55,042 nucleotides of DNA from Girardia tigrina. Taxonomy: Eukaryota. The position numbers and the translations under genes were made by a program. The stretch spans positions 1 through 55,042 of the forward strand of contig MQRK01209022.1 in assembly GCA_001938485.1 (NCBI GenBank). The letters are read 5' to 3'. Each line of letters begins with the position of its first letter. Positions within the stretch are counted from its first letter, which is position 1. Below, in pieces: positions 1 through 55,042 of the stretch. The notes beneath the pieces were generated by a model, which worked only from the letters and a program-made list of their open reading frames with translations, was not told the DNA's origin and did not search any database.

Positions 1-630
1 ACAGTGCTTTTTAAGTTGCACATGTGTAAAATTGTAAAAATCAATACATAAGATTTTTCAAAAGTACCAGTGTCTTAAATCGATATCATATGCTTGATGC
101 ACATTTTAATTTTCTATTTGAATGTGCAATTCAAATTTTCATATATTGATTACTTTTCTCTATAATTAGTATAATGTGCAAATTTGCACATATTGCACAT
201 TGATTTTAAATGTACAAGGAAGCAGAATATCAAAAAAGTGCTCNNNNNNNNNNNNNNNNNNNNNNNNNNNNNNNNNNNNNNNNNNNNNNNNNNNNNNNNN
301 NNNNNNNNNNNNNNNNNNNNNNNNNNNNNNNNNNNNNNNNNNNNNNNNNNNNNNNNNNNNNNNNNNNNNNNNNNNNNNNNNNNNNNNNNNNNNNNNNNNN
401 NNNNNNNNNNNNNNNNNNNNNNNNNNNNNNNNNNNNNNNNNNNNNNNNNNNNNNNNNNNNNNNTACCATGGTTACCGTAACCAAGATACATAACATTTTA
501 TTTTACATATAAAAACCTATATAATACTTAAAACATGTATGGGATATTCTACACAAGAAGAATCATTATATTCATTTTTTTAATTTATTTAAAGTAACAC
601 ATTAAAACAAACAGTAACTTTAAAAAACAT

Positions 631-1157
631 TTATTTCTTTGAAATATAATTTTGACATAACGCTAAACACCTTTTATAAGCACAATGTGAACCATGTTCA
701 CGATATATACAAGTAATGTTTTTTGGTATCGCTTTTAGTTTNNNNNNNNNNNNNNNNNNNNNNNNNNNNNNNNNNNNNNNNNNNNNNNNNNNNNNNNNNN
801 NNNNNNNNNNNNNNNNNNNNNNNNNNNNNNNNNNNNNNNNNNNNAGATTACATCGTGATCGAATGTCTCGCATTAGACAATCCTGACAAAACTTGAAATT
901 GTGTTCTTCCCACGTTAATTTATGATGATGTAATGTTAAATAAGCATTTGTTCTTTGTGCTCTGTTTGAACAGCAATGCATTTTAAGTCTAATTACACCC
1001 AAACATTATATTACATTTGCAACACTAATTTAACTTACTGAAATACATAATGTAATGGATTAAACATATCATCAACAGACATTATACACAACTCTTTAAT
1101 CATATCCTCATCATTATTATCCACAAATCTTTCAAAATAAATAAAGAAGATAGACAT
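631..1157 (-). CDS. Polinton/Maverick-associated DEDD-like (exonuclease-fold) protein, two exons (1157-1039, 988-631), intron 989-1038; N gap inside
   Basis: Exon 1 reads MSIFFIYFERFVDNNDEDMIKELCIMSVDDMFNPLHYVF. Removing a 50-nt GTAAGT...TAATTAG intron joins it in frame to LKMHCCSNRAQRTNAYLTLHHHKLTWEE...C.YREHGSHCAYKRCLAL. This matches the Maverick-associated family pattern (D.xGF...KE...H..F...N.WL...H...W...C..H...CA). The first acidic position reads Y, suggesting decay. Confidence 0.65.
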
Positions 1158-1195
1158 TTTTCAACAATAACAATTTATTAACGTAACAACTTTTT

Positions 1196-1569
1196 TTATA
1201 ACAATTGGCGTTTAAGCCAGTCTATACAATAATTTCCACAAAGAAATGTTAGCGGATTTTGATACATTACATGATTATATATGACAGGTTGTTGAATTCG
1301 TTCCAATTTTGTTACCAACATTGATGGATAATACATCCCAAGTGGATCGAATACTCGTATAAGATCTGAAGTCACATGTACTGCAATCCAGTGTTCTCCT
1401 GGTAAATTAGCAGTCTGAGTATTAATTACATATCCTCCATCGAGTAGAGAATCTGGAACTTTATCCAGCGAATATACTCCACGGAATTGAGGATATCCTT
1501 TCAGTGCTTTTTCAATCTGATATGTACTATATATGTAAATATAAAAGGTTTAGATACAACTTACTTCAT
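1196..1569 (-). CDS. Adenain-type (Polinton PRO) cysteine protease, 111 aa, two exons (1569-1565, 1526-1196), intron 1527-1564
   Basis: Spliced product: MNTYQIEKALKGYPQFRGVYSLDKVPDSLLDGGYVINTQTANLPGEHWIAVHVTSDLIRVFDPLGMYYP...YNHVMYQNPLTFLCGNYCIDWLKRQLL*. Catalytic H (GEHW), D (FDPLG), oxyanion Q and C (CGNYC) are all present. The ATG is only reachable via the 38-nt GTAAGT...ATATAG intron. Confidence 0.88.
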
Positions 1570-1615
1570 ATATTATTTCTGTTCGTAATTGATTTTTTCA
1601 GTTCCAATGCCGTGT

Positions 1616-1705
1616 TTATACAATAACTGTACCATCTTTTCGTATTTGTATCTCACTATCAAATACTCCATATACATACATTGTAATATCATTATCTAAT
1701 GCCTT
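1616..1705 (-). pseudogene. C-terminal remnant of Polinton/adintovirus major capsid protein (double jelly-roll), 5'-truncated at ~1706
   Basis: KALDNDITMYVYGVFDSEIQIRKDGTVIV* matches the Polinton MCP C-terminal pattern (AL...IT..VY..F...I.I......V). It lies immediately upstream of the protease on the same strand. Confidence 0.7.
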
Positions 1706-2294
1706 ATGGAGGGGTGGTCCAGTGGTCCAGAACTCTCATTTTCCCCCTACTATTACTGGGAAAGTATGAGAAAAAAATGTAACAGAATGGATAAATTCTT
1801 GTCAAATATGCGCAACCAGAAAAAATACTGGAACAAAGACGAAAGTTCATTTGTGTCCAATGCCAGTATTTTAATCTCATGTTTCTTTCGATTCGACACT
1901 CGGATTGCTAACAAGAACGAAGCAGAGGACGGCTCAGATGACATTGACACACGACGAGATCATTCCAAGACTCCCGAGAACTTGCACGACAATCAACCAA
2001 TACAGATTAATGTAGATCGACATCCCTTTAATCCAAAAAACGTCGGCATATAACGTTAACCAAAACGGGCTCCCAAAACCAATCACATAGAACATGAGCG
2101 ATACAAAAAAAACAGATCAACGATTAGGAGCACATGCACAACGTCTACAAATTGTCTGAATCTCATCATTTGAACCAAGGCCGGAAAATATTTATTTTTA
2201 TCAACAAAAACAAATCGATCCATCCACTCAAACAAATCTCAGCCGATAAATCGATAACAATATTCGAGAATTCGTCGTTTTCGTTGACAAACAA

Positions 2295-3611
2295 ATGCGA
2301 ACTGACAATGAAGAGGCACATAGTTGTCAGCTGATATGTCGTGTCGACGAGATCGAGCTCGAGACCGATCGACGAGCGATTTTTGTCGATCGGGTTCGAT
2401 TGAAAAATCGACGGGAACGGTTTCCATTTGACAGCTTTTTGTCGGCCCATAACGGACGCCAGTTCCCGGAACTGATCGAGTCATTGGGACAAGCGCCTGG
2501 TCGATTGCACCGGACACATACGGTAAATCCAAGAGAAAAAATAAAAAATTATGTAACAAATTGCCACGGAATAACCCAGGAATTAGTTTGTGGACAGATG
2601 GGCGAGTATACAGCACTCGCGGAAATCCATCGCCACTTACAAGGCAATATTTTGGTAGGAAAAGATGTTCAGCTCGAACTAAAAGCATGTGCCATTCCCA
2701 TCAATTCATTAATGGATATTAGAGACACTTCAGCGGGAAAAGTGTTCGAAGAAAAATACAACCTAATAAATCAGAAAGGGCACTTTTATTCCTTGAAAGC
2801 CCTATTTCGAATAGTACTTCAGGAGGAGATACAACAACATTACCACTCTGCAATTCAGGATGCAAAAGCCGTTTTACAAATTTTCCTAAACGTGGAAGCA
2901 GATTGGACGGACACCATAATCTTTAAGGACACCCGCAGTCTTTTAGGATCTCCAAAATTTTCGAGAGCAAAAATTCCCGTAGAACCCGAAGATGTACAGA
3001 ACCTGCAAATAAATTATCCACCGTCTGTAACGATAGACCTTTGGATAATAGAAAAGGATACCACTCCACGAGCCGATATAAGAGGCATACCAAATGATTC
3101 TAAAATAAAATCCACTTCGAGATGGATTGCAGACATACCAACTGAGTCAATCCATGCAAATTTGGGGAGCCCTGTAATTATTGACCTAATGGAAGATGAC
3201 GACCTAGAATTGCATGCACCTCTTGATCAAGAATTATTACCCGAAGCACCATCTGTCTCTGCATTAGCCGCCTTTTTGCAAGACGAACAAAATGTTCAAG
3301 GCTTTCAGTCATTTATCGTTAGAACCTTTAAGGTTCCAGACCCAAATCCAACTTCCTTAATGTATGCGAGGGCACTACATAAATATCGTCCCGAGGATAG
3401 ATGCTCACCCAATTGTTGCGGTTGGAAAACGAGAAATAAGAGCAATTTAAAACACAAACGAAAAATGAAAATTTTATTATCAACAAATAAGTCCGGTGTC
3501 GTTGCTGAGATTCCATTTGGTGCTCGTCCTGGCACCCAGAGAAGAGTTTGCAATCCTAACAAGAAAAAATTAATTAAAAAACGCGACAAAAAACGAATAA
3601 ATTACCGGTAA
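2295..3611 (+). CDS. DEDDh 3'-5' exonuclease, REX4/ISG20-like, with long acidic then basic tail; N-terminus atypical
   Basis: Residues from ~2515 read VNPREKIKNYVTNCHGIT...LQGNILVGKDVQLELK...IRDTS...YSLKAL...LQEEIQQHYHSAIQDAKAVLQIF, following the REX4/ISG20 pattern (P...V.DY.T..SGI; ILVGH...DL; IRDT; SLK.L; IQ...HS..EDA.A). No clear ExoI DxE motif. Intronless. Confidence 0.75.
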   Translation: MRTDNEEAHSCQLICRVDEIELETDRRAIFVDRVRLKNRRERFPFDSFLSAHNGRQFPELIESLGQAPGRLHRTHTVNPREKIKNYVTNCHGITQELVCGQMGEYTALAEIHRHLQGNILVGKDVQLELKACAIPINSLMDIRDTSAGKVFEEKYNLINQKGHFYSLKALFRIVLQEEIQQHYHSAIQDAKAVLQIFLNVEADWTDTIIFKDTRSLLGSPKFSRAKIPVEPEDVQNLQINYPPSVTIDLWIIEKDTTPRADIRGIPNDSKIKSTSRWIADIPTESIHANLGSPVIIDLMEDDDLELHAPLDQELLPEAPSVSALAAFLQDEQNVQGFQSFIVRTFKVPDPNPTSLMYARALHKYRPEDRCSPNCCGWKTRNKSNLKHKRKMKILLSTNKSGVVAEIPFGARPGTQRRVCNPNKKKLIKKRDKKRINYR

Positions 3612-6349
3612 AGTAATCCGCAAGACCTTCGGGGCCAGCCGACCCTTCNNNNNNNNNNNNNNNNNNNNNNNNNNNNNNNNNNNNNNNNNNNNNNNNNNNN
3701 NNNNNNNNNNNNNNNNNNNNNNNNNNNNNNNAAAAAACAAAGAAATATTAATCAAATAATAAAGAATAATTAAAAACTCACGATGAGTCGGCCCTCGATT
3801 CTAAGAATAGCTCGGTGGCCTCATATGACCGCACACCAAGTTTGTTATTGTTGATGTAGGTCAGCACACGGACATTCAGTTCTATAATGAAAAAACAAAA
3901 ATCAAAATTTTTACAAAAATTAAACTGACCTACATTTTGNNNNNNNNNNNNNNNNNNNNNNNNNNNNNNNNNNNNNNNNNNNNNNNNNNNNNNNNNNNNN
4001 NNNNNNNNNNNNNNNNNNNNNNNNNNNNNNNNNNNNNNNNNNNNNNNNNNNNNNNNNNNNNNNNNNNNNNNNNNNNNNNNNNNNNNNNNNNNNNNNNNNN
4101 NNNNNNNNNNNNNNNNNNNNNNNNNNNNNNNNNNNNNNNNNNNNNNNNNNNNNNNNNNNNNNNNNNNNNNNNNNNNNNNNNNNNNNNNNNNNNNNNCCGA
4201 AAGCTTTTCTTTAACCGCAATATTCAGAAGGAACAAAATGTAATACGGGAATTTTATTTTATTATTTATTTTGTTAATACGTTATTCTATTAATAAAATT
4301 TTATGAGATCACATTTAGTTTATTATGTATTTATTGCTTAAATTAAGATTTAAATAAAGATTTCTTTTGATTATAATTTTTACCGAGTAATTACCTAAGT
4401 AAGTCGTCGCCAGCCGTCCTCGTCCCCTCGATGTCCGCCATGCCGAGAATCTGGAGCCCGTCGCCCGAGAATCGGGGTGAACGGCCGCTCCTCATTACCC
4501 AGGTCCACTCGATTAATGAGGCCGATTTTGCCGGCGGTAATTTCGGCGCACCGTGGGCCAACGCCTGGGGTCCGCGCGTATCGCCCCATCGTGANATTTG
4601 ATTNACAATCGATCGACAATAATTTTGTTTGAGAGTATAATTAAAATAACACATTAAAACAACTACTAATTTGATGAAATAAATGAGTTGATGAAATTTT
4701 ATTATTATTAGCGAAATGCGTTTTATAATTAGGAAAATATTTTAGAAAAATTTGATTTTAGTCTTAAGTTGAGTTTTAAAAATTTGCGATGAAATTTCAA
4801 CCGTGGTTGATAAGCGAATATAAACCCAGTACCGACCTACGAGAATTTAGAAAGATTTTTATGAATTATTCGATTCTGAACTTTATTTTAATTATTAGGT
4901 TGTTCGATATGAAACGGGTCAAAATTAAAGTAAAATGTAAATCGATTTTTTTTAAATAATAACATTTTATTTTTAATCAAAATGTCCCCCCATGTTGTCA
5001 ACACACTGTTGNTACTTAGTATTTTACTTGATAAATGAATATTTTCAACTGAGATTTTGAATAACGAAAATTGCCGAATTATATGTGAATTAAAATAAAT
5101 TTCGTCTCTGATGAGAATATTATAATCCAATTTTAAAATTTTACCGAGTGACAAATTCCGTATTGGATTTTAGTGAATTTTAATAGATTGTTAATGCCGA
5201 GTTTTATTGGGATTATCATTTCGTTGTTAAACTTTAAATAAGTTCAAAACGGTTTCGAACCAGAATTTAAAAGATAAAATCGAAATTATAGTTTAGAATT
5301 TTACGAAGTTGAGTTTTGCGATTCAAGTAGGAGAATAGTATTAACGACGAAAGAAAACACGATCTCAGCTTACGAAAAGTTTTGTTCGAGACAATCGAGT
5401 GACGACAAAANNNNNNNNNNNNNNNNNNNNNNNNNNNNNNNNNNNNNNNNNNNNNNNNNNNNNNNNNNNNNNNNNNNNNNNNNNNNNNNNNNNNNNNNNN
5501 NNNNNNNNNNNNNNNNNNNNNNNNNNNNNNNNNNNNNNNNNNNNNNNNNNNNNNNNNNNNNNNNNNNNNNNNNNNNNNNNNNNNNNNNNNNNNNNNNNNN
5601 NNNNNNNNNNNNNNNNNNNNNNNNNNNNNNNNNNNNNNNNNNNNNNNNNNNNNNNNNNNNNNNNNNNNNNNNNNNNNNNNNNNNNNNNNNNNNNNNNNNN
5701 NNNNNNNNNNNNNNNNNNNNNNNNNNNNNNNNNNNNTAGGAAAGAGACTAATTTAAGGAACAATGTAATTGGATAGATGGGTTGTGACTGACCCGTAATA
5801 GTCACTGGGGGCTCAGAGTCTTCAAAAATGTTTCAAACAAAAGGGTCGTGACACAATCCTCCATATTACCCCTCTATAAATAACTATCCAGTTCATTACC
5901 CTCAACCAGAAGATGGATTGATCCACATTGAGAGCGATTTTGTGTCAACAGTCCGTTCCGACGGGAGAAAGAAAACAACAGTCTGTACCGACGGGCGAGA
6001 ATACCACCCCACGGAGATTCCTCAGGCTGTGAAAAAAGTATTTTCCAACTGTGCGAGAACTTTGATCAAAGGACAAAAAAACATTGATCGATGTTTTATT
6101 GTTTATCTATTATTATTTTTATTTTTTTTTAACATTTTGGACATTTTGGTTTCGTGATATCTTGCTTATCTAACTTGCTTAAATTTTTTATTTTATATAC
6201 AGTTATGGGGACATAACTTTTATGAGCCCCGTACGAATGTTCGATAAATAATAAAATGTTATCAAATAATAGTAGATTACTATTATTTTTCTTAATTATT
6301 TGATAAATTTTTAAATTTAATTATTTTTATTTATAGTTGTAGTACCCTA

Positions 6350-7211
6350 CTTATTACGCCAGTTTGTAGAACAACTTATTCTTCTAGTTAACAGGACAGA
6401 GATATTACAATAGTAATTAATTTATAGTAATAGTAATTAATTAATTACAATAGATATTACAATAATACCCCACATGTAGAACTATCAAAAGTAAATTTTA
6501 CATAAACAAATAATAATTAAAAAGAAACACAGTAGCTCCGCTCTTCTTGGTGAGGTACTATTGTAATTGTAATATCTCTCGATATTTTTTTTATTTTTTT
6601 ATTATATTCCCTGTACATAATTGTTTTTGTTCTTTAAGGGTGATGTGTATGTATTTTTATTTATTTATTTATGTACTATTATCAAAAGATAATATATTAA
6701 AAAAATCAATAAATGTATTGACAATTAAAATAATAATTAACTGTTGGAAATTGCAATTGAAGATTGGATTTCCAACCAATTTCCGTCCGAATAAATTGTC
6801 AAGTTCTCAGTTGCCAATTTCGCCTGCACGACAATCGACCGGATATTATGGCATCTTCGGATCAATTTTCTTGTCGACCATAAAACTGTTCTACCAACAG
6901 ATCAATTGTTCGTCTATCTAGAACGTTTATTCATACAAATCAATCGTTCGTCTATCAAAAACGTTTATTCATACGGATCAATCGTTTGCCTATCAAAAAG
7001 CTTTTATTTATACAGGTTAATTGTTATCACTAGTCTCCCAATCAAGTTTCGTTAAAAGTTTATTAAATTTCGTTCTTTTATTTTAACTTATATTGAATTA
7101 ACCTAGTTTTGTGTCAGGTTAGTTTAATATAAATATTTTTCATGTAGAACAGCTTATTCAACGGTCCTGTTAACTAGAAGAATAAGTTCTTCTACAAACT
7201 GGCGTAATAAG
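6350..7211. mobile_element. Foldback/MITE-like element with 48-bp inverted repeats and an internal ~38-bp tandem repeat
   Basis: 6350-6397 is the reverse complement of 7164-7211 (47/48 identical). About three copies of atcaatcgttcgtctatcaaaaacgtttattcatac lie at ~6900-7015. Confidence 0.6.
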
Positions 7212-8099
7212 TTTAATAATAATAATAATAATAATAATAAGATACTACAATAGTTATAAAATAAATAGTACAAAAAAATTATTAATAATATCATATTATT
7301 TATAATTTTAAAGTTTAAAAATTAAGAAAGGCCTAGAGGCCAAAAGGACAAAATCAGGCATAAATAAAGTGATTCATGTAGAATCAAGGACCAAGTACAG
7401 ATCATGGGTCAGTTAAGTTGGAGAGCTATATATTGAGCGTTGAAAGTGTAGGCGGTTGACATAAATTAAAATTTAATTAGGTAAGTGTAAAATTAATGTT
7501 GGACATAAATTAAAATTTGAATAGGAAAATCAATTGCGAGAAGCTTAGAAGCTAAAGGTACCAGCGGAGGAGAAATTGAGATTTTGTCAAGGATTATTGG
7601 ATAGAGAATTTGTATTGTGAACATTTGAATTAAGAAGTCTCGTTGGAAATTAAATTGGACCAAGAAATCCCGTTTCGATTAAATTTCGAAAACATCGCTG
7701 AAGGGTCCGATTAGGAAGTCAAAAACTTAATCGGTTAATATTGATATTATATTATTTATTTCAATTTTGATAAATCATTTAAATTAATTGGTAATAATTT
7801 TAATAAATTTTAGTAAAAGTTTCTTTTAAAATTATATTTTTATTTACATCAAAATCTCTTACAAATAAATTGATTTTTGATATTGAAGGATGGTCTCTTC
7901 AATCAAAATTTAATACACACATCTAATATGTGTTAGGCTATTTTTTAATCATACAAATTGTAACTATTGTAATTAATCAATAAATTTATTTGAAAAAAAC
8001 AGTCTTATTGTTATCATTAAATTTATAAAGAACAAAAATAAAGTTCGTAATTTATAAAATTGATCTACCGTTCTAAGCACACCACTTAGATCGTCGATC

Positions 8100-8514
8100 C
8101 AGCGGAAAGTAATTTTTGCTTAGTCTTTGAGGAATTTATAACCGTCCCCCAGAGACCCAACATTTTGTATCTATCTGTGTTTTATCAGCGACGTTCATCC
8201 TATATCCCATTTATCCGCGATGAAGACTCTTTTATGCCTCTCTACGATATTGATTATCTTTGGTTTATCAGCGATATGCATTGTATTTTTGGCTTTCTGA
8301 AATCGTGCCTCGTCTGTCACTTTCCGGTAGAATCTTGCTGCTAAATTACTTACCTGAAAATTTCGATCGAGTATTTCATCGTTTTTCTTTTTCCAACATA
8401 ACTCAAATCCGAACTCACTCTGAAAATTTATCCCGCCTATTATGTCTGGTTTAATGTCAGTTACAACTATAAACGCTATATTTCTCTGTTTGTCTTTGAT
8501 ATTTACATTCACTG
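8100..8514 (-). pseudogene. Ty3/gypsy pol remnant (end of protease to start of RT)
   Basis: VNVNIKDKQRNIAFIVVTDIKPDIIGGINFQ...HKRVFIADKWDIG*TSLIKH. It continues the protease frame at 9784 once the insertion is removed. Confidence 0.8.
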
Positions 8515-9783
8515 TGGTCGCGCTGCGATAGCTTTCGACCCTTTATTTGTAATTTAAATTAAATTAATAAAAATTAAATAATTAAAATGAAAGTAAAATT
8601 AAATCATTTAAATAAAATTTAAATTAATTAAATTAAATAAATATATATAAGTATATATATAAATAGATATGTGAAATCATCACGTTCATATGGTTTTGTG
8701 ATGATGCAAATGCCATATGAATTCCGCTTTCGATTCTTTGCGGTTTTTTCTGTTCTTCGGTTTCGGTTTTAAAAAGCAGCACAACTCAATGCCATCTTGA
8801 AAAACGTTTTAGAAATTTCGAACGATAATATTCAATAACTGTTCAGAAATTCCTCCATTTACCAATTAATTGTGAATATTATTCATTTAAAAAAAATCAA
8901 ATAATTGAGTCACGTGATTTGTTGTGACATCAATTTCCTTTGTCTCTTCGGCAGATCTGATTGGCCGCATGCGTTATCGAATCGTTGCGAGAATTCGGTA
9001 ACAGAGATTATGATGTTTTATTTTTGAATTGTGACGAGTCGCGATTTTGTTTGCGTTGTGTGTCACAGTTTTTGTTTTTGATTTCAAATGAAATTTTTTT
9101 TTGATTTGCTCGATAAAAAAGTGTTTTCTGTAAAAAGAAATTTGTGAGAGTGATTACAATTTAATAAAAAATTTCGTTTTTGATGATAAAAAATAAAACT
9201 GTTTTAATGATGACTAAATGCTTTTTGTCGAAATATTGTCTCAAAATTGGAGAATAATTGTAAAGTAATTTATTACGAGGTTTCATTTGAGATGGAAGAA
9301 TCAATAAACAAATTGACAAATATAATACAACTTCTGTGTGAATTTGTTCGAGGATGTGATAATCGATTTGCAGTTGAGCGTGAAGGTCCAGCACTGTGCA
9401 GAGTGACATGGAAACTTTCGGAGAATTGCAATCATGTTTTATTGCTTTTTCGGTCAAAATAACTCAGTGCTACACGTTGATTGTGATGTACACTCAAATG
9501 AATTATTTCTGAACCTACGGAGAAAGATCGAATCACACTGGCAAGAATTATTGCAAGATGATTGCCCCTTAGAATTATCAAAAGAAAAACGTGACAGAAT
9601 CAATAATTTTTTAATGAGATTAAAGTGTAAATTTTCTGAATGGCTGTTCAACAACAATGATGTATCTATCGATTCAAATGAAAATTCAAATGATCCCGAT
9701 GTCACCGAGAACCTCGACAATATCGCCCGTAAAATGGGAAGCAATCAATCAAATAATAAAAGAACCTCTGCTGAGATACAACA
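8515..9783 (+). mobile_element. 1269-bp TG...CA insertion (solo-LTR or non-autonomous element) with 5-bp TSD CACTG, carrying a frameshifted ORF (~9247-9780)
   Basis: CACTG occurs at 8510-8514 and 9784-9788; termini are TGGTCG...ACAACA; AATAAA lies near 9755. Excision restores the gypsy protease frame ECIGKISV|NVNIKDKQ. Confidence 0.8.
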
Positions 9784-11347
9784 CACTGATATCTTACCAA
9801 TACATTCTAGTGGACTATTATTAACACAGTGTAATTTAATATCTGCTGCTTCCAATTTCACATCATGTAGTTTGCCAAAAATCGTCTTGCTCATGACGTT
9901 CACTCTAGCCCCAGTGTCTAATAAACAGTACTCCTTGATATGTTTTATCTTTACTTTTACACATGGTCGACCTTGCATTTTGTTGTATGCGATATTTTCA
10001 GCTTTCCATTTTTCTATGGTTAAAATCCTGGTTTCTTCGCTAGTATTTCTGTTCTCTACTGGTTCAACAAAACATTTTCCACAATTATCTCCGTATACAT
10101 CTTTTTTTATAAACTTCCGAATTTTATCATTTACGTTCCATTCTACTGCTTAAATATTTTCTGATTTGTCATTCATTACGTCTATAATATCTGTTATACT
10201 ACTTTTACTATAAATACCGATATTTTTGGAGTCTTATATTTATTAATTTATTGCCCCGACTGGCTCCACTTCTGTCGAGGCTGTCTTTTGTGTGATCTTC
10301 CTCCATTACCGATTCTTCATATTCTCCTCTTCAATGTTCGCTACTCATCCTCTATTGTCTCCTCTTCTTGTCGTTGATTGTAACACCCTCCTTGATAATT
10401 GTTATTCGTTGATCTTTGTTGGTTTATTCTCCCGTTTAAGTTAGTGTAACATTCGTCCTTCCCATGACCTCTATTATGGCACCGTTTACATTCGATATTC
10501 GGACAGTTTCTTCTTACATGTCCCTGCTGTCCACAACCATGACATTTGATTTGTCTCCTTTCTGTACAGTTTTTTCTAATATGTCCCTCTATTCCACATT
10601 CGAAGTATTTCCTGGTCTCCCGTTGTCTATTTGTTACGCTTGAGTATTGGTTTCTCTCCCAGTTTTGATCAGTAGTATATCAGTTCTTTTCCGTGCCCCC
10701 GACTCTTGTATGCTTATGTTCAAATCTATTATTACCTTGAGTCACAGCATCATTGTAGCTCCTGGTTCTGTTCTGCGTTCCGTTCTCTCTCACTACGTTT
10801 ATCTGATCCTCTATATTTTTTATTTCATGTATCATTTTGATCTTTTCTTTCATTTGTTCTACTACTTTTACATTATTCATCCGAACTTCTTTTTTGATAT
10901 CCATGTCATCACAACAGTTCATTAATGATGTTTCCATTATGCTTTCTTTTAGCGTGTTATGTTACATAATTCTTTCTGCCATCTTTTCTATTTTTTCGAA
11001 AAAACTTCATCCTATACCGGCAAACTTCCGACCAATCCTCAAATAGCAAATGTCCTACCAAATGCTTTTCGAAGTCGAGTTTTATAACCACATATGGACT
11101 TGTTAACGGTCTTATATTTTCCCTTTATGTCTCTGTCCAACAGACACAAGACAATGACGTCTTGTTTCGCTTTTGCCACTCCCGAAAATTGGAAGAATGT
11201 TTCATATTCTTCTATGAACTTCTCCACATTGTCACCTTTCCTGAACTTTTCAGGTAGTAATTGGTTCGTGAAGTTGTCCAAAGCAGCGTTGTTCGCTATG
11301 TAAGTAGGGTTTATGCTACTTTCATTATTATCAATTTCCGGAGTCAT
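9784..11347 (-). pseudogene. Ty3/gypsy gag (three CCHC zinc knuckles) and aspartic protease, frameshifted
   Basis: Gag N-terminus LLPEKFRKGDNVEKFIEEYETFF; knuckles YFECGIEGHIRKNC, CHGCGQQGHVRRNC, CKRCHNRGHGKDEC (~10450-10610); protease motif CLLDTGARVNVM. Confidence 0.9.
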
Positions 11348-12398
11348 AATTTAACACCACAAAATTTATTAATATCAGCAATTCACATATTTAAACAAAT
11401 TTCTTGTTATTTCAATTATTTCGACCAAAATTAATTTATTAAATTTTGAAAATTTAGGAAAGTTAAACTTTAAAATATACTTACATTTTTTTACGAAAAT
11501 TTTACGAAATTTAAACCTTAAAATAATTTTACATTTTTACGAAACTTTATCATAAAAACTATTTAATTTAAATTTACAATAAACCCTTTTATTAAAAAAA
11601 ATATTTCTTAAACTATTATTCCGTTAATTATTTATTTTAAAATTTATTTGAACTTATTTCATAACTTTTATTAAAATATATCAATTGTTATTACTTTAAG
11701 TATATTTTAAATAAGTATTTATTTTATCATATTTTTACTCAACATTTTAATTTTTCAATTTATTTCATTGAAATTTTAAAATTAAAGAACTATTTTGGCT
11801 TAACTTAAATTTAAACTAACCCCTCATACAATGAACAGATTTGTCAGTTCTTCGGCACTGCAAGAATTGAGAAATATCTTAATGTGATAGCGTCTCAGCA
11901 GACCGGGATCAATCGATATACTTAAGTGTAAAAATCTTTGCGGACGTTGTGCAAAAATGATGCGAATACCTTCACTTCAAATATTAAGACATAAATTCAT
12001 TTTTAATATTTAAAAACAAATAATTCACTTTTCTCCAAAAAACGAGTAACCATTAAATTTAACTCTAAGCTGAATAGAAAGAACTATTTCACTAAATCAA
12101 TTAATAAAAATACAATTTGGAGTTCAACTTTGAAAGGTCAAATGTCAAAAAAAAATAAAAATCCTGTAATTAAGAATTATAAAATCTTTAAATAAATAAG
12201 ACGATCATCATATAAGTTTATTTTAAATCTCACGTAATTTCAAACAATTTTTAAGCGAAATTTAATACAAAAGTCAATAATTAATTTAACATCGCTTGGA
12301 AGTAACAATTACTAATTCAAAACATCACGAATTAATTTAATTGTTAATGGTTGACAAATAAAATCACATCCCGTTAACAAATCAAGAAATGGTCATTA

Positions 12399-12890
12399 TT
12401 ATTTCGTATCGACGTTATCTTGTGTTATTTTTTTCTTAAACTCGCTGTAAGTCTGCGGAAGTCTCAACAGAAAACTTGAATTCGCAGTGGCATGGGCAGT
12501 GTGCAATTGCTCAATTAAAAATCCCATTTCACACAAATCCTTTATTTTCTCATTCAATCTATTATGTATTCTGTGAATAGTTAGGATTCTTTTCTGGCAA
12601 GCTATCCGTCTATATAGAAGACGTATTTCACCAAACATAAGGATAGAGAAGATATTCTTTAAAAAAAAGTAACTAAATACTATGAAGTGAATAAAACAAA
12701 TATAATAGACGAATAGAGTAGTGTTACTGGAAAAATCTGTTTGTAATAAATGAAGTAAGAACACATCATGACCGATTGTATATTGATTTCCCGATATTTG
12801 CATTATTGTTAAAGATTCTATTTCATTTCCTAAAAGCTGACACTGTTGATTATTCTCAGTAAATTCGTAGGAGAATGAATTAGCTGAAAA
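12399..12890 (-). pseudogene. Hypothetical spliced gene remnant (possible PAN/apple-like segment SFSYEFTENNQQCQLL)
   Basis: An acceptor-like TTTTCAG near 12885 opens a frame that runs into the 134-aa ORF. No confident family assignment. Confidence 0.2.
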
Positions 12891-13999
12891 TAAAAATCTA
12901 TCTATATACTATATGCTGTTTTAATAAGTAATGCAATAAGGCATAACTTCAAAAACAATTAACATTTTCCTATCAAAACGCGCTTCTTCCTTCAAAACCA
13001 AAAAAAACAGAATGTTGAAACAAAAATTCATTTCATTTTTCCATTTTCCTTTTTAATTAGATATATCAAATAAATTGAAATATCTAATATACAATAGTAA
13101 ATTTTCGGTACCCTAAATTATTTTTAAGATCTTTTTATACTTAAGTATAATAATATCATTACAAATTTGCCAACATTTATAAATTCTTAATTAATTTAAA
13201 ATTACTAATTAAAAATTTCCTATGATATACGAGAACGATATTATTATAGATTTTTATTTAACTATGTTAATGATTTAAAATAGTTGGTCGACCCTTTTAA
13301 GAAGGATACAAAGATTATCTTAATCCGAGACAGAACTTTTAAGCTTAATATTGTGTACCACAATAAAATAAAAATATATCTTTTCCTTTTTTGCTAAAAT
13401 TGAATTTTGGTCACTTATATATTTGTTTCACAAAGAATTTTACAGCTAAAAAACAAAAACAGAGTTGTTTTAATAAATTAAAGCAAAAAATTGAAAAAAT
13501 ACAATTTTTTATGGAGTTTCGAGTTTTATCTTGATTATAAATTGAATCGTTTCAAGCAACAATTATCGTAATAATGTAAAGATTTCTTTTCCTCGTTCTC
13601 GCATTCTCGTCACCCTTTTAGAACCGACCATATCGTTCGCGCTGGCGACCATCATTTATAGGACGACAACATCTGTGGAAACAGCCGATCTTCCGCCACA
13701 TTATGACCGAGTTATTCATCTCCCGTCAGATTATGATTGGACTATGCCCGCCACCAATTGGCGCGCATAACATCGATATCAGAAAGACAACGACCATCCG
13801 GTTCAGCCGCCCAGCTTTTGGATCTCAGTGCATTCCATTTTGGAGTAAATTTTTTTCTTAAATCATTTAATTTACGGGTTTGACTATGTAACTTTTGTAA
13901 ATAATCACTCTTAAATCATTTTAAAACATAAGAAACACAAAAACGAAAATAATCAATACTGTAGAAATAGATACTCTAGTTGGCTAAGTCAAAACGAAT

Positions 14000-14529
14000 T
14001 TTAAAAAAACAGGCCCCAGTAGATGTTTCCAATTATAGTATTGTTTCTAACTAATAAAATTTCTAATTACTTCTTAAAAAAATCTAAAACACAATTGGTT
14101 ATGAAAGCAAATTTAGTTTACCAATATAAATGTCACAAGTGTGAATCCTTGTACATTGGAGAGACAAATAGAATTGCAGAACATACCCAATCAAGTAGAA
14201 AAAGCTCAATTTTGGACCACATAATGAAATGTCATGGAACTCAAAGGAGGGTATTTGATAATGATTTTCGGGTTTTGATTAGTAACTTTGATCACAATTA
14301 TGAAAGGACAATTACTGAAGCACTCTTGAAAAAGTTTTGTAAACCTAGTCTAAATGTGCAAAGTGATTCGTCCAATCATATTAGAGTATTTTGGCGTAAC
14401 ACACTGTGACGTAATGGTCATCTTTCTATATAATCAATAACTTTCTAATTAAATACAGAACTGAAGATGCCACAAAAGTTGCGAAACATGTTTTCCAATA
14501 AAAATTTAAAATTAAAATGGTGTTATTTT
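14000..14529 (+). mobile_element. Penelope-like element 3' fragment: GIY-YIG endonuclease plus pLTR
   Basis: NLVYQYKCHKCESLYIGETNR..EH...SSILDH...ERTITEALL...KPSLNVQ, followed by a hammerhead motif. Confidence 0.9.
14457..14496 (+). ncRNA. Minimal type I hammerhead ribozyme motif (Penelope pLTR)
   Basis: CTGAAGA, stem II (GCCAC-AAAA-GTTGC, one mismatch), GAAA, then the palindromic ACATGT stem III typical of PLE hammerheads. Confidence 0.7.
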
Positions 14530-15299
14530 NNNNNNNNNNNNNNNNNNNNNNNNNNNNNNNNNNNNNNNNNNNNNNNNNNNNNNNNNNNNNNNNNNNNNNN
14601 NNNNNNATATATAACTGTGGTTTTAATAACTGAGAAAGATAATATATATATGAATACCAGTAACTTTCATACCTTTATCATATTATTACCTTCTATTAAA
14701 TAAAAATACTCGCTCATTATATAAGAAATCGATTTGTTAAATTGAGAAGAAACATTGCACATTACATTAATTTCCTCTTTGATGTGTTTAAAAGGTAGTC
14801 TTCCATATTTATCTTGAATGCTCATGATTTTCCATTCGTCTTCTACTAATTCAGAAAGGATTACTACTGTATTGTGTTCATCTTCAGGTGCACCATCATG
14901 ACCACATTGTATAACTGATCCGGGTGATTTAGTAAATAAATAAAAGCATATAAAAGATGGATTTGCTGAATAAATAAATGTCATAAAAAATAATTAAAAA
15001 AATCAAAAAACAAACGATACAAGATATCAAGTTAATTTTTTAAACAAACAATTGGTTTAAAAATCATTTAACATTTATTTTGTTGATATATTAGAAATTT
15101 AGGATTTAACCTGAATGAAATAAGGGAATTAAGAATTATGAAAATTAGATTGTTATTTTATGTTACTATAATTAAAGATGGTTGATCGATAGATCGATTC
15201 GATAGGCCGATCGATCGATTTATTAGCTTTGTAGATGTGATCTAATAACCTCAAATATCTGCAAGATAAATACCAATCTAGAATAATGTGTTAACGGAC

Positions 15300-15530
15300 G
15301 TGCTCTAAATGAATAAAGAAATTCATAAAGGCAAAATACGAGAGCACATAATTTCAAACAGGATAAAAGAGACAATATATGGGGAAGTGTTTCATCTAAC
15401 ATACCCGAATACAACTTTTTTGTCTGATATGTCGAGGCAAAACCACGTGGATATATGTAGGGACGAAATAAATTTATGCATCAACTTGTCACAGAAGACG
15501 AAATTTTTACTGGGAGAACCAGGATAGAGT
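15300..15530 (+). pseudogene. Degraded gypsy integrase N-terminal fragment
   Basis: EIHKG...RIKETIY, CLIC and NHVDIC in shifting frames resemble the HHCC zinc-binding region and start of the core. Confidence 0.35.
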
Positions 15531-15809
15531 TTTCGATAATTCCTGGCTCAGTCCAAGTCAAACACAGAACTTCGACGCACCCAGACACTAAAGAAACTTT
15601 AGCCGCAATATTTCGCGATTGATTTTACTTTTTATATTGCATTTAAAGCTCTCAAAAAATTTTAATTATTAACAATTTAATTAGATCTTTTTAATTTTAG
15701 CAATCTTTTTTTTCAAACTTTACATAATTAATTATATAACATTTAGATTTAATGGCAATTTATTTACAAAGAAAATAAAGAACAAACGCCATTTTAAAAG
15801 TTTTTATTT

Positions 15810-15848
15810 TGCAAAATATGTTTCGCTATTACGGCATCATCAGTTGTG
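15810..15848 (-). ncRNA. Hammerhead ribozyme motif in 3' pLTR
   Basis: Minus strand reads CAACTGATGATGCCGTAATAGCGAAACATATTTTG. Confidence 0.65.
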
Positions 15849-17011
15849 AGTACATTTCAAATTACAAGTTATTTATATGGCACATTGACTATTACGTAAT
15901 TATTTTTTTTAATTAATATTAAAAGATTTTAATATTATTTTAATATTAAAATATTGTTGGATAATTCACTTTAAACATTTAAGTATGGTGTTAAATGCTT
16001 TATTAATAATGCCTTAGTGACTATCCTCTCATGATATATGTCAAAATGTTTCTTCAAAATTGTAAATTCAGTTTCATAGTTAACTTTATCTCTATTTCTC
16101 CATTTTTAATGTGATCTAGAATCGAGCTATTCCTACTCAAATGGGTGTGTTCAATTATTCTAGCGCGGAGATGACGATTTGTTTCTCCAATGTACAAGGA
16201 TTCACATTTGTGATATTTAAATTGATATACTAGATTAGTTGGACACCCGATGGAGTTTTTGATTTATTTGAGAAATATCTGGATAGTTTATTAGTTATGA
16301 AGATCATCCGCAAATTAAAACCCGAAGGAACATTTTTCATTAGGCCTTTCCTAAAATCAGATGATAAATTAAAAATTCTGTGAATTAATCCTTTCACCAA
16401 ACTTTTATTGTACTTGTGATCACAGAGACTCATAGGATTATTCTAAAAATCCGTGTCAGAACTCTTTCGAAATACTTCAGTTTCATAACCCTTCGATTTT
16501 CTTTCAATTAATAAAACAAAAAATGAAATCTTGCCTGCTGATTCGATTTCACTGGTAAATCTCATATTTGGATGAAGTACATTCATAAATTGTAAGAAAT
16601 TATCAATATGGTTTTTATTTTCAAAAATCATGAAGATAACATCAACATATCTAGTGTAAAATAAAGGCATATTTCCTTCAAAAAAATTGAATTTTTTCTC
16701 CAAACTCTGGAGAAATATTGAAGCTATTAAAGGTGCTAATGGAGACCCCATTGCCACTCCATCAACTTGCATGTACCATTCATTATTAAAAATAAATGGA
16801 ACATTTTTTACTAAATTCTAAAAGTGCCTTCATTGGTTTACTCATTGAAGACATTTTATTTTCAACTAATTTATCCCATAATTTAGTACATAAATCAATC
16901 GTTTCATTTAGAGGTACGTTAGTAAATAAGCTATGTCAAATGAAACTAAAAAAAGTTAATTGCGTAATAGTCAATGTGCCATATAAATGACTTGTAATTT
17001 GAAATTTACTT

Positions 17012-17050
17012 CACAACTGATGATGCCGTAATGGCGAAACATATTTTGCA
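17012..17050 (+). ncRNA. Hammerhead ribozyme motif in inverted pLTR
   Basis: CAACTGATGATGCCGTAATGGCGAAACATATTTTG: CTGATGA core, GCC/GGC stem II, GAAA. Confidence 0.7.
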
Positions 17051-18439
17051 AAATAAAAAAAAACTTTTAAAACGGTCTTTGTTAATTATATATATATTTT
17101 TAATTTCTACATATTTAATTTAACCTTATTTCAAAAATTTTCCTAACATCTATAATTCGTAGCAGGTATGTTAATGACAAATTTTTTGTTCCCCTGTAAA
17201 TATCAATGACAAGAAAGATCGAATAACAACTGCAATCAACACATCAAATAGAAGCATCCTGAACTGCATTTCCAAGGTATTTGTAAATAACCTATCCCCG
17301 CTTTTTTTATTTTTTTTAATGTAATTATTTTTATTTATATTTAAATTATTTATTTTTATATACTTTTATATTATATTATTCTGTATGATGTGATAAGTAA
17401 TGTTTATATCTATAGAAAAAATGAATTTTTAAAATTAAAATTTTAAAAATTAATCTATGGATCGCTTATTTTTAATTTTATAATTTGTATTTTATAATTT
17501 ATATGTATGTTGAATTTTATTTTACTTGATAATTTTAGTCGAAATCCTAGCTAATTTAATTTCTGAATTAACTTTTCGATTACTTAACTTTTGTTATTAC
17601 TATTTTGTTACGAATACGAAGAAAGACAGAAATATATTATTTTACGATTTCAGGAACATTAATAATACCATATCCTGTTTCAAGTATTATTTTATTGGTT
17701 TATCGTGGTATATTTTGTTTACCTAGTATCGTTTTTTTCGGAATTTAAATCGATATTTTTATTATTTATTATCATTATTATTTATATTAATTTCAAACTT
17801 TTCATCCTCAAGACGAAATTCAAATTGAAGGACAATCGCTGAAATTTTTTATTACTACATGAACGTGGTGTTTATATATTAAATATTTATATAAGGTAAA
17901 TAAGATATAATTAAATAATTAGATAAAAAAATAAAAGCTTAAATTAAGTAATTTTAAAAAAAGGAATAATAATTAAATTTAAAAACTGAACTTTACTCAG
18001 TTATTATTACTAGAATTTCAAGTCATATGACTTAATGTCTTTGTTCCAAAATACGAATATTTGTTTTGTTACTACTGATTAAGTCAATTTGGTGTGTGGC
18101 TTTTTTACTGGCTGAATTAAGAAATACTCACTCTGATTGGTCAGTCGATTAGAGTGAGTGAATCAATTAAATTTTTCACAATTCAATTTTTTTTGTGAGT
18201 GAAAGAGCATTGGAATGAGGGGAGGATTTAGGCAAATTACAAAATGATTGTAATGGATATTTTTATTTATTTTTAGAAATGAAACGAGGCCAAGGTACTT
18301 TAAATATGTATTTTAAAAACAAGAGTTTATAAAATGTTAACCCCTGTCAGTTGTCTAAGGTAGTGAAACTGTAATTGAACCTTATATAAAATCACAATTT
18401 ATTACTTCAACTATTCAAAATAATTTACAAAAATTATAT

Positions 18440-18648
18440 ATCACCATATGAGATTGTAATGCCTCATTTTGAAGGCTGGTAAATAAAAGAAAAAAAATTT
18501 AAAAAATTAAAAATGTTTTTTAACACTTTCAACATTTTTTATCGAAATAAAAATCAATAGATCTTATTTATAAAAAAATTATTAATCAATATTTATGATA
18601 GTTTAATATATATCCAACTTACCACGACCGTTTGTGGTATATAACTAG
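18440..18648 (+). mobile_element. Helitron-like 3' end
   Basis: Hairpin TACCACGA-CCGT-TTGTGGTA (18620-18639) followed five bases later by CTAG (18645-18648). Confidence 0.55.
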
Positions 18649-19929
18649 CTTGATAATCATATTCCGCCTCATTTATTCGACGATCAGCTGATTGAAATAA
18701 TAATTTGAAATTACGAAATGATAATACCGATTATTTAAACAAACCGGATATTGTTTTTAACGGAATTATCCTACAATTGTCCAGTAAAATTTTCATGACG
18801 ATATGCTGACTTCGAAATTTTACGTAAAAATTATTTTCGAATTTTATTCATATCAGAAATCAAATTTTACAATTTCCAGTTTTATAAATCGAATTTTTAA
18901 TGGAAATTCTCAATTTTAAAATTCTTTATCAAAATTCTAAATAATATTTTCAAAGAAAATCCGAAAACAAAAACAATTTTCGTTCAATTATTATTATTAT
19001 TAATAATGAAATTATTCGAATGAATAAAGTAGATTCCACGGAATCTAGAAATTATTTTATTGCACAATTACAAAACTCATCATATATCTACGCTACAGAC
19101 TATATTCGACACATCAAAAATTATCGAATTTACTATCCAACCAACAGCACATCAACGTATTCAGTAACAATCTATTTCTTAGAGACAATTTTCGGTCATT
19201 CTAAGACTGATATTTCTATAATTTTGCTATTTTCAAGCGTTTAATCATCGGTCAATTCAAGTAACAATAATTCCTTTATTATTAATAGACTAAATACTTC
19301 TTTTGGCTCAAATATACTGTAACTGTTGACACTATATTGGTAACTAAAATTATCTGAGTTCAAATGTTGACTTATCCTTATTTTTATTTATTCAAATCGC
19401 GTGAAGAATCCCTAATATTTTTTACTACACTATCAACATTTTTACCACCTACAAAATCTCACCTATTTATTCGTTACTAAGTGTACATACAATTCTTGAC
19501 ATTCATTATTATTTTGATAGTAAACAGTTATGCTACAATTTCGTTAATATATTTGTTAAACCTATCAAATATTTTTTTAATATTGCCAGCTATTATTTTG
19601 GGGTATCGTTATAGTGCTTCCACATATTCTTTTTCATCAAGACTGAGACTTAATTGCGACATATTCTCTAGGAATATTGAGTAATTTCAGATATTGAAAA
19701 TTACATAGGCAGTATAAATTGCATAAACGACAAATTTTAATATGATTTATTAAAAATCACTGGAATCCATGAAAAGAATAAAATTTACCGTAATCACAAA
19801 AAAAAGGAAAACAAGAAAAAAGACTTATATATCCTACTCACTTACACAGTTTTTCATGGCTTGTTTATTCTCATGTTGGACAAGGATTATTTTGTAAATT
19901 TTGTGCCATATTTTCCCCGGATTTGTGGG

Positions 19930-21630
19930 GAGATCTAACGAAAGTATCCAGTACTTTATAAAATCATACATCTCACCAAATAAATAAATCATAATTTTAC
20001 CAAATAAAGCTTCGGATTGTTGGGTATTCGAAATAAACTTTTAAATATTTCCTTTTAAACACTTTCAACTTAGAAAATATCTGACTCCCTTTTCAAAAGG
20101 TTCTTCCAACTTTGTAATGAATGTATTAATTTGATTAACCCTCTCTTGAGGTTTCAATTCAAATAAATGTCGTCGGAGATTAGCTTCAAAATATTATTAA
20201 AAGTGATGTCTAAAGAATTTGTTTTAAAAACTTTATTCAATTGAATCAAAAATTCTTCCAAATAATACAACGAATAATTAACTATGGAGGATTCCAAATT
20301 AAATATTATATCATAAAAAGACGTATTATTTATTTAAATATGCTTTGTCTTTTAACGTTTATATGTTTTTGTGTCTTCTTTAGGTTATATTTGTGCGAGT
20401 TATAATTTTAAAATTTTGGGTATTTATACCCATTTTTATATTATAATATTAAAAAAAATAATAGTTTTTAATTAATTAAAAAAATATTATTTAGTTAATT
20501 ATTATTTGTTTGATTACATGGGCTTAATTGCCCAGATTATTTTAGATTATTTTATTTATTTTGTTAAGATTATTTGGGCTTAATTGCCTATGATTGTTTT
20601 ATTCTTGACAATCTGTCAAGATTAGGAAATATTAAGTGCTCTTATCAGGCTTTCGACCTGATAAGGCACAAGTTGGTCAAGAGACCAAAATAATTTCATT
20701 TTTTAATTTTTTATTTTTATTTAAGTGAGTATTTTTATTTATTATAATAATATAATAATAATAATAATAATGATAAATATTATATTAAATTTAATAAAAT
20801 AAAAAATAAATAATGTTTAACTACTACTAATAATAATAATAGAAATAATAATAATAATAAAATAATAATANNNNNNNNNNNNNNNNNNNNNNNNNNNNNN
20901 NNNNNNNNNNNNNNNNNNNNTGAGTAGTAAAAAATAATAATGATAATAATAATAAATTAATAATTTTTTTAAGCCTTTAACGGCTTTTTCTAACTGACAC
21001 AGGCGTGTCCCCTTAATGAACGGGCCCCTGCGAGGGAGGAAAAATGCGTTGCAAAGGAGTTAAATAAAAATAATAATAATTTTAATAATAATTGATTCAT
21101 ATTAATTTTAATAAAATATAATAGTAATAAAAATATAATAATAATGACAAAATAATAATAATAATACTAATATTGATAAATTAATAATATTAATAGTAAT
21201 TCAAAGAAAATAATAATAAATAAATAATCAAAATAATAACAGTAAATTTAATTATAATAATAAAAATATAATGATGATAGTAATAATTATAAAATAAATA
21301 ATAATAATAGTAATACTAAAGTAATAATACTAAAATAATAATAATATAAAATAGTAATAATGAAATAATCATAATTTTTATTATACAAATTTAAATATTA
21401 GTAAATATAATAAATTAGTAAATAATAAATATAATAAATACTAAAATGATATTTCCAATTATTCAATAATAATATTTATACATTTTACATATTATCTCTA
21501 ATAACTAGCCTAAGTCCCTGAGCACTGAGCTCAAACAAAAGGGTAGTTACAAAGAGGTTGAACACCACAATTTATTTTTATTTTTTGAATGTTTATTATT
21601 TTATTTTCTTTTTAATTTATTTTTTTTAGG
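19930..21630 (-). mobile_element. Probable LTR-retrotransposon 5' remnant (decayed gag-like frame plus AAT-rich leader with hairpins), nested in the hAT
   Basis: It interrupts the hAT transposase. The minus-strand frame YYLEEFLIQLNKVFK is gag-like, and (AAT)n tracts contain several near-perfect hairpins. Confidence 0.4.
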
Positions 21631-24199
21631 AGGGTAAGGAATTTATTTATTTTAAAATTTTAATTTTACAAATATTTTCAGTTCCAGAACCTTAACAGGA
21701 TGTTATTAAAAAAGATACTAATGATGAAGTATTTTAGAAGCAGGACTCATTTGGATTTTCATTTGGCGGAATTCTGTATGAGACAGAAATTTTAAAAGTA
21801 ATCAGCTGTTTTATGCAATATGTGAGGCAATTAAATAAGGGAAAATGCTGTATTTAAAAAAGACTGTATTTGGTAAAAACGGCTGCATTTTTATCTCTAA
21901 CCTTTTTTAACAATCAACAATATTATTTTAAAGAAAACCTTAGAGTTTTGTAATGCATCGAAACTTATTAACAATACAATTTCCATAATTATAGAAAAAC
22001 GTCGTAATGCTAATAAAGAACTGTTAATAATATATATCTGGATCAATGTATATCAAAAGATATCACTGACTTTATCTATTAGTGTTAAATCAGTTGAATG
22101 AAGCTTTTATTCCTTGTGTCGACTAAATATATTTAAGAAATCGATATACATATACACTGAGATATAGATGTTAATATTTTTAGTGTTATTGAACGTTTTG
22201 CTAAGGGGCAAAATCGTAAATTAAATTTAATTACGTAATTGATAATATTTTTAAAATACTATTATTGTGACTTATTTTAATTTTGTTACATTTGTGTAAA
22301 CTTTTAAGAAATAATAGTTTTGCATCAACTTAAATAATAACCGCACCAAGAAGCATATAGTCATATCTGAATTGTTTATGCAGTTCCTAATAATCTCTTA
22401 TAGATCAAAAATTAAAATTAAATTAAAAATTTGTTTTTATAAAATATTTGAAAATTAAATTTAAATATTAAATAATACTATTATTTTAAGAATAATGTGT
22501 TTTTATTCAGAGAGAGTTTCAAAAACGTAAAACAAGTATATCAGAGTATAATAATACTTTTTCTCAATTTCTATTTTTTTGTTTAAATTAGAATCAGTCC
22601 CTAGAATCAGAGTCTAGATCCGCCTCTGATTAGAAATTTGTCATCATTTTGTTAAAAAACATTTTTTTTCGATTAAAACACATCGATTTTTTGCTATTTT
22701 TGAATCACTTTTTGACGAAATATTTGGCTTGATTAAATTTTTTGTCATTGAATTTGTCACGAAATATTTGATTCGAATAAATTTGTAATTGGGAATTTTT
22801 TTTTGTCGATTTATTTACGCTCGACATAAAACATATTGGAAATTTGTCATTATTTGTATTCAAAAATAAGAAAAAAGATTATTTGACTAAAATTACAAGA
22901 AAATATTTTTTCTTTTGATGATCTAATTAATATCAAATTAAAATGGGCCCAGCACACTAAGATCGAGCATCCATATGATATCGATTGCGTGACTGCTGCC
23001 ACCGTCCGGGGCAACTCGGATATCGGGTGGAACACCGTGTAAAATAATAAAAATTTGATATAGTAAAAAGTCAAAAATAAGTTATTATAATAAATTATTT
23101 TTAAAGTTTAAAATGTTTTTTACAAATTGAAAGTAAAATAAAATTTACGAGGCGAGTTGAAAATTTTAATTAACGGAAATTTTTTTGAAAATTAGGAGTT
23201 GTCATATTAAAAATTTTTTTGGTGTTAAAAATGAATTCTGGTATCGATGTTGCAACCACTTCTCGCATATATAACAGTTAAAAAGAAACTAAATTATACA
23301 GATTATTTATCGCTTAATTTAGTTTCTTTTTACAATAGTTTATTTTGACTTAATGTTATCCTTGCTACCAGTGGTAGTTGAATTGAACACTTGGGAAGCA
23401 TGAAATACAAAATTGAAGATATACGCATAACTTGTGCCAGATAGTTTTCGATTATTTTATTTTTTTTTGAAAAATAGGGCAATGGATTAAGCCTATTCTT
23501 TTTGAATCGCTCTGCATATTAAAATCATACTAATTATTACTAATTAATGTATAATGGACAAAAGAGCACTTTCAAGTCTTAAAAATTTGAATTAGATTTT
23601 AAAACATTTTCCAATAATTATCCCAAATGTTTTACATAATTAAAATGAATAAAAAGAATCATCTCTTTGATACTAACATTAAAACTAACAAATATTCAGT
23701 TATAAATACTGGTGATATAATATATGATTCCAAAATTTTTCTTCATATATATAATAATAAATAAATAATGTAGAGCACTTCAAGCAACAGAAGAAGAAAT
23801 ACATCAGTTCATATCAGCTATCTCAGAACATGTCAGTGGTACCACTGATAAATAATTCAGATGTATAATAACCTTTACAATAAATACTTTAATAAAGTAC
23901 CTAACAAAATTCTCATACAATATATACATCGCATTTATTACTAAATGCATTGATTCATGAGAAATGAGTGTTATGTACAGCTAGCAGCACACTCAAACTC
24001 TTATCCAACTTCTATCTTGCATAACGATCACTCCAAACCATGATAAAATCATCATACTACAAAGGGCACTTGAATTCGAAGGGTACATGAATTAAAATTC
24101 CACATCACACCAAGCAGACAATTATATTACTCTATCACATCACTAACGCACTCCCTCAATCCCCGCATCTGACTATCATCGAACGCCAAACCCTTGTTA

Positions 24200-24800
24200 A
24201 CTGCAACTCCCATGGAATGCCTTCAGAATACCAAACTGAACTGTTACTGCATTTAAGCGACATCCTCCATCCCCCGGCCGTATTTTCTACTAACCAAAGG
24301 ATCACTCCAAAGTGGTTCGACATCCTAGAAATGCAATTCAAAATCTAAAGGACTAACCAACAAGACTACGATGTTTTACGACACTCTTTGTCTACTACCA
24401 CTAGAGATAATGCAGTCGGTTGAGATTCATGCTAGGAGAAATGGCTAACACGAAAAACCGTTTAAGTAATATAAAAATCACATCCTCAAGGTCTTCAAAC
24501 CATTCATCGACTACATTTTCACGACCTATTTTCAGTCAAAGCTCTTGAAAACTAAATACCAGCCAAAATTATAGAGAAAATCATCACTGACCTAAGAGAT
24601 ATTTACCGTGACATTCCAAAGGGTCAGCAAAATGAAGTTCTCAAATTTCATTATGAGATTCTTCTCAACATTGGTGAAGTTCATATTAGTTGCCAGATCA
24701 ATCACTGACCATAACGAGGTGACCAGATTAGCTGACGAAATCGCGGCTACGCAAGCCAATGAAGCACCCAGTTGTTTTCCAGTGAACACTCTACTTGTGC
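24200..24800 (+). pseudogene. Mag-type gypsy gag remnant (DUF7041-like)
   Basis: PPAVFS...PKWFDILEMQFKI...VTRLADEIA resembles the gag pattern LPPFW...WF...E.QF...LADKI. Confidence 0.6.
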
Positions 24801-24957
24801 AATCAACTGTCCCTCATTACCAAGCAATTCAAACTACTAAAGTGCAGAACTACAATTGTCCGGTTTCGAATTTAAAAAAAACAGAAAAAATTGTTAATAT
24901 TAAAGCTGAAATTTAAATTAGATTAATTTCAATTTCAAGTCAAAGAATGAAAAAGAG

Positions 24958-24960
<3 letters not shown>

Positions 24961-24995
<35 letters not shown>
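24961..24995. repeat. (TA)n microsatellite (others at ~25599-25626, 42300-42333, 50722-50764, 51850-51888, 52390-52414, 55031-55042)
   Basis: Directly visible. Confidence 0.95.
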
Positions 24996-24997
<2 letters not shown>

Positions 24998-25450
24998 CCT
25001 TTTCCTGTCCAATTTGACATTTTTCCCACCAGATTTGACAAGTTTTCAGTCAATTTTGACTTTTTTTATAATGAATATTGACACGGTAGAAAAAAATTTA
25101 AATAAATACGCAGATTAAACTTATAATAAAAATGTAAGAAAAATTAAAGATTAAAAAATTGGAAATATATGAACAAGTAGACAGTCAAAAAATTTATTTT
25201 TATCGATGATTATCTGCAGCACAATTGATACTGTTTATCATTACATATTTAAAAAGACCTACACGATAATTAGTAATAATATTGGTTTCCGAAAGTAAAA
25301 GACTGGATAATTCCACGACATAACCTAATCTTAGTTTTGATCGCATACGATTTTTAATTTTGGAAAATGCGTTTTCGATTGGATTTCCATCGGGCATAAG
25401 AATAAGGAGACAGAAATTGATATTAAAACTTAAATTCGTCAGTTATTCTT
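24996..25450 (-). mobile_element. Tc1/IS630-type transposon 3' remnant
   Basis: FLSPYS..NPIENAFSKIKN is the DDE_3 C-terminal motif. The remnant ends at a TA run. Confidence 0.75.
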
Positions 25451-25593
25451 TGAATATCCTATCTTTTATTTATCCTAATGTAAAATATATAGAGTGAAGA
25501 TGTTTTCTTTTTTTATATCGAAATTCTTTCTTTTTATCTATTTATATTTCACTATTAAACAAGAAAACTCCTCATCTCCATATACTTGACAAT

Positions 25594-25629
<36 letters not shown>

Positions 25630-25769
25630 GAAAAATAATTTTAAGAAATAGATTATTGAACGTTTTATTATTTAAAACCTTCTTTTTAGTCCTTCTGTTG
25701 TTATTTATATAATTTATAATCAAATTATAATAAAATAGTAGATTAATTCATTATAACTTGTCTCTACAA

Positions 25770-28700
25770 TGTGTACCTTAGATCCTTTAAAGATATTAAG
25801 CCCGAGGCTTTTTAGGATGATGACGTATTTATGCCTTCATACCCATACACCCAACTGTAGACTTCCCATCTCTTTCAATGGTATTGAGCCAAATGCTCTT
25901 CAGAGGGTCCACCCAAACTAAAGTCCTTAGGGCCCCCCGATAGGCCTCCTACGAGGTCAGCAGCTTTCCGCCTCTGAGTAGTCGGTTTTCCAGTGACGAA
26001 TGACCAACCATGGAACTTGGTACCATGGCCATACATGCATTTAGCTGTTACGGTGGACGCGTGCGTAACAACCGCGAAATGGACACTGCAATCTTCCTTT
26101 TGCCTTTATGTCGGGTAATCGGTAGTCTCTGTGTGTTTCTCCGGCGTATTGTTTGTTCTGGGTCCCCGACATACTCCCAGTTGCGTCCAGAAACTGAGAG
26201 TTCGATTGGATTGTTGTCGGCTCTTTCTCTTCCTCTCTTATCAAGTTGTCTTCTCTCTGGGTGTTGCATTGCTCTGGTTCTTCTCGGTGATTCTTCTGTA
26301 AGTGGATCTTCAGCCATCCTGCGCAGTTGTATTCTTTTGGACAGTGAACGCACTTGTATACTCCTTTCTTCTATCGTGGCTGGGCTGTCTTCTGTCTGTT
26401 CTGCTCCAATATGATCCCGATGGAGATGTTTGTTCAATTCTTTGATCTCCGCGAATTAACGATAGCAGTCTTCCATCGGGAAGCTGTGTTCTTTGAGTCT
26501 TGGGAGAATTAATCGCATCGTGTTCTCATCTCCTCTCTACACTTTATTTAGCTTGATTACTTTCTCTATTCATGCCTCTGTTGTTAGTAGACTTACCTGC
26601 TGAATGTCTCTACAAAAATCATTAATGCTATACTGAACTTTGAAGAGCCAGTGCATGTCGACCATGAGACATTCATCCAGATGTTGCTTCCATTGTCCGC
26701 TTATCTTCCCTCCGATAAGTTCGCATTTGTAGATTTGCTGTACCACTCCTGGACATTCATTTATCTCGATCTTCACATTGTGAATAATTCTTCTTCTTGA
26801 TAGTATATCCATTGGACTTGGTAGTCCAATGGATAAATCGTTCATTCTAATCCTCTCAGCCTTCGATATTCCCAGCGTTCTTCTGGTACACAAATTGTGA
26901 AATGCTTTAAACTTCTTCGCGTGCTCTACGTTTGTCCTCCAGTTTTCACCACGGGAATATACAACTTGTGATGATGTTCTTTTCGTTTCGGAGGGACAAC
27001 TTGTTGTTCTTCAATACAGGTCTGATCGTTCTCAGCTTAATCGTTCCTTTCTTAATTCTGGCTTTGATGTCCACTCCTGATCCTTCTCCCTTCTCGATAA
27101 TCGAAGCAAGGTAGCAGAACTCGTCCACCCATTCTAAACCTGTACTCCAATTCCTTGAAGGCAGTCCCAAAGAATCTTCCTGGGCACGCTGTCGAATGCC
27201 TTTTAAAGGTCGATAAATATTGCATACACGTTGATATTGCAGTATCTGGCCTGTTCTTGCACCTTTCTGATGATGCCAATCGCATGTGCTGTTCCTCTTT
27301 TGGGCCTGAACCCTAATTGACTGTCGTCCAGTATCTTCTCAAGGTGTGGCATTAATCTGTTTGCAATGATTCGTGCCATTATCTTACCTCCTACATCGAG
27401 TAGAAAGATTCCTCTGTAATTGTTCAAATCCTTCTTTGAACCTTTCCCTTTATATAGGATTACAACTTTCGTTGTTTTCCATGCCTCTGGGAAGTCTGCT
27501 ATTCCCTCCCAAATTTGCTCGAAGCATTGCTTGATCTTGAGAGTTAACTGTTGTCCACCCATTTGTATAACTCTGGGATGATACCATTGTTCCCAGCAGC
27601 TGTGCCGTTCTTGAGTTGATTTATTGCGGTACCCACTTCTTCCACGTCCGGTAAAATGTCAATATCCAAGATCTATCTTTGATCTGCAATCACGACAGTC
27701 TTTTTCACTCTTCCTGAATAGATTTGAGAAGGGCTCTGCTAACACTTCGTCTACCAAACTACTCTGTAATGTGCAGAGAGTTGATTCTTTTAGTTCGCTA
27801 TTGCATAGGGATCTGAGTTCTATGTATGTGTCAGAGGTTTTCCTTATGCACTCTGTTCAGCACGCCTGTCCGATGTTCTCTATGCTTTCTCTCTTCTATC
27901 TTCTCAACTGCCGTAATGTATTCAGTCGCGAAGCTTTCCATTTGGCATACGTTTGTTCGCATCTATTCTGGATGAACTCCTTCCTTCGTTTCCATTCCTC
28001 CTATAACAACGTCTTCAGTTCATTTAGGTGATTGTGAAGCCACCTTTGATTGAGCTGGATTTTCTTCTTTCGGTATTTGCTAGCTGTAGAAACAACTACT
28101 CTTTCTAAGTCGTCCGAACTCTCAACATTCGGACAGGCCTGTCCGATGTCTCTACTAATTGTGTCTTTGTTGTTCATCAGAGAGAATCAGTTACCCTTTC
28201 CTTTGCACTTCTTCCTTCCATCATTAGCAAGCTTAAGTCTTTTCTTGCCATCATTTTAACCCATAAGGTCAATACGACTAAATCGTGATCCGATCCAGTC
28301 AAAGTTTGAATAAATCTTGATATTTGATATACTGTTGCAGCGGCTCTTTTGTGTTAAAAACAGATCCAGTAATAAGCGCAGCTTCGTTGCTGGGTGTGTC
28401 TAACTAGTTCTCCGCGCCAGTTTGTACTTGTAAAAGGTGTTATCTACTCGCAAATTACATGCCTCTGTGAGATCACCATTCTCCAATGTTGCTGTTGAAC
28501 TAGTGTACCACCATCTGTTCTTCCTCTTCCTCTGTTCTCTTCCGTCTGATAAAGCCTACAGTTGAAGTCATCTCCAACTAACAGTTCATATTTTCTGCGC
28601 TCAGCTTCAACAGTCGCCTTCTCCACTTGTTCTTGTAACGATACGAACAACTCCTCTTTCTCCTCACTTGGATATCTACTGTCCGTTGATGCATATACCC

Positions 28701-29250
28701 CTATCAATGATAGTAACCTTTAGGGTATATGGCACAGGAATAGTCTTTCACTGACAGCTTCACATTCCACTCCCTTCGAGTCAACAGATCGTACGATAAG
28801 GGTAACAACTCTCTCACTTGTACTACCACTATGATGAATTATCCATTCCAGTATGGAAGCAATATCGTTTCCAATACAGAGCGTCTCGGTCAGGATGTAA
28901 ATATCAACTTTAAGTTTGACAAGTATACATATGATGTTCAGTATCTTTTCGTCGGTTAAGCCTCTTACCTTTCATGTTCAAATCCTCAGTCCACTGCAAG
29001 TGGAATCCTTAACTAGGGATCCCCCTCTTGGGAGCTTAATGACTTCGAGTCCTGCCAGACCCCTAGTTGGAGTTTTCATAGCTTTGGACTAGCGAAAGAC
29101 AGAGTTGCTAGCATCTTCAATCTGCTTACTCATATAGCCTAGATCAAAGAAACCTCCGCAATCTATTTCTAGAAAGGGGAAGAACGCCTCTCTCTAGTTC
29201 CCAGAATACACCACGGAGGCAAGCAGCATTGTATCTCCAACCCAACTGTA
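25770..29250 (-). mobile_element. RTE-like non-LTR retrotransposon (APE endonuclease + RT + C-terminal C2H2 fingers), internally deleted and frameshifted
   Basis: APE motifs LRI.T..VRGL, VDIYILTET, AVSERL, IGVYAST, GDDFNCRL, GSDHDLV. RT motifs LYKGKGSKKDLNNYRGIFLL, QLGFRPKRGT, AIFIDL, VDEFCYL. Zinc fingers (C)PMEDC...LNKHLHRDH and CPFRGC. Confidence 0.92.
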
Positions 29251-29344
29251 AGAGTTTTTACACCAATGAAAATTAAATTTATAAGCTAGTTTATGTTGCA
29301 ATCCCCCAAAAGGTTTTCAATTTATTTCAGAAGAAATTTTGAAC

Positions 29345-29645
29345 TATGGATGTTATTGAAGCCACTTTGACACTACTTATATTCTTGAAAATACCCATGT
29401 TAAATATTTTAAACCCTTCTGAATATGGTATTTCGATTAAATGTTTGTAGTTTTCAATGTTTTATCTACTCTTTTATCTACCTTTTTTATCCGTTTGTAT
29501 ACATAATTGGTTCAATGTAACTACACAACATCACATAGCTTTTGTGACGAAAAATACAAAGATAGTATAATAAAGGGCTTATTTAACAAAGTTTGGAATT
29601 TATCTTCAAATTTTGAAATTGTAGATATATTCTTTAAATATTCTG
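29345..29645. mobile_element. Two short Penelope fragments in opposite orientations
   Basis: Plus strand SFCDEKYKDSIIKGL.NKVWNLSSNF resembles SLCDHKYNKSLVKGLIHRIFNLSSDF at 16433. Minus strand LIEIPYSEGF resembles the RT-EN linker. Confidence 0.55.
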
Positions 29646-29709
29646 TTTTAAATATATTTTTGACATAAAACAGTTTTTTATCATTTGTTCACGACTGATA
29701 TTGAAGGTT

Positions 29710-30317
29710 ACACGAAAATCGAATGATAAAGCCACCAAAACGGTAAGTCCAGGTGATTAAAGCTATGTAGACAACGGATGACTTCTATTCTCTTCAGTGT
29801 AATAAAATATTTTGAGTTTTCATACGAGATGGTTTAGATACAACAAAGCTTAATCTGAGAAAATAATCTTTCTATCGAAAATCAAATTGTTTTCATTTTC
29901 TCACCAATAACAGTATTAAACCATCCTATCAGAATCATCTTCTTCCAATGCTTGTTTATAATATTTCTAGGTTTTATTTTTTCTTCTTTGAGATATCTGT
30001 GAACAAAGGTTTGTGAAATCACATACTCGGATAGTTTCTCGTTCATTTGACTCATCATTATCTTTAAAAGAATTTACTACTTTATCTTTCATGATTTCTT
30101 TAGACAGTCTTCCTGATCGAAACCTAGTTGATAAGTTTCCAGTTTCTTAAAACTTCTGTTTCCATTATTTCACTGTTCTTCTATCTGGTGATGTACGATT
30201 GAAATGTTGATAAAATTCTTGGCAAGCTTTGGAACTACTCAGGTACACTAATAGATGGCTAAATATAAACACTCTATTCGCATGAGAAAGTTTAATATCA
30301 CCAGTTGCTTCCATTAT
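29710..30317 (-). pseudogene. Tc1/mariner (DD37D/maT, DUF4817-like) transposase N-terminal remnant
   Basis: CQEFYQHFNRTSPDRRTV...KF.ETG...RSGR...EDDSDR...IIFSD.A..YLN...EN...SPGLTV. Confidence 0.75.
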
Positions 30318-30599
30318 ATAGTAATAATGCAACTGATTTGCTTACAAAAAAGTATATTAAAGAAAATTACTAAAAAATGAGAAATAAAATACAATAATCA
30401 GTGAATAAAAATTAATAATGAGTATTTATAATAAATTAATGAGTATAAATTGTTATTGTGCTTTGTTGTTTTATTTTAGTTTTAGAGTAGAAGAATTAAG
30501 AATCTTACTGTGTATATAACACAAAAAAATGTATTACCCCAAATATTATGTTAACCTAAAAATTTTCTTATTTAATTTAATATTTATATTCTATATTTA

Positions 30600-31266
30600 C
30601 TAATATAATTCAAAATTCTGACTTCTAACAAAAAATTGCATCATTCGAATATGAACTCCTGCATAACTCGTAACAAAAATGCATATTAATTTATATAAAC
30701 CACCAATAATACCAGCAGTAGGAATTTTACTGGGATTCTCAGTATTTATATAACTGAAACCCGTTTCTTGGTACACGTTAATATTATATGAAATTCGACA
30801 ATTCACTGTACATGATAAAATTTTTCCTGCATAAAATATGTCTTCATGAGATACCCAACCAAAATCTTCAAATGCTTAAAAAAATAATTAATATGGTTAA
30901 CACCGAATAGTAATTACGTTTAATTAGAACATTTTGCAATTTAGTAATGGAAAAGTTGCCTAAAAGATGAACACGCAAAACGATTTCACAAAAAATACTA
31001 GCCAAACTTGAAGGAAATGATTCAGGTAATTTAAAAGACGTTTTATTGATAGTTAATTTAACATTTGTGTAAGATGTAATCGTCCAAAATGTGTCTAAAA
31101 CACTTTTAGGTTTACCATTAGAAACACTTCGAATAGATTCACCAGTCAAAAGCGTATTTCCTAATATATTATTATACTCATTTAGGAATATTATATACTT
31201 TGGTTTCTCTAAATTACAAAATATATAAATAAATAAATCCAAGAATACAATATTATAAAACCACAA
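30600..31266 (-). pseudogene. Disrupted hypothetical secreted-protein gene (possibly discoidin/galactose-binding-like)
   Basis: Hydrophobic N-terminus and two consecutive ORFs on the same strand; family not securely recognised. Confidence 0.25.
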
Positions 31267-32913
31267 AATTAAATATATTTGCTTTCAACTTATTGATATA
31301 TGCCATAATTGAATCTATTCAATATTTTTTAAATATTTACTTATGATTTCTTTTACATCTATTGTGAGAAATATTTTTCAATATTGTGTGTTATATATTT
31401 TGTATGTGTATGTTGTTTTTGACTTGAACATTTCCAAACCCACTGATTGACAAATATTTTAAAATATTTAAAATGAGTTTAAACCTAGATTTAAAAATTT
31501 AAATTAATATTTTTCAAATTTAAACAAAGAATATATACTTGAAATTAAATAGTCAAATTGTTAAATAAAATATAATATATAAATAAAAACAATAAGATAA
31601 AAACATAATTAGATAATTTAATTAAGCCAGCAACACAATGTAAATAAATGTAACAAGGATAGACGAGAGTGATCACAATATGAAAGTTAATTTGTAAAAG
31701 AAAAGCAAATAATCTTACAATATCTGTTTGACAATTCTTTGACCAAATATAAAGTCATCCTAAATAGTGTTGAATTATTTTCAGGCAGATATTGTTAGAG
31801 GTAAAATAAATGAATTTCTAACTAACAGTCTGATATTGACAGTACTCACTCTTTGTTTTTTAACCAATAAAATTTAATGGTGGGTTGTTTTTTCGTGGTC
31901 AATAAAGCATTAGACTCATTAAATCTAACAATTATCAATAGTCCACTATCACACGAATAACTCTGGGATGAAAGAAATATAAAACAGTGAAAATATAGAA
32001 CATATAACTAGCTATCGGTAGTTAAAAATACTTTTTAATTTTAAATTTAATTTCTGATCTCCTGGGATCAAATAATAATTATACATAATTTTAATTATTA
32101 TATTATTATTATATAAAGATATTATATTTGGTATTGTGGGGCTCGTGAAAATTTTAATAAACAATTTTTTCGTTTAATCGAACTAATTCAATAATTAAAT
32201 AGTGGTAAAAATTCAAATTGTACTTTATGGGAAAATAAATGTTTTTGTTGNNNNNNNNNNNNNNNNNNNNNNNNNNNNNNNNNNNNNNNNNNNNNNNNNN
32301 NNNNNNNNNNNNNNNNNNNNNNNNNNNNNNNNNNNNNNNNNNNNNNNNNNNNNNNNNNNNNNNNNNNNNNNNNNNNNNNNNNNNNNNNNNNNNNNNNNNN
32401 NNNNNNNNNNNNNNNNNNNNNNNNNNNNNNNNNNNNNNNNNNNNNNNNNNNNNNNNNNNNNNNNNNNNNNNNNNNNNNNNNNNNNNNNNNNNNNNNNNNN
32501 NNNNNNNNNNNNNNNNNNNNNNNNNNNNNNNNNNNNNNNNNNNNNNNNNNNNNNNNNNNNNNNNNNNNNNNNNNNNNNNNNNNNNNNNNNNNNNNNNNNN
32601 NNNNNNNNNNNNNNNNNNNNNNNNNNNNNNNNNNNNNNNNNNNNNNNNNNNNNNNNNNNNNNNNNNNNNNNNNNNNNNNNNNNNNNNNNNNNNNNNNNNN
32701 NNNNNNNNNNNNNNNNNNNNNNNNNNNNNNNNNNNNNNNNNNNNNNNNNNNNNNNNNNNNNNNNNNNNNNNNNNNNNNNNNNNNNNNNNNNNNNNNNNNN
32801 NNNNNNNNNNNNNNNNNNNNNNNNNNNNNNNNNNNNNNNNNNNNNNNNNNNNNNNNNNNNNNNNNNNNNNNNNNNNNNNNNNNNNNNNNNNNNNNNNNNN
32901 NNNNNNNNNNNNN

Positions 32914-33029
32914 TTTATGTACGTGTTAATATATGTAAAATTTTAATTTGTAATAAATGTTATTTTTCTGTTGTATATTCATTTTTTGAACTTTATGTCA
33001 TTTTGTTCTCAAATAGCTGCCGCACCCTG
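32914..33029 (-). mobile_element. Tc1/mariner-like terminus (TA|CAGGGTG) running into the gap
   Basis: CACCCTG|TATA at ~33023-33032. Confidence 0.45.
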
Positions 33030-33069
33030 TATATAAATAAAATATATATATTATATATTATATATAAAA

Positions 33070-35378
33070 CAGAGTTACCAGATACAAAGTCTCTTGCAAT
33101 TGAAAGAAGATTCAATTTGTTTGTACTTTCATTGTGGCAATGTAGCAACATGAGATTGTTAAAATACTTTTGTTTCTCTGAGCTCCGCAAGTTCATCTTG
33201 AGTTTTCTCATGGCAGAAAAAGAGCTTTCGGGCGGTGAAGTTGTCACTGGTATTGTCATCCACAAAGAGATTATGTTACAAATTCTGAAAAAAAAGACGT
33301 TCCGATTGTCGATGCATCAAACATCTAAGCAATCATCCAAACATTTCTTATTTCTTCCAAATGAGCTAAAACTGACTTTTTCTTCATTTCTTTCACAAAA
33401 TCTGGCAAAAGATTCAACTGTCTTGTAAGCCAGAGAGCTGATTTCAGAAGGGCAGACTCGTCTACAAAAATATTTTGTGGTCCAATCCAGTTTGCGGCAG
33501 TCGCAAGCATCTTTTTAATTTTGACAGACATTTCTAAAGAGAATTGGAAGAGACGTCTGGTAAGTTCTTTGCAGACGTTGTCTACAGCTTCAAAATATAT
33601 GACTGTGTGGTAGTCTTCGGTTGACTCATGACAATGAGATCCAAATACTTCTTCAAATTGTTTTGGATGACATATTCTGAGTGGTGCGCAGGGTGAATCT
33701 GTAAGGTCTCACTGCTTGTCTCACTTCTTCATAAAAATGTCAAAATTCTTCTTCCGACCGACGCTTTTGAAGGTAGTCTCTCAGGAATTCACAATCCTCA
33801 ATTCCTTCCTGAACAGTGCTGTCTTTGCTCTGGAGTTGTGATGAAACACTTGGAACTAGCATGCAAAAAGATCAAGTGGTACAAATGCACCAAAAATTAG
33901 ATATCAAACCACGGGATACAAATAGAAAGCTGCTCCTTTTTGCTGATATACTTCGACTCATCAACTAACAAAGCAAAATATTTTGCCTTCATGATGTCTA
34001 CTTAAAGGTTTCGAAGAAGCTTATGTTCCATAAAGTAATTGATTCATCGAGGATATCTGGTGAAGTGTTATTACCATCTTAAATCCTAATGTCTTATTTG
34101 TCTTCACATCTCAGATTAAATAGCTGAAATAGGTTATCTTCTTCACTTTACATGACCTTGTCGCGCAAGGTGACGTAGACTGCTAAGCTGTCTACGAAAC
34201 ATATTTCGGCTAGAACTGTACCAAACTGCTCATTTAACTGAGACAAAACGAACTTTCCTTTTCTTTGTTCTTGTTTCATTGCAGCTTCTATGTGTCCTAG
34301 ACTCGTTGGGTGGATTTTAAAGCGCTGCACTATTTTTTCCATTTATAAAAACCATTAATCGTAAAAGCGGAATCCAGATTTTTACTGAATGTTATGATGT
34401 TTCCTTCAATGGACATACGAAAAATACAGCAAAATGCTTTCATGTCTAAACACAACGAAATATACTGGAATTTCTTGTACCAATGAAACTTAAAAGTTCT
34501 AAATTTACACAATTTCAGCGCATGTCTTTCAATATATTCTCTGAAGTAGGTTGAAATGGTGCTTCCGAGGTGCAACACTTACGTGACACACACTGTCTTA
34601 ATAAATGATCGGGGATTTCATTGTAACACGACACTGAAATAGAAAACCATTAGTTTGAAATCCAAAAAGACCATTACAGGAAAAATAACAATTCAGCTGA
34701 CTGTTAAACTTGTGAAGATGAAGACTCAGTGCACAATATAGGAGCTGTAGCACCATTTACACTTAAATATTTAGTTTAAATTTGTGATCAAGTACACTTA
34801 TTATAATTATCAATAAGGTACAAATAGTGAATTGAAAAATTAACGAAGTAGTAAATGGAATTTTATTGCAAAAATCATTATGTCATACCTTCAATGAGTG
34901 TTCTTTTTACTGGTGTGGTAAACAACTGTAACAACGAACTTTGGCGTTTTAAAATGTTTAAATTGATTTATAAAAGTGATATAGGCGCAAAACATCCACA
35001 TTTCGATATTTTAAAACACAATGAATCTGACACAAGTTTCCGTATTTTAAATAAAATTTAATTTGCTAAAGTATTCAATTAGAAAATTATATTAGACAAA
35101 AAGTAAAAAACCATACCATTAAACCTATGTAACATATAAAGAACAGTGTCAACCTTTACTGTATGCAAAACTATCCGTAATAGACCTATAATGCATAGAA
35201 TAAGAACCCACCGTATGTCTTAAGCACCAATATTTATTTAACCCTAATCGTATGTTTTGTTGTTGGACAAAATAGGATGTCCAGTGTTTTTTAACATAAT
35301 ACATTTCACTTTCTTATATAGCTGCTTGAGGGCTGATGTAGCCCTCATTGTAAAAATCTGGTGGGACTGAAGCCCCTG
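33070..35378 (-). mobile_element. hAT (ZMYM1-like) transposon, degraded transposase
   Basis: TTF-type zinc finger region (FKFHWYKKF...AFCC...AFTINGFYKWKK), DUF4371-like YFALLVDES..ISKKEQLSIC, dimerisation motif IPVTTSPPESSFSAMRKLK..LRS...NNLMLLHCH, and 5' terminus CAGGGGCTTC at 35378. Confidence 0.88.
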
Positions 35379-38337
35379 ACAGTTTTATGCAACTTTAAAT
35401 TGGTTTTTTGACCAAAGACTATACATATTACAATATGAATTCAAAAATAATTATTCATTTGATTAATAACCATGAATAAGATAATTTTAAAGAATAATTG
35501 ATATAAATTATTTTTTAGAAATATTTTCATTTTTTTTAATTAAATTTTTGAAATCAACTTTTGGAATTTTAAAATATTAAATCAGATTCACAACCCACTT
35601 AGTAATAATAATTTCAAGTTAATTCTATGCACTTTAAATTATTAGTGGTTCCATCAGCTATTTCTTAAAGCTTCATTTATATTGTGATCTAGTTTTGATT
35701 ATTAATGAATTTTTTTTCAATATAAATTTGTATAACTTTATTAAAGTTACTTTATTAACCCGAACTCATACATAAATTAAAAATACCTATATTAAAAACT
35801 ATGTATAACAACAACAACTTATACAATGAATTTCGGAATATGTATTTTATCTTTTTATTTAATAAGAATCGAATAAAATATACAAACTTTTGGCCAAATT
35901 ATAATTGTGAAAATTAAAATTGTTGATTTAGAGAAAAATAAGTTACTATGAGACTGATCACGATCAAAATATCATCGAAATATGATTTATGATCTTTTCT
36001 TCGTATATATAATTTGAAAGTTTAAAGTAGTTTCACCGATAAATAGGATCTTTATCATTAATGAAACTTCTCTTAATTTTTGCATAAAATAAAAAGAAAA
36101 AATACTCAAGTGACAATATAATTATATAATATATAATTATAATCAATCTAACAGAAGAGAATAAAACTTGATATCAAAAAAATAAGAAATAGGATCTTTT
36201 CTTTAAAATAAGAGTTAAATAATTAGTTACTTGTGTAAATGTCGATGTTATCAACAATATTAATTTTTACGAACAATTCAGATCCTCCAATAAGCGAATG
36301 AGGAAACAATATTAATGTTCTGATGAATCAATTAGATTCGAATTTTCGTGGTAATAGTCAATATTCATAATTGGTTTTTTTCTTTTTTTATTTTTCTCCA
36401 AAAGAAAAAAGATTATTTAATATCTTCTTTAAGGAAAAATTCATTATTTCTTTCTTTTTATTGTTAAAATGAACTGCAGAAGCTAAATGAGATATTTCCA
36501 AGTACATTTAATTTCTTAATCGATTTTCTTATCGATTCATAATTTTATGAATGTATTTATTTAATTTATATATGTGAGGGATAATTTGGAATGTTGTAAG
36601 TTTGTTGTTTGTATGCTGTTTAGATTTGTGACTCTCCTACTCAGATGGGATTGATATGTTTATTGATTAATTATTTGAATCTAATGAAATTAATTTAATG
36701 ATATTAATTTTAAATACTAATTAATTAAGGTTTGATAATTATGAATTTTAATAATATTTTCAGTAAAAGATTTTAACTTATTAAATGTAATATATTTTAA
36801 AAATTAATGTTTATTTAAAAAATTATGTAATGACTTTTATCCAATAAAAATTATGAGAAATTAAAATTTATTATTAATCTGTCCCATTCATTGTTTTTTA
36901 GATTTGAATATTTTAACCAAAAAAACTGTATCAATCAAAGAATGATGACCAATGAGAATTGTTGTGAAGAAACTGTTTGTGTTGTCAATAAATGTTTGCA
37001 TTCAAATTGTGTTGCTGTTAATAATATATATATAATTTTATTAAAAAATATGTATATATGTTAGTGACTGGGTCACTACAAAAGTTTATTCAACAATACA
37101 TTTCCAAAGCATTACATGTATTGTCCAACTCTTATTTCTTAATATATAAATGACCCTCGCTCCTTTATCGTATTAATCCAGTGGCTTTTAGGAGGTCTTA
37201 AGATACATAACAACAACTTCCTTCATACAACTTCCGTAAACTGAGGATCGATACGGTACTGACCTACTTTATAACAGGTATTACCACAACATTGCTCAAT
37301 CCGATTGATTCATCGAATATCATTACTGGCGATCAGCCCCACGGCCTTCACACCCAGAGTAACAGCTTAGCCTCTTAAATTGTTTGCAAACCCAACTGAT
37401 ACTACGATTTCATTGGTAGAATTTAAGTGCGATAATTCGAGTACCTTTCAGACACTTTAGCCTAGAGACGGATTCGAACATATCTAGTTTCCAAAGGGAC
37501 ACTATGTGGAAGTACGTCTGACTGGCTTGCACAGGCTACTAATGTAACTGATCTCTGAATATACAAGTAATGGGTTTTACACCGAATACATATGAGACTT
37601 TAGATATTCTCTTTAAGAGAATCAAGGAACGCTATCGTATTGTAAGTGATATCAATTGTAGAAACCCTTAGAGAATTTATATTTTTATATGTATACATCT
37701 GTACATATAACATAAAAAGAAAGTTGGTCATATCGTACATGTAGTTATCATGCAATAAATTTTATTAACATATAATTTAAAACATTCCTAACGAATTTAT
37801 AGAAGTACAGTTTGGATGTTAATTTTATGATCTATGGATATAACATTTTATATATATTTCTAATGATTCTTAACTCGAATTATTTAAATTTTTTATTTGC
37901 CTTCATTTTATTTAAAATTTTATTTAAAATTCACATACCACCAATCTTTATTTACTAAAATTGAAAGAAAATACTAATAACCAAATTTATTTTTATGCTA
38001 ATAAAAATATGTATTTCACAAAAATACACATTTCAACCGACTTTTATTTTTTTTAATTAAAATATATATTCTTTATATATATTTTAATCAAAATATATAT
38101 AATTCTAATTCAAAATCATTTTAATCATCTCTAATAATTTATATAAAAAAGATTACGAAATTTGAATAAAAATTCAACAATATCGTCATTACAAGTAACA
38201 GTCTTTGAATCTTACATTTGTAAATAAATGACTTTATAATTTTAAACTTACATGGGCATGAAAAATTAGTTTAAATAAGCATTATATTTGATATTTTATA
38301 TTTTGTTGTCAGTTTTTTATACATTGTGGTGATTTAA

Positions 38338-38980
38338 TTAATAAGTAGAAATCACAATAAATAAATTAACGAAATTTGAAATTTTTGAAAATATTGTACC
38401 ATATAATTTAAAATAAAAGGATCTTCTCTCTCGAAATCCCCAGGCCGAATAAATAATGAAAATTCTTGCTTCTATGAAAATATCCATTGGAGCACTAGAA
38501 TAAAACGTGACAAAATTTTTGTCCAAATGATTTACAATTTTCACTTGATTATTAGGTAATTTTATCTCTGTGAAAATATTGATATAATTTCCCATATCCG
38601 TATTGTTAAGTTTCGAAAAATTAATGAAAATTTCATAAGTTTCTTCGACAAAGAGAACTGCGACACTTATATTATCTTTTGTATTTATTTTTCGAATGAT
38701 AATAGCCAGTTCAACTACGTAAATATTGCTAAATTAAAAATTTATACATGAAACAAAAATACCACAGTAGAAAGTAGAATTATCGTATTGTAAACATACA
38801 CTTCCAAGAGGACAAATGTAATTCCTACACAAATCAACAACCTGACAAATATACGTGTAAGCACTTTTTTTACCATAATTTATTTTCACTAGTTGAGAAA
38901 TCCATCCTTAAATTTTATACAAATATAAAAGTTATTCTCAATAGTAAAAAAATCATTCAAATGAAATTTCCATACGAACA
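38338..38980 (-). pseudogene. Degraded secreted-protein gene with F5/8 type C (discoidin)-like C-terminus
   Basis: IFIEARIFIIYSAWG...SFYFKLYG resembles I.ARY.RI.P..W....LR.ELYG; a Cys-spaced segment lies upstream. Confidence 0.3.
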
Positions 38981-40169
38981 TCCAAAAAACAGACTGATTT
39001 TGATACATTACAAATTAAAGATATAAATATAAACTAATATGTATCCAAAACATTATTATTATTATTTCTGACAGGTCGTGACTCAAATTACTGATTAATT
39101 TAATGAAAATATTAATTTATTAATGTAGTGTTTTATAAAAATATATAATAAAATCATATTATAATTGTACGTACATTTGTATCTGGCACTAAAATAGCCT
39201 TACAGACAAGTAAATAAAGCATCAAACTAAAGCAAGATTAAAAAAAATTACAAAGATAAGCAAAGCTAAATTTATTCATAACCAAAGTGATTTCAACAAT
39301 TTCCTTTAATTAGTAAAGTTAGATATTTTGATTTTTTAAGTGGGCGAAGCAATAATAAAAAATTTTAGTTTTTTTATCTTTCGTTGAGAAAACTTTAAGA
39401 ATTATTATCAACAATTTTATAGTTTTTTTATCATGACAATTCACTAAATTATTGAGGAGTTGTTAGGTAAAAATTTAAAAAATTTTCTGAGAGGTTTTAC
39501 CACATATGTAACTGGTAAATACTGGTAAATACCAAGTTGATACTTCTGTTAGAGTGATTATGTAAATCAATAACCAATGTGTGAATTGAAGACTATATTA
39601 ATAGCTAACCATTAGAGATATTTTAAAGGATAACCGGGAAAAAAGATCATGAAAAAGGATAACATATTATTAAAAAATATTAATGTTTTTTGGTAAAAAA
39701 TTGAATAACTTTTTGTAGGAAATGAAATTATTCGTGATTTTAAATAACAAGTTAATGAAAAAACAATATGTAAAAGAAAAAATATATTCAAAATAAATCC
39801 CAATTGTGAGGAATATTTTAAATTTTGTATGTTGATTTTAGTATTTGGAAATGTGTTTCTCCCACCCAGATTGGAAATTTATATTTTGGATGTTCCCGAT
39901 GAATAGCGTAATACCACCAGAGATACAATTTTTAATTACATACTTTGTAATAAAAGATTCACTTCAAATACGCAAAAAAAAACAAATTTTGAGATTCTCA
40001 TATTCTTTTTTGTTTATTACTGAATTGTCCTTATCTAAATATACAATTTATCTGTAACGCTACTTTAGATCTTATTTTGAGTCGATTGTTTTCGAATTGT
40101 CCGACAGAAGGGAGCATCTGGGCCCATAGAGATGATCCCTCACACAATCAATGACAGATCCCATCGTCT

Positions 40170-40360
40170 TGATCGAATTTTGACAACACCACCGAACAAT
40201 TCGGAATCAACACCAAACACGACACGAACAGATCCACCAAATCATCCCTGATGTCCATCTTATCGATCAGACAGTCGTAATAGAAACACAATTCATCGAG
40301 AATCTTCTCTCGAATTCTAGATAAATGTTCTCGATCGATCGACTTAAATTTTGACGTGTC
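40170..40360 (-). pseudogene. NCKAP1: Fragment of Nck-associated protein 1 / Hem (WAVE complex)
   Basis: KFKSIDREHLSRIREKILDELCFYYDCLIDKMDIRDDLVDL...SVVLSKFD aligns by eye with the NAP1/Hem region EIIKSLSLYY.TFVDLLDFKD.V.ELL...IVLSRVED, with an internal deletion. Confidence 0.65.
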
Positions 40361-40484
40361 TGGTGCAAAACAATTAATTAGAGAAATATTTCGATCAAAT
40401 ATTTCCCATGGCAAAAACCGATCAAAAGGCGTGCTGCATCATGTTAAGGCCATAACGGCGCATGATAAATTCACCGAGGATCTA

Positions 40485-40649
40485 GAATCCGATGTCACTT
40501 TAGATGTCAAACCCGATGTCCTCAATGGCGTGCCCGATGAACAGACTCGTGTTAGAAATGCCAGAACATTTACGCCAGCTAAAAACGCGATGCAATCTGG
40601 AACCTCTTGCACGAGGAATTGGAGAATCGAATTCGATCAGCAAGAGAGA
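40485..40649 (+). pseudogene. NDUFS4: Fragment of complex I subunit NDUFS4
   Basis: GVPDEQTRVRNARTFTPAKNAMQSGTSCTRNWRIEFDQQER versus the conserved [41 protein letters not shown]. Similarity stops abruptly before WENPLMGW. Confidence 0.9.
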
Positions 40650-40994
40650 GATGTTCGAAACAAGTCGGAAACGATAATGACGAAAATATCGGACGACAAA
40701 CGTTGGGGCTCACCTGACGTCAGTGAGATTGATAATTTAAGCCCCCGCGTCCCGCAGTCCACCCCACAGCTCCAAGACGCCGCAGCCATCAAGCTGCGCT
40801 GGCTCTCGCACCACCAGTTATGATCCACGTAAATTAACAAAGACGGATTTATATCAATGACAGATTATCCATGATATTAAATTATTCGTTAAGACAATAA
40901 TCAGTTTCTGGAAGATCAGCTTCTCGTTTGAATGCGACTTCCTGTAGTTCAAAATCCAGGATATCGAATCCCAGATATTATATTTTCGATATTA

Positions 40995-42240
40995 TATCAC
41001 CTATCGATGAAATCATTGATTTGTGTGAAAAGATGTGGGAGGACAACTCTGTGAATAAAATAATGAACAAGCAAGCACTGAAAGAACTTCATAAATTTTG
41101 TGCCAAAAATGTGCCTTTTCTTTTTAATGATGAGTGGTACATTCAGGAAGACGGTGTCGCAATGGGTTCCCCATTAGCACCAACTTTGGCATCAATATTT
41201 ATGAAGTCGCTTGAGGATAAAATGAATGCATNNNNNNNNNNNNNNNNNNNNNNNNNNNNNNNNNNNNNNNNNNNNNNNNNNNNNNNNNNNNNNNNNNNNN
41301 NNNNNNNNNNNNNNNNNNNNNNNNNNNNNNNNNNNNNNNNNNNNNNNNNNNNNNNNNNNNNNNNNNNNNNNNNNNNNNNNNNNNNNNNNNNNNNNNNNNN
41401 NNNNNNNNNNNNNNNNNNNNNNNNNNNNNNNNNNNNNNNNNNNNNNNNNNNNNNNNNNNNNNNNNNNNNNNNNNNNNNNNNNNNNNNNNNNNNNNNNNNN
41501 NNNNNNNNNNNNNNNNNNNNNNNNNNNNNNNNNNNNNNNNNNNNNNNNNNNNNNNNNNNNNNNNNNNNNNNNNNNNNNNNNNNNNNNNNNNNNNNNNNNN
41601 NNNNNNNNNNNNNNNNNNNNNNNNNNNNNNNNNNNNNNNNNNNNNNNNNNNNNNNNNNNNNNNNNNNNNNNNNNNNNNNNNNNNNNNNNNNNNNNNNNNN
41701 NNNNNNNNNNNNNNNNNNNNNNNNNNNNNNNNNNNNNNNNNNNNNNNNNNNNNNNNNNNNNNNNNNNNNNNNNNNNNNNNNNNNNNNNNNNNNNNNNNNN
41801 NNNNNNNNNNNNNNNNNNNNNNNNNNNNNNNNNNNNNNNNNNNNNNNNNNNNNNNNNNNNNNNNNNNNNNNNNNNNNNNNNNNNNNNNNNNNNNNNNNNN
41901 NNNNNNNNNNNNNNNNNNNNNNNNNNNNNNNNNNNNNNNNNNNNNNNNNNNNNNNNNNNNNNNNNNNNNNNNNNNNNNNNNNNNNNNNNNNNNNNNNNNN
42001 NNNNNNNNNNNNNNNNNNNNNNNNNNNNNNNNNNNNNNNNNNNNNNNNNNNNNNNNNNNNNNNNNNNNNNNNNNNNNNNNNNNNNNNNNNNNNNNNNNNN
42101 NNNNNNNNNNNNNNNNNNNNNNNNNNNNNNNNNNNNNNNNNNNNNNNNNNNNNNNNNNNNNNNNNNNNNNNNNNNNNNNNNNNNNNNNNNNNNNNNNNNN
42201 NNNNNNNNNNNNNNNAACATGTCCAATAGTTGTATAAAAA
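40995..42240 (+). mobile_element. 5'-truncated Penelope-like element (RT; mostly in gap)
   Basis: PIDEIIDLC...NVPFLFNDEWYIQEDGVAMGSPLAPTLASIFMKSLE. Sequence resumes after the gap with AACATGTC, which fits the 3' end of a pLTR hammerhead (GAAACATGTC). Confidence 0.85.
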
Positions 42241-42293
42241 AAGCTTTAATCAAATTATATTTTCGAAATACTAAACTTGCGTTCACAAGACTC

Positions 42294-42335
<42 letters not shown>

Positions 42336-44111
42336 GCACGTTTAAATTTAGCCGATAAAATAAAGTTAACTGTCTTTGCCTGATCAATTTATTATTTATA
42401 CTAAGAGCTGTACCTCGCAAATAATGCTTTCATGTATTGTCGGCGGATCGAAGCTTCGGCAGTGAGACCTGATTGTCGCGTGTCTTGTCTTGGGCGGCCG
42501 GATACTGCAATGCACCAAAGGGAGCGCCGATCGCCGACTCACAAATCTTACCGTATTTTGATGGCGTGTAAGAAATTCTGAAGGGGCTGCAATCATACAC
42601 GAAAGTAATTTTGCCACAGAAGTTGGAATTGACCGCGTGTTGTCACCGAAGTTCGCAACTCCATCGTGTCATTCTCGGCAAATCGGTTGCTTGTCGTCTT
42701 GACGGATCATCGATGTTGAAATTCGATGAATTGACAGACGAGTTGTTGTGGTGACTGTTCATTGACATAAATCCAATGGTTTCATGAAAATGTTCTCTTC
42801 GTCGTTTCGAATTGTTATTATTGTTACTATTGTCGCCGATATTATTCGAATTCAACGGTTTATTTTGATCGAAAAACGTTGGATGATAGCGTTTTCTCGT
42901 CGAACGATTTATTTTATTGGTGTTGGTCGATAAAATTATCGATTAAAGGAAATCAAACATTCACAACATAAATTCAAAGAATTATTATCAACTTCATATC
43001 GGTTTAGCGGAAACTTTTTCGTTAAAAGTTATATAATTATTATAATAGAAAATTTGAAAAATCGAAAAATTTATTTGTGAATATTTAAAAAAAATTTTTA
43101 TCGATGTTTTTTAATTAACTTTTTTTATTTACATTTATAAAGTTTTTAATGCTCTAATGTTGTCAGATAATTTTTTTTAATTTTAAAAGTGAAAGAAAAA
43201 GTAAAATTGATTAATATTAAAATTTGTTAGTTACTGGGCACTACAATGTGGTACCTCGTATAAGTTACTTTTGGGAAGTATTTTAACTACTGTTTAACAG
43301 TTTTAATCAATGTCTTCAACTGGCCGAGCAGCTTGTAATTTGCTTCAATAAAACAAGGAAAACGATTTTAAAAGTATTTATTTTCACTAAACACGCTTTT
43401 CAAATATCCCTCAACTAACAATATTCAACAAAATCTAATTAATCATTATAATATTAAATAAATTATTGCCAGAAAATAAGATGATATCAGAACAAAATAA
43501 AATTTATTCAGGACCCAAGAAAGCGCTTTGAAACATTAACAAACAACAGGACGAATATGAACAACATAAACTTGAATTTTTTTATTCCACCCTTTTGGTA
43601 TTTAAACTGATTGTCTCTTCTAAATCCATTATACTCTTCACTCCCCATAATATTTTGTTTATTAACCCCTCCGAAAATGTTTTGAAAATAATTTTGTTCG
43701 TTATTTTTATTCTCTTTTATGGACTTTTGTAATAAAAACCTCTTATCTTTTTCAGTATTTTATTGTTAATAATAATAGTTTTTTGGTGTTTCTATGTTTG
43801 TTACATTTGTTACAATTACAAATCTTGTTAAATTTTTTATATTTGTTAAATCAGTTAAATGTTATACTTGTAAATCTGTAAAATCGGTTAAATTTATATA
43901 ATGTAGATAAATTAGGTTAGATTTATTTGTATGTACAAATGATCTTAACTTTTTCATTTGTTAAAGAAAAAATGTCATATGAGCCGATCATTTAAAATAA
44001 TAGAAAACGGTATATAATAACAGAAATTAAATTAATCAATAAAAAATATTTAGAGTTATATTATTCATTACAATATATTTGCTTAAAGATATATCAAATC
44101 AAGTTATTATA

Positions 44112-44460
44112 AATGGTATCTGAAGAATAATCAAGATTTATCAAGTTATCAAGAATTAACAAGAATCGTACTATACTCGAGTTATAGAAATTTGAAGAAA
44201 TTATCGATGTGGTCGTTATAAGAGACTCATTGACCGGTAAATCATGTATAGCGATTCGCCGTCTGTGGATGAGGCACAAAGCAATCTATCATACGAAGTC
44301 GACGTGATCAAAGTCGATTTGAAAAACCCAATGCCAAAAGAAGACACTTAAACAGAATTTTGCACAACCGTCAATCGATTAAAACAAAGATTGACCACCG
44401 ACGAATTATGCCATTTTTTCGGTGAATGTGGAGATGTCGCTAATGCCATTAAATCAAGCT
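44112..44460 (+). pseudogene. Intronless, decayed hnRNP A1/A2-like tandem-RRM pseudogene
   Basis: FEEIIDVVVIRDSLTGKS, YSDSPSVDEAQSN..YEVD..KVDLKNPMPKED and LTTDELCHFFGECGDV match the hnRNP A1 RRM1, linker and RRM2 start. Contains stops and deletions. Confidence 0.7.
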
Positions 44461-45090
44461 TGGAAGACCAATATATCTAATCTGATGCATCCTTTACAAC
44501 AACATATCAAATCGAGATAGAGTCGAACTAATAAAATTCAAAACGATCAGTCATATTTTGATGACTCTGAGAAGAAAAATATTTGGTCGAGAGTTTACTC
44601 AAGTTACCAAAAGTGGCCGACAATGAATCATCTGAAGACAAAGAATCAAGTCGCGTCATCAGAAGAGCGTTGATTGACGATATATGGTACCATCGAGGTC
44701 TATTGACTGAGGACATCAAGTATGCTATTGGAAATATTGTTGATTATTTATCAGAAATGTAAGCATCAATACCTTACCGATACGTACAAAAATCTTATGA
44801 AGATAAATAAATAAATAAATTGATTACGTACATAATATCAAACCCAGTAATAGAAGAATGACAAACATAATCGACAAACCGAATATCCAATTGATTAAGA
44901 CTAAAACTTTGGACATATCTAAATTATCATATAATCTAGTCTATTCTACTATTTAAATTCTTTTCTGGAAAATATTGTATCAGAGGTAGGAACATAGCAT
45001 AACCTTCACAAAATTTGATAAACATCTTGATTAATTTAAAATTTTAAATAATATGATAATTTTAAAAATAAAATAAATACAGAAATATAC

Positions 45091-45465
45091 ATGACAACGT
45101 GTAGTTATAACAATACTAAATTAATTTGTTAAAGTCAACATCATTCAGAAAATTTAATAAGATTTCTTATTAAAATCAACAATATAACGTACTCATTACT
45201 AACAACACACATTTCTAAAACTTCTGAATTATACGACTATATAACAAAAAATTTTAAAATTCCTAAATCTCCAACATTATTTTTAACGATTAATGACAAT
45301 CTAGTAGAAAAATCAGCTTCAGAATTATCTAATTTTCGTTTAATCGGAGAAAATTTTAATTTACAAATACATTTCAAATTACGTGGTGGTTCAAATCTTG
45401 ATGGCAATTGTAGAATAAATTCACAAACGCAACAAACGCATATTGCATACGTAAAACTCTTTTAG
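45091..45465 (+). pseudogene. Divergent ubiquitin-like domain ending in KLRGG, fused to a short C-terminal extension; one in-frame TAA at 45130
   Basis: LIRFLIKINNITYSLL...TSELYDYITKNFKIP...LFLTINDNLV...LSNF...NLQIHFKLRGG|SNLDG shows a beta-grasp-like pattern and length (~79 aa). Confidence 0.55.
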
Positions 45466-45527
45466 ATTCACAGAATTCAGCGTCATCTTGGTTTCAGATC
45501 CATGAATGTTTTTTTCTAGAGCATTCT

Positions 45528-46290
45528 GAGAGTGCTACATCTGAAGATGTTAAATTATCCATTAAATTGCTACGTCGTATTTGTATAATCACAAATTTAA
45601 CAACCTATTTATATTGATATTTATTTACTAATTTTTAGATTTATATTTATTTATTATTTATTTATGAGTGCTATATTACATAAATTAAATAATTATATAT
45701 CCTTATTATATTATTACCTAACAACATTATGTTGTTAGGATATTAAATTAAAAATTTTAATTTAAATAAATCGATTTAAATCATAATATTATCAGAAATT
45801 TTTATTCAAAACAGAATTCTCCATTTTTTTGGGATCAAAGAAATCGTCTGTCCTCATATTTATTATCCACGAATCTACCTACAGAAAAGAGAAACCGACG
45901 AACATTGTCCTTCATATCTATTTTCCTCCAATCTATCTACAGGAAAGAGGAACCAACGAACGTTGTCATTCATCATATTTGTTTCCCACAAATATCCCTA
46001 CAGAAAAGAGAAGACTAACAAAAGAAAAGTACTTTATTATTTGAACTTTATCTAAAAGACCTACTTCTATAATATCCCTGTGATTCCACATCTTTTTCCT
46101 TCTTTTACTCTTTCTATTAGTTGTTCAAAAAAATCTTTTTTCACATATTATTATAGTTAATTTAGTATATTGTCTTAAATTATTTGATAATTACACATAT
46201 ACTTTAAAAATAATTTCATTAGTAATCTAAGGCTTGTTTGATCGGTGAGAGTGCTACATCTAAAGATGTTAAATTATCCATTAAATTGCT
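45528..46290 (+). repeat. ~45-bp direct repeat pair (~45528-45572 and ~46247-46291)
   Basis: gagagtgctacatct(g/a)aagatgttaaattatccattaaattgcta occurs twice. Confidence 0.85.
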
Positions 46291-46489
46291 AAGTTGTATT
46301 TATGCAATAAGTGAGAGAGGTAGTAACAAGTTGTCATTACGGACTTCTTCAAGAAAATGTAGTGGCTTCTTTAATAAATTAAATATATATTATTTGTTTT
46401 GGATTCATCACATCTATTGATCATCTATTAAAAAAAAGAAAAATATTGTTTTTGTACTTAGTAAATGTTTGTTCAAATTTATATTTTAG

Positions 46490-46572
46490 GCTAACTCGAT
46501 ACAACGTCACCCTCACCTTGCGCCGCTTTTTGGCAGGTCCCGAGAGCGGCATTATAACGAGAGTAGACTGTA
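46490..46572. mobile_element. pogo/Tigger-like terminus
   Basis: TTATAACGAGAGTAGACTG|TA, i.e. TA|CAGTCTACTCTCGTTATAA on the minus strand. Confidence 0.5.
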
Positions 46573-46584
46573 TTTTTTTTTAGT

Positions 46585-46820
46585 TTTAGTTTCACTAATA
46601 ATGAGAGTTCTCTTCATTGGTGATCCTATTTTTACAAACTAAGAATATCAATGGTCGAATGACAAACTCAGACTATGTGCGTGTGTCGAGTTTCCCGTTT
46701 CAGAACCGAGTTGTGTATTGTGTCGAAGAATGAGAATGTAATCTCGTTATAATTTGCTACCCACTCTAGCCAATTAGTAGTGGGAGAACATTGAATATTT
46801 AATTCACTCTCACTTTTTTA
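46585..46820 (+). repeat. Dispersed repeat, copy 1 (copy 2 at ~50000-50355 with a ~130-bp insertion)
   Basis: Shared gaatgacaaactcagactatgtgcgtgtgtcgagtttcccg...gtgggagaacattgaa...ttcactctcactttt. Confidence 0.9.
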
Positions 46821-48149
46821 ATTAAGAAATGTTTTTCGTAAAAGGTTTTATTTTTGGTGGTCTTATTTATGGAAAAAAAGACTTATAAAATATCTTGTCT
46901 TAATTTTGAAAAAACCGGTATATCACAATTATTACAAAAATTCAACAACAAATTTTCAAAATTACAAAACTTTTTCGATATTCACATAAATTTGTAAGTC
47001 GAAAACGTTCACCTCAAAACGTAAGAGACAAAACCATAAAATTCGTAACAAAATATGACTAGGGCAATTCAATATTAAAACGCTAAATTTCAAATGAAAT
47101 TACCAGTCATAAAATCTGAAGTTAAAATTCAAAAACTGGAGACAAAAAAAAATCGAAATTAAAATCGGTCTACTTTTTTCAAGGAAATGGAAACGGGCAA
47201 ATGCCTCTGATTGACTAGGCATTTAGAGTGAGTCAACAACATACCTGCACGATGACTCAGTATGTCTCAACACTCTAAGCCCGAATGAAGAATATTCTTT
47301 AGATTTTTAAAAAACATAATTAATTAGAAAACTTAATAACTATTTACTACAATAAGCCGAAAATTGTCAAATTATAAGGGTTGCAATGGTTGTGTTCTAC
47401 GGTGAAGATATTTCTAAGAAACTAAGAAAATATGCAGTTTCCAGAAAAAACAATTCTTTAGTGAGAGATATTCATCAAAATAGGAGCCTGATCTCATTTT
47501 AGCTATTAAATATTGATCGAGAGTATCACCATATAAATGGAATTCCTTCAACAAATAGAAGATTGATGATATATGTTTTGAATTTCCGATAAATCTTTTA
47601 CAAACCAAGTATAACTGTAGTTCAAAAGAGACTGACAGGAATAAATTAGTATTATCATAACTATCAACTGTTATTGGGTAGGATTTTTGATGAATAAATC
47701 CCAACTAGTTTTTTCATTTATCTGATTGAATTTTTTAAATCAACTTAGTTCAACTTAGCGTTTTTAAATCGAAAGTGTCATTTTTTTCTCCTACTTCATC
47801 AATACTCGAGTTCCCAGAAAACGCTTCTCTTAAACTCTAAAATTTCTCTGTTAGATATGGATTAACCATTTAAATTTTGTATATATATTTTGTAATTCAT
47901 TTTAATTAGGAATAAGAGTACTGGCTCTCATAAAAGCAGCTGAAACTTTTATAGAACATAAAACTCATCTTTGAAAAGTCATCATCTTTTATTCTTAAAA
48001 ATAGATTTAATGAGAGATTTAATGATTAGACTTAAAAAAACAAAATATTTACAAATAAATTTTATTTAACTTTCATGCACATAAGGAAAGTAGGAAGAGA
48101 ATAAAATATTTATTAGACTTAGTAAATTTATTAATTTCTCGGTAAACAA

Positions 48150-48960
48150 TTCGAGGCTGTGAAAGAATGTAGCAATTACCCTTTAATCAAATTGAGAGAA
48201 ATTAAAGGCGTCTGATATTATCTTTCAATGCCAAGTGTTCTACGACCATTGATTCCTAAAACTTTATGGGAAAAATGAATCACATTCGTGAACAATTTTG
48301 TACACTATGGGTGCCTTTGTACTAACAATTTATTGGCTGAACAAGCATGCTGGTTTAACATGCGTAAAGACGTAAGACATTTCGTAAAATCTTTTGTCAT
48401 TTGTAACTTAAAAAACCTAAGGGCAGACAAAGAATCAAACATTTAAAAATCGAATACTGAGACATATTCGATGTAATTCATGCCCACATAATTGGCCCTT
48501 TACCTTCCAATCGTGAAAGAAAATACATTGTCATTATAATATATCTTCATTCTTCTTGGTTTGAGGCCGTTCCTGTTCGAGATATCTCAGCCCAAAATGT
48601 AACAAAGGTTATCTATGAACACTGAGTTTTTAGATTTTGATTCCCGACCAAGTTAAACAATTCGAATCGAAATTATTCAAAACTTTTGTATGACTTATGA
48701 CATCATAAAGATTAGAACTTATCCATATAATCCCAATTCAAACGGCAAAGTAGAGATATTCAACAGATACTTTAAACAATCTTTATGACTGAAAGGTAAT
48801 GATTCAAACTGGTTACACAATCTGCCTGAAGCACCTTTGGCCTTACGTTTAAAGCCTAGTTCAGCATTAGGAATCTCAGCCTTGGAAAAGTTGTGTAGGA
48901 AGAAAACGTTCGTTAAATTGTTCAACTACATCCCACTAGTCAAACCTAATTTACAAGCAA
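48150..48960 (+). pseudogene. Ty3/gypsy integrase remnant
   Basis: FDVIHAHIIGPLPS...KYIV...WFEAVPVRDISA...QFES.LF...RTYPYNPNSNGKVEIFNR. Confidence 0.88.
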
Positions 48961-50715
48961 AAGAAGCAAACGCTTATATCTAAGTTAATAATCTAACAAC
49001 TTTCAGAAATCGTTTCATTGGTCCTACCAAGGCAAATGACTTCAACAACAATACCGATCAACTCTTCTCAAATTCCATTTATGGTCTTAAGAATCAGTGG
49101 AACTTAAAATTAGTACCACTGAATGTACATTCCACTTCTGAAAGGATGGTTTATGTATAAAGATCCTTTTAAATTGTCTATTATATAATTATTATTATTC
49201 GTAACTTTATTTCGTAATTCATTATTATAAAAAAACAATTATTCTTACTATTTTACATTTTATTTTATAATTTATTATATACCTACTTGGACTTTGTTAT
49301 AATTAGTATTATGTGTATTTCGGTATTGCTTTATTTGTCAGTATTATTTAAACTTTTTTTTATTTTATTTATGTTTTATATAAGATTATTATCATTTTAT
49401 CTAGCGTTATTTATTTATTATTTTTAAAACATTAATTATTATGTAAATTATCATCTTAACAATATAACGTCATTAAGATTATAATTAAATTACAAAAATT
49501 AAGTAAATAAAAATAAATAAATAATTATTTATTAATTTCGACAATTAATTATTATCAAGGTGTCCTGAAGTCGGAATATTTCTGCTGTGAACATTTTCCC
49601 AATTCATTATCTGAAACATTTATTTTTTTTGAATAAAGAAAAGAAAAAAAATTGTCTAGAATATCTTTTCGATAATTCATTCCATTATATATCAAAGAAA
49701 ATCATATTCCCAATCATACAATTTCATAAACGAATCTAATAAACATCTAATTCATTTATACATTCAATATCGAACGAAATGGTGTGTACATTGAAGTTAA
49801 AATACATTATTATCCCAAGGAATTTCGATAAATCAAAGTAACTAATTTTTTAACTATTCCTCCTAAAAAGACTCCTTTTCTTGTTTCGTGATCTCATGTT
49901 TGTGACTTCGTTATTTCCTTCTGTTTAATTTATTATAATTACATAATTCAAATACTATCCGTAAGCCTTTACTTATTTTATTTGGTTTTATAGTTAAAAT
50001 TAGTTTCACTCATGAGGGTTCTGTTCATTGGTGAACCTATTTTTAAGGTTTATAATATTTTTAATTGTTCAGAATTTAAATTCTAATTATTATTATTATT
50101 ATTATATATTTTTTTCAATCATCTTCCCGAGCAAATCAAATCGACATATTTATTTTTCCCGCAAAAAAATTCAAACTAAGAACCGACGTTCGAATGACAA
50201 ACTCAGACTATGTGCGTGTGTCGAGTTTCCCGTGTCAGAATCGATTTGTGTGTTGTTTCGAAGAATGAGAATGTAAACTCGTTATAATTTGCTACCCAAT
50301 CTAGCAAACTAATAGTGGGAGAACATTGAATTTTTAATTCACTCTCACTTTTTTAATCAACAAATATTTTATATTGTATTTGAAATTGTGATTGAATGAT
50401 ATTGAGAATAAAATTTGTCAATAAACGAATTTTTTGAAGACTATTAAATTTCTAAATCCGACCAAAATGATCTCGTGGAATGAACTTATTATAAAACAGG
50501 TCAAACACATCGAGTCTGAGCTCTAAATTTCTACAACCACCGTCCAGTTTTTGGGGCAACCTGGATATCGGGCGAAACAAATATAAATATGTACAATAAT
50601 AGACACATTGCATTTTCCAATAAAAATCTATCGTAATCACGGACTTTTCATGTTTCCAATCGGATTCATTTTGAATATAATTAATAAAATAATATAATAT
50701 AATAAAAATAATTAA

Positions 50716-50767
<52 letters not shown>

Positions 50768-51199
50768 TGTATTTGTTTTTTACTATAACATTAAAACATG
50801 ATTTGTAATGTGGACTCAATGAATTCTAAATGACAAAAGTATTTTTTATAGAATTACTTAATAGTTATGTAAGGATGATTTGTAAATTATGATTGTTGAT
50901 TTAATTCGTGTAACTTCGCTATTAATGTTTTTTGAATATTTTTATGACTCTCTAAGTGTTTGTATTTATTTATTTTTTGTATATTATGTATATTTTATAA
51001 GAAATACGTGTACAAAGAATTTACAATTTGTACATTGTTTATTGAAAAATAAATTTTATTAATGCTTTACGACCGGTTTTTTGAATAAAATAAGACAAGC
51101 GTCAATTTTCGACAATGAACTTAAATCAATAAAGTCGATTTCAAGTGCTTTCTTTGTTTTTAGCAATAATTAAAATCTATATAATTTTAATAAGAGTAC

Positions 51200-51424
51200 A
51201 ACACCTGGTTTACACATTACTTCACATGGATTTTCAGATAATACTTGGCATCTACAGGTTTTACGAGAATCACTGTTACAATAATACCAACATGTATACC
51301 CATACCAGTAATCGGAGCATAACGTTTTTAAACCCAAATCTATAATCATTTTTGTGAAAAAACTGTCTACCAACCCGTAAACTGAAAATAAGTGATAATC
51401 GTTCGGTTTCAAAAATAGAAACAA
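51200..51424 (-). pseudogene. DSL (Delta/Serrate/LAG-2)-like cysteine-rich exon
   Basis: LCSDYWYGYTCWYYCNSDSRKTCRC...CEVMCKPG fits C...YYG..C..YC...C..G; upstream sequence is disrupted. Confidence 0.45.
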
Positions 51425-51844
51425 TTGAATTCCTTCAATTATCGATGTAAAATATGCATTGGGCGAACCAATTTCACCAATCGAGTAACCAACGGAAAAA
51501 CCCTATTAACACATTTCGAAAATAAAGCACATTAACTTTAGATAATAAAACTGAGATGAATAATCAGAATCTGATGATATAACAAAATATAAATTACAAT
51601 AATACTATAACGGAAGATCACAAGGCAATATTTTTACGTTCGTATTACGTATTCAAAATTACGTTCGTAATTTTGAAATCAAGCAGTTTTACAAAATAGT
51701 TAAACAAAGTAGTATTAAGTTATATAAAGCTACAGCTATATCAGTTATATAAAACTACATGACTATCTTAGCAAAATTAAAATTATTACTAATATATATT
51801 TAATACGATTAGTAAATGTAACCAGAAACTGAAATCAAATTTAT

Positions 51845-51888
<44 letters not shown>

Positions 51889-52611
51889 NNNNNNNNNNNN
51901 NNNNNNNNNNNNNNNNNNNNNNNNNNNNNNNNNNNNNNNNNNNNNNNNNNNNNNNNNNNNNNNNNNNNNNNNNNNNNNNNNNNNNNNNNNNNNNNNNNNN
52001 NNNNNNNNNNNNNNNNNNNNNNNNNNNNNNNNNNNNNNNNNNNNNNNNNNNNNNNNNNNNNNNNNNNNNNNNNNNNNNNNNNNNNNNNNNNNNNNNNNNN
52101 NNNNNNNNNNNNNNNNNNNNNNNNNNNNNNNNNNNNNNNNNNNNNNNNNNNNNNNNNNNNNNNNNNNNNNNNNNNNNNNNNNNNNNNNNNNNNNNNNNNN
52201 NNNNNNNNNNNNNNNNNNNNNNNNNNNNNNNNNNNNNNNNNNNNNNNNNNNNNNNNNNNNNNNNNNNNNNNNNNNNNNNNNNNNNNNNNNNNNNNNNNNN
52301 NNNNNNNNNNNNNNNNNNNNNNNNNNNNNNNNNNNNNNNNNNNNNNNNNNNNNNNNNNNNNNNNNNNNNNNNNNNNNNNNNNNNNNNNNATATATATATA
52401 TATATATATATATATTATCGGCACTTTTAAATTGATCTTAAATACTGGATATTATTATTTGAATCTTCAAAGATATCACGAAAGATAAGATGAAGTCTAT
52501 CAAGATTTTTTTTAATCTCAAAAGAGTACGTCTTATATCCGGACTATGTTTAAATAAAAGAACATTCACATACATCTTGTTATATTGAAAATTTAATCGA
52601 TGTTATTATTA

Positions 52612-54200
52612 GGTTCGGTAGCACCCCAAAACCGTGAGAGACAAAACAGTGAAGACTTATATAAAATATTTATGGTATAAGATTCAATAATTTCATTCCA
52701 GCTGTTTATATTTTAACACGTAATCGTCCAGAGATATTTGGAACACTAATAAAAAAATGGAGCGGACGTTTCTTTCATCTAATCTAGTTTATTTTACGAA
52801 AGATTCAACAAATCCAAGATTTGAAGAAAAGTTATAATTCGAATTCTGCAAATTCCGGAATTAGGTTATATTGTTTCGAGTTCATTTTTGGTAGAATATG
52901 TAATTCAAAAACTATAGGATGATTTCGAAGAAGACCCTTTAAAATTAAAATAAAAGAGAAATTACTGAAAAATGTAAATAGAATTAGATTTAATTTCAAA
53001 TTGCGACTTTTTAATTGTGATTGCAAAAAAATGAATTATAATATACAAACAAAACTTATTGACAAAAAACTGAGTTAATTTTGTGATAAGATTTAATTAT
53101 TAAAAATATGTAATTAATTTAAAAAAGCTAAAAATTTTGTTTTAATAAGAAACTGAATAATGCGAATGTAACTTAAATAAAGAAAATGGGTGATGAAAAT
53201 ATATGTTGGTTTTATCGAATTGATTGTTCTTCTAATATGAATATTTTCATGGAATATTTTATACTTGGTTGTTTGCACGATCGGGCTTCTTCATGCCCGA
53301 AATAAGATCACCTTTTGTCGGAATCTTCCCAATATCGACAGGCGAGATGGCCGCCTGCGTCATCGTTATCGAGAGCCATCTCGACATAGTAAGTATTTAT
53401 TCGATTTCGATCGTTCGCGGGGCCGCTCGCGACAGGATTCCCAGGTTAATGAATGGAAGAATACTCTCGGTGAAGTCAGTTAGTACCGACGTCCGCAATT
53501 ACTAGCAGCCTCCCTATTGCAGTCTGGTAATTGCAATTGATTTTAATAAAATTTATGAGAAAAATATTTTATTCCGAAATATTTTTCAAAATAACTTTGA
53601 AAAATTTCGAGAATTTTGTTTTACTTTTCTCAATTCTGTCATTTTAAAAAACCAAACGATGATTAACGGCGGTAGTTCCTATGACTCGTTTTTACCGGCT
53701 TCTCAACCGATTTTTCAATCCGTTTTCACGCAACCGGCTGTTTCTTCGAATTTTATGCCGAAATCAGTTTTTGACGTCACTCAAAATTCCGGCTTGGATC
53801 CGTCCTTCCGAACTCGGATGCTATCTCGGACCAAACGGGGTACATCTAATGACGACAAAACCTTGTAATGGGAAGACACGAGAAAAAAAATCGGCGTTAC
53901 AGACCGCGTTTTGAGCATAAAATTTGGCACTGTTACGATGCTGTAAGAAAAAGAATTCTTAAAACGAATCATTCGATTGAGGGATGGCATCGAAAATTCA
54001 GATATTTACTGGGAACGAGTCATCCAAAAAATATAAGTGTTAATATAATTTTGTCTGTTTTTATTTATTTTTGTTTATATGCTATTTTCTGATTATTATT
54101 ATTCACGGTTTTGTCTTCGAGGTTTTGACTTCAGAGGTTTTGTCTTTCGATGTTTTGTCGTCGAAGTATTGTCTTTCGCGGTTTTGAGTCACCGGTTTTG
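52612..54200 (+). mobile_element. Mutator/MULE element remnant (TIR-like ends, transposase C-terminal fragment, foreign internal segments)
   Basis: Left end caaaaccgtgagagacaaaacagtgaa; right end tandem ttcg(a/c)ggttttgtc array (54102-54200). RRYRPRFEHKIWHCYD...KTNHSIEGWHRKF..LLGTSHP at 53868-54035 is a MULE C-terminal motif. Confidence 0.7.
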
Positions 54201-54664
54201 ACGTGATAATTCTCAATTGAAAAATCAGAAATTGCATTTAGTAAAACTTTTATTTAATAACAACAAAATATGTTTTTTAAACAAGTTTTTTGGAATAAAT
54301 TTTCCAGGAACACTTTATTTTTTCTCGCACAAACCATTTATACATAAAAATAATGAAGTTAAAATATAGGTACATAATTTAATATTTCATTTAATTTTAA
54401 AATTTTATTATTAAATTTACAAATAATAAATTTTAAATTTATAAATATTAATTTATAGTCTTAAAAAATTTTGTATTAGAATATTTTATTATTTTTTTGA
54501 AAATGTTTAATTTTAACTTCACTTACGTCAATTCGTTTTATTGCGTAATTTAATAAGTCTTACATTTTAAAATTTGTAATCAAGCGATTTTATTTCAAAG
54601 TGTATTAAAAATATATTTTATACATTTATATTTTTATGTATAAAAATATATAGGACATACATTA

Positions 54665-54950
54665 AGTTTGGGTTTTGGAGGAGAATGCTCGAAAATGACA
54701 TTGGAAGGTCAGGAAGATAGAGAAAGTTTACCCAGGACGTGATAACGTGTTCCGAGTTGTTGATGTCGCAATAGAGGGTAAAACACACCGAATGCTGGCC
54801 CATAAATTATGTAAATTGGAGTTAGATGACAACGACTCAACGCGTTCGAACGATTGAGACAACTCTGAGGAGGACGATGGAAGCAACGGGCGGAAAGAGA
54901 GTTGATCCTCCTGCGTTGAATTAAGGGGGGAGGATGTCCAATTTCGTTAC
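54665..54950 (+). mobile_element. BEL/Pao LTR retrotransposon 3' end (integrase C-terminal DUF5641-like, PPT, start of 3' LTR)
   Basis: VWVLEEN...W...KIEKVYPGRDNVFRVVDV...HKLCKLE, then AAGGGGGGAGGA|TGTCC at ~54923-54939. Confidence 0.85.
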
Positions 54951-55042
54951 AATAATTTAGTTTTTTTTACTAAATAATTGTTTTTTTTCATATAAAAGTA
55001 AAAAAAAATATTAAAAGATAAAAATAAATGATATATATATAT

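Follow-up and report, generated by a model that had tools for sequence, protein, structure and literature searches.

Minus-strand positions 631–1735 of the window (the whole 55,042-nt stretch of DNA analysed here) hold a truncated Polinton/adintovirus-type cassette, consisting of an upstream remnant, an adenain protease and a DEDD-fold accessory gene (gene 3), in which the protease and gene 3 each appear to be interrupted by one very short intron. We consider it probable, at roughly 0.8, that the cassette is a dead and incomplete copy from a Polinton/adintovirus-type lineage, and that short U2-type introns entered this lineage when it was mobile and have persisted since, with splicing presumably performed by the host. 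The features are as follows.

1616–1735, minus strand: 39-codon open stretch ending in a stop and truncated upstream; candidate for the end (~30 codons) of a major capsid gene, by position and motif.
1565–1569, minus strand (read 1569–1565): first coding exon of the protease, ATG AA (a start codon and two further bases); the sole solution with a consensus donor.
1527–1564, minus strand: putative intron 1, 38 nt, GTAAGT...ATATAG, phase 2, 79% A+T; counterparts of 37–47 nt inferred in five relatives.
1196–1526, minus strand: protease exon 2, predicted adenain (peptidase C5-type) catalytic domain, from predicted-structure matches.
1158–1195, minus strand: 38-nt spacer; AATAAA at 1179 and, across the protease stop, a TATA-like run, both as consensus matches only.
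1039–1157, minus strand: gene 3 exon 1, 39 codons plus 2 nt, ATG at 1157; placed by a profile of intronless homologs and aligned without gaps to residues 132–170 of the relative P0042.
989–1038, minus strand: putative intron 2, 50 nt, GTAAGT...TAATTAG, phase 2, 74% A+T; splice position shared by P0206 and P0200.
631–988, minus strand: gene 3 exon 2, the rest of the predicted DEDD/DnaQ-fold accessory protein, containing a run of N; placed at profile positions 46–159, with the fold taken from P0202.

The sequence-only reading had described three packed minus-strand genes here, namely the end of a major capsid gene, an adenain protease and a DEDD-like gene. The adenain and DEDD-like genes were borne out, and the spacers of 46 and 38 nt retain viral-style tight packing; the capsid label found no counterpart in any library, and for the 1616–1735 remnant Pfam, NCBIfam, PHROGs, PDB and phage records were all without a match. 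By its position and a sequence motif, the remnant is probably the C-terminal end of a major capsid gene. The sequence upstream of the protease is retained in close relatives and is read in another frame in P0010, P0013 and P0018. No evidence was obtained for the intron in the capsid gene that had been implied: a candidate upstream of the remnant, with a pyrimidine-rich AG near 1758, was rejected because stops follow in the required frame.

The predicted structure of protease exon 2 (pLDDT 93.6) matched, best among viral models, the adenain of a box turtle adintovirus (E 2.8e-9, TM 0.87), and against solved chains adenovirus proteases came top (Z 12.2, rmsd 1.9–2.0 over 108 residues). Profile comparison also matched adenain (E 7e-6), with the His, Asp/Glu, Gln and Cys positions aligned. 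In the window protease these are H45, D60, Q89 and C96 (exon-2 translation numbering), which are invariant in our alignment A1, so the catalytic residues are intact, as had been stated. The window exon gave no Pfam match; its relatives P0007 and P0049 pass the C5 cut-off. Predicted fold and catalytic residues together confirm the assignment of the protease as adenain-type.

In the protease frame there is no unspliced in-frame ATG between 1640 and the conserved Gly. Four combinations of ATG, GT and AG would supply a start, and only one of the four, that with the 38-nt intron, uses the consensus donor GTAAGT; it places the Gly at residue 18. On a profile of 20 proteases from outside the clade described below, exon 2 then starts at position 3. 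The coordinates proposed earlier (an ATG AA exon and a 38-nt phase 2 intron at 1564–1527) were thus confirmed. GTAAGT occurs 22 times in the window on both strands, and twice in the cassette versus 0.52 expected (4.4e-4 per site). This frequency is by itself uninformative; what is telling is the positions, each at the one place where a donor is required. A third candidate intron (153–114) did not hold up: its motifs are present, but in no phase does it connect long frames (codons open upstream/downstream: 2/12, 17/1 and 29/8), and candidates of this type are common, 125 of 262 minus-strand GTAA sites having a YAG 30–60 nt downstream. A ciliate-type code or stop-codon read-through was rejected, since neither joins the two frames of gene 3 nor supplies a start.

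We looked for intron 1 in relatives of the protease. A word search returned 7 relatives from 7 candidates, and a profile search returned 6,472 matches at E 0.001, the best 150 of which were used. The resulting alignment held 171 rows (four long proteins were left out), and a quick tree was built from the 153 rows left once 17 near-duplicates within clusters and a single short row had been dropped, using 100 columns of the protease core only, so that the N-termini, being excluded, were unable to drive it. The window protease fell within a set of 16 rows (SH-aLRT 89; the node was picked after viewing the tree), with an inner set of seven rows at SH-aLRT 97. A Met 17–25 residues before the Gly is found in 1 of the 16 clade rows versus 118 of 137 rows outside (Fisher p 1e-10, a value inflated by kinship). 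Clade ORFs instead start at an internal codon or extend back through unrelated, A+T-rich-looking sequence. All nine extended clade ORFs have Ser at the junction, as expected if an AG acceptor is read through in frame, versus none of 52 normal starts outside the clade (31 Asn, 7 Asp).

Back-translation, in which the DNA of the relatives is inferred from protein, showed that five of the nine extended ORFs fit the pattern ATG-NN/GTA (the slash marking the exon–intron boundary), each in a single placement. The introns implied are 41, 40, 42, 47 and 37 nt long, with 54–184 of 2000 shuffles fitting in each case, and their lengths span all three classes modulo 3, as expected of non-coding inserts. 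The five fitting ORFs are those with at least 15 upstream residues, and the four that do not fit have 10–14. The position of intron 1 is common, as far as this back-translation goes, to proteases ranging from 86% to about 42% identity. Within the clade, P0038 has a normal start, for which intron loss, misplacement or a spliced cDNA are possible explanations; its cluster mate P0193 was rejected as an unspliced partner because it has the same normal start. P0003 is also readable unspliced from its ATG. No spliced product was seen among close relatives in the ORF-called protein sets. One further clade protease, P0169, is degenerate and probably a chimeric gene model, the C-terminal part of which we take to resemble histone H2A.

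Clade members lie on contigs of up to 14,185 and 17,960 nt, and one cluster comprises 42 slightly different copies. Whole adintoviruses measure 13.3–14.6 kb, according to PMC8363768; the two contigs are thus the size of whole adintoviruses, which supports a mobile ancestor. A search of bacterial and archaeal genome contigs for mis-binned relatives gave 28 pattern matches, none of them confirmed, phage records held no relatives, and the ESM Atlas had no usable match for P0179 or for part of P0049.

Gene 3 admits ten splicing solutions, two of which use GTAAGT; the 50-nt one retains all of exon 2. The phase 2 intron proposed at 1038–989, joining two frames, was upheld, and the exons are colinear on an intronless profile. 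This profile, built from seven intronless homologs, five of which had been found with a query containing the window's own pieces, placed exon 1 at positions 1–40 (E 1.1e-10) and exon 2 at 46–159 (E 1.5e-14) in a search of 2,268 six-frame segments. In the spliced window protein the spacing over the junction is 27, versus 29 in all five homologs compared. P0042 and P0049, which were found as proteases independently of gene 3, continue in frame into a gene-3 homolog, so the order protease to gene 3 recurs in both; exon 1 of the window is the part that aligns with P0042, and P0049 matches both exons. With no stop between protease and homolog, these two are either read-through ORFs or true fusions.

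A small gene-3 profile search gave nine matches at E 1 among 1,700 candidates: four intronless proteins (164–179 residues), one partial protein, the window's own exon-1 ORF, P0206, P0025 and P0200. P0206 (8 members) is the exon-1 ORF of a relative and stops at the codon where the window's exon-1 ORF stops, and P0025 and P0200 (11 members) are exon-2 clusters. At the same site P0200 implies a 43-nt intron, with a donor fit that is weak alone (183 of 2000 shuffles). Taken with the protease data, a shared intron position is implied in five protease relatives and two gene-3 relatives, in line with the intron conservation expected of other copies, and both introns appear to be inherited features of the lineage rather than damage to this copy.

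The model of P0202, a natural intronless homolog, shows a DEDD fold (pLDDT 85.4), in agreement with the earlier naming of the gene as DEDD-like. Its best fold matches are to the MAEL domain of Maelstrom (Z 11.7, rmsd 3.1, 152 residues aligned) and to the arenavirus NP exonuclease domain (Z 10.9, rmsd 2.8, 138 aligned), though at 7–13% identity and with many DEDD nucleases within 1–2 Z units. The Maelstrom and arenavirus nucleoprotein exonuclease domains are tied to RNA silencing or immune evasion; judged by title, no literature linking Polintons and Maelstrom was found. Further matches of the model are to ichnovirus ORFs and to an uncharacterised Drosophila-associated adintovirus 2 protein (E 3e-8, TM 0.74). 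Pfam, NCBIfam and PHROGs give gene 3 no name, and the PDB no meaningful sequence match. We predict that gene 3 encodes a DEDD/DnaQ-fold accessory protein; the family keeps the first acidic motif, from which the window copy departs. Also retained in members P0201–P0204 and P0207 are Cys/His residues at the C-terminus, which could coordinate zinc. A suspected second gene-3 copy at 5852–6154 was rejected for want of a match.

As a whole the window is eukaryotic DNA rich in A+T, and N makes up 5.9% of it. When 206 of its open segments (26 + 150 + 30, mostly those of at least 29% G+C and 50 codons) were scanned against Pfam, the only matches were transposon debris, an RNase T-type ORF and a disrupted piece of NDUFS4. 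The debris comprises zinc-knuckle, reverse transcriptase plus GIY-YIG (Penelope-like), other reverse transcriptase, hAT, integrase zinc-binding and DUF5641 pieces at 10.3, 16.0–16.8, 27.2, 33.0, 40.9–41.2, 48.3 and 54.7 kb. The NDUFS4 (mitochondrial complex I) fragment at 40461–40646 (plus strand) ends abruptly beside a reverse-transcriptase piece and resembles a pseudogene; its best chains are mammalian and insect (E 2e-11 to 6e-9), with fungal chains far lower, which makes an animal host probable. At 2250–3611 (plus strand), in a G+C-richer block adjoining the truncated end of the cassette, a 453-codon open frame carries an RNase T/DEDDh exonuclease domain (E 9e-8); it is unlike gene 3, and its exact sequence from 2295 is absent from the protein collection. 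Three 38-nt tandem units at 6881–6994 lie between 77-nt inverted repeats (84%; 6321–6397 and 7164–7240, 766 nt apart), possibly a small non-autonomous DNA transposon. Downstream of gene 3, a short open stretch with Cys/His residues at 150–497 (minus strand), mostly N, may be a further gene of the element.

PolB and integrase define the Polinton/adintovirus group, as set out in PMC8502044. Neither PolB nor a packaging ATPase was matched among the 206 scanned segments, the cassette running towards the left end of the window and being truncated on the right. No retrovirus-like integrase lies near the cassette, the integrase zinc-binding piece at 48.3 kb being 46 kb away. As for terminal repeats, nothing in 1–4000 is repeated elsewhere in the window, and 1–9000 contains only A+T-rich, chance-like pairs. 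For the double jelly-roll major capsid protein the one candidate is the 39-codon remnant, which matched nothing. The same 206 segments (low-G+C and short ones mostly omitted) include no host multi-exon gene for comparison of intron sizes. The cassette probably works like a Polinton/adintovirus morphogenesis cassette and probably belongs to such an element, whose defining genes would lie beyond the window.

We weighed three other explanations. The one that survives best, unlikely as we judge it, is that the introns were gained after integration, in the domesticated cassette of one host lineage or by introners, the relatives then being host orthologs. Truncation of the window copy among transposon debris, with no replication genes seen in the window, fits such a history, as does the acquisition after integration of most introners in dinoflagellate Polinton-like elements (PMC11957031). 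It accords poorly with one intron position across the whole identity range of the proteases, with the viral gene packing kept here and with the cluster of 42 slightly different copies, which fits a multicopy element; nor is either intron repeated within the 55-kb window. Considerably less probable is the decay of an intronless element, whereby the protease lost its start, gene 3 took up a frameshifting insertion and the GT...AG ends arose by chance. That this copy is a fragment, that its gene 3 deviates in the first acidic motif and that DNA so rich in A+T has many GT...AG pairs would all be explained, but not that independent relatives share the boundaries while differing in interiors and lengths, that both required sites carry an exact GTAAGT, or that the exons remain open and conserved. 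Synthesis of the protease without splicing, from a non-ATG start or as a capsid–protease fusion through frameshift or read-through, is just as improbable: candidate Hexon-Adenain frameshift fusions are mentioned for adintoviruses (10.1101/2024.03.25.586562) and in the window the protease is in frame with the upstream remnant, but three stops separate them, the P0018 protease lies in a different frame relative to its upstream gene, and neither the conserved ATG-NN/GTA nor gene 3 is explained.

The GTAAGT...TAG ends, and a frame that becomes colinear with intronless homologs after removal, support the assignment of both introns as spliceosomal and U2-type. Use of the host spliceosome is routine in adenoviruses, whose protease is of the same family, and in other nuclear DNA viruses. 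Splicing in these viruses mostly joins leaders to message bodies, and a micro-intron directly after the protease start codon is not known from them.

The cassette resembles Polintons/Mavericks and adintoviruses (PMC8502044, PMC8097293) in its adenain, the structural match of its accessory gene, its tight packing and its integration into a genome that is transposon-rich and probably animal, and differs from them in that its protease and accessory gene carry conserved short introns, the core genes there being described as intronless. Intact vertebrate elements are reported to be without introns (PMC8097293, crediting Kapitonov and Jurka 2006), and nematode Mavericks have intronless core genes and captured host cargo genes with introns (10.1101/2022.07.12.499685); together with PMC10120064 these agree with the starting premise that Polinton core genes are normally single ORFs. 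Nematode Mavericks thus also hold spliceosomal introns, but in cargo, whereas here they would interrupt a core virion-maturation gene. The introners carried by dinoflagellate Maverick/Polinton-like elements (PMC11957031, as above) are repeated, transposon-derived and mostly post-integration; the window introns are position-conserved, sequence-diverged and unrepeated in the window. Cryptophyte Polinton-like viruses have self-splicing group I introns of 309–376 nt near the capsid gene (PMC12220804), in contrast to the GT-AG introns of 38–50 nt described here. In the literature, as far as its accessible text extends, we found no Polinton core gene described as having conserved spliceosomal introns, although Repbase or subscription papers could hold an earlier mention; the accessible parts of PMC10748475, PMC11296320, PMC11244446 and 10.64898/2026.10.13.758929 contain nothing on such introns. 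Surveys assume introns to be absent or ignore them, and use prokaryotic gene callers (PMC10120064; 10.1101/2025.04.19.649669). The earlier claim that ORF-based discovery would miss the lineage was overstated, because the relatives did turn up in ORF-called protein sets, their N-termini incorrect or their sequence split; the genes of the lineage are mis-annotated rather than invisible.

The reading that we prefer, intron gain in a mobile lineage, would proceed as follows. The introns would have arisen in a mobile ancestor and then been retained, since one position spans proteases from high to low identity and clade members lie on long contigs. Transcription of the cassette genes would take place in the host nucleus, and the host's spliceosome would remove the introns. 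In this copy the unspliced protease message reads start codon, one codon, stop, and that of gene 3 stops after codon 40. With unspliced products of two and 40 codons, splicing is all-or-none for both proteins of this copy, and the lineage probably needs host splicing to make them; any use of this as a switch for regulation would be speculative. Judging by the read-through ORFs of the relatives, the introns keep their position and phase and vary freely in length (37–50 nt) and interior. Retention is most likely because a 5′-proximal intron would make the message host-like and aid its expression. A more speculative reason is that introns protect against silencing directed at foreign DNA without introns, as demonstrated for HUSH in humans (PMC8770142). 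We entertain only tentatively, and rather doubt, a broader picture in which the clade consists of active integrating nuclear DNA viruses of small animals, with start-proximal micro-introns in most genes (capsid and polymerase included) that gate late-gene expression, let viral messages pass as the host's and escape surveillance aimed at intronless foreign DNA, and with whole genomes already assembled in metagenomes under wrong annotation.

The cassette type itself is already known; the novelty, for which the sequence comparisons give comparatively good support, would lie in conserved short introns in a Polinton-type protease and accessory gene. Gene models of the clade need correction. Reads across the junctions would provide an assay for the expression of late genes that contaminating DNA does not confound, and would bear on the question of a virion programme in Polintons. 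If a gene for virion maturation does carry conserved spliceosomal introns, its expression would be nuclear and host-driven, as opposed to relying on the cytoplasmic factory of giant viruses, and intron gain would be able to become fixed in a mobile DNA virus-like element.

What the first reader, a model, noticed from the sequence alone, without database searches (positions are those of the whole stretch)
40070..40995. Mosaic of unrelated host gene fragments (NCKAP1 minus, NDUFS4 plus, others) joined to the 5'-truncated end of a Penelope RT
Seen: within ~900 bp there is an NCKAP1/Hem fragment on the minus strand, an NDUFS4 fragment on the plus strand, a GC-rich piece (~40740-40825) and further unidentified pieces, running directly into Penelope RT sequence. 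No introns are visible inside the pieces. The NDUFS4 piece sits in a 155-codon chimeric ORF (40356-40823). Known: retroelement RTs can switch templates, and giant Penelope-type elements in bdelloid rotifers carry captured genes. Inference: serial template jumping (or templated break repair) shuffles 100-200-nt mRNA pieces into chimeric ORFs. Similar patches recur at 1706-2520, 13590-13850, 42390-42950 and 53260-53860, suggesting a genome-wide process.
Basis: partly seen in the sequence, partly recalled or inferred. Interest (0 to 1): 0.75.

Follow-up and report, generated by a model that had tools for sequence, protein, structure and literature searches.

The report
Host mRNA mosaics inside Bel/Pao LTRs
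Most of this gene-fragment mosaic is two broken, back-to-back end repeats of Bel/Pao retrotransposons that carry stacked pieces of host genes in frame with the element's own ubiquitin-capsid gene; the pieces were likely picked up from messenger RNA by that element's reverse transcriptase rather than by Penelope, and they likely lend it a host start codon.

Summary
The tiles are real but mostly not a Penelope product. The NCKAP1 piece (40087-40331, minus) and the NDUFS4 plus GC-rich piece (40334-40816, plus) are the 3' parts of two long terminal repeats (LTRs), each repeated widely in the genome. [quoted passage not shown] One full-length element has two 97%-identical mosaic LTRs around a ubiquitin-Gag-RT-integrase Bel/Pao core. 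The NDUFS4 tile lacks its parent's 41-nt intron exactly. Pfam hits to cargo are all sense (16 of 119 sense ORFs, 0 of 147 antisense). The cargo frame usually runs through the LTR end and PBS into ubiquitin and Gag. So the 'chimeric ORF' is a relic of the element's N-terminal leader. No Penelope RT lies near 62 other tile loci. Only a 182-bp spacer (a 54-nt repeat tile and an 89-nt TNFAIP8 tile) could be a Penelope jump or repair patch, and its join to Penelope was not seen in two DNA runs. I found no paper describing protein-coding cargo inside Bel/Pao LTRs; two unchecked notes of this scan report it in another genome.

The parts
39806..39905 (+). Left end of a very high-copy repeat of undetermined type (context only)
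   Evidence: Matches in L014, L030, L078, L095, L117 and others; very high summed contig depth
40082..40086 (.). 5-bp flank of the NCKAP1-bearing LTR; the same 5-mer recurs at 40331-40339, so this LTR may once have been inserted into the NDUFS4 LTR (inferred, could be chance)
   Evidence: Sequence; family end defined
40087..40139 (-). 3' terminal module of LTR family T2, ending in CA
   Evidence: 97% to L024 over 40087-40188; 13 of 30 pattern hits carry the 3-nt spacer plus PBS start, control 0; exact 5-bp TSD located for 5 of 20 distinct ends
40140..40331 (-). NCKAP1 (Hem) cargo of that LTR, internally deleted and truncated at its 5' side
   Evidence: Parent L051; full copies start about 85-95 nt upstream of the parent's ATG
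40334..40355 (+). Start of the surviving part of LTR family T1 (tail of an unidentified cargo piece and a subfamily-specific deletion join)
   Evidence: Shared with L002-L005, L008
40356..40647 (+). Spliced NDUFS4 cargo; exon-exon junction at 40442|40443
   Evidence: Parent L036 has a frame-restoring 41-nt GT-AG intron that the window and the aligned copies lack
40648..40816 (+). Linker and conserved GC-rich 3' end of LTR family T1, ending CCA; coding in the Gag frame in most copies; the window copy is frameshifted in the C-run near 40741
40284..40823 (+). 179-codon stop-to-stop frame: relic of the LTR leader ORF, shifted out of the Gag frame near its end
   Evidence: L001: 27/25/177 open codons by offset
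40820..40873 (+). 54-nt tile of another repeat family, possibly the site the T1 LTR inserted into (inferred)
   Evidence: 98-100% to 5 loci
40888..40976 (+). 89-nt internal coding tile of a TNFAIP8-family gene, sense; flanked by 14-nt and 22-nt AT-rich linkers
   Evidence: 94% to C241763, which hits PF05527; identical over 86 nt to contigs of X1 and X2
40999..41231 (+). 5'-truncated Penelope-like RT fragment, followed by an assembly gap (41232-42215)
   Evidence: 92-96% to many copies that extend upstream; the Penelope label rests on the RT motifs as I recall them; Pfam gave only RVT_1 E=0.007
42216..42334 (+). Probable 3' terminal repeat of the same Penelope-like family with a (TA)n tail; joined to the RT only across the gap
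   Evidence: Found downstream of, or inverted upstream of, the RT in L055, L060, L066

Best explanation
The mosaic is mainly two truncated, back-to-back LTRs of Bel/Pao retrotransposons whose LTRs carry stacked, sense-strand pieces of host genes in frame with the element's ubiquitin-Gag gene, likely captured from co-packaged mRNA when the element's RT switches templates. SHOWN: LTR anatomy; cargo in both LTRs of a full-length element; exact intron loss in NDUFS4; sense bias; read-through frame from cargo across the LTR end and PBS into ubiquitin ending in GG. INFERRED: the right half of the LTR is the transcribed leader (U5). While copying it from the PBS, RT jumps to a host mRNA, often runs to its 5' end, then jumps back, so the newest cargo sits 5'-most with its own 5' UTR and ATG and older cargo survives as shrinking pieces behind it. 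Only captures that keep the frame open can still make Gag. A host deubiquitinase would cut after the GG and free Gag from whatever precedes it. LTR-LTR recombination then scatters the mosaics as solo LTRs. At this locus two such LTRs lost their 5' halves by deletion or repair, and the Penelope copy and spacer are later or separate events.
For: TSD with at most 1 mismatch in 12 of 14 solo T1 LTRs by script, the other 2 exact when the start is re-read by eye, and 7 of 7 solo T3 LTRs. PBS after the T1 end at 18 sites, control 0; polypurine tract before the T1 start, control 0. Full-length C254813: LTRs 1856/1870 bp, 97.3% identical end to end, TSD on both sides; core with ubiquitin, DUF1759, RVT_1, Peptidase_A17, integrase. 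T2 and T3 ends also lead into ubiquitin-Gag in 4 of 8 regions fetched. Intron loss. Pfam hits in 16 of 119 sense ORFs (14 families, 7 over the curated cut-off) and 0 of 147 antisense ORFs from 19 LTRs. The PBS frame is the longest open frame at 41 of 65 T1 ends. Ubiquitin is in the PBS frame in 8 of 10 distinct T1 places and ends RLRGG in all 10. SMC+NDUFS4, small GTPase+NDUFS4 and phosphatase+NCKAP1 chimeras read in that frame from a Met near their start. Phosphatase fragments: 38 of 41 hits are N-terminal-half pieces. Left-half cargo traced to a parent is internal coding sequence with frameshifts (Sec16).
Against: Intron loss was shown for one gene only; for other cargo the parent was not found or had no intron in the span. 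The frame bias is not significant for T2 (11 of 22) or T3 (10 of 19), ubiquitin was out of the PBS frame in 2 of 2 T3 copies, and LTR copies are related, so the T1 p-value (9e-7) overstates independence. Only 4 of 8 T1 places are stop-free from PBS through ubiquitin. Some right-half cargo is internal rather than 5'-terminal (L136). Transcription start, poly(A) site, translation and cleavage were not observed. The 5' bias could come from selection for a start codon rather than from RT running to the cap. The order of events at this locus is not resolved.
Confidence: 0.82

Rival explanations
1. Penelope RT built the whole 40087-40998 mosaic in one insertion by jumping serially from its own RNA to host mRNAs and LTR-containing transcripts.
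For: The mosaic abuts a 5'-truncated RT copy. The 54-nt and 89-nt tiles are young, short, in the same orientation as the RT and joined by AT-rich linkers. The TNFAIP8 tile has one match in the assembly.
Against: The large tiles exist as many LTR copies without Penelope. Both keep exact LTR ends, which an RNA jump would have to hit twice. One is inverted. In X1 and X2 the listed contigs holding the TNFAIP8 tile run on into TNFAIP8 and the Penelope join has no cover (a filter hole is possible).
Confidence: 0.07
2. Only the 182-bp spacer is a Penelope 5'-junction product or a templated break-repair patch; the rest is LTR-derived. This is compatible with the best explanation.
For: Two short tiles of unrelated origin with 14- and 22-nt linkers lie directly before the truncation point.
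Against: The tile-to-tile join exists in X1 and X2 while the Penelope join was not seen, which suggests the tiles predate Penelope. The 54-nt tile may simply be the LTR's insertion site.
Confidence: 0.35
3. The cargo entered the LTRs at the DNA level (gap repair, Helitron or MULE-type capture) and the intron was lost afterwards by splicing of the LTR transcript.
For: An intron inside the leader could be spliced out during a later round of retrotransposition. Only one intron was testable. A CCAAT-box module in the LTR looks like a host promoter (motif reading is mine).
Against: 0 of 147 antisense ORFs hit Pfam against 16 of 119 sense, including left-half cargo that shows no sign of needing an open frame. 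Ends and TSDs are not those of Helitrons or MULEs.
Confidence: 0.1
4. The local arrangement is an assembly chimera.
For: Fragmented assembly with a 984-bp gap beside the site; the Penelope join and the 40087 join are not crossed by listed contigs.
Against: Three internal joins are crossed by contigs of X1 and one also by X2. The LTR-cargo architecture is seen at dozens of other contigs.
Confidence: 0.05

Closest known systems
LTR-mediated retroposition by template switching (PMC5131818; passages read)
   Same: Partial mRNAs, several parents per element, further rounds of transposition; one mosquito case involves a BEL element.
   Different: In the Drosophila cases the retrocopy replaces part of the internal ORFs. 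Here cargo sits inside the LTR itself, is duplicated in both LTRs, spreads as solo LTRs and is fused in frame to ubiquitin-Gag of elements that keep their coding core.
Bel/Pao LTR retrotransposons
   Same: DUF1759 Gag, RT, Peptidase_A17, integrase order; TG...CA LTRs; 5-bp TSD; PBS; polypurine tract. All 120 listed RT relatives carry PF05380.
   Different: ORF1 appears to begin inside the LTR; ubiquitin precedes Gag (0 of the 120 listed relatives show PF00240, proteins up to 2000 aa only); LTRs vary from about 0.6 to 2.6 kb with cargo.
Cassandra, Helenus and Ajax TRIMs (PMC10886601; passages read)
   Same: Host-RNA-derived sequence is a stable part of the LTR and is thought to serve the element.
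   Different: There it is one fixed 5S or tRNA promoter in non-coding TRIMs; here it is a changing stack of protein-coding pieces in coding elements.
BARE-2 and Veju abnormal template switching (review PMC13317346; passages read)
   Same: Template switching put foreign sequence into an LTR.
   Different: Single events with another retrotransposon or an unknown donor, not recurrent host-gene capture.
Terminons / Penelope-like gene capture and planarian Burro elements (PMC6431247; passages read)
   Same: Retroelements carrying host genes or domains; Burro ORF1 includes a ubiquitin/SUMO-like motif.
   Different: Terminons end in a hammerhead plus telomeric repeat; Burro is gypsy-like with domains inside a giant ORF. 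Neither matches the ends or cargo position here.

Membership tests
LTR retrotransposon | Direct terminal repeats with TG...CA ends and a short TSD | tested here: met
   Full-length C254813 and C211211; solo LTR TSD counts. The window copies are 3' fragments only.
LTR retrotransposon | PBS after the 5' LTR and polypurine tract before the 3' LTR | tested here: met
   reversed-pattern controls 0. The polypurine tract was tested for T1 only; the priming tRNA was not identified.
Bel/Pao superfamily | DUF1759 Gag, RT, Peptidase_A17 region, integrase, in that order | tested here: met
   on L198 ORFs; for T2/T3 (Gag and ubiquitin for T2, Gag, RT and integrase for T3)
Bel/Pao superfamily | RT groups with Bel/Pao in a tree | not tested
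   No tree built; the 120 best-listed RT relatives all carry PF05380
Bel/Pao superfamily | Canonical Cys-His motifs in Gag (feature recalled) | tested here: inconclusive
   Pfam gave a CCCH-type finger below or near cut-off; canonical motif not checked
LTR-mediated retrocopy | Intronless copy of a spliced parent | tested here: met
   NDUFS4; one gene only
LTR-mediated retrocopy | Microsimilarity at the switch points | tested here: inconclusive
   Both parents of a capture join were never in hand; a 255-nt internal deletion in TACO1 cargo lies at a 12/13-nt repeat
Penelope/Terminon capture | Cargo bounded by Penelope terminal repeats or a hammerhead-bearing 3' end | tested here: not met
   No Rfam hammerhead in 6 loci; no unusual fold of the GC-rich end, z=-1.3; no Penelope RT near 62 tile loci
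Helitron or Pack-MULE | TC...CTRR ends without TSD, or long TIRs with about 9-bp TSD (features recalled) | tested here: not met
   TG...CA ends, 5-bp TSDs, no inverted copy of the terminus in the loci

The most novel reading that the evidence does not exclude
A Bel/Pao clade has outsourced its translation start to the host: it keeps swapping the 5' ends of cellular mRNAs into its leader during first-strand transfer, uses the borrowed UTR and ATG to translate Gag, and sheds the chimeric N-terminus at a captured ubiquitin, leaving the genome strewn with promoter-bearing solo LTRs that encode shuffled host-domain ORFs.
Probability: 0.45. Interest if true: 0.85.

Novelty: new variant of a known kind. 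Interest (0 to 1): 0.66.

Why it matters
Gene capture by LTR elements is usually described in the internal region, at the cost of the element's own genes. Here the LTR is the carrier, so each capture is duplicated, survives as solo LTRs and comes with a likely promoter and an open frame: a route to exon shuffling at scale and a source of RNA homologous to host genes. A ubiquitin spacer that makes Gag indifferent to its N-terminus would explain why capture is tolerated, and it is testable. In practice these LTRs give many false gene fragments in annotation (44 of 45 NDUS4 hits in this genome are fragments).

Tried and rejected
Penelope 5' jumping for the large tiles: rejected. A tRNA-like or telomerase-like CCA 3' end: rejected once TSD, PBS and polypurine tract were found; fold not better than shuffles. 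Helitron and MULE: ends do not fit. Further intron tests failed: TDG and SMC parents not recovered, the phosphatase gene L300 did not match the cargo, HR1 search gave no match, Sec16 and TACO1 parents had no intron in the span, and the 49-nt Sec16 gap is a deletion. Selection on cargo protein: pN/pS 0.48 against the parent (mixed with the parent's own lineage) and 0.7 among 18 copies, so not conclusive. Gag search among longer proteins found nothing. RNA runs X22 and X23 laid nothing on 40860-41040; X8 and X10 are small-share runs and were not used as evidence of expression. Contig depths were not used as copy numbers.

Full report
Observation. The region holds an NCKAP1-like piece on the minus strand, an NDUFS4 piece on the plus strand, a GC-rich stretch, a 182-bp spacer and a Penelope-like RT that begins at 40999 and runs into a 984-bp assembly gap. 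Fourteen other copies of the RT continue upstream of 40999, so the window copy is 5'-truncated. The reported ORF is a 179-codon stop-to-stop frame; 40356 is a GTG and the first ATG is near 40590.

The large tiles are repeats. 40334-40816 matched all 40 scored of 1616 first-look candidates (top hits 93-94%), and the NCKAP1 pieces behaved alike (760 candidates). Copies of the NDUFS4 repeat end at the same base, window 40816. That end is shared by elements with other sequence upstream.

They are LTRs. Longer stretches showed a conserved left end at variable distance, with TG...CA termini and 5-bp duplications. Of 22 left-right pairs, 14 were solo; 12 had a TSD with at most one mismatch by script and two (L013, L017) match exactly when the start is re-read by eye; the other 8 had a PBS or a polypurine tract. 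The right end is followed by a PBS-like motif at 18 sites (control 0) and the left end is preceded by a polypurine tract (72 overlapping matches, control 0). C254813 holds a full-length element with a TSD and two LTRs 97.3% identical end to end, cargo included. Its core hits ubiquitin, DUF1759, RVT_1, Peptidase_A17 and integrase; all 120 listed RT relatives carry PF05380 and none shows ubiquitin. The NCKAP1 cargo occurs in two sister families. T3: 7 of 7 solo copies with TSD, 7 of 13 pattern hits with the full PBS. T2, the one in the window: 13 of 30 pattern hits with the spacer and PBS start, exact TSD located for 5 of 20 ends, the rest not located in short loci. Four of 8 regions fetched behind T2/T3 ends showed ubiquitin or Gag.

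RNA origin. The single full-length NDUFS4 gene (1 of 45 family hits) has a 41-nt GT-AG intron whose removal restores the frame; the window and the aligned copies join the exons exactly. This was the only intron I could test. From 19 LTRs (15 T1, 4 T3; other T3 copies found were not scanned), 16 of 119 sense ORFs and 0 of 147 antisense ORFs of at least 42 codons hit Pfam at E<=0.001, in 14 families, 7 of them over the curated cut-off. NDUFS4 and NCKAP1 cargo in the fullest copies begins about 50-95 nt upstream of the parent's ATG, and 38 of 41 phosphatase hits are N-terminal-half pieces. Left of the CCAAT-box module, the Sec16 cargo is an internal coding stretch with frameshifts.

The chimeric ORF. 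An earlier unchecked note on another genome suggested read-through into ubiquitin-Gag, so I tested it here. At 65 T1 ends the frame that continues into the PBS was the longest open one in 41, against 12 and 12; copies are related, so this is not 65 independent tests. T2 (11 of 22) and T3 (10 of 19) lean the same way without significance. Ubiquitin lay in the PBS frame in 8 of 10 distinct T1 places and in 0 of 2 T3 places; all 10 T1 ubiquitins end RLRGG. Four of 8 T1 places were stop-free from PBS through ubiquitin. Of 15 copies chosen for having long frames, several show stacked host pieces in one frame from a Met near the start, with newer 5' pieces replacing the start of older ones (labels other than Pfam hits are my recall). 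The window copy is shifted out of this frame in the C-run near 40741.

Penelope. BLASTN and TBLASTN with the RT found nothing in 62 loci (about 1.5 kb each side, a few places repeated) that hold the NDUFS4 tile, the NCKAP1 tile or the T1 end, and the mosaic matched none of 19 Penelope loci. Rfam found no hammerhead in 6 loci. The spacer holds a 54-nt tile 98-100% identical to another repeat and an 89-nt sense tile of a TNFAIP8 gene. Contigs of run X1 cross three internal joins and X2 one. In both runs 40979-40992 has zero depth and the listed contigs with the TNFAIP8 tile run on into TNFAIP8. A filter hole is possible and X1 may be the assembly's own sample, so this is a weak hint that Penelope came later or that this join is private or misassembled.

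Mechanism. Shown: LTR anatomy, cargo in both LTRs, one exact intron loss, sense bias, frame continuity to ubiquitin-Gag. Inferred: the right half is the leader; RT switches to co-packaged mRNA while copying it, often to the mRNA's 5' end; in-frame captures are kept because Gag needs them; a deubiquitinase would free Gag (cleavage after ubiquitin's GG is established knowledge, recalled). The 5' bias may reflect selection for an ATG as much as the jump itself. Locally, two LTRs lost their 5' halves; a shared 5-mer at both ends of the NCKAP1 piece hints at nested insertion but may be chance.

Comparison. PMC5131818 (passages) describes the same switching but with retrocopies replacing internal ORFs in Drosophila. 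PMC10886601 (passages) describes small-RNA sequence in TRIM LTRs. PMC13317346 (passages) cites BARE-2. PMC6431247 (passages) covers Terminons and Burro. PMC13477047 and PMC3485330 (passages) did not describe cargo within LTRs in what I saw. Ten searches (listings only) found no paper on protein-coding cargo inside Bel/Pao LTRs or a ubiquitin-Gag leader. The library lacks most subscription papers and Repbase, and I read no supplements; those of PMC5131818 could list cases inside LTRs. Two notes of this scan report the same architecture in another genome; they are AI notes, not independent evidence.

Verdict. New variant of LTR-mediated gene capture; interest 0.66.

Noticed in passing
window 42431-43245: Copy of another repeat whose relatives have inverted TG...CA ends and 5-bp TSDs (4 of 4 complete relatives, at most 1 mismatch); CpG-rich cargo unidentified; the window copy has no matching TSD.
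   Followed up: partly
window 13351-13960: LTR-like repeat (TSD candidates in L163, L164) cut at 13844 and joined to a 96-99% identical high-copy repeat from 13847, ahead of a Penelope-like endonuclease ORF: a second LTR/Penelope-like join.
   Followed up: partly
window 52940-53860: Repeat with a second repeat nested at 53531-53795 (96% to L170); ends not defined.
   Followed up: partly
window 1196-3611: An ORF resembling a Polinton/adenovirus-type protease (my recall, no Pfam hit) lies next to a 453-codon ORF with an RNase_T exonuclease hit; 1706-2520 matched none of the fetched loci.
   Followed up: no
L029 (C238180): A solo NCKAP1-bearing LTR sits with a clean 5-bp TSD inside a 28S rRNA gene copy.
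   Followed up: yes
L138, L139, L140, L151, L152: The ubiquitin ahead of Gag is preceded by the tail of a second ubiquitin whose GG is altered, as if captured from a polyubiquitin mRNA.
   Followed up: partly
L147; L212; L229: Short or tandem derivatives: two LTR ends about 940 bp apart, and LTRs with both a polypurine tract before and a PBS after.
   Followed up: no
L023, L030: LTRs with a T3-type left end and a T2-type right end around the same NCKAP1 cargo, suggesting recombination between families.
   Followed up: partly
G000: 10 of 15 TNFAIP8 hits are N-terminal fragments of a paralog, probably further LTR cargo.
   Followed up: no
window 8195-11350 and 26000-29650: Decayed gypsy-like and RTE-like elements on the minus strand (labels from recalled motifs).
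   Followed up: no
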